A stretch of DNA of 60,329 bases, counting the filler, from Platydemus manokwari (taxonomy: Eukaryota): the NCBI GenBank assembly GCA_037951405.1. It is 6 parts of 6 records of this genome, joined end to end, with 100 filler letters (N's around TTAATTAATTAA, not from the genome) between each part and the next. Parts side by side here need not be neighbours in the genome. Positions count along the whole stretch, not along the records: positions 31,844 to 40,636 come from JBBMOY011349093.1; 5 more parts are not named here. One strand, written 5' to 3'. The number at the start of each line of letters is the position of its first letter. Positions within the stretch are counted from its first letter, which is position 1. Shown piece by piece: positions 1 to 60,329 of the stretch. The translations under genes were made by a program, and so were the position numbers. A model generated the notes under the pieces. That model saw nothing but the letters and a program-made list of their open reading frames with translations. It made no database searches and had not been told where the DNA came from.

Positions 1-110
1 TCTGTCGATCTGTCGATCTGTCGATCTGTCGATCTGTCGATCTGTCGATCTGTCGATCTGTCGATCTGTCGATCTGTCGATCTGTAGATCTGTCGATCTG
101 TCGATCTGTC
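1..110. repeat. 8-bp tandem repeat (TCTGTCGA)n, about 13-14 units, at the contig start
   Basis: Directly visible; one variant unit (TCTGTAGA) near 81-88. Confidence 0.95.
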
Positions 111-485
111 TATAAGTTATTCAATAAGGATCTTTATAAAGATTAGTGACCACTACCATAGTAACCAGTTTTTAATAATACTCAAATTTATTACTTTTGA
201 CGGACCGCTAAAAATTTCAACTCTGTCATCAACGAAAACAAAAAATTTTCTTCCCGATAGAATATTGAAAATTTATTGAAAAAATTAAGATATCGATTTT
301 ATTGATATTATCGTTTGAGAATAAACAAATAAATAATATCATCAAATTTCAATCGATAAATTCATCAATAATAGACAACTATTTGCAACCTTCAAATATA
401 AATCATTACATCAAAAGAAAACGATGACAGTAAACAATTTGGTATTCATATTTACAATTTCTCTCAACTAGAAATTTGTTTACCA

Positions 486-686
486 TTATTTGTTATTGTT
501 TATGGAAAAATATTGAGTTCTGGTATTCTGTTTGATGTGTGCGTTTGGTTTTTGCGCCGAGCTTCCTTCAATTTGCATTGAACTTGGTCCCGATGAATTT
601 AATTTGTTAATGTTTCTTTTAATGCCAGTAACGAGAGGGAATCCGAGAAAGAGATTGATCAAGATAAACTTCAATCCGTTTTCCAT
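486..686 (-). CDS. Candidate small secreted peptide (66 aa) or first coding exon
   Basis: ATG at 686-684 gives MENGLKFILINLFLGFPLVTG (signal-peptide-like), then KR and a polar S/N/Q-rich tail. No recognisable homology. Confidence 0.2.
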   Translation of the reverse strand: MENGLKFILINLFLGFPLVTGIKRNINKLNSSGPSSMQIEGSSAQKPNAHIKQNTRTQYFSINNNK

Positions 687-1260
687 TTCTAATTCTTTTG
701 TTTTAATTGATTTATTGATGATTCTGAATTCATCATTTTCGAGGAAAATAAATCCCAATGATTTGTGTGGTTTGGAAATCGTTACGGAAATTGGTGAAAT
801 GTACAATCGGCATTTTTGGAACGCGTCAATATTTTTGGAGGTGGGTTTAATATTTACGCTGCGAGGAATTAGATTTGTAATCAATCAAATCGGATTTGTA
901 AAGTCGTCAATAATTAATTACTATTCCACCTGTCGATCATCAATTTAATTAATTTGTTGAAATCAATCGAAATTAATCGACATAATTTTATTCCGTTATT
1001 ATTCGTCAATAACGATTTTCAATGGTGTTAATCTGATTCATAGTATGGAGATATTTATTATTGATTTTTTTGATTTTCAAAAATGTCCATATGAGGGTTT
1101 GATCCGAAAGAAGCTTCGTAACATTCAATAATTAGGAAATTCTACAAAAATCAGAATAACTCCATATGATTATTCATATGGTTGTAGGAATTGTGAACCG
1201 ATGATGCTTCAAATGAGTCGCATGCTAAAATAATCGCTAAAATTTCAAAAATGGTCCTGA

Positions 1261-1830
1261 AATAAAATTTTAAATTTGTTGAGTGTGTTGCAAAAATCTA
1301 TATAGTTTATTTAATTGTATTCTTTAAAAATATTTTGAATTTTTTATTTAAGTACTTAAGAAGAACTTTAGTTGTTTGAAATCAAATATTAAATACCCTA
1401 GGCTCCAAAATCTTCTAAAATTTGATTTTTTGAAAAAATGAAAAAAGTAGGTCGAATTGCAATCTGTTGAAAATTAGCGACGATCCCTGCTTTTAACATT
1501 AGAAACTAATTGAGAGATATTCTCAATTTTTGCAATTATTTTATAAAAATAACCAATGATATCATTAAACATGACTGAGTTAACTAACTCGATTTAAATT
1601 TGAAAACTCAAATAATGATATAGGAGTGTTGTGATTAGAATGGGAACTTGATTTTAAAACTAAGTTTTGTTCCTATTAGATATCCTAAAAAATGAGATAT
1701 TAACTGCATTATATGAATAAATCAAGCTTAACAGTTATAAAATTAAGTTATAAAATTATCTCATGCGCGAAAATGCATTATAATTAAAGTGGGTCAAAAA
1801 CCCCTTTTTTCTTAACTTAATCCAAATAAT
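1261..1830 (+). repeat. Dispersed repeat family C, copy 1
   Basis: AAATTTGTTGAGTGTGTTGCAAAAATCTATATAGTTTATTTAATT... is colinear over about 550 bp with 20128-20700. Confidence 0.85.
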
Positions 1831-3299
1831 GATTTAGCAATGCATTCCAATTGTGAGGTTTATTTAAAAATGTTGTAATTAATTAAAATTTACATAATAT
1901 TAAAATTATAAATTAAAAGGTGTTTTAAAAAAATATCAAATCACTGTTAACCTCTCAATTTAAAAAAAAATTATTAAAATTACTAAAAATAATTTTAAGT
2001 AAAAAATAAATATGTAATATAAAAATGTTAGCATTTTTATTTTTAAAGAAGAAGATAAATGAGATGGAAATAAATTTTAATATTTTAAAATTTATTTAAA
2101 ATGGATGCATTATAAATATATATTATTTTGTTTTGTTGAAAACATGTCTTTGGATTTGAATATTAAAAACGAAGAAGTTTTAGCAACCATCGCCAATGAT
2201 TCATCATATCATAATACACTCATGGACCGATTTGAGCGCGCACATATTTCACTTATCACTTGATCACATTTTTGTTGCATAGCAACTTACTTCCCACAAT
2301 TATTATTATTATTAAATTGTAACTGCATAATAATATTAATAAAAAAGTAATTATTTAAAGACAAGTTCAAATTTAATTTTTAACAACATTACCTCTCTAG
2401 GCAGAATATCAAGATAGAGATTAATTGGCCCCGAATAAGGAAATAAGTAGAAAACCCTATATTATAGATTGGTAGATATCAGTGGATGTATTACCATGGT
2501 AATTTTTCCTGGAAATCTAATTTATTTTCAGCTAAAAATGTCTTGCAAAACCGGAAATTGTGAAAGGAGAACATTTTTAGATAGATGAGTAGATAATGGA
2601 ATATCAGTCTATGATGAAATGCAACAGAATTATAGATTTTTTTCCAATTAAGTTTGTTATATCAAATTTTATAGATTACCGAATTATATCATATTTTCCT
2701 GATCAATGATTTTCGATTATTGGAACACTTGATTCTGTTCCAATTCGAAATGGTCAAAGGTAAAATTGGTTCATGCATGCTATTTCAAGAACCGGTTAAT
2801 TTTAAACGATTTTACTGACATTGATTGATAAATATATTGATTTTACATATCAAGAATATTAATTTCACAACAATATCAATGCTATCAATTTGAAATATGT
2901 TCAGTTATCTACTTATGAATTATCAGTTAGAAATTATCTATTTCTTACATAAACAAGTTTCCAAGTAGAAATCTAAGTTTATGTTTCGGTATTCTTTAAA
3001 GGTGATTTGTAGTCATAGAAAGTTAAAATAATACTGTAATGAATACAAATAAAATTGCAAAATAATATTAGTCAACTCGATTATTGTTACTCTAATCGAT
3101 AATCCATTCAATTTTAACGATTTATTTATTTTGTTTATATATCACCGATAAAGCTTCACTAAATTATACTTCAAAACCTTTTCAGTTGTGATCTTGCGCG
3201 AAGCTAATTAGTTATATCATTCGACTATTGAATATTACAGAAACTAAATTTATAGTGCTTTCGCACTTGGTCAATGCCTTAAAAACCTTTTGTTTTCTA

Positions 3300-6000
3300 A
3301 CTTTAAATATGATTTTGATGAGTATTCCTACATGGATGACGACCTAATCATGTCTTCAGTTATCGAAGAAGGTCACTTAAAACCAATAAAAAAATCTAAA
3401 CTTACCAATCGAGAACAGCCTAAACATAATCTGTAAGGGAGACAGCCTGAATGATTAGAGACTGAAGACGAGTAATCTCAGAACTTTGACAAGCCTCACA
3501 ATGTCTCTACCCCAAGGAGAAATACTAACAGGAGATCACAACCATCTCTCGCTATAGTTATAACAAAAATACGCAACACGGTACATTGAATGGTTACAGA
3601 CAAAGTAACGAGTTGGCCAGAGTTTTGTAGAAATACTCAGTGGATTATCCTACTGAAAATAATAATGAATACATAGAGGACAGGTAATACTATGACAATG
3701 CAAAACCGTCTTATGTGAATAATGTGAAATATGTGAAGTGAAAAGATTGTAATAACGAAAAAACCCCAAATATACTGAGTCCAAGGGATAACACTAATGA
3801 TAATTCTAATAATATGCCAGCATTAAAGAATATCGATGCACAAATTCACTTCAAATATAACTTTAGTGATCATGGAATAGAAGGTACGCTTACGGAAAAA
3901 TTTGTGGAGATCCTAAAAGATATCTTTAGGTAAACTAATGCATTAAAAGAACTAACCTGGATAATCGAAACTCATACAATATGTTTGATCTTGACAATGG
4001 CAATTTCGCACCAGGCAAAATTATCAGAACGAATTTAGATGCCAAAACTTGAAAGAAGTTGACGTCGATATATAAATCATCAATCACCTGAACTAGGATA
4101 TTTTCCACGTATATTCATCAAAGAATGCCAATTAAGGATACAAACTTTGAAATGCTCAAAAAATATTCAAACTGAGATGCCTTTCATAATTCTGGACAGT
4201 TCAATCAATGAACCCCTCTTACTCTTAACCGAAAGACCCATTAATATCAATATGACAACAACTCCATTATTGTCATAGAGGATCGATTATGCTAAATTAT
4301 TGGAAAAGTTCTACTATCTGTCTTCATCAAATGATAGGTCCGACCTCCACTGCTTCATTAAAAGATTCTAATAATCAAAGAAAAGATGAAAGACTATCTT
4401 ATGGCAGAATATACTAGAAAGAAAATTCAACAAAGCTTTGCGAATCACGAAAAGATACCGAGCTTAATAGATAAACAAGCCACATTGCCGATACAAAAGA
4501 ACATAAATACGAAACGATCTATGAAAACCGACTTTAGGCCACTAAAAAGTGAGGAGAACCTCTTGTTTTGCACTGAAAGTTACATGGAATCTCACATTTT
4601 AAGGGATCCCACTATGGCGTCGTCCGCAGCAAACAAAAAACCTCACTGTCAAATACCTAATGGTTCTCGGAGACCAGATTGATAAATATGTATCAACTCA
4701 TGTTATCATCAGTTGCTATGTTGCAGAATTAATGACAAATGAAGCCAATCTTACTGAAGTAGGTATCAACGGTCCTTGCTACAATCAACTTACGAAACAA
4801 AGATTAAACACTACCATTTGTTTCCGCATTCAGGGGAAACTTGTTTGAGTAGAGACTTAACTGAGTAGTAGCAAATTCTTATATAAATCTGAAACCAAAG
4901 TGAAGAAGATATGCAACGCAAGTAATTTCGAAAACATATTTTGAAAAAACTCAAAGTTTAAAAGAAACTTCAACAATAAGAAGCAACAATTACAAATGAA
5001 TAACTTAGACTGTGATACATTAATATATTTATTGCATCGGTAATAATCAATGGCGCATAGCCATGAACATCTTAACTTAACTGAGGCAGGGCCGGTCACT
5101 GCAGAAAATCAAGATATCTTGTTCACAGAAAGGTACATAATGACCTTATGTAAAAAATGTCTTAAATTTCTAGTACTCGATTATTTTACTAGCAAAGTCC
5201 TCTGACTCGATGGGGTGGAATATATTCTGGGACTAGACTACTACTATGAAATTTTGGTAAAAGCTGGCCACTGGTATTTGGATACATGCTGAACATCAGC
5301 CACCTCCTGAAAATAAACATCAAGATAATAAAAATAAAGCAAATAAGGCACCCTTGAACTTGGTTGGAAGGTCAAGAGAGGTGAAAAGCTAAGGTGCATT
5401 CCAGATAACTGCCCAACAGATACATTTTAAATAAGTAAATCATTAGCAGAACTACTGACCAGCAAATTTACAAATGAAACATTAAACGAGATTTTTCTTA
5501 AATTCTGTGAATTCATTGGCTGTGTGCACAATTAAATCACCGAGTAACCTATACTTGTGTAAAACCAATAAGAACAAAAAAGGTGAAAGGAATCTGATAC
5601 TGAGAGGACTCTTTAACCACGCCTTTGAATTAGCCACCCACTACAAAAAGCTGCCTGTATAACTACTAAAAAGACTTCAAAAAAATTTCAAGGAAAAACT
5701 GAAGCAAAAAACAAATCTTCGTGAATGCTAAGGATTGTATTCTTTCTCACCAGAGAAACTTACTAAACGTGACCAAAACTTTGACTTCAACAAAATAGAA
5801 CAGGAAACAATTTATGCAAGCCTATGGAAAAAACCGATTATACGAATTGATTATACTTTTGAACTTGCGAAGGAACGATTGAAGAAAAGAAACACCAACA
5901 TCCTATATTTTAATATATGGGTATCTCGATTATCAATGTTTATGAACAAATATGACATCACACAAACAAGCATGATCGAATTTAGTGGTGTACAATGATT
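3300..6000 (+). mobile_element. Degenerate BEL/Pao LTR retrotransposon gag-pol remnant
   Basis: Broken frames retain Pao-like motifs in the expected order: LLFC (~4560), GVEYILGLDYYY (~5213, like DLLIGxDY), TLELGWKV (~5350, like TxLGW), IYASLWKK...ELAKERL (~5810-5880, like YxVxLPWK...AxxRL). Boundaries approximate. Confidence 0.6.
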
Positions 6001-9000
6001 TAGAAATCGATTTACAAATAATCTACTCACAATTTGAAAAAAACTGACCAACGGACAGATTTGCAGCTGTATTGTTTATCTCACTATAAATTGTAACAAA
6101 CTCGATAGGAGTTGTAGATAAATCTAATGTATCTGGTTGCTTGAATTTTGTTTGTGACTCGTTTTGATAAGTTTTACGTTCAATATTTTTCCTTGAATTG
6201 TTGCGATATCAATACATTTCGAGTCTATTGTACATGCTTCATTAACACTGCAATTGCCAGATAAAGGAATAAGAATTTTTATAACTTAATTAATAAATTA
6301 AATTAAAATAAAAAATTTTGTGCCGATGATATTCATCGAATGAATACAAATTGGAAATGTATTTGATATTGGTTTAGAAAATCGTCAATTAAAATAATTA
6401 GATGTTCCAAAGGGTGAGCTGATATTACTGTTATTGGTAATAAATGACCTAATTGCTTATTGATGATGCAATATAGTTTGATGTGGGTCAATATTTACAT
6501 TGGGCCCAAAGGCACCTACATCAAAATCATAAACATGGATATCGAAACAGTTTTCAGCAGCAATGCCCGGTGATAATTATCAAACAAGGATACATTAAGA
6601 GTTGTTTAAGCTGAATAAATATCGAAATCATAATCCCCTCTTTGAGAAAAAGCATAATTAAACAAAGATGTGCTGAATAATAAATGTTTTATGCATGTCT
6701 GAACATGGTTATCATTAATTATAATGATGGTCTAGCATTGGGAATAAGTGTCGAGTCGATGGGAAAAAATATGAATAGATTCATTTACACTGCACTGATG
6801 CTTTTCAACAAATAAATAAATCTCCTTTTCTTTTTTCGGTAAATATCGTTGGGTTTTTCGAGTGGATATCAAATGAAATTTAAAAATTTAATCAAATCGA
6901 ATAAACAAAACCATTAAGTACTCTTCATGATTGCATAACAAGTCTATGAAACTGGAAAAAATTTTTATTCATATTTATTCCCTTGACAACAAAACGGAAT
7001 ATCTTTTAAAAATTATTCAGGAAAACCATGAAGTGAATTGCTTAATTAATAGGTTTTCGAGGCTAATTTTATAAAATTGCTAAAGTTACGTAATCGGTAT
7101 CCGCTGTTACAAATCGTTTACGCATAGTCCATGCGGGGAATTTTTCCAAGCATTGAGTTTGATAAATGAATATCAGTTTATCTCTATCTTAATCCTCACA
7201 ATGACATTTACCCGTTTGAAGCTTGATATGTTTGTTTTAATTTTAATTTTTTAATTGATTTTGAATTTGTTCTAATATCAAACAATATACAAATACATTG
7301 ACAAATCTGTTTGCGTTGAATTCGATATATAAATATCTAATCTGACGATGGAAATAATAATAATGTATGAAAATTTTAATAAATTAAGGTTTTTTTGTTT
7401 AAATGAGTAGGAAATAATTTTAATGAAATCATTATTTATTGGAAAATTGATAATATTAAAAATGAGTTATCGCTTTAAGATATTTAGCAAAGAGTATAAG
7501 GATTTGCAGATTGAACCATTGCTAATTCCAACAAGTTTCGTTTTCTTTCATCATTTCATAATTCTCTCACTTTCACTCTCACGTATCACGTGATCATACG
7601 ACGCTGTTGCGATTGCTTTTCGGTTTCATATAAGGATATAGCGATTATTAAATTATTCTTACTATAATTATAATCCTAAAATTATGGTCATACCTTTTAC
7701 TGATGTTTTATTCATGACCGTCCTGGAAAAAATAAATATTGAAATTAATGACCATTAAACGACATCAAATTGTTTGCCAATGTGATTTAAGGGTTGCAAT
7801 ACCCATCAAATAATGATTTATAAAATCAAATCTTTCACAAAATTATTACAAAAATCATTGAAACTAATTTTAATAATAAAAATAACATACTTTATTTTCA
7901 AATTACGTTTTAATCAACATAATCAGCGGGAATTATTGGGAATATTTTTTGTAAAAGATCACAAAGCTCTAATTAATGTATTGCTTTGTAAGAAAGTACC
8001 GTTATGTCAATTAATAAATGAGAGTTATCAGATATTTCCATTTTTGCAATGGCGCGAGGTATAAAATGTCACAATGTCGATGCTAATTAATCGAAGTTAA
8101 TGAATGATGAACAGGAAATGTACCTAGATATTCGTACCCGATATTTTATCTACCGAGTTTTGGGAATTGTAATGTTACAATCCAATGATCATGTGGTAGA
8201 ATGTGATTGACGAAATTAATTTAAAAGCATTTATTGTTTTGAACGGAAATGATTATTCAATGACAAGATTGTTCATTAAGAGAATCCGATATTTCTAATT
8301 CGAAGAGTTCATTAAATGAAGCCGATGAAAATTTTGAAAAATAACCAATCGTCTTTAAGGTTTTAATCTCATTACAGTAGATGAAGTAAACGAGGAAAGG
8401 AAATTACTCCATGAAAACGTAAAACCATACTTATTTGAAAAATAATATTTTACTAAAGATAAATACTCTAAATCGTAGGATATATCGATATGGAAAACAT
8501 TCACCACAGTTGATAAAAGTAAGATCAAATCAATCCAGTATAAAACATTATCCTCTTATGTGATGTGTATGCTACTGATATGAAACCAAAAACCAATTAC
8601 ACTATGAATGACGAATTATGAAATGATGAGTTTAAGATCTTGAATAAAAATAATGGGTAAGAAATTTTTTTAAACCGGTTCATCTGTGGACTACCTTATG
8701 GAATTGACAAACGTTTTATCAGCAAGCCCCCACCACTCTCATAACTGCCGTGTATACACACATGGTTCGATCGATACAATTACCAGACTACACGGTACGA
8801 AATATATTTTTCTGTTCGTGTAATGAAAGACCAAACTAATTGATTAAAAAAATTGCAAAAAACCATTGAAAATTAAAAATAAATCCTTTTCCATTGAATT
8901 GTTTTTCAAAGGAATTTCCAAATTTTCTTCAGGTGGATTTGTATTTTAATTATACGGTTTCATTAGAATAGCTATTGATTGTCATTCATTAAATGTTCGA

Positions 9001-9169
9001 CAGAATGAATGGATTACTTTTATTTTTTTTTCCAAAATACAAAACAAGCCATAGACAAGAAAAACACATTTTGTAAGAGAAACGTATGCGAAAAACGATT
9101 TTTTTTTATTTTGAATTTTTTTCCCTTTTTCAATGTGGAGTTAAGATTAAATGCAAGCAATTAAATCTA

Positions 9170-9960
9170 GATTCGAATCGATTTTATTGTGTCATTGGAT
9201 CTTGAAAAAAAATAAAATAGAAGAACTATGTTTGAATCGAAATGTTTCGAATGATCGATTAGTGAAACCAGTAGCAAAGTATAAGGATACATTTTTATGA
9301 ATCGTAAATTGGAAATGAAATGAACGGGAATAATTAGCCATAGAATTGTAACCACTGGAGATCTAATTGCAATAAATCCACAAAGGCAGCTGGTGCATAA
9401 GGGGACTGGAATTAATGAGATGTTGAAAGACTTGAAAAGGCTGGAGTAATTAGAAGATTCGAATCAGTTTAGAACATCTCATTAGAATGCATAGGTAAAA
9501 AAGAATGAAGATAAAATATGGACATGTCTGAAATTTCGAGCATTGAATTCAATTATGGTCAAGTGGCGATTTTCACTTCTCCACATAAAACAATTATGAA
9601 AAATCGCAGTGGTGAACAGATTTTCATTACAGTTGATTTCAACAGAATAAAAGCAACATTGATTTAGATTAAAACCAGAAAATGGACACGATAATAAGTG
9701 CACAAGGAACTGTATTGTGTGGGCCTTAAACATTGTGAGATATCTGGGAAATAAACTTTAAATTTTTACGTTTGGGGTGAGAGGTAAGAATACCCTAAAT
9801 GTTAATGGAAATGTACAGTAATAATAAAAAGTGATATCAGCCAGGATTCTGAACAGATTTTTAAGGATATTCGAAACGACTTTTGTCAATATCAATTCAA
9901 AGGATGCGAAGTACTTTAACCATTATGAACTGTTTCGGTAAGTACAGATCTAATCGAGAA
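9170..9960 (+). mobile_element. Degenerate Ty3/Gypsy reverse transcriptase fragment
   Basis: INEMLKDL..GVIR (frameshifted), TCLKFRALNSIMVKWRFSLLHIK at ~9522-9590 (like CxDFRxLNxxTxKDxFPLPxI) and VRYLG at ~9736; many stops and frameshifts. Confidence 0.65.
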
Positions 9961-10099
9961 AAAGATATCATATGTATTGTAAAATCAATTAATTCTAAAA
10001 TTTTGACAATCATAGATCGCAGTGTCAAACGAATCGAGAGTGGATGATTGCATGTTTAACACAGCATTATATCGTAACAACCGAGTTTATATCATCAGT

Positions 10100-10300
10100 A
10101 TTAGCCACTACTATTTTAAAAACCACACATTAAAAAAGAAACGGAAAAATCAAGACACCAAAAATCTATTTAAAGACAAATATTTAAGAAAATTAATTTA
10201 ATTTTATATAATTATGATTTTATATCAAATTAGAATTAAATTAAAATTAAATTTGAATTAAAAATTTAATTCATTACAAATATCTCACAATCATAATAAG
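10100..10300 (-). repeat. Dispersed repeat family B, inverted copy
   Basis: Reverse complement matches GTGAGATATTT...TTGACTTTTC...GTGGTTTTTAAAATAGTAG at 16680-16855 and the similar segment at 43020-43150. Confidence 0.55.
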
Positions 10301-11642
10301 AATCTATTAATAGAGCACCAATTCTGAACCATGCGAGATGCAACACCGAGTCGTATCGATGACATTACATGCACACTGTTTAGGCTGATTATACCATATT
10401 GTTTTCATGTAAAACGTAATCGATTAAGAAATTCACCAACGTAAGTTGTCTTTGAAATAATCATAAAATAAAATATAATCTGAATTTTAAAGATGAAGAT
10501 GTGTAGCTAATAAAAATTCAAAGGAAATACAACAGGAGTAATATTTAGAATAGATCGGAAATATAATATATAAAGAAAAAACTCAATTGATAGATCTATC
10601 CAAAGAACCTTTTGGAATTATGGAAAGTATTCATCTAAGAAGAAATTCAAGAATGGATTAAAATTTTAACAGAGAATGCGGTATAAAGGAAAATAGTTTG
10701 TAAATGTATGATAGATGTGAAAATGCAATTGATATCGGGTTTCCCTTATTCCACAGGAGTTAACGTTTTAGAATTACAGATATTCTCGCCATTATAACTA
10801 TTAACGATACCATCAGATGGTATTAATTTTATTAATTGTTCTTCAATTTAAATCATAATCGATTTTCTTTTGTGATTTTAAACTATTTCTACCTATCAGA
10901 TTTCGAATAATGATTGATTTATATGGTTAAGGCTTTTAAAATAGGAATAGTGTTGTGTTTCATGTCAATATTATAGGGATCGTTATCAAAAAGGAAAAAT
11001 TCGAGTTATGAATTTCATGGTTTTTAGATATCAAATTTTAATTGTGAAAGATGTGAAACAAAATACAGCATTTTTTTTAATAAAATCGATTCCATAATTT
11101 CAGACCAGAATAAATTTAAACCACTATCCGATATTATCAAGTATATCGACGGATTTTAAAGAACTGTTTCCCTTATATTTCCGAGAGTATTTTTCCCTTT
11201 CACTGGCTTAGAGTTTATGACATTGGAATGTTTTGAAATGCACACCCAAAAATCAATTATGATTTAATTATTTTGGTTTATATATAATATAGACCAAGCT
11301 TTGATTGGATTCTTTCTTATTTTTTTCATTCGTACATTTTCTAATATTTCTGAATTTTTGCTGCTATAGTTTCAACGCAATGCAGAACGAATTGATTTAG
11401 CTGATTGGTTACACGATATTGTATATGGTTTAGTAATAAATATCGATTTTTTCTCAATTTTGTTTTAATATTATATTAAAAAAATATAATCAAAAAACAA
11501 TATGGATATTTCTACCACGGTAACAATTGGATTGATTTGGATGAGTTTAGAATTGATGAAACGAAAATTGTTCAGAGATCGTTAATAAAGTAATTCAAAA
11601 TTTTGAAGCGATTCTCATTTCAGATCAAATCATGTGATTGGA

Positions 11643-11649
11643 TATAAAA
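11643..11649 (+). promoter_or_regulatory. Putative TATA box of the neuropeptide gene
   Basis: TATAAAA about 116 bp upstream of the ATG with CCAAT/ATTGG motifs nearby; weak evidence in AT-rich DNA. Confidence 0.3.
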
Positions 11650-11758
11650 ATTTCCCAATTCCACTGGTTGGGCAATGAAAGAACAATCCAATTAAAACAA
11701 CACCGAGTTTGGTATTTATTAGAGTCATTTGGAAAAATCGAAAACACCTGAAGGAATA

Positions 11759-11977
11759 ATGCTTCTGAAATTTATCATATTATCAATAACACTCGTTTTG
11801 ATTTTCGATCAATTCCATTGTTTTAGCCCTCTGGCGGACTCTGAATCTCTTCGAAATTTCATAAAGCGTTATCAATATTGGTCGTCCGCCCATTCATTTC
11901 GACTAAGACCAAAGAATTCCAAAAGCAAGTCGAAAGATTCAGATAAAGATCAATATAATATCATGAGATACGGATGA
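11759..11977 (+). CDS. Neuropeptide precursor (72 aa), RYamide/NKY-like
   Basis: Signal peptide MLLKFIILSITLVLIFDQFHC, KR convertase site, peptide YQYWSSAHSFRLRPKNSKSKSKDSDKDQYNIMRY, terminal amidation Gly then TGA; AATAAA at 12038. Likely true start is ATG 11759, not the TTG at 11729. Confidence 0.8.
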   Translation: MLLKFIILSITLVLIFDQFHCFSPLADSESLRNFIKRYQYWSSAHSFRLRPKNSKSKSKDSDKDQYNIMRYG

Positions 11978-12299
11978 ATAATCCCTATAGATTTTGACCA
12001 TTGATATGTACTGCGTGATGATTTGAGAAGTATGTTTAATAAAATAAATTGATTTTCGTTACGGTTTGATCTCTCTTTGTGTATATTTTTTTTAATATTA
12101 TATTCATTATGTTTACAGGAACAGTTTCTATAGCATATATATTAACATGTTTCTCAGTATGATTGCAAACGAGATCAATCGACCATTATTTTGGTTCAAC
12201 ATTCCTTGGTAATGTTATTGTCTACCTAATACACAGGACAAATGAAATCAATTTTTTTGTTGATAGCATTTTGTAAAGCTTTCTTGATAACGGAGTCTG

Positions 12300-12960
12300 T
12301 CCTTCATATTGTAAAGAAAAGAAAAAATTAATTATAATAGAAAGTTATCGTAAAATAATAATAAAGGAACAAAAATTCTTTTCTGGAGGAACGATATTTA
12401 TTAATGAAAACGTGGTGTATTGAAGGATTAGTTATGCACGACTAAATGAGTCATTGAGATATTCATGGAAATGGCTTAATGTCTTGGCCTGACAGGTGAT
12501 TCAGATCATTTATAAATTAAAATGTATTATAGAATTTTATCGATAACTCCATTTTATTCCAAAGCTAATAATAAATACAAATCAAGGTCATTTCTTCAGA
12601 AGGTTTGATTGATAAGGTACACAATGAAATTGAAGAAGACTCGGGTAACCAAATAAAATACAAAACATTCAAAAAATCAGCTTGTATAGATAACACGAGA
12701 TTTGGTATGTTGTGATTGAAACTGTCCGGAGTAACAATAAAGACAGAATACAAAATATAAATTTAGCCGAGTGAAGAAGGAAGAGTTGGAATAACTATTA
12801 ATCAATGGGGTATTGGCATGAATTGAAAAAGAAATAATAAGAGGAACTCATGACAGGTTCAAATTGATTAATGAGCTAATTATAAACAAGTGCAACGGAT
12901 ATCCTTTCTAGTAGTTATGTGTAGAAAGGATTACAATATCAGCCAATCGCTGAACTAGTT
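12300..12960 (+). mobile_element. Highly degenerate Gypsy integrase fragment
   Basis: FIPKLIINTNQGHFF at ~12552 (like PxxIxTDQGxxF) and a GxSPF-like stretch near 12897; heavily broken. Confidence 0.35.
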
Positions 12961-13064
12961 GGTCGAAATTTCAGTAGTTCAATGAACGAACCCTTTAACA
13001 TCCTGAAATAAAAGGAACAGTAATGATAACTTCGAATAACATTAATAAAAACAAAATTAAAAGT

Positions 13065-13088
13065 AAATAATAATATTAATAATATTAT

Positions 13089-13119
<31 letters not shown>

Positions 13120-13158
13120 AAAAATTATGATAACAATAATAATAATAGAAACAATAAT
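13065..13158. repeat. (AAT)n-rich microsatellite at contig end
   Basis: Directly visible. Confidence 0.85.
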
Positions 13159-13258
13159 NNNNNNNNNNNNNNNNNNNNNNNNNNNNNNNNNNNNNNNNNN
13201 NNTTAATTAATTAANNNNNNNNNNNNNNNNNNNNNNNNNNNNNNNNNNNNNNNNNNNN
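13159..13258. other. Artificial contig spacer N44-TTAATTAATTAA-N44
   Basis: Identical 100-bp cassette occurs five times; the 12-mer has stops in all six frames. Confidence 0.97.
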
Positions 13259-14009
13259 TCTCTAACACTTTGGCGTGTATCACTTTCTATTATCTTCTTC
13301 AAATCTTGGTCGACAAATTGAATCAAGGGTCGGCCGCAAAATTTCCAATATGATTCGATCCACAAATAACGATATTAAAATTAACATTTCAATAGAGTAC
13401 TGTTCCAGCAGTTAGCTAGCAATTAATCGATGATGTTAATCCTCGAGGAATTCAACCAAATAATAATAAAACTCCTATTTCATTTCCTTCAGATCTTGTA
13501 CGAAATTAGAACGAATTGGTTGTTTTAATTGCCTCCAATGTTTTCACATCACATAATACAAAGTTTATCATTTTGTTTTTGTAAATATTCAGCTCTATTT
13601 AATTTGTAATATTATATTTTTCAAATGTCAATCTAACGACCTTGAATGTCCTCAAATTTCAATTTCTAACAATGCTACCTTGGTGGAAAAGTTTTTAATC
13701 GATATTTCTTATATCTCATAAAATTCTGAAACATCATAAAATCCAAAATAAAAAGGTTCAAATCACAGTAGCACAGTAAATTTCAAGTTAATTTCAATAA
13801 TTTCTCACGAATCTGATCGCCGTGCCTATGAAGAGTTAGGAAGGTTAGTTAAATTGTTCTTTTTCCTTACTTATTAATTGTTTTAGGGTTTAAGATTTTA
13901 GAAATTTTCGATCTTTTTTTAATCCTAACTGACGCTGAGTCTCTCGGTAATTTACCTTATTGTCCTGTTAGGATTGGATTATTTTACCCTAAACTACCAG
14001 ATTCATTGG

Positions 14010-14115
14010 TATTATTATTATTATTAATATTGTTATTGTTACTGTTATTATTATCATTACTTTTATTATTATCATTATTATTATCATTATTATTATTAAT
14101 ATTATTATTATTAAA
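14010..14115. repeat. (TTA)n imperfect microsatellite
   Basis: Explains the poly-Leu and poly-Asn ORFs in the track. Confidence 0.9.
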
Positions 14116-14338
14116 TTTAGTTCTCTTCAAACTTAAAGAGTCATTGCTAAAACAATTTATAGAAATAACAATGGTACAACCCCACATTATTATTTAATAT
14201 TATTAATTAGATTTACTTCCATTCACTTCTATAGATCTATTGGCACAGAAACTTCTGGTTATATAACAAAACAATTACTACTATTACCAAATAAAAAATA
14301 CGGCATTACTTGTTCATTAAATAATGAAATAATATACA

Positions 14339-15870
14339 TAGGGTTGGTGCATAAATTCGTGCGGGTTTGTTTGTTGCCAAGAAAACACACCGACTTCTTG
14401 TTTTAAATGATTTGAATTATCTTCATTCAGCTGCGTTATCTATTTAAAGCATTTTAGATTACCTTCCACTTTCATTACTCTCATTAAAATGGAGTGTCAG
14501 GTAGATAAAAATGAACATTTCCATCATCTATTACTTTTCTATTTTTATCAACATTTAAATTCTGCAAAATCCACCAGAATGATCTGCTGCATTTATGGAT
14601 AAAAGACAGTCAGTGAACAAACAGTACTAAGGTGGTTTTCTAAATTTAACAATGAAAATTTTTATTTAAACGATGCACATCGATCAGGCCGATCTAGTGA
14701 CTTTGATGAAGACTTTTTTTAACCAATTGATTCAAGATGATCCATGTAAATCGACACAAGCCTTTGAACAACCCATGGATTGTGATCACACTAGTATTTC
14801 TCAACATATCAAGAAAATTTGAAAAGTTCAAAAGCTTGGGTTATGGGTACCTCATCTTCTCAAAGAAAGTCACAAAAATCAACGTGTTTCGATTTCTACA
14901 TCTTTATTGGTTCGCCATCAATCTGCTGTGCAGTAACATCAAATCCTCAAAACAACCACAATCACGTAAGAAAAACGAAATTAACCAACAGAAAATTTTT
15001 TTGTGTTTAATCTGATCAAGTTGGTGTTACTTATTACACAATGATGCCAAGAAACCAAACAATTATTCCCGAACTTTATGGTGAACAACTCAAGCAAGTA
15101 AACACTGCAATGAAAGGGAAGAGAACCAATAAGTAGCAGATTATTTTACAACATTACAATGCTCGGCCTTATGAAATCGAATAACAACGTGGTTTGAAGA
15201 TTTTTTCGACCAAAAATCACCAAGCTTCTTCAAAAGTGGGATTGACAAACTGCCAGAACGATGGAAGGAAGTGATCGATTGTGGCGGAGAATATCTCACC
15301 GATTGAGAATGAGATATTTATGCTTTCTAATGATTTCATAAATCCATTTTGTTATCTGGAATTTCTGAAATTCTGCAAAAAGAAAAATGAAATTACACCT
15401 TGGAACCCTTGTTTTTGCACTTTGAGCTTTGCATGCCTGCACTACAATACAGGCATGCCAATCGGCCAATTACAGTGGATCTAGCTAGAAAATTACAATC
15501 GGGAAAAAGGGCATAACTACGCGGAACACACATCCATGGATTGACTAATCCCAATCATGTAAAAACCTAAATACCCAATAGGAATGCAGAAAGGCAAACA
15601 CCAAATCAAATTGTAGAATATCTTGACACAGAAAGATACACACATATCGCGAGTATAAAAAGCGATGTAAAGATGGGCAACTACCAGTTGGAAGCCAGAT
15701 TTGGTGAAGTTATTGAGCTTATATCGATTGCCGAGATTTTGTCAGTGTGTTTTCTATATTGATTTGTCGAGATTTTGATATTCGTTAATACCCCAACACG
15801 TGGTTTTCATTCTTGATCAGTATGCATTTTCATAATTGTAAAAACCGCACGAAATTATGCACCAACCTAA
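14339..15870 (+). mobile_element. Defective mariner transposon, cecropia/Hsmar1-like TIRs
   Basis: Left TIR TAGGGTTGGTGCATAAATTCGTGCGGGTTT; right AAAACCGCACGAAATTATGCACCAACCTAA followed by TA. Transposase remnant from ATG 14489 (MECQVDKNEHFHHLLLF...WFSKF...RSGR), WVPHL at ~14845, QHYNARP at ~15150, GIDKLPERWKEVIDCGGEY at ~15240-15295. Stops, frameshifts and internal deletions. Confidence 0.93.
15350..15798 (+). mobile_element. Solo LTR (family A) nested in the mariner 3' region
   Basis: TGTTA...CAACA ends, 449 bp; shares TTACACCTTG(G/A)AACCCT and CAACT(A/G)CCAGTT(G/A)GAAG blocks with 42138-42573; contains TATAAAAA and a 9-bp hairpin GCATGCCTG/CAGGCATGC. Confidence 0.65.
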
Positions 15871-16679
15871 TACTTATTTTATGATAACAACATTAATTCC
15901 AAGACCACATCTAAGATTTCTAAATATATTCTTACTTAGTTTTTACTCTTTATGAATGATAAGTCTCTTTTAATTGTGACTGCTCCATATATCTATTTCG
16001 ACACAGCATTCCTATGGAAATTATAAATTCAATATCCTGGAATTCTGATTATTTAATGTTAATCCATTTATTACACACAAAAACAGTTTTTTTTTCAAAA
16101 TTATCGGTTAAATGTGTCCATTGGTAATATCTGACGTATCGCCATTGCCATAATTTAGTCTGATTTCCATTCAGGTACTTAATGTTTATGTTTATTTATT
16201 TTATCTGGTTACCAGTAGTTCAGAGAACAACTTTTATTTCTACTTGAAAAATTTTGATGCTCAATTATGTAGCAGCATTTTTTATTTTTTTATTTAGTCT
16301 CCACTGGTATAACTTTTAATTCTTTTTATTTTACTATTTGCCTAATACTATTCGATCTCATACTATTCAGTTCATATCGTGGTTATCTGTGATAATCTGT
16401 ATGGGACTTTTAATTTGGATTGGTAACTACGTTAAAACTCTAAGTTGACACTGTTTCTAATGTACTGTTATAAATGACAATGTTGATCTTTGTATAGATA
16501 ATAATAAAATATACAGAGTATCCCACGGTAAACTCTTTCCTAGGTAAATGTGGAAAAAATCATTGTAAATTAACTCTTCGTGCTTCAAAATGTACCACCA
16601 GTTATTGAATATTCATGTTGTAGGATATAGACATGGTACATTTCTATCGATCTGTCATCAGCTATTTTCAATTGTTGGA

Positions 16680-16860
16680 TAATGTGAGATATTTAAAATA
16701 AATTAGATTTTTAATTCAAATTCATTTATATTTTTATATAAAATCATATTTATATAAAGTAAAATTTTGTAATTTAAATATTTTTATTTACATACATTTT
16801 TGGGGTCTTGACTTTTCAGTTTGTTTTAATTACGTGGTTTTTAAAATAGTAGTTACTAAC
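16680..16860 (+). repeat. Dispersed repeat family B copy
   Basis: Similar to 43020-43150 and to the inverted copy at 10100-10300. Confidence 0.55.
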
Positions 16861-17903
16861 AGATAGTTCAAAGAGAAAGTTTTTCTATATAGCCTTCGAG
16901 ATTATCCTGTCTAATACATTATTTTTTGGATCTTATAAAAAGACTGGTGTTATGGAGTCATCTTTAAACCTTGGATGAACGTGCGACAAACTACATCACG
17001 TTGATAAGAGACTATATAGAGTATAATGTTCTCGAGTTGTTGAAATTCGAATTCCCCTTTGTATTAATAAAGTTAGTGGATATTTTTTGTAAGCCGCTAC
17101 TATTTAAAAAAAAACGCATCGAAAACGAACTGAAGAGACTCGACATTCAATTCTATTTAAAGACAATTATTTAAACAAAATAAATAAAATTTACTACCAA
17201 ATTAAATTCAATATAAATTTATAATCAGTAAAAAGTTAAATTCTTTATAAAATTAAATTCAATTTAAAATCAAATTCAATATAAATTAAATTCTATACTA
17301 ATTCAAATTAAATTCATTTTGATTTTCTCACATTTTGAAAATTTAATTCGAAACTTGGAATATTTATAAAATCAGTTTTAGTGAGTTCATTGTAAAAAAC
17401 CCGTTATAAATAATAAAATAATAACTAAAAAAAGTAAAATAATAATAACAATCTTGGGTATGAGTCAAACCCTATTTAGGATATTTACCTAAATATCAAA
17501 AATCGTCAAATTTACAAGAAATGACGGTATCTAGCAAGTGTTCAACCACATTTGTTTTGGTTGAACATATTCTAGCGCCATATGAAAGTGCTTTAACAGT
17601 AATCATATTGTAAGTCCTTTAATGACATGGTCCTCATCACTGTCTTCCAGACAAGCTTAATTATTAATGTTTCATGAGCTTAAATTGGTTTAGTTTTCAT
17701 TAGCCAAGATCTGTAATGCGAAACAATAAGTGTTTTTTTTAATTTTCTGATACTGGATTAATACTTTGAAATTCTGGATGATTGAATTGTTGAGTTGAAT
17801 ATATTCAATAAAATGAGTCTTTTCCACTTCATCTTTCTATAAATCGCAATCAATTAAAATAAAAATTTCTAAAATCAACTCATATTTGATAACAAAATAT
17901 AAG

Positions 17904-19557
17904 TTTGGGAACTCCAAGTTAAAAAAAAATCAAAGCTCGAAATTCGGTGAGTCTTTGTAAATCATTTTTTGGATTTAATCAACAAAATTGGTGAAATGCT
18001 CGAAGATTTACGTTTAAGTTAGCTGTTGAATATTTTGCTTTCAATACTGCTCAAGAAGAAAATATTAAATATTAAATAATTCGACCAATCTGCCGATTGA
18101 ATTTCGAGATTTTATTATCGGCTCTTATAAAACCATTTTTCACTTATCAAACTTGTCGATTCAGAATTGTCACCCATCACGATTTTATAAACTAAATTAT
18201 TAATCAAAATTTCGCATGATTTATTTTTCAACTCAATTTGTTTATAATCGAATATATTCTGTTTTATAAATTAATAATCGTTTATGAAAATTATTACAAC
18301 ATATTGTTGAGTTAAATACAAAATGAAGTGAAGATTGCAACTTTTAATTGCTGCAAAACTCAGTTCTGCTCAGCACTTTTGGCCAATTATTAAAAACAAA
18401 CACACCAATTTCTCTTTTTATCGGCTTCAACTAGAATTAAGCCATTTTGTTTCCTTATTTACACTTGGTATTTGTGTGTATTTTTGTCCGTCATGTTTTA
18501 AATTCCATATTTCACTTTTCCAATTCCAATTGGACCTGTCGATTTTCTATGATCATGATTGGCTAATCCTTATGTGTGTCTTTTTATGAAATGAAATCTT
18601 CGATTTATGTCTTCTCTGATTGGCTGACCGCTATGGCTGTATGATTGTTTCGGCATGAATATCTGTAATACGTAAAACCAAAGATTCAAAAGTGCTAAAA
18701 TCGTATTTTTATGTCTTGTAACAATATTGATTGGTACCAACATAAATTTATCATGTTATAATGATATTATCTTGGCATTGAAAAATTGTATTGGGTCTTT
18801 TTTATTTATGTCTTTAATATTTTAACAGTCTTTTGTTGGTGACTCTTAAATTATATTAATTCTTTCAGTTCTATAATCAATAATGATCTGGCACTGCAGA
18901 AATTGTAAGATATCAAATTCTAGCGAAATAATTATATTCTTAATATATTAGCTGAGATAATAAATAATGATAATAATAATTATTATTATTTATATGAACA
19001 TTATTATTATATATCGTACGATTATTATAATAACAGAAGATTTTCCAATGTTAATATGCATAGTTGTTGCTTTCATAATTATAATTGTTGATTTTAAGCT
19101 TTAATTTTATATTTGTAGTCTGTATGTTTTGGACCGCTTTCTCGAATTGTCAGTTTGAAACGAGAACCACGATTCTAATTTATCGTTTCATCTCTTTTAA
19201 TCAGAAAATTATGCAAACTCTTGATCATATTTATATTAGTCTTATGAAAATAGCAATATTTCTCCTAATGAAATCTGTCGTCTAAATAATCTTTCATTTG
19301 TTCAAGGCATGATTAGTATTTACCGATTTGAAGTAACTATTCGAATTAAGGACTCAAAATTGTCAACAAATGCTCATTCAATGGTGATATTGCCTCCTTC
19401 TTATCAGCCTGAAGGTTATTTTGACACTTTTTGAATTAATTCTACTTAATATGTATGAATGTTTTATTCTGTTTTGTGGTTATACTCAATGTCTCTCGTT
19501 ATTATAATTTAATTTGTCTATTCTTATTAGTTCTGCAGCAATCATATGAAATTTAAG
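17904..19557 (+). CDS. Candidate multi-exon gene fragment, unidentified protein
   Basis: AG/GT-bounded exons with compatible phases: 17904-17946 (WELQVKKKSKLEIR, GTGAGT donor), 18869-18904 (SIINNDLALQK), 19119-19152 (FLYVLDRFLELS), a 52-nt intron, from 19205 KIMQTLDHIYISLMKI; later ...MVILPPSYQPE|VLQQSYEI*. One junction is unresolved. Confidence 0.35.
18305..18723 (-). mobile_element. Solo LTR (family A) with 4-bp TSD ATAT
   Basis: On the minus strand it begins TGTTAC and ends CTCAACA; ATAT flanks both sides (18301-18304, 18724-18727); internal blocks resemble the other two copies. Confidence 0.7.
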
Positions 19558-20127
19558 AGTGAAAAAACTCCTTATAAAATGTGATTAACATTGATGATTT
19601 TTACAAACATTCTAATCAAGAATCAGCAACATTCATTAAATTTTGATTATAAATTTTTGATAAACTGAAAACGTTTTTGATTTCGACTTTAAACTTCAAA
19701 GTTTGCTTTTCATATTTTAATTTTCGAAAATGCAAATATTGCTTTTAGCAAGTACGACAATCTTTAATTAGCATTCTCACAAATCATTCAACTGGCGAAA
19801 ATCTAAATTTCATTTCTACATAATATTCAATTAGAGATTGGAGAAATCCGAGTTCATTACAGTCACAAATACAAAATTGATTTGTAAATAATTGTTTTGA
19901 ATTTAAATAAAAATTTTAAAATTCGAACAAAATTGCTTTTCAAAAATAAAGTGATTTTGAAAAATTAAAATCTTAAATATTATGCGTTCCCATTCTCCAA
20001 AAATAAAATTGTTCCTGTAACTACAGTTCATTTTTAAAAGCAGATCAATATAATTTCAACTAATCATGATTCACAATGACTTCATACGATATTTATGAAT
20101 TTAACATAAGTTAAGAATTTGTTAAGT

Positions 20128-21945
20128 TAAATTTGTTGAGTGCGTTGCAAAAATCTATGTAGTTTATTTAATTATATTCTACAAAAACATTTTCAATTTT
20201 TTTATTTAAGTATTTAAGAAGAATTTTATTTCTTTGAAATCAAATATTAAATAGACTAGAGCTTGAAAATCTATTAAAATTTGATTATTTGAAAAACATA
20301 TCAAAATATGTCGAATTACAATTTGTTGTAAATTAGTGAGGACCCTTGTTTTTAACATTAGAAGCAAATTGAACGATTCTATCAATTTTTACAATTAAAT
20401 TTGTTAATTATAAATAGAGTTGATTAACTACAGTCATGTTTAATAATATCATCGCTTATCTTTATAAATTGATTGTAAAAATTCAAATAATCATCCTGAA
20501 GTGTTAAAATTAGAATAGAGTCTTGATTCTAAAACAATGTTTTGTCTCTATTAGACATCCTAAAAGTGAAATATTAACAGAATTATACGAATAAATCAAC
20601 TACCGAATTTGTATATAAAATAAAGTTAGAAAATTATCTCATATGGGAAAATTCATTATTACGAACAAAGATCGAAGAACCCCTTTGCTTAATTTAATCC
20701 ATAAATTTTAAAAACTGCCCCAAGCAATACATTTTAACTACACAATAATCTAAGATTTTATTAAAATTTATCAAACTAATTCTAAAAATATACTTAGATT
20801 AAGGCATCACCACATTTTTCAAAAGTTCGAACTTTATTCCTTTCAAAGTTGACTAAAATGGTTTTCTCAACTACCAAATAATATTCCAAGGTAGACATTA
20901 AATCTGATAAATTTTATTAATCTGATAAATTTTATTGCGTCTTGGATTATTGAATAATTTGGTTGTATAATAGATTATGCGAGTTGGAATATTTGTACGG
21001 TTTAATTTGACAAATGGTATATCAATTTGATCAGTGATCGTATAAATAATTGTGTAATACTACTTGACATTTTATCCGTAGGTTGAAACTGTGAATATAA
21101 ATCAAAATAAAATTTAATACTTTTTGGCAAGGAATACAATTTCAAACTTTTATATTAAATTCCTGATAAACAAAAACTCAAGCAGTTTCTCTCGCAAGAC
21201 TTAAGATTTTAAAAATGCTGAACTAACTCTATTCTTAAGACGACGGTCAAAAGATACTCATTGATTTTATAAGATGTGGATTTTGAAATTACTTCTATGG
21301 CTTGATGCTCTTATTCTTTCAAACAATTTACAATTAATTACTTTTCTTATAATTTTGTTAAGTTTACCCGATGTGGCACACATCAATGCTCGTTAACTCA
21401 TTTATGAGACTCCAAAAGACAATAACTTGTTCACAAAGATATAATTCTTTCACACTGTATAAAATTTATTACATGGCTGCCAACCCCTTAAATAAGATCA
21501 ATTCAACAAAAACGGAACGAGTCTGTGCACAAATTCAAAATACCGGTTGGAAATATACTTCTGACCTACTACTATGTTCGTTTATGGTTTTACGATAGTT
21601 CCACTCTTGAGAACAATCAACCAATACTAGTATTAGTAATAATAAGAAAAAAATATTTTATAATTATATAAAAATTATTTAAAAAATATTCTTCTTAGTC
21701 ATTATTTTCTATTTAATGACAGTCTTCATCTTACTGTCATTGCTTAAATAACAATTTTATTTGCATCACTGTGCAGCAACTCCTTCAAACATTAGCCTGA
21801 CATTTATCTACACATTTAACCCGATTTTCAAATAATCATTTTTAAAAAAAAAATTTTACGATGATAGAATCAAAAATTTTTAATGTCTTTATTGAATATA
21901 ATTAAATAAACTATATAGATTTTTGCAATACGCTCAATAAATTAT
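20128..21945. mobile_element. Repeat family C copy 2 (20128-20700) plus an inverted ~70-bp end (21872-21945); possible non-autonomous TIR element
   Basis: Reverse complement of 21872-21945 (TAATTTATTGAGCGTATTGCAAAAATCTATATAGTTTATTTAATTATATTC) matches 20128-20180; no ORF inside. Confidence 0.55.
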
Positions 21946-22484
21946 AAATTTTATTTTATGGTTTTCAAATCATAATTTATCAAAGTAAATCATCTTATAT
22001 CAAAGCATGACGATGATGTTTTTAAATTAAAAAAAAATTACTTTCAAACACAGCTAATAAAAATATTAGATAATTGAAAACCAACCCAAAACACTTTTTA
22101 CATCAAATCAATTAATTATTAGCTTTAAATAAAAATTGCAATTAGCAAATTTTTCTAATTAATTCTCACTTAAGACAGCAAAAAAAAATTCCCAAACAAA
22201 TATTTACACACCACAACCTGAGCTAATTAATTTACGGCTTTAAGCATATCTGACAACCAAACGATAACTTAACGTCAGACCTATTCCATTCAGTTATTTA
22301 TTTATACGAAAAAAACTCTGAGATTTATCAAGCAGTTGATGGTATTAGTTAATTAAATACCAGAGAAATTTATGGCTTTGATTTACAACTTTTTATTATT
22401 AATTTTTATTAATATATGTCAACATAAAAATTATTCAAAACAAAGGGTAAATTATTCATGATTTTATTATTCATTATGAATGAA

Positions 22485-22584
22485 NNNNNNNNNNNNNNNN
22501 NNNNNNNNNNNNNNNNNNNNNNNNNNNNTTAATTAATTAANNNNNNNNNNNNNNNNNNNNNNNNNNNNNNNNNNNNNNNNNNNN
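22485..22584. other. Artificial contig spacer
   Basis: N44-TTAATTAATTAA-N44. Confidence 0.97.
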
Positions 22585-22837
22585 AAATATTGTTCCAATT
22601 TTAGAAAACAGAAAAAACAGAAAAAACTCATCAAACCATTTTAGTGATTTTAAATAAAATGATATACAAAACTTTTTTTTTAAATTAAGAAAAGATGATA
22701 TTTGTGTAAATGGAACAGTACTTTAAATGACTATTAAATATTTTTGTGCGTCTTATGATTAGTTAGATATATTAATATTTATATATATATATATATAATA
22801 TTTAAATCAAGACATAAGCTATTTTTCAAAAACATCT

Positions 22838-23750
22838 GTAGTGAAACCTCATCTGCAGACAAATCCGGTTTAAATGAATTTTACTCTGCATATGATGAAT
22901 AGGGTTTAGAATATCTGTTGTTGAGAAATGCGATAGTTGCAATGGAGCTAAAAATCAAAAAGATTACTTTATTTTTGTGTTTTAGTTTAGAATGCGCTAA
23001 TCTAGAACCATTTATTATTGAAAAAATTAAGAATCCCTGATGCTCGAAATTTCGTGGGTGACAACAAAAATATTTCAAACATGGCTCACAATGTTAAATA
23101 TTGAAATGATCAAGAAAATAGAAAAATAGTACTCCCTCTTGATAATGCCAATTGCCATAAATCTGTGGACTATTCAAATGTCAGGTTATTATTCTCACCT
23201 AAAAACACAACTTCACTTGATATGGACATCTTAATGATTGCCAATCATCGAATTGTCTTTCAAAATTAAATATACGCCAAAATAATGCTATAATTTCAGA
23301 GACTTAGGAAATGTAAAGTGTTGAAACTATCAAAAATTGTCGGAATAAAATTAATAAATATCGTAAATCAGACCTTTGCTGACATTATAAAGGATGAAGT
23401 TGAGGAAAATATCCATAGAAGAAACATATGAAAACCTTGATGGGATTAAAAACATTTAATTTTACATTGACGAAGAGATTATAAACGATGTTAAAACCTC
23501 AGATGTTTTAAAATAATTAGAAAAATTAAAGGAATGTATTTGAATATATAGCTCAGTTTCTTTTAAAGAATTTTATGCATTCAGTAAAGAGCTTTTGAAT
23601 GATATTAGAAAATTTGGTGAAATCAAAAATACCAATTTCCTGATTAAAAAAGTCCTTTCATCATTATACATATTTATTTTACATCTAAAGTCATTAATTA
23701 TTGTTTACCTTCGGGTTCTGGGGTACCTCGTCAAAAATGATTCCGACTGC
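22838..23750 (+). mobile_element. Degenerate pogo/Tigger DNA transposon
   Basis: NRKIVLPLDNANCH...NVRLLFSPKNTTSLDMDI at ~23115-23230 matches the DDE_1 motif RKILLLLDNxxxH...LPPNTTSxLQPMDQGI; TIR-like start TAGTGAAACCTC. Confidence 0.75.
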
Positions 23751-26493
23751 ATTATCTATTAATTATAAATATTTTCATTTTTTTATTCAAAATCACCATA
23801 TTTAAATATATTTCAAGATTAGTCAACAAAATATTAAGTTTTATTAATAGACCAAACTTGAGAATAGTTATTATTTATTGTTTCCACCTTTAAGGTTGAA
23901 TAAATGAAAAGTCGCAAATAATGAATTTTTATTAACTTATTTAATTTATTTTATTTTATTAATTTATTTATTATATAGAAGATCAGGTTATTGTATTTCT
24001 TACCAAGTTAGAAATATATTATATGCAAATATTATATATATGCAAATTTGGAAGATTAATAAAAGTAAATTATTTAATAAATTATAATTTTTATGCAGAT
24101 GCGGTTTTTCAGAAAATGTAGATAGGTATCAGGAAATCGGTGATTGAGGCGTTGAATGCTCTATATTTTGCGTTTTCTTCAAAAATATTTAAGTGAATTC
24201 GAAATTCTATGATTTTTATAATTTTTTTATTATTTCTATAGGATTTATTATTTTTATTATATATTAAAAAATGAAGTACAAAAATGTGAGCCAGTGCAAT
24301 CGTTCTGTTTCTGTAAAACTGGCTTGCCTTACACTTATAAGACTTCTGTTTCACCTTTTGTGCAATCTAGAAGTACATGTTTTGAATTTTATTCGTTATC
24401 AAATAATTATCAAATGCATATTTTATTCTGAAAAATATAATGGTTCGATTTCAATACATTTTTGCATTGAATTTCAACTTGATTCTGTCTATCCGACTCT
24501 AAATGTTGCATCATTTATTGAGGTTGAATTTTGAATTTAAAATTTTTTATTTATCATGCAATAAACTGTGGACTCTGGAGCAGTTATTCCTCTTAAAAAG
24601 TTGTCAAGTAAAATATAATTATAAATTGGTTAACAGATTGGTTAAATTTAAAAATAATTTTGATTTTTCTTTTGTTCTATATATTCATTGAAAAAATTCA
24701 TTAAAATTTTATACTTTAAATTCATATAAATTTTCAATTATTTTATTATTGTTTTCTGAATTTTATTTTAATTTAAAATTTATAAATAAGCAAATATAAA
24801 AAAATCTGAACACAAATCTAAATTGAGAGATATTTACGAAGTTCCTTAATTTTGTAATAGTATTAGAAAGTTATAATAAATTCGCTGATAAAAATCTCCA
24901 AAAAAGTGCACCAGCTATATTCGTTTTTGAAGTGAATATTTTATAATTCTTATTATTAAACTCAAACTGTAATATTCAATTTTAAACTTTAAACTTGTAA
25001 AAATATAAACAAAATTTATGGTTAATAATGCACAAGGCAAACCAACTTATTTGTCTCTTTTTATAATATGTCAAATTGTAATCTAAACAAAAATTTGGGA
25101 TCCAGTTTTACGAAAAGACATATAAAGATCTGTTGAAACATTTAAATGTCATCCTTTTGCTAAACATGTAGTAAATTTCTTGTATAGAACAAACTTTTAT
25201 AATTATATATCCTAATACTAAAACAAAGGAATTCAGAAAAATATACCCAGATTAAGAAATTTATTTAGAAAGTAAAATGCCATGACAATTCCCATATATA
25301 AATTTTTAATTAAATTTCTCTGACCCCGACATTGTAATGTATGTAATCATATTAATTTTTAAACAAGGTTAATTTTATCGAGTAAATTTTAGACCAACCA
25401 TAATCCCGTTAGATTAATTATTTGAAAATAAGAGTAAAATCAAAAAAATTAATCATAGCACAATTCTAATTATCAGAATTGAAATATTTAAATAAATAAA
25501 ATCATAAAATAACTTGATAATTATATCGTATTTTATATTCATATTTAAAAACAACCAATACATGGTCTAAGTAGTTTCAATCTTTTAATTTTTAGAAAAA
25601 TTAGTCAACTGCAAAGAAGTTAGTTGCCCTATTCGATAATTGATTATTTATATAACTGAAAGATAAATGAAAATATTAAACTATTAGAAATTTATCATTA
25701 TAATTAGCTATTACCTTTGGATAAAATTTTGCAAAACACAATCAATTCGAATATTCAATTGTAAAATAATACCAGTTTATAATAGTAAATCCAAAACAAA
25801 GTCGATAAAATTGACAATGTGTATTATTCTCGAAGAAAAAATTACCTTTAAAATGGTTATAAAAATCACTATTTGTTTAAAAAAACTTTGTGGTCATTCA
25901 TATAAAAAACCACCTGTTTAAAGTAAATATTTCTGTTATTCAATGAACGTTGAATTATTAATTGGAACTTTATTTATCAACTCAATAGAAAGATATTCAA
26001 AATAAATGATAGTTTTAAAGCAATCATAAAAATTTTCATGTAATCGTCTAAAATTAAACAAATACATAATAAAAATATTTTTAAATATTTCTTAAAGAAT
26101 TTTCTATCAATCGACTTCTAATGCATTATATCTTTAATGGAAATTGACAAATTATTTTTTAATTTCTTTCAATTTGTTGAATAACTTTTAAGATACTCGA
26201 TTAAAATTTTATTAAACTTGTAAAATAAATTCATTGAGTCTCAACAACTGCAAGTTCAATTTATAATTGACATCAGCGTAGAAAAATAGATTGCTTAGAT
26301 TTCATAAATTTATTTTATTTGTAACTGAGCCCCTGCGGCTTATCTGTTTATGTGTTTGATGAATTATTATAATTAAAAATTGTCTCGAAAATACTTAAAA
26401 TAAGGAAATTAATTATTACGTGTAGATGGAAATTGAAAACAAGATCATTGATTTTTAATTTTATTCCTTAACTATGAACTCAATTTTCAAATA

Positions 26494-27560
26494 TAGTTAA
26501 CCCTCATTTATCCGAACTTCAATAATCCGAAAATTTCATTGTCCGAAAAAAATTTATTTATTTTGTCAATTTTCGAAGATTTCCAGACAAATTTGATTCA
26601 TTAATCCGAAACTTCATAATCCGCAATTGCAAAGTTCTTTCTTGAATTAAATTTCTTATAAATTTTAAAATTTTCGGATTAATGTTGTTTAAATATTAGG
26701 CTTGTTTATAATTTTAATTTATTTAAATTAAATATCCATATGGCTAGAAAAAGAACAGAAATTACAATTCATAAAAAGATAAAAATTTGTGCAATAAAGC
26801 AGTTATGAATTATCTCAAATTATCATTAGAGAATTAAACCAGGACCTAGGAATTTCTACGTTATCTGAAATTTTGAAAAATAAAGAGAAATGAGTAAATT
26901 GTGAAAGCTTAAAACCATCAAAAATTCATTTTCTGTTTGAGAATTCATTGATCGAATAGATATCTCGAATAGATGCGACAAATGGATTAGTCCAAAAATT
27001 CAAAAAATTATTCAATCTGAAATTGAAAGTTCTCTGTGGAGAAGCAAATTAAATAAATGATGTTGATGTTTCCGCCCATAGAAAATAATGGTTGAAAAAT
27101 TAGCAGGAATTGGCTCAGACGTTATACTCAATATGGATGAAACTGGACTTTTTTTTCTAGCATTTCCATCAAGTGAAGGAAAAGGCATAAAACAATCTAA
27201 AGTTAGAATAACCATAATTTCATGTTCGAATGCTAGTAGATCAATTAAACTTACACCCTTTGTTATTCGACATAGCAAGAAACCAAGATACAGATATAAA
27301 AAATAATATAAAGCATTTTTAAAAAAAAATTTAGCAGTTGATTACATGAACACGCTTGATCAAACAAAAACCTTTGTTATTAATCTTTAGAAAGCCATAT
27401 TGATATGTCATGAAGTTTAGGAAGATGTGAAAGAAAAAACCATCTAAAATTGTTTCAAAAAGGTTGCGATTATTCCAATTCTTGACGGATCTTATGTTGA
27501 AGAAAACTTGTCATCAGATCCCGCTCTTGAAACACCAGAATTTGCTTGTCTAAATATTAT
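26494..27560 (+). mobile_element. Degenerate pogo/Tigger (CENP-B-like) transposon
   Basis: TIR-like TAGTTAACCCTCATTTATCCGAAC with repeated TCCGAA sub-terminal motifs; ATG 26740 MARKRTEITIHKKIKIC (HTH_psq-like); ILNMDETGLFF...KQSKVRITIISCSNA...KLTPFVI..SKKPR (27088-27306). Right end not found. Confidence 0.88.
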
Positions 27561-28379
27561 TAATTATTTTTTTTAATTTTTTATTTTCACTAAATTGGAA
27601 ATTAGGATTTAATTTAATTCATGAATTTGTAAATTTTAATATTATTTTCAAAAAAAAACAAACAAAAATTTATTCACTCTAAGATATTAATTTCAGCAAG
27701 AAAATTGAAAAATATCCTCTGGATTGCATATGAAAATAATTTTTATTCCCCACCTTACATAAATACCATACTACTTATATAGCTTAGTAGTTTGTTATAA
27801 TTAATTAATGTTTTTTTTAATTTTAATAAAATATGAAATCTACAACTTAAATCCATCCTTATTTTTATTGGAAAAATATTCTACTAATATAATTGATTAT
27901 TTCAAACGAGTTTTCAACACTGAATTAATTTACCTTGGAATATTTAAAATAAATAAATTAATTAAATTTATTTCAAGTTTTAATCTGATTTATCTAATAT
28001 AAAATATTATGAATATTATTTCCCTATTTAAAATGTTTAAAAACCAACTATTTGAATCGTTCATTCGACATTTACACTTACCGACATTTAATATTTTAAT
28101 ATTTCAAGATTATTCTGCTGATACATCGATAATTGTCATGAAAATATTCTCCATTCCTAAAGCTTATTGTTTTAATGAAGTAACTATAGCAATATTAAAA
28201 CAAAATCCATTGATAGAAATGTTAAGAAAATAAAAAGTTATGTCGTTCATTTCGAAGAATATTGACAAGCTATTGTCCATTTGAAGACATTACAAAAATT
28301 GTCAATATCCATAGAGACAGTTCATAAAACAAAGACAAACATTTAAAACGACCAAACAATTGAAATATCATTTCATACA

Positions 28380-29298
28380 ATGAAAATTATTATTATTTTA
28401 ATCATATCCAAGCTAACAAATATTCAATGTCAAGTGAGATTCATGGGCAAAATGGTTTGTGTATATAATGCAACAGCTACAATCGATACGAGGGATATTT
28501 TAAATTGTGTTATTCAGTGTATTGCTGTTAATTGTGAAATATCTCACTTTGACGAGCAAAAGTCGCAATGTAATTTCTACCTATTCACAGAAACATGTGA
28601 ATCTCGAAACGTTTGTAATTATGTGAAGGCATTTTTCAATGAAAATCACTCATCAAAAGTGAGATGATTTCTGTTAAATATGGATATTGATTGATGATTT
28701 ATATTTACAGTTTGTTACTCCAATATTAGCCAGATATCAAATATTGAAAAACATACCTGTGCCTTCAATCGATAACTTGAGTTACTGGTTTAGTATTTCA
28801 AAAGATAATCAAATAGAGCGCCTTGGCAATAATAGTTCAAACAAATTCACTAATACTGCAGTAGCACAACATAAATCAAGCCGATTAATTTTGTGGGGCT
28901 CTCTGGATTTTGTGTTAAGTCTTAATAACTATAGCTCAGGTATTCAATTTTTGGCTAACAATATAGTTACATATTTAACTGATGGGAAATGCACCAGTTA
29001 CTACAACTGTTATCATTCGATTGATTACTTCAATAATTACATTGGGGTTGACAATATAGTGTTCGGTATTGTGGCATCATCAATATTTGATGTTGAATTG
29101 TTAATAGAATTGGCATTGTCATACAATTGGAGATTTATTGTTGCAGGAAGAAATTTTGAAATCAATACGAAATCTGATGTCATTAAATTACTAAACCTCT
29201 TCGGATTTTGCACTCATGCAAACGTTGGAGTAGATGTTTGGAGAGTAAATAACAATATTTGTTTTCCCACAAGACAAATTGAATACACTTGCAATTAA
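28380..29298 (+). CDS. Secreted protein with N-terminal PAN/apple-like Cys domain; exons 28380-28658 and 28711-29298, 288 aa
   Basis: Signal peptide MKIIIILIISKLTNIQC; CxxxCxxxxC...F...C spacing; a 52-nt phase-0 intron (GTGAGA...TTACAG) joins two track ORFs in frame. The gene model is firmer than the domain call. Confidence 0.8.
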
Positions 29299-31743
29299 AT
29301 TATCTGCACAGAATAATTTGTAACAGAATCAATATTTTTATTAGATATCGATTTGTCAGCACATTTTTTAGAATTGCGTAATTATCGCTTGGTCGATTAG
29401 ATTAAAATATGTCATTATATTTTTTTATAATATATTATCATTCTATATTTTGTATTTATTTTTGGTTTATAAATATGATAAAAGTTTTGAATAATTTTAG
29501 AGGAGAATTGAAATGTACTTCCATAACAAAGATTGAGTTAAAACTTAAAATCATGAATTACACAATTGGTTTCATTGCTTTTAAATGCTTTGTTTATTGA
29601 CAATCATCTCTACAAACATCCGTGAAAGTATTATTAATATTAAAAACCGATTGTGTAAAAACATCAGTATTAAATCCGATATGATAAAACTCCTCAATTT
29701 AATTAAACCAGTTATAATAAATTGTAGGTGTATCGATTTTATTTTTGTTTCGTTTATTGTTTCCCTATTAGCTATACAGTAGCCACTAATAACGCTATTT
29801 GTTTCTTGGTTTTACTAAACAATGAAAAATTTTCTTTGTTGTTTATGGAACATTGAAATTATAATGTGTCTAAAGGAGATGTTTTCAATTTTATTTCAAT
29901 TGTCATCAATATTGACATTAACATAAACAAAAACTCAGTATTCTTTTAAAATCACAATTTTATTTATCCTTAAAGATACAGCAAGAAAAATAAAAAATAT
30001 TAACAAATACATAATAAAGGTGTTGCGAATATTTTTATTTTTTCTTAGTTTTTTAAAAATGTAATTGTTGTCAAAGAGACAGAATTCGATTATTCGAAAC
30101 CTATTTTTCAGTTATTACATTTAAATATATGAGTTTAAAAGTCATAAGACAAAGAAATTCAAACAATTAAGATGATAAAAATCTGTGCAAAAAAATTCCA
30201 ATTTAATTCTACTGTTACGTTCAGGCCTTGTCGATTTTATTGTTTAACTAAGCTTAATTCTACTTGATACCACTACTCTCTAAATCAGTCTGTATGAGCC
30301 ACAGGTGTAATCTAACCTTATATTGATGTTCCGTCACCTCGCACAGCTTTATTGTGTGAAGACAATAGGTGTGGCAGTATTGATATATTTTAATTAACTA
30401 TAATCCTGATTAAAATTGTTAACAATTTTAATGCCAATGAAAAAATGAATAATAACTAAAATTTGTTGCTACAAATATTTATTAAGAATCAACACTAATA
30501 CAAAAGCTGATTATCAACATCAACTTATATATATATATATATATATAAAGGACGTTAACAACTCCTGGATAAAGAAATGGCAATTTACTCCCACTCGTGC
30601 AGCAGAACCAATTACATTCAACAAACTCGATAATAGGAAATAAAACGATACAATATATGATATGAATCAGTATTTTACACGAATGGATCTTACTTTGGGG
30701 TCTTCCAATAAAATACTGGGCATATACATACATCAAAAGAATAAACAAAGAAATAATTTGAAAAATGTTATTTGGTATTGATGAGGATGTGTTTGAAGAT
30801 TTTTAATATTTATTTGCTACACATTTGGACAATATTTTGAGAAAGACTTGTTTTATCGAGGCCACGTAGCGTTAGTTTTAAATGTTTATTTTTTTTATTA
30901 ATTTACTTGAATTTTTATCTTTACTATCTAGTTTTCTGCACACCAGTTGCTCTTCTGCCATTTATGTCTAATTTCTATCCATGATAATTCGACTCTAATT
31001 TAATGCTTCTCAGTTATTGTTGTTTTTTTTTATAAATTTCAGGTGCACTTAAATTATTATAAATTTCTCTCTTATTTTATGTACAAGTGACAACTGAGTG
31101 TCACCATGCATTGTTAACTTATAAAAACTTAATTTGTCATTGATAACATTCGGCTATTTTTTCTTGTCAGCTAAATTGTATAACTTTTTGATTAAACGTT
31201 GATATTTTATAGGTCAAATTTATGACCCAATAACAAAAGTATAGTACGAGTGAATATAGATAACAAATATACCAAACTTATTTAAAATGTTACAAAGCAC
31301 TGTTACAAACATATACAGTTCTAAAATTTTCCAAAATACGATTTTACCCTTGACATAATCTTCTACATTGCTTAGTCATTAATCTTATAAAATAAACTTA
31401 GAAATCAATTCGAAGCTAGACAACAATATTTATTAATCCATGTTATCACATCATAAATGGATGATAAAATTTTGATATTATTATCCGAAGTTCTTCATTG
31501 AATTTTATAGGTTAATCACTTTTAATATGACAATCATTATCTGAAATTAAATATTTTAATAAAAAATTACAGTTTTTTTTCTTAAAATTTAATTCAAACA
31601 TAAAAATAAGTAGTTACCATAAAACATTCCCGTTATCATCATTAAGATCTCCTTTACATACATTAATATGAATGAAATTTATACTATCATAAACAACTGA
31701 TAATAAAATTCATTTATTAGGTCAAATCTTTACTAATAAAAAT

Positions 31744-31843
31744 NNNNNNNNNNNNNNNNNNNNNNNNNNNNNNNNNNNNNNNNNNNNTTAATTAATTAAN
31801 NNNNNNNNNNNNNNNNNNNNNNNNNNNNNNNNNNNNNNNNNNN
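31744..31843. other. Artificial contig spacer
   Basis: N44-TTAATTAATTAA-N44. Confidence 0.97.
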
Positions 31844-32299
31844 TAAACTGAATTGGTATGAATATTATTCATCGACGCCACACTATAAATTAAAATTTTG
31901 CATGCATTTTCAACAAAACTTAAAAAATTTTAATTAACCTAAGTTACTTTGGTAAAATCCTCGTAAATATCATTATTTCTATTTGAGCTTCATCCTTTAA
32001 AATCTTTTTTATGATTGCTATGTAACATAATAATATAAATTCTATTGACGTATTATCAATGTTGTTTTGTATGTTTTTTGCGTTAAATAATTTTCCAACC
32101 CATTGTATAATAAATTATACAGTTAATTTTGCATTCTCGAGATCTTATAAACTTATCACACAACACATTTCATTTTTATGTATGAATCGCTGTAACATGT
32201 TTGGTAAATATTTGTTAATATATTTCTAATGTTTGTTTTTGTTTGTTTTTCTCAAAAAATTTGTGGATTTCTAGGATTCTAAATTTGTTTCCCCACTTT

Positions 32300-33660
32300 A
32301 TATTTGAAAGGACCAGAAGTTAGATGCTGAGATCAAATGAATGATAGAAGTATTGAAACAAGAATCACCAAAAGCACAAATAACCAATGAGCAGGGTAGT
32401 GTCTTAAAATTAGATAAAAACACCCTGATGAATTACAAAATCAACAAAGAAGGGTTGTTGGTGAGGAGAAGAGATGATGGCAATGAGGTGATAGTATTAC
32501 CTAAAAAATATTGAGAGTAAATTCTATATCAATACCATGACGGTGCTTTGGGAGGACACCTGTCTAAGAGGAAAACTACATCCCGAATTCAACAGAAATA
32601 TGATTGGCTCAGTTTAACAGACGATATTAAAAACTGGTGTGAAAAGTGCCACCAGAAACAGTACAGCTCTGAACGAAAGTACCTTTAAAGCCAATCGAGC
32701 CACCGTCAAGGCCAATAGAGTTTTGTGCCATGGACAACATGGGGCCATTGCCAGAAACTCCAAAAGAACATACATATATCCTCGTGTTTATGGATTATTT
32801 TACTAAATATGCAGTAGCATTTACCATGAAAAATCAAAAAGCCGAAACTGTTGCAAAGTTGTTGATCGAAAAAATAATATTCAGATACAGGCCTCCAGAG
32901 AACCTGCTCACGGACAGAGGAACCAACTTTCTCAGTGAAGTTATACAAGAGTTAACAAGAATATTTAATACCAAAAAGTTATGTACGACGGTATACCACC
33001 CGCAAACTTATGGTTTAGTAGAGAGATATAACAAAACTTATCAAGAATTATTATCGGTAGTCATAAACAAAAGTCAAAATGACTGAAAAGACTATATGAA
33101 GATATGCCTTTGGGTGTGTAATAATACCATTAATGGCATAACCGGATATGAACCATACTTTCTTATGTATTGGAGAAGAGGGTTAATGTTGGAAGACTTA
33201 AAATTCAGCCAGCCAAATGATGCAGTATATAAGGAAGATCCAACATATAAAATGATAAAATGAAAGGCAAAATTATGGAAATATCGAGAAAAATGAAAGC
33301 AGGAGTGAAGTTTCCCTAAGAACAATATAAAAGCTATTATGATAAAAAAAGCTAAGGAACATGACTTTAAAGTGTGTTACAAAGTACGGATTTATTGCCC
33401 AGAAGTTGGAAAGGGTCTAACATCCAAACTAAATAGGCCATATAAAGGACCTTTCCAAGTGGTCAGAGCAAAGCCCACTAATTTACAGCTCGTGGATTGC
33501 AAAAAGAAGCAAGTAGACCCGATTGTTGTGCATACTAATCGATGTAAACGGGCTGAAACTGACAATACGTTTGTTAATAAAGAGGAAACGATCAAAACGA
33601 AAGCTGATCCACAACCCGAAACAACGAAAATATAACTTTAGGCAAGACGCACAGCCAACA
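32300..33660 (+). mobile_element. Ty3/Gypsy integrase region (pseudogenised)
   Basis: YHDGALGGHL...WCEKC (zinc finger), MDNMGPLP...DYFTKYA, LLTDRGTNF, YHPQTYGLVERYN (DDE core), YKGPFQV (GPY/F motif), RKYNFR terminus; several stops and frameshifts. Confidence 0.93.
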
Positions 33661-34456
33661 GCCAGGTATATAAATACCATAGGGAAAAAGACGTGGGATA
33701 TTCACGACCATGATGATTTGTTACCAGATAGACACCACCACGGCGAATTCAAATACTTCCACAATTGGAAAATCGGATGGCGACAATGGGATCGCTGGAT
33801 AACGGAGATTAAATCGAAGTATTCTTATCATACGGACGAATGGTGATTGAGACTTATAGAATACTCGGAAATCACTATAATTTTTCATTTGTAAGGTCAA
33901 CGAGTCACAGCTCAATCTTAGATAGAATAGAGCCACTACTGAAAGCTCTAAGTTCAGATGATGGGCAGGATGAGACTGAATCAAGGGTGGAATATGGGAA
34001 TTAAGATAACAAATGCAGAAGTAGATCCGCTGGAAAATGGTAATTATTTTTTACATGCTATAAAAAGATCAGCGGGTAGCATCAGCGCAACAGTAAAATA
34101 ACAAAAACCACCCATTTAATTAATAATATAAATATATGGAAGAAACAGTGTAGTATGCCAACTAATTTGGAAACCACTAAAACTTAAGAAGGCGTTGGTT
34201 CAAAATTCATTCAAGATCTACCACCATTTGTATATGCAGTTTCACTTGCATACCATTTGTCAATAAATCTATAAGTTTAAGTAAGCGATAATTTGTGTAA
34301 ACAACTGATCAATAATATAATGATGTTTATCTCTTATTATCGAGCTTTGACTCAAATTCTTTTCGCTAATGGGTTTTGCTCCTAAAGCATGGAGGTTTTA
34401 AATAGTCTCTTTGTCCTGAAAATTGAAAAGGTCCTCGTGATAGGATTAAGTTTACA

Positions 34457-35175
34457 TCGTGTGGGGAACTAACCAGGCCATTTGATCCAACCAAATTAAC
34501 CAAAAATAAATATAAATTTATATAATTTTTTTTTCAAATTAAGTCTAAAATTAAGAAAGTAATAAGGACAAAAAACTATAAATACATCCTAAAAATATCA
34601 AAAGTAAAACATGTTTTAATAAATCAAAAATTATATTTGTTTCACTACTCCAAATGATTAAAGTATAGTTTCGACCTCAAGATCATAAAAAATGATCAGT
34701 AAAGCTATTTTTGGCAACTGCGTCAGTCCTAAAGATTATTGGTTGTTACTATTTTTGGCACTGACGTATAAGTGTTGCTAATAATAGTAACCGATGTAGA
34801 GAAAATAGCTAACGTTGAACACAAAGCAGTCAAGCAGGTATAAAAGAAGAGACCAACCCACAGCTGTCGCATAATTTTGACTCAGTAAAACTTTGTATGA
34901 AAATTGGACAAAACTCATTTTTGAAGACTATTGTATGCCAAATTTGAATAGAAACTTTTGAAGACTATTGTATACCAATGTTGATTTGAAGATTTTAATG
35001 ATGCATCTCACAAGTAAATTTTTTTAACTGCTCAATTATTTTCGACAACATGGCTAGTTTTAGTCTTGAGATCTACTAAAATCAAATAGGTTTTACTTAC
35101 AGGTTCCCCACTTTCTGTATTTTGTAAGAGAGATATGCCCGGCCATCTAAGCGGCACGCTCTATACTTTTTCTAG
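34457..35175 (+). mobile_element. Non-autonomous Helitron-like element, copy 1 (719 bp)
   Basis: 5' A|TC at 34456/34457; 3' GC-rich imperfect hairpin (GCCAT-CTAA-GCGGC) then CTAG|T at 35172-35176; homologous along its length to 36289-37027 inverted. Confidence 0.75.
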
Positions 35176-36288
35176 TGGGTTCTTTTCCTTATTTTACCTG
35201 TTAATTATTTGAAAATATTTTATTGTGTTGACTTATTTTTTTACTATATCTATTTTAAATATTATTTATTATTAAAATGCCGAGTGACAGAAAGCAACAA
35301 CAACCTTTTTTGCCTGGAGTCCAGATAAGTTAAAGATTATAGCGGAAAATTATTATTAAATCCTTTTGATATAAGTATTGATCAATAATTTTTACAAATT
35401 GTATATTTTTAATTTGAACTATCAATTAATAACCTATAAAATCATTGTTATATTTATTAATTTTATCTTCATTAACCCACTAAAAATCACTGAAGTAATG
35501 ATTAATTCAATACCCAATTATATAAATTACTAGCATCAAAATATAAAAGATAGTTTTTAACTAATATTGATTCTTATTAAACGATTCCTTTGGATTTATA
35601 TTTATTTTTTTTCTAATTCGTTCATAACCTATTTAAATTCAAATTTTCTGGATAATATTCTATATTATCATTGGTAAAATTATTGTTTCGGTTACCACCC
35701 CATTTCCGAGGATTTTAAAATGTTTGTTGACGTCCAAAAGATTCGAATGTTTCAATCTGTATTTTTCGTTACTAATTAGTGCGATACAAGCCCCTCTAAA
35801 ACTCCATAAAACATAGGAAAACAAATACAATCTAAAACCTGACTTCTAATTGTCATAATCGACATAAAATAATGACACAGATTTGGCATGCAACTGGTAT
35901 TTGTTGTCAAGAATGGACATTTTTTACATTGATTCATTTAAACAAATTGTTCTAGAACATTATGTTAAAGATTGTAGATTATTAAGGTAGAACTTCGATT
36001 GAGTTCATATTAAAAATGCACAATTTTTAAAAATTTTTTGATTAATACTTATCTCAGAAGGAGTTTATAATACTATTAAGCTATAATCTTTAACTTATTT
36101 GGACTCAGCAGATAAGGTTGTTTTGCTGTAAATTGTCACTCGGTATTATTGTAGTATTACAGTAGTATTATAGTAGTATTACAGTTAAAATATAAATAAT
36201 CAAAACAAATAAGACAACATAATAAAATATTCAATTTTAAAATACTCAAAATAATTATAATTTATATTGTATTAAGCAAGAGTAACAT

Positions 36289-37027
36289 CTTGCAAAAAGT
36301 ATAGGGCGTGCCACTTAGGTGGCCGGACAAACTTCTCTCAAAAAATAAAGTGGGAACCCGAAGTTTGAGTTTAAGTTTTTTTATAGGATCACAAGGCTAA
36401 AACTAGCCATGGTCGTGTTTTAATTAAAGAAATAAAAAATTGACTCATTTTTATAACTGGAACAATGAAAATAATAAATAGTTTCCTTCTAATGTAAGCC
36501 GGTCAAGAATATTGGTTATTAAAATTCTTCTTCGAATAAATGAGATAAAACTGTGTTGTTAAATTTGTATCGTCAAAACTGTACCGATATGAAATTTGGC
36601 AAAAATGGTGACTGCTTTCGGTTTATATGTTGTTTAGAGTGCTTTGTGTACATGATTAGGCAAATTGCCTACATGTGTTACTATTTTTAGCAACGTTTAC
36701 ATGCCAGTGCTAAATCTAGTAACAACCCACAATCTTAGTTGATGATTTCACTAAATTGGGGTGATCTATTTTTAGGACTGACTTAGTTACTGAAAATAGT
36801 TTCTGACCTTGATGTCGGACAAGTAATTTAATTATTTTAAAACATATAAACAAATATAATTATTTATTTATTTAAGCACTATTTAATTTATGATATTTTG
36901 TGATTTTAATTCTTTCGCCTATTTCTATATTTACATTTTATTACCTAAATTAAAAAAAAGTTATATTGATATTTCTTATTGGTTAATCATTCGGTTGGGT
37001 TGAAATGGCTCGAATAGTTCCTCATGA
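36289..37027 (-). mobile_element. Non-autonomous Helitron-like element, copy 2 (739 bp), inverted
   Basis: On the minus strand it starts A|TCATGAGGAACT, has a perfect hairpin GCCAC-CTAA-GTGGC and ends in a degenerate CAAG. Confidence 0.7.
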
Positions 37028-37713
37028 TTCTATAAATTTTTATTTTTGGATTTAATTAAATTATTAAAGATTTTATTTAAGAATTTTTCAAAGAATATTT
37101 ATCAAGAATTTTTAATAATTTTAGGAAACTTAATTTTGTACATACTCGACACGGTGATGATTTTTTAAAAAATGAATTTAAAAGATTTTATCATTCTGTT
37201 TTATTTATTAATTTGTTTATATAAATGAAAGTTAAATCTAATTTTGTGTCGTGACTTTTCAGTTTTTTCCAATGCATGCTTCATTAAAAAGCAGCATTTT
37301 GCAAAGGTTTCAAAAAATTATTTTGATTCTACTTAGAGTCTATGATGAATCTTCTTTTTTCTACAAGATTGGTTCTCGAAACATAATGATTTTAGATCCT
37401 CTACAGATATCCATTGGTTAGAAGTGACATCACATATTAATACAAAATATCGATTTTACACTGATACAATCACTCATCAAATACATCATTAAATTAATCG
37501 AAACTGATTTGTTATAATGAATAATTTTTACTATTATGATGATACATTTTCAATTTATAACTTATTTTATGAAACTATTAGTATTTCTTAAAAATTTGAA
37601 TATTCTTGTTATCAATAATTATTTGTAACTTAATGGTTTGTTTAAATAAATTAATTTTTTAATTAAATATCCCTTTTTGCCATCGACAGTATTAAAGGAA
37701 ACCTAAATTGAAA

Positions 37714-38366
37714 ATGTCCATCCGGAAGAAGCTTGTTATTGTTGGTGATGAATGTTGCGGTAAAAAGAGTATCTTAGATGTTTTCTATAAAGACAAGTCT
37801 ACCATAAATTATGTGTCGACGGTTTATGAAAATTATATGGTTGATATTTTAATTGATTCCGAATTAGTATGGTTTTCGTTTCTATTGATGATGATCTGCT
37901 TCAATATTAGATAGGGCTGTTTCTGATAGATGTTAGCGGTCAAGAAGAATTCGATAAAACGAGGCAGTTGATCTATCCGGACACTGATGTTGTTTTGATG
38001 TGTTTCAGTATAGATTCCACTGACAGTTTTAAAAGCGTCACACAGAAATGGATACCCGAGGCAATTTATTTTGGATTAAAACTTGTGATTGGTTGATTTT
38101 AAAATCAATTAATTTCATAGGTTAAACATTTCTGTCCAAATGCACCAATCATACTTGTCGGTAACAAAAGCGATTTACGCAATGAAAACAGTGACAGGAA
38201 AGATGATAAAAACCAAATGGGAATTATCAAATATAAAAAAGGAAAATCGTTGGCTAAAAAAATTGGAGCTCACGCTTATGTTGAATGTTCAGCTAAAACA
38301 ACGAATGGGGTTCGCGAAGTGTTTGAAACAGCAACTAAAGCAGCATTGAAATTGAAGAAAAAATAA
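37714..38366 (+). CDS. Divergent RhoA/Rho1-family small GTPase; exons 37714-37866, 37911-38060, 38121-38366; 182 aa
   Basis: Spliced protein follows RhoA throughout ([69 protein letters not shown]). Intron 1 is 44 nt GT-AG; intron 2 is 60 nt GC-AG. Confidence 0.93.
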
Positions 38367-38693
38367 AAAAGTGAGATTAAATGAGAACTAAAATAATTAA
38401 TTAATTATTTATTCCATGATTGGGGAGGGAATACTTATGCTGAATATCTCTGATATTATCGATAAATCCAAGATATATTTGTTAATTTGTATGTTTAATA
38501 ACGCTTAAATCTATCGTTAAGCATAATTATTGGATGGCTTTTAATCTCGAGTCACAAATAATAATTTATTTATTTTATCTGAAAAAAACTTTTGTGAATA
38601 AAAATATTTATTTGATATAATTGCTTGTCAATATCAAAATATTAAATTAATTGAGCTTTGCTATGAATAAAGATGAGAATTGTGTTTTTAATA

Positions 38694-39165
38694 TGTTGGG
38701 TGAGTCGCAAAAGCAAGCAAAATAGCCACGAAAACCATGGAAATGACCACTAAAGAGTCTGTGCTTACATATTCGACAGGCACACTTGCCAATGCTCAAT
38801 GAGATTCTTCCTAATCATCAGTGTGTAGTGAGAGCTCAATGATCAATTGGTGCATACCGAAATCAGGCAATAAACATCGACCTACGCTAATACAAACCGA
38901 CTTGTGAACGACTTTAATGGTTGGAAATAGATTTTCGGAGACAAAAAATTATCACACACAATACACACGCAATAGGAGTCGGATTTCACGAGCGTCAGTT
39001 AGTCCTTTTGGTCGCTAACTTTTATTATGTGCGACTTGTGTGATTTTCTGACAATCAGTACTAGTAGTTGTCTTTTGTTTTGCTGTTTAACTTTCAGATG
39101 GTGATGTCATTTTGCGTTGATTATCCCTGGTTAATTTTACCTTATTTTAATATTAATTGGTGACA
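38694..39165 (+). mobile_element. Possible solo LTR of another family
   Basis: GC-richer non-coding island with TGTTG...TGACA ends; no TSD or second copy confirmed. Confidence 0.25.
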
Positions 39166-40636
39166 ATTCATGTTTCGTAATCTATTGTTCTTCATAATTT
39201 AATTTTATATAAAATTAAATCTACAAAACTTTAATTCAATTTTAAATGCTCACATCCTTCTTTCTTTAAAATCTTTGATTTACTTTGTAATCTTCTATCG
39301 AATACTCTACATATTTATCTACGAATTATCTTTTATTATTCTAATTTTTCATATCTCCTCTAAATCTTCTTTTTATAATCCAAACATCTTCATCTTCCTT
39401 TTCCATAATTCTCTGAATCAAATCCAAATGCGTGGTCGCCATGTAAGCCACAACTATTTTATAAGAGACACATCAGTTGATAAAATAGAAAATAGATAAA
39501 AATTAAAAATTAAATATATTTAGTTTAAATAATATATATTTTATTTATTTTTTCAATTTTGGTGAATTTTCAATAATAAAGGATTATCGAATTTAAAATA
39601 AAAATTAAATAAGATTAAAATTTTAAAATAAACGTAAATAATGGTTGACTCCTTTTCTTTGCTTGATTAGTAAAATTAAAAACTATATTACCAAAAATAC
39701 CACAATCGTAATCTCAACAAATACAAGTAAACCTCTACAACTCATAATGGTTATAAACACATGACAGAATCAGCACCCGAAAGTCAAAAACAAAATAGAA
39801 AGTAATCAAAAATACTGATTGTTGAAAATCACAGATAAGTTACCGACCAAAAAGACTTGCTGTTACTCATAGAACTCAACCTCTTTTATAGACCAATCGG
39901 TCGTGTCTGCTTGATGTCACGTAGATTGTTCTTAAATTTTCCTCGTATATCTTATGCTGTTGACAGATTTTTTAGTTTGCTGTCATTTGTAGACATGTGC
40001 TTGTCGATTATTAACTTCTAAATATGGATTAATATTAGAACGAATCTGATTGGCTGATGGTACATGTGTATCTATGTGTGTTATTTCCTTGATTCTTGTA
40101 CCTCTTTTGATTGATTTGTGATCTACTATTGATTCATTAAAGTAAAAATCTCTTAATTTGTTTGTTGAATAAAATCTTTATAATAAAGAATATATTTAAA
40201 AGTTATATATGAGTCCTCTGAGTTCCTAATTTATAATTACGAAATACTTCTATATATATATGGATGTCATTAGACAATTTTATTCGACAAAATGTCATGA
40301 ATGTGCTTTACCAAAAGGTGATTAATTGTGTGTTGTTTATTCCGAATCTCACAGATATAAATATTAAATCTGTCATAAAAATTTATAAATTTATATTTTA
40401 CCACACATTATCAGATAACTTATCATAACCAATCAATAATATTTATATTGGATTACATTTCAGAATCTGAATGGCCACGATTGAACTTTAATAATCGAAT
40501 ATCAATAGAATCGATAATTAATCATCTGAACATATTGAATCATATTGAATTATCGTGTATTATGATTAATCACGTGGATATAATCAATAAAAGTTTTTAT
40601 TATATATTTTCATTAAATAATCACAATAACGGTTGT

Positions 40637-40736
40637 NNNNNNNNNNNNNNNNNNNNNNNNNNNNNNNNNNNNNNNNNNNNTTAATTAATTAANNNNNNNN
40701 NNNNNNNNNNNNNNNNNNNNNNNNNNNNNNNNNNNN
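40637..40736. other. Artificial contig spacer
   Basis: N44-TTAATTAATTAA-N44. Confidence 0.97.
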
Positions 40737-40870
40737 AACAATAATAATAATAATAATAATGATAATAATAATAATAATAATAATAATTGTGATAATAGTA
40801 ACAATAATAGCAATAATAATAACCGTTATTTATGTAATGATAATAATAACAATAATAATATTAATAACAA
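40737..40870. repeat. (AAT)n microsatellite at contig start
   Basis: Directly visible. Confidence 0.9.
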
Positions 40871-40999
40871 TGCTTAGTCAAGAATATTAATAGCAATAAT
40901 ATTAGAAAATTTTTTGTCCCTATTAAGCTAAGTTGTGCTATTTATTTAAATAACGAAAAATGTCCTTCTACCTACCTGTGAGATTTTTGGAAAGAATGT

Positions 41000-41850
41000 T
41001 AACTTTCAAAGTTGTTCAGATTTGGATTAATTAAAAGACAAAGCATTATTTATTTGAATTTTCAATTGTTTCTTCAAATCCGCTAATAAATAACGCGGCT
41101 TGTTAAGATAATTTCACATTGTAAAGAAAAATCTAACCAATTCCGTGGTAGGAATTTGATTTACTTTGTTTTCCGTTTTTCAATTCTAAAAATCTAATAA
41201 TAAAACCATAATTATTTATTTTACTATTTTAATTTGCCACTTATCAAATGATAAGTGAACAATGAAATTGAGAAGAGGAAAATTATCTGTCTTCCATTAG
41301 CCGAAGAAGTTCGACCGAAGCATCAATTTCAAAATTACAAATATTTGTTACGAATCTCTGTCTTGCATAGATGGTTAGAAATTTGTTTTAAAAATTACAT
41401 TTTTCTCCTGGAAATATAAGTGTGTTTAATCCATTGCAAATGTTGAATGAGTTGGCAATGAATAGCAGAGCTCAAATAATGAATTTTCAATTTCGATGTT
41501 TGAAGAAAAATTTTTGAAATCAACATTTTATTTTCCAAAATAAATTTCCATCTTGAATTACTTGACAATTTCTGCGATATTTTTTTAGAAATAATTTTGT
41601 CATTTGTAATATGGTTACAATTTCCAGTTCTATTTGATTGACATTGGGTTATAATTATTTCGTGTTGTGATTCTTTAATCTTTTAATGTGTTCCTGATTG
41701 AATGAAACATTGGATTTTTGAAATAATTAATTTTTAAAAGCCATATGTTTGAAATTTGTTTGATATCGCTGTGAATTGAAAAACAGAATATCAGGTAATC
41801 GATATTAGATTCAATTGTTCCAGGAAAATGGTGATATTAGCTCATTTTAC
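41000..41850 (-). mobile_element. Degenerate hAT transposase C-terminal remnant
   Basis: Minus-strand WKTDNFPLLNFIV (~41297-41260) followed by IPTTELVRFFF (~41155-41125) resembles the hAT dimerisation domain W..FPxL...IPATSxxxERxFS. Confidence 0.4.
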
Positions 41851-42137
41851 TAAATCAAATTAATTAAAAACTAAATATAATGAGTGATTTATTTTGGATT
41901 TGCTCACAACTACTGTTAGTTTTTTATAAGCAACCTTTATTTGACAAAAACAAACTGTGTTAGTCATCTATTATGATTGGGTAAATGTAATGTTCTATAT
42001 AATGTATTGAAACTTGATGCTGAAAATTGCTATAATCTGATATAGGAATGATAGAATAATGAATAAAAATAAGAATCGATCAAATTTAGATGGATAAACA
42101 TGAAATCAGACTCCATACGAACATATCTATAAAATAT

Positions 42138-42573
42138 TGTTGAAAATGGAAACAAATTGTTAAGTAGAGACCAAATCTATTTTACACCTTGAAACCCTAA
42201 ATTTAGCGCTTTAAGCAAACCTACACAACCATATAGGCATAACAAACAACCAATCACAGCTAGCTTATATGGATAATTTTAATTCAAGACTAGGGCACAG
42301 CCATACAGTCACACAAAGGGATTGAGCAATACCGAGTATACTAAATCAATAAATCCAATTGGAACTTGAGAAATAAAAGATCCAATCAAAATGTAAAACA
42401 AACGTAATACAAAAATTACACACAAATCTCATGTCCAACTGCCAGTTAGAAGGTAAATTTTAAATTGTGCTTTATGAAATGTTTTATCGAGTTTTTGAAG
42501 CGTTTGTATAATATTGATTACCAAGGGCTAATGAAATACAGATTTCAAACTTCGATTCTTTTGGAACCCAACA
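42138..42573 (+). mobile_element. Solo LTR (family A), third copy
   Basis: TGTTG...CCCAACA, 436 bp, preceded by ATAT; shares blocks with 15350-15798. Confidence 0.6.
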
Positions 42574-43019
42574 AAAGCAAGTTACTTACCACAAAAATGA
42601 CGGTTTTTATCTTTAAAAATTAATAACTTCACTAAAATATTTTATTGATCGAGAATCATTCTATGTAAACTCATTGTTAATGTTTAACTATGAAATAACG
42701 TCGATGTAAGTCTTCTATCAGGATTGTTGTAAAATATAAGGTTTGATAATTGAAATACAGACTACTCGGACAATCTCGAGGTCCTTTTCTACCATTAACT
42801 ATTAAAGAAGACCTGGAATCCACCATGTAACATTTTATTTATCGGTCACATTAACTTTGAATTTGCACTGGGATGTGAGCACAGGTTGTAATTGTTGTCA
42901 TAATTTTCAATTTTATATTATCATAGCCGACAATACAAACGGAATCGAACGCACCCAATGCCACATGTCGATTATAATATATTCAAAGTTTGTTGCTTTG
43001 TGTGACATTCGATTATTAT

Positions 43020-43150
43020 TGTGAGGATTTTTAAATTTAAATTTAAAAACTTTTAAAAATTTAATTTAATTAGATAATCGTAGCTAAATATATAATTTTA
43101 TGTTCTGACTTTTCCAGTCGTTTTCAATTCGTGCTTTATAAAATACTAGC
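43020..43150 (+). repeat. Dispersed repeat family B copy
   Basis: Similar to 16680-16860. Confidence 0.5.
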
Positions 43151-43448
43151 GGTTTACAATTATTACTCAATCTTATAGTACTGATATTAACAGATTTCGG
43201 CTGTCTTTAATGTTTTAGAGAAGATCAAATTCCTTTTACTTAATTTTCATGCCCCTAACTTTTCATTTTTAAAAATTCTAATTTTCAAATTTTTTTATAC
43301 TTGGATGAAAGAGTAAAACAAATTCTGAAAGAAATGTTATATTTAAATAAACCCTATCTATTATATCAGTGTTTTACAACGAAGTATTCACGATGGTAGA
43401 CTAAATGGTTTTTTGAACTACTTTTGTGCTCAATTTATTTCTCGTTAG

Positions 43449-44429
43449 ATATGAGATGAAAACAGGGACTGTATCTCTAAAGATTTTTGAACACGGTAAA
43501 CTCTTTTACGACATTTATTTCAGTTGTTTGTCCTAGATCCATTTAAAATAAACTAATGCTCGATAGGACTTTATTATCTGTGCTTATAATCCGCCTTAAT
43601 ACGCGCACCGATATTTAACGAAATCGTCTCATTATATGTGCCGGTACCTCAAAAGAAATAAAGTAAAATTTAAAAATTTCAATATTCTTCATCATATTTA
43701 TGAGTATTATTCACATGGAATTTTAAGAATAAGTAGAATGCCATCTTGTTCCACTACGAACAGAATGTTTGTAAAGGGATTTATACCTATAAATTGAAAA
43801 AAAATTATGGAAAATATAATCAATGAAATAATTAAATAACATGTAAAATTTTTTTGTTAGACTTTTAATCCTTTTTCAATTCTTTGTCAAGCTTTGTTTG
43901 TAAATCTTTTCGAAAGAAAATTTAGTTCCAATAAATAGATAATTGATATGTAGGAACCATAATTATATCCTCCTTTGAATTAATATCAAGTAAAGAAAGA
44001 TAACTATTCATTTCCATTGATATTGAGATTGTTATTTTAATTTAAAAATATACATAGCTCAATGAAGTCCATTGTAATTTTCATTTAATTATTTCCGAAT
44101 AAAATGATATGTTATGTACCACATATATAACACGAGCAAAAATTTTACAGGAAAATTACAATTTTTTAGATATATTAATTGGAATTTTCTTTATTAATTG
44201 ATATGAAATGTAAATTAGAATGATGTAACTTGAATCTTCAATAAAAGTTAATTACAAAACTAATTTGCCGCAGGATTTAGTCTAGAATTCGTGTTTGATA
44301 ACAGGCTGATGCATCAAGCAAAATTACATCGGTCTCAAATGAGTTACAGATGGACGAATTTTCAATTTAGCTATCGGAAAAAGTGTGTTTATTATTATTG
44401 GCAAAATCTAGAAGCTTATGGATATATAG
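43449..44429 (+). CDS. Two internal exons (43449-43495, 44274-44429) of an unidentified protein
   Basis: TTAG|...|GTAAAC and CTAAT..GCAG|...|GT boundaries; phases join to YEMKTGTVSLKIFEHGFSLEFVFDNRLMHQAKLHRSQMSYRWTNFQFSYRKKCVYYYWQNLEAYGYI with no stop. Confidence 0.55.
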
Positions 44430-45019
44430 GTGGTTTTCACAAATTTTGTTTTTCTGGTACTCCAAAAACACAAATTTATCAATTAAATATTCGTCCCTTC
44501 GTTAGCTCCTACTATTTTATTACAACCGATATTGAAAACAAATTAATTTTATTAACAAGAAAAGTATATCTAAACACAATGTTCAAACAAATTATCGTTT
44601 TTTAAAATTATTTTAGAGTTAAATATTAAAATTTTAAAATTCTTATACATTATATGAGATCATTTTATAATAAAAAAATGGGTGATCTATTTAGAAGTTA
44701 TTTGCGATTTATGGAGTCTTTAATAAAATTCTAATTCATAAACTGAGGCTTCCATGACGTGCAAATGACGGGAAAGAATCGACATTTTAATAAGACAAAC
44801 ATTGTCGAATTCTTCTTTGCTAACTGTCAGTTGTTCGAAAATCATTATAATTAATAATTAATTTCAAGGATTAAGATCCAAAAAACATAAATTAAACCAT
44901 ATCATATTTATAAATATCAATACTCGATTAACATCATCATAATCGTAAAAACATAACCAATTTATTATATATTTTAACTTATTAGTGTAGTAAAATTTGG
45001 TTTATTTCAATTATCCAAC

Positions 45020-45500
45020 TAATTAATTCCAGCTCGAATTCTGAAAATCAGATTTGTTTTAATGGAAATTGGGCACATCGAGCGCATATAAAATTTTGGA
45101 TATAAATTTCGTAACCAAAGTGACCCATTGTTTGTTGAAAACCAGCCCAGTGGAGTGTATTGAGTTGTATTTTGTATTAATATTTTAAAGAACAGAATCG
45201 TATTGAGCAATATAAGTCAAATTTAACCAGTCTTGGTTTTATATTGCAAAAACCAGAGGCAAAATCCAGTTATAAGTGAATCCACAATGTCTCATCATTT
45301 GTATTTAGTTTTTAAGTGATTTTGTTATTTTTTTCTTACTAAACTTTAATGTACTTTTTTTTATCTCGGTTGTTATCAATATTTGATAAATATCCCCATA
45401 ATCACTGAAACATATGAGCTTATATCAACTGACTTCGAGTGTATTTAGGAATTTAAATTTAAATTGTCTTTGATTTCAATGAATGCAACATCGTTTCAGT
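45020..45500 (-). mobile_element. Degenerate Gypsy reverse transcriptase fragment
   Basis: Minus-strand LDFASGFC (~45270-45247, like LDLASGFWQ) then YTPLGWF...LWLRN (like TPxGxF..MPFGLxN). Confidence 0.5.
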
Positions 45501-47855
45501 TCATATGTTTCCCTTAATCAGATTTTCAACATTCTCTGACCAATTATTTAGAGTAGCAGTAGTCTTTTGAGACTGACTTCTCGTTAGTCTGGATAATGCT
45601 TAGAAAGAAAAAATTACAAATTCATGCCAGCAACCATATCAGTATCTCCCTCCTTATCTGTATACTTCTTGTATTAAAACAAAGCTTGAATCTTATATTT
45701 AAAAACTTTGAATTGTAAAACAAGATTTTAAAATAGAATAATCTTATTTCTGTTCGATAAAGCATAAACTTTTTTCAGCTAATAATATTGGACTTGTATT
45801 TTTTTTGTAACCTCTCAATGTAGAATAATAATTTAATAATTCGAATTGAAAACTGTAAATTAATTTGCATATTTTTTTAGTTTGACGATAAAAATGAGAT
45901 TGTCAGTTCTTTTGAGAAACGATTTTTGTTAAGAAACTCTGTTTAATTTATAAGAATAAATTGGAATAGTATGATAATCGAAATAATCGTTATTATTGGA
46001 ACCTCACTAAAGAAATTTACCAAATGAATCTCAAATGAGTTTGATAAACTCTTTTCATCAAGTTTTTTTTATTTGGATAAACTTAATGATTTTTAGGAGA
46101 CTGAAGTGGTTAATATTTTAAAAGATATAGTGTTTGAAAAGTAAATTTCGAAAGACTTTTTAATTTCTTTTCTGTCAATAACTTCTAATATTGATAAAAT
46201 AATTTAAAATAAGAAAGAAAACACGAATTGTTAGATTCTAGAAATTATTAAGGTATGAATTTAATTTTTCTTTTTTGTTTGTGAACCTAATTCTTCTTGA
46301 TAAATGATTCTGGCCAACATTGCTGGCAAATATCAAACTTAAAATTCGAAATTATTCATTTTGATTAATTTTATGTCCAATCATCTTTGTCGGTCCTAAA
46401 ACGTATATCAAAATAAAAGGCTATTTTCTATCTATAGCAATGTGACTCGGGATAAAACTCCGGCACTAAACTTTACAAATTAATAAAATAACCTATGACC
46501 TATTTGATTTTCTTATCGCCAAATCCGTGTTAAGTGGCAAGAATCAATTGACTCTATATATTACATCAAATCGAAAAACTATAATTTATTTGTGTGAAGA
46601 TAACTCCGGTAGGTGAACGACAGCAAGTCGACATGAGTATTATCAACCACAAGCAGTGGTGATAATGGACTTGGGAGAAGTGGCGGCAATTGTAACAGCT
46701 TTCAAGTAATCAATTATATGATTGTTCTGAAGAATCATTATGGCATATACAATTCATAACCGACTTAAACAATATCGGTCTTATAGCAATGAAAGACACT
46801 TCACCCAACTTGAAAACCAACTTATCATTGGACGAATTTTCGCTACAGACAACAGCGTGTGAAGTAGTTTTCTCTGTACTCTATTTTTATTTATCAGATT
46901 AAGTAAAACAAAAATCAATTAATTAGATTGATAAAATATGAAGTTATCTTAATAATCAATAAAAAAACATGATGATTTTTATTTATTTGATAATTGTTGA
47001 GACTCAATGATTTTATTTTCTTCAATTAAAGATACGAATTATCGATTTATTTTCCTATTTATTTAAATACATCCATTGAAACAAAAATGCCTAATTATTT
47101 GAAAATATTTTCTACCTTCAAAACAAAAAAAATCAATCGAAATTAGATGTGTTTCACCTAATTTTTCTCCAATAATTGATCTCGACTTGTATAATTTGAC
47201 AATTAAGTAAGTCAGTGATTGTTGTGGATGTGTTTTCGTGATACTCAAATTATGCAGCTGTATTGAGCAAATCACAATTAAAATGATAAACAATTGAAAA
47301 TTCTATCACAAAACCACTTGATTCGTAAATAAATTAATTTATATTATTTTTCGTAAATTGATTGAAAAACTTATAATACTATCGATACCAAATCGCTCAA
47401 TAAACGACCTTTCCAAGCGGATATCAATAATTAAGAATGATGAATAATACACTAGAATGTACTATCATTACAAGAAAATCACCCTCTCTATTCTAGATTG
47501 AAATCTTTTATACAACAGAAATAAATTTTCAGCCCGGCATTTACTCAACATATTCAATTTATTTCTACAACTCTTAAAACGTCAAATTGCTAAAATTTTC
47601 TCTGCGTTTTTTTCCCATTGATACAATTCTGGGCAGCAAAATTTTTGACGTCATCGGGCTATTTGATGAATAAGGAAAATACGGTTTTCTACTTCAGTGA
47701 GCAGATGGTAGAAAATATTTTGTATATACTACTTTCAAGTTTTACCAAAATAAATTCAGAATTGATAATAATCACTAATATTTTGAGCACATCAAGAACT
47801 CCTCTTACATTACGGATTTTGTTTTTAGACAACAATTACGAAAACGAAAGTGTCG

Positions 47856-49202
47856 ATGAATCGAATTTGTTTAATCGTTTTCATTATATCGTTCAATTTT
47901 TTCCATTTATCCTCTATTCCTCGCAAGAAAAGTCCAACCGTTCTGAAAAAGGATTTAATAATTAATCAAATATTTGATTCGAAAATCTACAAGAAGCACG
48001 AACGTCCCAGTGAACGTGATCAAACTGATGTAAAAGTCTTCATGAAAGTATTAGCAATCAATTCTGTAAGTGTTACAAAAATGGAATATTCAATAGATCT
48101 CTATCTGCGTCAAGAATGGAAGGATCAACGATTGTCATGGATTACTTTGAAAGAGTTTCGATCGTTTAACAATAATATTGTGTCACCCTCGTTGAAAAAA
48201 AAGGTCTGGTTACCGGATCTATTTTTTAGAAATGGCAAAGAAGGATATGTTCATCAAATGACCCTTCCCAACTACCTTATGAGACTATATCCAACTGGAA
48301 AGATTCTGTACAGCCAGAAAATAACGATGAGATTTTCTTGTGAAATGAACTTACAAACATTCCCCATGGATACACAGGAATGTCTGATAAATATCGGTAG
48401 CTATGGATATACTGTAGATGAAGTCAAATTCAGCTGGAAAGAAGAAGATGCTATGGTGATACCACATGGACTACAGATTTCAGAATTCAATTCACCCAAC
48501 CATGCCCAGACGACTGACTGTACGAACGATTCAAGTACGTCTACCGGTGCATATGCTTGTTTAAAAGCGAAATTTATTCTACAAAGACAGTTGGGATCCT
48601 ATTTGGTAAGTACATTTGTACCAAGTATACTGATAGTAATGGTATCGTGGTTAAATTTTTGGATAAATGTCGAATCAGTCCCTGCCCGTGTAACTTTGGG
48701 ACTTGTAACCTTATTGGGAATGTTGACTCAAGCGACGGGAATTTCGTCAACCTTACCTCGAGTTAGTTACATTAAAGCAATCGATGTATGGGTTATTGCT
48801 TGTATAATGTTTGTGATTGGCGCTTTATTAGAATACGCTGTAGCCAGCACTCTTGCCAGAAAGAAAAAGTCCAACGGTTGGGAGAAGGATGTCAGAGAAA
48901 TCGTGAGGCATGAATTAGCTCGTTGGTGTTCTGCATGTCAAAGACAACAATTCTTTCAACTTCAAGAGCAAAATGCTCTGGATAGAAACAGATTGGAATT
49001 TTGTTCGGAAATGGAATCCTTGTTAATAACCCATGCTTTAGATGCCCACAAAGGAAAGAAATCAATAAAAACCACCCCAACTGAAGATTCTGACATTGAC
49101 AGTTACAGTCGTTTTCTTTTCCCAGCCTGTTTTCTTTTATATAATTGTTTTTATTGGTTATACTATTTAGTATTAGTTCGTTACGCTCAGAATGTTTCTT
49201 AA
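47856..49202 (+). CDS. Intronless Cys-loop ligand-gated chloride channel subunit (lophotrochozoan GluCl-like), 448 aa
   Basis: Signal peptide from ATG 47856; DLYLRQEW, WLPDLFFRN, Cys-loop CEMNLQTFPMDTQEC, second loop-C disulfide, anion-selective PAR motif (SVPARVTLG), LPRVSYIKAIDVW, four TM segments. Confidence 0.95.
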   Translation: MNRICLIVFIISFNFFHLSSIPRKKSPTVLKKDLIINQIFDSKIYKKHERPSERDQTDVKVFMKVLAINSVSVTKMEYSIDLYLRQEWKDQRLSWITLKEFRSFNNNIVSPSLKKKVWLPDLFFRNGKEGYVHQMTLPNYLMRLYPTGKILYSQKITMRFSCEMNLQTFPMDTQECLINIGSYGYTVDEVKFSWKEEDAMVIPHGLQISEFNSPNHAQTTDCTNDSSTSTGAYACLKAKFILQRQLGSYLVSTFVPSILIVMVSWLNFWINVESVPARVTLGLVTLLGMLTQATGISSTLPRVSYIKAIDVWVIACIMFVIGALLEYAVASTLARKKKSNGWEKDVREIVRHELARWCSACQRQQFFQLQEQNALDRNRLEFCSEMESLLITHALDAHKGKKSIKTTPTEDSDIDSYSRFLFPACFLLYNCFYWLYYLVLVRYAQNVS

Positions 49203-51338
49203 TATATGTATTCTGGAACAATTGTTTTTTTACTGTTTTAGATTATTTTAGACTATTCATGTAAATAGAGTGTTGAAATTTTATTCTCAGATTTAGATAA
49301 TTTCACCTTGAAATATTTTAATAGTAATGATAATAAATAGTTCATTTATTTGCTTGGATTATCGTCTAATCTATACAGAACGATGTAATAATATGATAAA
49401 TAAATTCAATGATAAAGAAAGATTTTATTTGAGAAAGAAATTCATGAATTAAATATTCCATTTTTAGTATTTTATTAAAATTATGTTGAAGGTGCATAAC
49501 AAAGTCTGCAAAAATATAATTGAATATTAAGTAAGATTTAATTCATAGTTTAGATTCAGTGTATTTCATATACTTTTCCAATAAAACCAAAATGAAAAAA
49601 ACTAATATTTTCTTAAGCATAACAAACTGATTTTGGTAGAAAAATTTCAAAATTTATTTTCGAAACACACCCAAATAAATTTAATTAGTGACTTCTGGTT
49701 GAATGACAATTTTAATTGTGGTATTAGCTAACAAAGTTTTTACAAAATTAAAATTCTAAATATTATTCATTAACATTAACAAAAAAAATTCTTTTAGACG
49801 TTGGTAATGTTTTTTTTTCGTTTTGATTGTTTGATAAATTATTGAACTTTTCTTTATGAATAATTTTGAAAGTTTATTTCCAGAGGGAATCGGTCTATTA
49901 TATTTGTTTATAGCATAGAAATTAATCTATTTATTTAAAAATGCTCGAAGTGTTCCATGCCTCCGGATATTAAAACAAATTGGTTGGAAATAGAAATTTC
50001 AATCCTTCATTTTTATTGTAATTAATATAATATGTGATTGATTCAATTATTCGTCAATATCTAAGTTAATCGATACTGTTTAAAATATTCAAAGCAATTT
50101 GATTCCATCACATTGAATTTACAAATTTATTCCTATAGACTATCTCTGATTAATTTAGTGGATTGGAATTGGAGAAATATGAATGGATTTTTGAGTTGTG
50201 ATTACAAATTAAGCATTCTGATTATTTTATTCTGATATCTAATCGTTAGTGAAAAATGTAAATTGGAAAATCACTAAAAATTTATATAAATGATAACGAT
50301 TGAATATTTTGTTACGATATTGAATTCAAATTTGATAAAAAATGCGCAATAAAGAGAAATGATATAATGAAATACAAATCGGAAGCAAATCCAAAATCGA
50401 TCGTGACTTTTCCCATGGGCATTTAGTTGATGGTCTATGAATTTTACAATGAAAAATTGTCATTTATTAATTAAGATTTACAGCATTTTAATTTCAATTC
50501 GCGACAACTTTATTTGAATTAAACTTAATTTTTTTGTATGATAATAGTCTACAGTTCAATTCTAAATGGTCACGGTTAAATTTTTATTGACTTGTTTAAC
50601 ATAACAAAAATCTAAGAATTTTATCACAGGTAAGTATTTATAGCGCTATCATAAAACAATATTTATAACAAGAAATGGCGAGTTAAATAAAAATCGACTT
50701 TTCTTTAAATTTCTTTGTGATTTTTATATCACTTTAATAGACGCATTAATATTGGTGTGAGAATTTTATGGATATGAAGCCAAAATTCAATGTTATCGTT
50801 ACCCATTAATGAGTGAACATAAGGCTGAGTAGAATCATTGGAATCGATGAATAGAAAGGACTTTAAAAATGATCAGCAAGAATAACGTTTAGTTCATCTA
50901 AGATAATCTTAATCTGGGTTATACTATTTTTTTGAAATTTAATATTTAGATTAATTCATAATAAGGTTTTTCGTCGAAGTTGAAACATTTAGTGGTTTCT
51001 TTATTAATACAATCATCTGCATTTTCAGTAATTTCAAATGATTAGCTTTTTTAAGTCTTATAATATTTAAAATTTTCGTGTTTAATGTTTAGTTTAAAAT
51101 GAGCACACTGATTGATTTTATTGAGTAATTATTTAATTCACACACACGTCAAAACATTCACAAAAAACAGTACAATTTGTATTTTTTCTCTAATTATGTT
51201 CAAATTAAACTTTGGAACTTCCTTTCAATTAATCAATTTATTCATTCATTGAATCAGCTGAGTATAACCTTAAAATTTCGATTTGATAAAAGATGTCGCT
51301 GGGAGTATTGCTTGCATATAATGTCGTATGGTAATACT

Positions 51339-51438
51339 NNNNNNNNNNNNNNNNNNNNNNNNNNNNNNNNNNNNNNNNNNNNTTAATTAATTAANNNNNN
51401 NNNNNNNNNNNNNNNNNNNNNNNNNNNNNNNNNNNNNN
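51339..51438. other. Artificial contig spacer
   Basis: N44-TTAATTAATTAA-N44. Confidence 0.97.
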
Positions 51439-51512
<74 letters not shown>

Positions 51513-51525
51513 TAAATAATAACAA
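51439..51525. repeat. (TAA)n microsatellite at contig start
   Basis: Directly visible. Confidence 0.95.
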
Positions 51526-54500
51526 TAAATCATAAGATTTGACTTTTTATCCTTGAAGCTGTGAGAGCGATTGAAAGTGCTATTGGTTGGCGATGTGGAT
51601 AATCCCTGCTTAGCACTAGTTGTGACTGCATTTGGATATATATCCACTTAACTAAGTTCCTATTTCGACTAAGATTGACTACTGTGATCACTCCAATCAT
51701 TACATTATGAGTTTTTAAGTATGTTTGCTTGCTTGCATGTTGCTTAACGATTACATAATTGGTTCATTGCCGGTTAAATTGATTACACCATCAAGAATGA
51801 GACAATATATAATCATATCTTCATTGTAATAAACAAATTTTTGATTCCTTATAATTTTTTATTAACAACTCCAATACTCGATCTTTAGTCTATACTATTC
51901 TTCTGTTTATAGATTTCCAAAAATTCCCTGCCTGTAGGATGACGTGTTTATGTTCCCCAATAACATTTAGATAAATTATAACTTTCTCGTATCTATTACA
52001 TTTTCATTGAACTGAGGTTAATGCTGTTCTGCTAAGTTTCTTGGTCGTTTTACTATCTTTTAACTCCATCACCTACCGATTCATTTCATACATACCATCC
52101 ATCACTTGTCGCTTTCATGTCATACCAGATAATTTTAATTTTCAAGTTTCAAGTAAATTTATAATTGTGTGGAATTAATTAAGTCATATTCAGGAAAAGT
52201 CTTTTATCGCATGTTTATTAACATATTAAGTTTGCATTGTCATCGACATACAATATCATAAACATGGTTCCAATATAACTTTATTTTTATTTTCTCTTGT
52301 TCACATCTGTCAATAAAAAATGGGGACATGCAAAATTATGCCTTCCAGAAATATCATTTATTTGATATCAAATATATTAATTTTCACTTTAATGTAAAAG
52401 CTTTGGAATTTCTATGGTGTCTAAGCCAATAGCGAAGTGCTCATGGAGTACGAATTTTATATATCTAGGTAAAGTGGTTGAATTTGCTATATGTCAAATT
52501 TGTTGTTAATAATGATAAATTACTGTATATTATATTGTCAATAAGAAGCCATTTATTGCCAACTTTAACTACAGTGGAAAGGGTTAAGATAAAGAGTGAG
52601 GAAATTGTGACACAGATAAAGAAATCAATAAGTATTACAACCATTATTATTGCAAGCCTGATTAATTATGCCACAAGCATAACCTTTATATTATTGGCAC
52701 AGAGCACGATGAATTGAAATGAATAGGAAAGAATTAATGCGCATGGGTCTTGAATGGAACTGACAAAGGATGATTAAGATGAAAGCATTGCTCAGTAAAA
52801 ACTAATAGCAGCAAAATGCGATAAAAAGGTAACAGAGACACAATCTTATCAATAACCAATTTACATATAGTAACAAATCGTAGAAAAAAAAGAGGCTTAT
52901 AAATGACTAGTTATCTATTATCGCGTTCAGTGATTAGTAATAAAATAAAATAATCATGTCGAATAAATTGAATCGCAGAATAAAAAGAAGCACGCATGTA
53001 AATTACATGTCCAAAATAAATTTAATGGCACAGAATTTCTCTCTGTTATAATAAATTTAATTGCAGAGAATATTTCTCTGGTATAATAAATTAATTCCTA
53101 GAAAACATATATGTTAGGCATTAAATAAATATCCACGAAAAACTTATGGTTTGGCTAAATATAAAGCTGCAGTCACAATTATAAACAAACACATTATAGC
53201 TAATCCATAATTCCACAATTCTATTTGAAGGGATAAGATTTCCCATCAGTGACCAAGAATCTGTTTATACTCATTTTTCATAACCGGAAATCTCAAACAC
53301 ATAAGTGATTATTACAATCGGAAATTACTTTCTAAAATTTAAAATATTCCTATTTATCGAGCTGTGTCTAAATCTTTAAACGGTTATGACTCCATGTCGC
53401 ACAAGGGTCCTACAAACCATAATCTTCTCTGAAATCAATAATGTTAAAATCAGCTGTTGCACCAAATTGTAAAAATTGCACGGATTGTTATATTGGTGTT
53501 TTTGTATAATTTCATAATTTGCTGTTTAATATATTTTTGGTATTTAAATTCAACTTTTGATTTTTATTCGTACAGTAGTTATTATAGTTAATAGCAGTGA
53601 AAATAATTTCATTTCTAAGTAGTTCTAATAATAATTTGTGGTTAATAAATTTTTAAAAAATCAATTGAAGTTTCAATAACTTTTAAAGTCAATAACTCTG
53701 GTGTTATATATAATAAGGATAATAGAGATATATGTACATTAATTGAGATTAATTTAAAATTTAATTATAAATTATATTACTGTTATCACGCCTATTGTCT
53801 TCGCCCAATGCACATAAGTGTCTACATATCTATGCAGACACAACAATCAAATAATCAGAAGCAATATATAGTAAAAATTTCATTCTGGTAAAACGTATAA
53901 CTACATAGCAACACATTCACAAGAATTAATAAATCTTAACCATGATAAATCAATAAAGTCAATTGGAATCGTGAAAAGGACTTTAGTGCATAAAACTCAT
54001 ACTTAACTTTTCATTATAAATTACTACGCAAAATTGTCAGTCGAGATAATCAATGGTTTGGTTCTTGAGTTATTTCAGTGATTATTAAGAATTTGGAAAT
54101 CAATAAAAGTTTAAGTCTCAATATTCAGTGCTTTTTACGCAAAAATTATATCATCAACTAAGTATGCTGCAAAACAACACAAAATAAATAGAAGATTTTA
54201 TTCACAGATGCATTGATATATATCGCTCGATATACGATAAATTATCCAGTACTTAAAGCTACTAAATATAGAGCCCATTAGATCGACTCTCAAAGGGCCA
54301 ATATGTACACGCTCAGTATCAACCTGTACATAGAATTCGAATGTCAATTGGTGCCACTCAGCAACAAGCAATGAACATCAATATATTCCAATTACATAAG
54401 GGAGGTGGTTCTAATTAATAAAAAGTAATGCTATAAGATTCAATACACACGACAAGTCTATAATAGGAATTGCGTCTTTGACTCTACTATCAGTCTTTTA

Positions 54501-54963
54501 TGGTCAGTAAGCCTTGTAAATGTCATAGTTCTTCATGTGATGATTGTGACAGTTTGTTATTATAGGTAATTTCTGTCATTGTTCATATTTTTGGGTGCTG
54601 ATCACATTATGATTTGACATCTAACTTTTGGAACTCTTTGCTTTTCTGAGCAACTTTGAATTATGATATATATATTCAGAAATAAATGTGTTTTGGTATA
54701 TAGTACATTTCTGAGAATATTAGCTGTTTTATTTTGAGCTTAATCAAAGATTTTAAATTTTTAATCAGATTTTGAAAGTCAATGTAATGTTATTGATATT
54801 ATATAATATTTTAAATTTAATTTCATTCTAAATTACAATCTAATTGTTTTAGTGCATTAGTTAAGTTATTCTAATATGATTTCATAGTTAAATAATTTAT
54901 CTTATTCACAAATTGCATTTTATTACACGAGGGTTTAATAAGGTTATGATTATTAAGTAACTC

Positions 54964-55566
54964 ATGGATGGTGAACAGTATTTTCTAGGCCGTAAATTAT
55001 CGTTAGTTCTTTAGTTATTTAAAAATTATTCTCTGTAAACCTTTACTGCGATTAGCTTTTGTATTGTATTTTAAAATTTAGATCACAGAGTCTTAATTTG
55101 TATGATACACTTCAAATATCCAAAGCAGCAACGACAACTGAAATCAGAAAGGCCTATCATAAGGTCGAGTTTAAAATAAAATTTCCATTTTCATTTTACA
55201 AATTATTTCGTTTTTGCAGTTAGCTCTTCAATATCATCCAGATAAAAATATCGGCGATAGTAATACCAGGGAAATGGTGAATTAATTTTTGAAATATTTT
55301 TGTTAAAATTTTTGTTAATTTTTAACTTACGATAATTTTTGATTCAAATCATTCTTAACTAGCTTAAAAACTTATTTAATCAATTGATAATAATATACAT
55401 TGTTCTGTTTAAGTTTCAAGCAATCAATTATGCATACAGCGTATTAACAGATTCACAGAAGCGTAGATTTTATGATCAATATGGATCAATTGGTCTCGGT
55501 TTATTGAATCATGTTGGAGAAAAGCGAGCCAAATTTATTTTGAAAATGAAAAATCCTTTCATAAGA
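54964..55566 (+). CDS. DnaJ/Hsp40 J-domain protein, DNAJC5 (cysteine string protein)-like; exons 54964-54977, 55082-55163, 55220-55276, 55414-55566; 3' end not found
   Basis: Spliced [42 protein letters not shown]...FQAINYAYSVLTDSQKRRFYDQYGSIGLGLLNHVGE, with an HPD motif and a CSP-like YDxYGSxGL..GE linker; all introns GT-AG and in phase. Exon 1 is the least certain. Confidence 0.88.
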
Positions 55567-55867
55567 GTATGTTTGGTGTTCGAATTAATTTGTCTCATTT
55601 TATTATAAATTATCCATAAATATCGTTGGATTCTTATTCTATTATATATAATTAATGGTTATTTTTCGTTAAACAATATTGTCAGAGAACTTCGACTTTT
55701 ATTTGAATCGTTGAAATTATACATGGCAACCAAAGATTGAACTTAAAAACAAAAATTTAATCTCAAATACATCAATATCGATGTGAGAATTTTTAAATAA
55801 TTAAAATTTTTAAGGATTTAATAAATATAATCATATTTTATATAAAATTTTATTTATTTGTTTAAAT

Positions 55868-56128
55868 CAGTGGTTTTCAACCAGTGTTCCGCCAGTGCAC
55901 TCCAGGGGTTCCGCAATTTCTAAATTAGAACAACGAACAAATAAACAACGTGTTAAATTCAATATTATTATTTCATTATTATTTGTATTATTATTTGTAT
56001 TATTAGTTATTGTTTAAATATACTAAATTTAACATAATTAAACTCGCTACATTATTGCACAGGGGTTTCTCAAGCCAGAGGAATGTTTGTGTGGGGTTCC
56101 TCACCAGCAAAAAGGTTGAAAATCATTG
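55868..56128. mobile_element. hAT (Charlie-like) MITE, 261 bp
   Basis: TIRs CAGTGGTTTTCAACC and GGTTGAAAATCATTG; imperfect 8-bp TSD GTTTAAAT/GTTTAGAG; sub-terminal GGGGTTCC motifs. Confidence 0.85.
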
Positions 56129-57516
56129 GTTTAGAGTATATATAATACATTTTAGATGAAAAATTATACTTTCTTTAAAAGCATGCTGCCTACTATTAAT
56201 ATAATGAATATTAGTGCTTGATATTTTATCATTTTAACCGCAAATTATTGCTGGAAAAACTCTTCGGCCGTTAGATTCATTTTAGTTTATACAAGAAATG
56301 AAAGTTTCGTAATGGCAGGTACAATTTTAACAAACAACTAAAAATAACGATAAAAATAATTCATTAATAAATATAATTTAATTATACTACACCGATGAGG
56401 TTTTGGCAACATCATGTCACAGAATCATTTCCAATTACTTGATCTCAATTTACTGTTTGGGATATTCTAATATTATTGTGATATTATTATATCATAGAGA
56501 TGGTAAATCATTTGTTTTTCATAACAATTAAATAAATGTCGATTTACCAATCCGATTAACAATTACACTTGAATATTAATAGCTTTATTTGAAAATCCTT
56601 TAATTACTACAATTCATAAATTGAAATGAAATTTTAATTCTTTCCCAAAGCCATGCTTCTGTAAATATTGATTTATCGGTAACTTTAGCGTCATTTTTTT
56701 CAGTTATTTCATAAGTGGTTTTTATTTTAGACTTTGATAGTTATCAAATACAGTTTATTTTTTATATTTTAGCTTTTTTATTTTTTACAATGGATTTGAT
56801 CGAAATAAGAAAAAATAATCTTTATTGCGCTCTCCATTTGTAGCCATAAATTTGATTATTAGTAAACAATAAACCGGCAACATATTAGAAATGAATCAGA
56901 TGCGTTATAATCGAACAACAAATACAAGTGACATTAACAATTTCATATTTATATTTTCATTCTGGTCTCTTATATTGGGCCTATTTCTCCTTTTATATTA
57001 TTATATAATAGAATTAGTTAAATCAAATTAATGACGTGCTTTCATTTTATGGTTAGAGAATTCAAGTAGAATTATTTGATGATATAAATTTGAATAGATA
57101 GTTTTATTATTGTTATCATATATTAGACATTTTTCTTTCATAATTTTTCATTAATTTGATTTTTTATTTTTTTTGTTTTGCTTGATTATGATAATTTCTA
57201 GATATTCTTAAGGAATATAAAAATATTTAGGAAAATGTTATAATGATTGTTTTATTAGTCTCAGTGTATTATTATCATTTGTGTTGATAATTGAAATTGA
57301 AATTGAAAAATGGATAAGGGTGAATTATTTTTTATTTCACCTATTATAATGATGAAAATAATTTTCTACGGATTTTTTATGATCTACTTTGTTTATCGTC
57401 GGATATTTGAAAAATTATTATAAAACTATAAATCAATTTAAGACACAATCCATATTGTCATGGCCATTAGAAACAAATCGTCAATTGAGTGAAATTAGTA
57501 CTTTAATGATTATAAT

Positions 57517-57634
57517 AATAGATGATGTATGGTCTGGGAAGATATCTCTCTAGGTGACTCCAGTATAAATATTAAAATAGTTGATGTATGGTCTCGGAAG
57601 ATATCTCTCTCTATGTGACTTTAGGATAAAATTA
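57517..57634. repeat. Two-copy tandem duplication of about 60 bp
   Basis: TGATGTATGGTCT(G/C)GGAAGATATCTCTCT...GTGACT occurs twice. Confidence 0.85.
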
Positions 57635-58326
57635 GTTACCCGTTGCTTCGTTTGATCATATTTCTAAAAATCCAAGTTTTAATATCTAAGATCAATGAAT
57701 GTTTTGTCGTAGTCATTGTGTTTCGATTTACAAAACAATTTTGTATATAATCTATAGCTGACATGTATAAATATAATCGACTGATTCATTGTTGTGTTTG
57801 CGTTTGCAAAAGCTTTATAAAGAGTCAAATCATATTTTTCCCCTAGTAATTCTGTTCGAATTATTTTGAATATTTCTATAAATAAATAAATAATATTATT
57901 GGAAAATTAACTGTTTTCATTATTCAACAAGAATTGAAACCATTTCTTTGTTTTTCTAAACCAATATTGAACCTGAAATTCCATCATAGTTTAATTATCA
58001 AAATAAAATATTATTATTAAAATAAAATATTGTGTGCGTTACTGAACGGAATAAGGCCATGTTTTTAATGTTTCTCCTCAATGGGTCTAAATATGTATTC
58101 TTTCGATTGATTGGATTTAATTTTCATCGAAATAAATCGATTTATTTTTCATTTATTTTCGTTTTATAAAATTCAACCTTTATTTTATGGCAAATAATGA
58201 TATTTCATTGAAAGTTTCTATTTTTATGTAATTTAAAGATTATTTCTGTTTTGGTCATTGGTGATTGGTTTTAAATTAAATAATTAAATTATCTCAATCT
58301 AATTACCATATTTTTTTTGTTCACAG

Positions 58327-58592
58327 CTGATAATGTTAGAAAGCATAGACGACATCTACGAAACCAAGATTTCAGTGTGTTCAATATACCAGAAACTGGG
58401 AAATATCCACGATTGTCACCCCAATTGAAGGTTGCAGCATTGCGCCATTTGGCATCAAGTCTGATCTAGAAGATGATATTGATAAAGATTAATCATATTT
58501 GCAGATGTCAAATATTTCAATGAAGAATTTATTACCATTCATGTGCTACAGAGTTTATTGAATGCTAATATTGTTGTTGAACATAAGCTCAA
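58327..58592 (+). CDS. Two internal exons (58327-58458, 58505-58592) of a CNNM/cyclin M metal transporter
   Basis: Spliced over a 46-nt intron: DNVRKHRRHLRNQDFSVF...RLSPQLKVAALRHLASNVKYFNEEFITIHVLQSLLNANIVVEHK matches the CNNM post-CBS segment DNR...QDFSAF...[20 protein letters not shown]...ILLRLL..NVIQELK. Absent from the ORF track. Confidence 0.85.
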
Positions 58593-60191
58593 GTAGGATT
58601 TTCAGATTTTCTTTCATAATTTTTTTTTGCAATAACGATTGTCACATTTATTCGAAAATGATTCTTGTGGATTTTTAATAATTTCGGAATTGATAATTAT
58701 TTGTTGAAAGCTATACCATATTAGTCAAAATAAAACCCCCATGTCTGTCTCCAAAAATATCAATAATTAACGAAAATTACTTTTTTTTTGTTTATATTTA
58801 TAGTTTTTCAAGAAATTGCTTGTCGTCTTATAATCGGAATCTTGAAATAAAAGATATTTTGTGTCGACTTTTTCCGGTAAATATTTGCACTCATCATATC
58901 GCCTGTTAATATCGGAATAATAATTCGTGTTTTGTGTACATTTGAGACATTAAATAAGTAAATGATAGATAAAAAAATACTATGGCGATTTCCTCGTTAT
59001 ATTTATCTTGAGAATCAGACATATCCAACTGGGTCAGAGATATAATAGGAAATTAATCGTTGATATAAACTCGGAGAATTTTCTAAAAATAAAGTAATTA
59101 ATTTGTTTTAAAGCAACTTGTGCTACTCTTATTGCCATTTCCATAATAAAACAAACAACAATTTAGTCGCAATGGACTTTAATTTTATTATGTTAAAACA
59201 AATAGCATTAAGTAATAAAATTAAAAAAAGAATTTGAATGTACATTATATTCGTTTATGTAGTAGATATGGTCGATAAAAACACTATGATTTTAACGGTT
59301 ATAATTAAGGATTGGTTTTCAAATGACTTTGAAATGATAAAATAATGACAAATATAGAATATTTCTGTTAGATATATTCAGATAATATTTAATGGATAAA
59401 AAGATTCGTGTTTATTTATCATTGCTGTTTGTCTAAATAAATTTCGAATAAATATTCGATTGGGAGACATTGAAATTGTTTGTTTTAATTTTTATAAAAA
59501 AAATATTTCGGCAGACATAACGGTTTTTGTAAACCCGCTTTAGAAATGGATCATTTTTGGAAAAATAATTTTTAATTATCGATTAAATATTGTAGAAGAA
59601 AAATAAACCAGAACAAATAAAAATGAAAAACTTTGTTGTTTTTGTTACGTGTATGTTGGTTTGATTGGTAAAATAATAAAACCGATAAACGAATTATTCA
59701 CAACATAAACAACATAATTGATAATTTTTTATTATCATTGCAATATTAGGTCCATATTTCAGCACACAATATTTATGGTTTTTTCTATCGAATTAGTACA
59801 TTTGTTTTCTTTTCTTGAGATGTGCTTTTCGCTATTGTATGAATTATTTATCAGGAACCATTATCGATATATATATATATATCAATCCAAGGATATCACA
59901 TAAAATATTGATGGATGAAATTATTAAAAATTTAAGACAAACAAAATCATTTCATCTTCTAATTGTCTCGTTTACATAGTGATATCCATCAATTTAAAAT
60001 TGTATTTAATTAGAAAGATGATTTATTATCGCAAATGATTCTCACAGTATCACTTGCCTTGATTTAAGCTATCTATTAGCAATATTTTGACATTAATTAC
60101 TTCAATTCTTATTTGTGCTCAAATCACTATTATTGTTTGTTATATCTATACTAATTAATGCAAATATTTCGTAAACATTACTATTTAGTGT

Positions 60192-60288
60192 AAGATTATT
60201 ATGATTATGATTATGATTTAAGATTATGATTATGATTATGATTATGATTATGATTATGATTTAAGATTATGATTATGATTATTATTAT
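60192..60288. repeat. (GATTAT)n microsatellite with periodic GATTTAA interruptions
   Basis: Directly visible. Confidence 0.9.
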
Positions 60289-60329
60289 TGAATGAGCTTT
60301 CAGTTTTGCATACAAAATAACATTTGATT

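Follow-up and report, generated by a model that had tools for sequence, protein, structure and literature searches.

A RhoA-derived gene of Platydemus manokwari with an altered P-loop, a rewritten switch II and no CAAX box is a candidate non-cycling Rho

Positions 37714–38366 (plus strand) of a Platydemus manokwari sequence hold an intact three-exon RhoA-like gene, exact translation of which gives a product of 182 aa with phase 0 at all junctions. From comparison with Rho proteins and their genes we judge, with moderate confidence, that this intron-bearing gene belongs to a small, undescribed RhoA-derived lineage and would encode a soluble, non-cycling Rho-like protein, of the atypical Rho or pseudoGTPase kind, that binds a partner through switch II. 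A relative with similar alterations, found in other public samples, points to a Rho-like protein that has been selected without being a switch, and away from mere decay of the gene. An earlier sequence-only reading had described a RhoA paralogue with a rewired P-loop as a candidate non-cycling Rho; that description stands, and it gains support from signs of selection and from a relative with parallel lesions. The window, that is, the whole stretch of DNA from which the gene was taken, is 60,329 nucleotides long (assembly GCA_037951405.1, filler included); our analysis covers the piece of it at 31844–40636 (JBBMOY011349093.1), with database queries run exon by exon and unspliced. The gene is organized as follows.

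37714–37866, plus strand: exon 1, 51 aa by translation, comprising Met, β1, the P-loop, α1, switch I and β2
37867–37910, plus strand: intron 1, 44 nt, GT..AG, phase 0, between RhoA codons 52 and 53
37911–38060, plus strand: exon 2, 50 aa by translation, comprising β3, G3, switch II, β4 and the start of α3
38061–38120, plus strand: intron 2, 60 nt, GC..AG (GAG/GCAATT...TCATAG, the slash marking the junction)
38121–38366, plus strand: exon 3, 81 aa plus the TAA stop at 38364–38366, comprising α3, β5, the Rho insert, β6 and α5

Translation of the exons gives zero internal stops and zero frameshifts, confirming to the base the earlier statement that the frame is intact across three exons. The frame is intact, yet its stop falls 9 codons short of where canonical proteins end, and the donor of intron 2 is GC. 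The use of this donor is supported because the RhoA alignment passes from residue 102 to residue 103 without a gap; an alternative GT donor at 38085 would insert 8 aa in frame, within helix α3. A relative of the gene on contig L006 (described below) has no intron at the intron-2 site and reads E-V uninterrupted there, and GAG/GCAA is a good context when set against the usual GC-donor consensus. With two introns, the first at a position common to this relative, the gene does not show the absence of introns that, with a poly(A) remnant, is the hallmark of a processed pseudogene. An AATAAA hexamer at 38362–38367 overlaps the stop codon.

All three exons match the Pfam Ras profile (PF00071) above its curated cut-off of 21.6 bits: exon 1 at 26.5 bits (5e-6, profile positions 1–45), exon 2 at 40 bits (4e-10, positions 50–95) and exon 3 at 49.1 bits (positions 98–160). 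Among solved structures, the best match of every exon is human RhoA/B/C (RhoA/RhoB for exon 2), and the three matches are collinear over residues 1–50, 55–102 and 103–182 and ungapped across both exon junctions. Exon 3 aligns to RhoA 103–182 at 1e-24 with the Rho insert (β5–α4) included and with one 1-aa gap. In the same search RhoA, RhoB or RhoC came ahead of Rnd3, Rac1 and Cdc42 for all three exons. As judged from these matches, the gene is a member of the RhoA/B/C (Rho proper) subfamily.

Against this conserved background the functional motifs were compared with those of RhoA and of a non-redundant panel of 17 Rho G domains with canonical motifs. RhoA numbering, used throughout, is this protein's own numbering plus 1.

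37744–37767, plus strand: P-loop GDECCGKK, with G14E (GAA at 37750–37752), A15C and T19K (AAG at 37765–37767); G12, G17 and K18 kept
37798–37800, plus strand: F30S, from the RhoA alignment, in a column that is invariant in the panel
37810–37836, plus strand: switch I YVSTVYENY, with P36S and F39Y; T37, E40 and N41 kept
37929–37943, plus strand: G3 DVSGQ, with T60V and A61S; D59, G62 and Q63 kept
37953–37970, plus strand: switch II DKTRQL, with R68K, L69T and P71Q
38163–38174, plus strand: G4 NKSD, kept
38289–38297, plus strand: G5 SAK, kept

The motifs quoted in the sequence-only reading were all found: the P-loop GDECCGKK lies at the positions above, GAA and AAG codons included, and YVSTVYENY, LIDVSGQ, NKxD, SAK and the catalytic Gln read as it gave them. 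It had left unrecorded the loss of the CAAX box, the F30S and W58I changes, the rewriting of switch II to DKTRQL and the GC donor of intron 2. In the P-loop, Lys in place of Thr19 breaks the Walker A pattern GxxxxGK[S/T]; this column shows no variation across the 17 panel sequences, and Ser/Thr is missing from it in only a few oddities among 389 Rho proteins that we fetched. The Gly at the Ras G12/RhoA G14 position, which permits GAP-assisted hydrolysis, is replaced by Glu. With F30 the gene has lost the aromatic side chain that sits above the guanine base in RhoA. In the RhoA alignment, T37, E40, N41 and Y42 of the switch I core are retained. In exon 2, W58, directly before DVSGQ, is Ile, the canonical switch II QEDYDRLRPLSYP has been rewritten and now carries DKTRQL, and A61, D65, Y66, R68, L69 and S73 are changed as well, as seen from the alignment and the panel. 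The motifs of a functional GTPase that are present are DxxG with its catalytic Gln (DVSGQ), [NT]KxD (NKSD) and SAK. The gene resembles canonical RhoA/Rho1 in fold family, exon collinearity, Rho insert, DxxGQ, NKxD and SAK, and differs from it by G14E, A15C, T19K, F30S, W58I, DKTRQL and the lack of a CAAX box.

The C-terminus, KAALKLKKK followed by the stop, is polybasic, with 0 Cys in its last 25 residues, and the CAAX box is gone; just downstream of the stop, the other two frames offer no Cys. A CAAX box or another Cys lipidation signal is the Rho family's ancestral condition (PMC13393502). There is a consensus-like donor, GTGAGA, at 38370; since it follows the in-frame stop, it cannot add a CAAX exon in the present sequence.

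Relatives of the gene were sought in several ways. When the ORFs of exons 1 and 3 were looked up exactly in a gene-position collection, no record came back. A word search with exon 1 (51 aa) gave no candidates, under a length window that leaves full-length proteins uncovered, and one with exon 3 returned canonical RhoA fragments only, at up to 64% identity. A profile-free search with exon 3 of 1.8 billion representatives gave 4771 matches, none above 62% identity save artefactual tandem models, so that neither the protein itself nor any close orthologue is represented, unless concealed within 50% clusters. In JGI metagenomes, a degenerate DNA pattern for VGDECCGKK matched twice, both times by chance in GC-rich, non-GTPase frames.

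A word search with a profile, for which the rows of the three exons had been aligned to a rare scaffold, found two canonical Rho1 proteins of 193 aa, P0359 and P0354, on the AT-rich, intronless metatranscriptome contigs L003 and L004. The GC3 of these contigs is 0.28, as in this gene, and the two proteins share with it the 1-aa deletion in the Rho insert. The identity to them is 72% in exon 3, the normally more variable C-terminal part, but drops to 61% in exon 1 and 58% in exon 2 (58–61% over the N-terminal 102 residues). This is the reverse of the usual RhoA pattern, in which the N-terminal 100 residues hardly vary. A 202-row tree of exon 3 lacked resolution and was replaced by a 77-row tree, in which this exon forms a clade with P0359, P0354 and a third protein, P0101 (UFBoot 98, SH-aLRT 82). 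Just outside this clade, at a support of only 61–79, stands among other rows a Rho1 fragment from Protopolystoma, a monogenean flatworm, which is the sole sign of flatworm affinity in these comparisons.

The Logan contigs L005 (SRR23782938) and L006 (ERR14173670) carry P0101 and P0390, two proteins of one cluster that are 98% identical. In a census of DKTRQL across the 389 fetched Rho proteins, P0101/P0390 were the only carriers besides this gene, and the canonical EDYDRLRPLSYP was counted 214 times. The gene on L006 has its first exon at 319–483, with the P-loop GGSNCGKD, followed by an 84-nt GT..AG intron identical in position and phase to intron 1 here and by a second exon that reaches the stop, with a tail that has no Cys and no CAAX box. 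P0101/P0390 keep TKQD and SAK, read NTE[G/S]G where DTAGQ is expected, and have DKTRQL in switch II. The features of the group are DKTRQL, a non-Gly residue at position 14 (E here, S in the relative), loss of the Mg2+-binding Thr19 (K here, D in the relative) and loss of the CAAX box; G12, G17, K18, G4 and G5 are kept by both members, as are, to judge from the alignment, helix α5 and the core strands. The two are alike in DKTRQL, the position and phase of intron 1, non-Gly14, the lost P-loop Thr, G4/G5, the absent CAAX box and the exon-3 clade; they differ in that the relative has Asp rather than Lys in the P-loop, a degenerate G3 that lacks Gln63, a far more changed switch I with F30 kept, no intron 2 and another tail.

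P0101/P0390 are 46–56% identical to this protein, and no closer relative was found among the proteins searched. The changes in the two are correlated: among 86 conserved columns, 16 are changed in both, 7 here only, 13 in P0101/P0390 only and 50 in neither (odds ratio 8.8, p = 5e-5). At five of these co-changed columns, three of them adjacent, this protein and P0101/P0390 carry identical derived residues. The reading frame of the relative is protected, as the 873 aligned nt of L005 and L006 contain 11 gap openings and none falls in the 420 coding bases (p = 7e-4); pN/pS between the two contigs is 0.35, a value that comes from nine differing bases. Our reading is that both genes would descend from one old Rho1 duplicate in which switch II had already changed, and which has been kept coding since. 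That duplicate had probably lost its anchor before the two genes split. The case for a selected lineage, as read from these alignments, rests on one relative, P0101/P0390. L005 and L006 could stem from near relations of this organism, or from carriers of a paralogue in the same genus. We found no paper on such a Rho-derived family, flatworm Rho families included. In the Rho-insert region of the relative (L006 780–812, L005 299–331) there is a 33-nt stretch of the form GT..TTTTCTTTTCAG, which could be a very short in-frame intron; spliced out, it would leave the insert 11 residues shorter.

Other RhoA-like proteins with broken P-loops are present in the databases, and the phenomenon is therefore not unique to this gene. 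These include GDRNSGKK (P0070), GDDEGAKL and GDSNVGKN (from the set P0070, P0138, P0106 and P0005) and a RhoA-like protein of Drosophila innubila (XP_034477791.1) with a one-residue deletion in the P-loop. P0070 is RhoA-derived, has a GKK P-loop and lacks a CAAX box like the protein studied here, and differs in that G4 and G5 are lost as well; at 38–51% identity and without DKTRQL it was rejected as a relative. Canonical RhoA is at least as close to this gene as P0070, P0138 and XP_034477791.1 are, and these three lack DKTRQL. Rho1 duplicates seem to have decayed or been repurposed repeatedly, in different lineages.

Several comparisons bear on whether the gene has been under selection. Departures from the panel consensus climb with column variability, from 20% of invariant columns (8/41) through 33% of columns that are 75–94% conserved (15/45) to 56% of variable columns (53/95), indicating that the changes avoided conserved positions. 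Of the 86 conserved columns, 32 lie in the P-loop, switch I and switch II and 54 outside them; 15 of the former and 8 of the latter are changed (odds ratio 5.1, Fisher p = 0.002), and only one of the 19 invariant columns of exon 3 is changed. The replacements at conserved columns are conservative, with a mean BLOSUM62 score of +0.39 versus −0.54 ± 0.36 under a null of random single-nucleotide replacements that follow local base composition (p = 0.006), and this also holds within the switch regions alone (p = 0.02). In neutral simulations, 23 changes at conserved columns need ~0.15 substitutions per site, a distance at which the three exons remain stop-free in ~2% of runs with indels not yet counted; at neutral d up to 0.05, an open frame is still 20–50% likely. 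Relative to the nearest canonical transcript, L003, dN is 0.23 overall with synonymous sites saturated. In exon 3, dS to L003 is ~1.4 and dN/dS is ~0.12, and in exons 1 and 2 dN/dS to the canonical transcripts is only a bound because dS is saturated. The canonical transcripts L003 and L004 are separated by a dN of 0.012 and a dS of 0.41. As judged from column conservation and codon comparison, most of the gene's divergence is filtered by selection, which makes a long-dead pseudogene unlikely.

Among public sequencing runs, one only (X1) holds the stretch, with no RNA run among the holders, and X1 is probably the source sample and hence not independent support. The first of its contig records (37393–38040, 648 nt), which spans exon 1 and most of exon 2 at a word depth of 8.8, matches across exon 1 and lists no other letter in the P-loop. 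A second contig covers 38042–38345, from the end of exon 2 through intron 2 and across most of exon 3, at a word depth of 17.4, two depths that should not be ranked against each other. The contigs of this run show a C/T difference at 38041, and additional contigs of at least 90% likeness stack on 37963–38064, one with 1-nt and 2-nt deletions at 37983 and 37987. This pattern may reflect a second copy or allele that shares the 3' half, or close paralogues. One further contig joins 37670 to 38590 and so bypasses the whole gene; the shorter side of the joint is only 21 letters long and AT-rich, and the joint is most likely a repeat artefact.

The selected-lineage reading has to be weighed against others, the most substantial being that the gene is a recently inactivated duplicate. 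This explanation, which we regard as unlikely though serious, supposes a long-selected, diverged Rho paralogue that then suffered the P-loop hits, F30S, a nonsense change in the polybasic tail and a GT-to-GC change in a splice donor and that has yet to gain an internal stop or frameshift. It accounts for the several independent hits on elements essential to canonical Rho function: G14E, T19K, F30S, the early stop and the GC donor on intron 2 would each singly fit a dying gene, and the loss of the CAAX box might go back to one AAA-to-TAA change in the Lys run. The surroundings are rich in transposon remains, no RNA run is among the public holders of the locus, and in 20–50% of cases an open frame would survive a slight neutral divergence (d up to 0.05). 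However, non-Gly14, the loss of T19 and the loss of the CAAX box recur in P0101/P0390, where the frame is protected from indels, and they look like lineage features rather than fresh damage. In addition, the switch-region replacements are conservative, G4 and G5 have escaped change, as have all but one of the 19 invariant columns of exon 3, and the GC donor has its good GAG/GCAA context. Of the young pseudogene that the sequence-only reading had offered, a recent death is possible, and both the signs of selection and the relative disfavor it. An assembly or sequencing artefact at the diagnostic codons is extremely improbable. The stretch is found in a single public run, probably the source sample, and so has no independent confirmation, but the 648-nt contig agrees over exon 1 with no alternative letters in the P-loop, and the 76 differences from RhoA are spread through the protein rather than confined to two codons.

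If the gene is functional, two other roles come into question. One is an endogenous GEF trap that, like RhoA T19N, would have low nucleotide affinity, lock RhoGEFs and damp Rho signaling, close to the GEF decoy of the sequence-only reading. We consider this improbable. The replacement of T19 fits it, F30S should raise nucleotide off-rates, and T37, E40, N41 and Y42 of the switch I core are kept; yet W58, A61, L69 and S73 are changed, as are D65, Y66 and R68, and in RhoA–DH structures W58 and these switch II residues contact Dbl-family GEFs. Moreover, the switch I and G3 of the relative are still more altered while DKTRQL is kept, suggesting a new interface rather than the old GEF interface, and there is no lipid anchor with which to meet membrane-bound GEFs. 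The decoy proposal is, on these grounds, unsupported. The other role is that of an ordinary cycling GTPase in which the odd P-loop is tolerated, Mg-GTP is hydrolyzed, regulation is Rho1-like and the polybasic tail targets the membrane. D59, G62, Q63, T37, K18, NKSD and SAK are indeed all present, and the tail is polybasic. Nevertheless, we think this very improbable: the T19 column is invariant in the panel, with few exceptions among the 389 fetched proteins, F30 is lost, there is no CAAX box, and a non-Gly residue at the G12-equivalent makes Rnd and RhoH GTPase-deficient (PMC13236570).

The non-cycling Rho-like protein that we favor can be set beside several known systems. Rnd1–3 and RhoH escape GAP control, do not cycle and have a non-Gly residue at the G12-equivalent (PMC13236570). 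The protein studied here likewise has a non-Gly residue there and is predicted not to cycle, with T19K and F30S arguing for weakened or altered GTP binding. In Rnd1–3 and RhoH the P-loop Ser/Thr is retained, GTP-Mg is bound tightly and there is a lipid modification, whereas here the P-loop Thr and the lipid anchor are both lost. Orthology to these proteins was ruled out, as RhoA scores above Rnd3. RhoA T19N is dominant negative. The gene naturally alters that position and also the position changed in the fast-cycling RhoA F30L (PMC11339415); in contrast to these engineered mutants, it has Lys instead of Asn at position 19 and combines the two changes with G14E, switch II changes and the loss of the anchor. 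PseudoGTPases of class i neither bind nor hydrolyze nucleotide, and the AAGAB N-domain, which is without the conserved G-motif residues, does not bind it (PMC12490416). The AAGAB N-domain and the p190RhoGAP pG1/pG2 domains are proposed to act by protein binding (PMC12490416; PMC5593906). The GTPase fold (by homology) and the altered G motifs are shared with class i. Unlike in AAGAB, though, G3, G4, G5 and the P-loop Lys remain, so that loss of nucleotide binding is not implied, and the protein looks more like a nucleotide-binding, non-hydrolyzing type than a class i pseudoGTPase.

The mechanism that we propose begins with derivation from the canonical RhoA/Rho1 of the gene's own lineage. With the fold, the P-loop glycines, Lys18, NKxD/TKxD and SAK kept, guanine nucleotide would probably still be held, perhaps weakly or without Mg2+ in the presence of T19K and F30S; the loss of Thr19 and Phe30 would be expected to give weaker Mg2+-dependent nucleotide binding or faster exchange. 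It is a speculation that the ammonium group of the Lys at position 19 might stand in for Mg2+. G14E should leave RhoGAP unable to switch the protein off and, lacking prenylation, the protein would be neither anchored in the membrane nor handled by RhoGDI and would be soluble. Its activity would then consist in partner binding through the conserved new switch II surface rather than in switching. Because DKTRQL sits in switch II, one of the main surfaces through which Rho proteins contact GEFs, GAPs and effectors, the partner is expected to be new or narrowed. A wider proposal, which we put forward only tentatively, is that there is a conserved RhoA-derived family, possibly a flatworm one, defined by a charged residue in place of Thr19, no CAAX box and DKTRQL, whose members might be soluble modulators of Rho signaling that are nucleotide-free or bound to nucleotide without Mg2+ and that act through a new partner.

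Non-cycling Rho proteins (Rnd, RhoH and RhoBTB) and pseudoGTPases form a small and much-studied set, and to our knowledge nearly all cases come from vertebrates. The gene unites positions known from 'constitutively active', 'dominant negative' and 'fast cycling' forms with the loss of the lipid anchor. If selected in more than one organism, it would be a natural RhoA derivative that shows what uses the Rho fold has once switching ends, and the signature of DKTRQL, GK[K/D] and no CAAX box could, if the proposal is true, retrieve the rest of the family; if it is merely a dying duplicate, it is ordinary.

Within the piece at 31844–40636, a tblastn search for a further Rho gene found none, and Rfam and tRNA scans found no RNA gene. 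Upstream, at 32341–33635 on the plus strand, lies a decayed Ty3/gypsy-type retrotransposon integrase, in which Integrase_H2C2 (32548–32685) and the rve core (32730–33083) are in different frames, the element being frameshifted. Tandem repeats occur at 36143–36194 and 34919–34992, with an 11/22-nt unit in ~4 copies and a 37-nt unit in two copies. A large imperfect inverted repeat occupies 34600–36890, in the tested ORFs of which there was no Pfam match; its collinear arms of ~0.8 kb are 70–83% complementary about a center near 35700, and its origin could lie in a foldback-type element or in an ancient inverted duplication.
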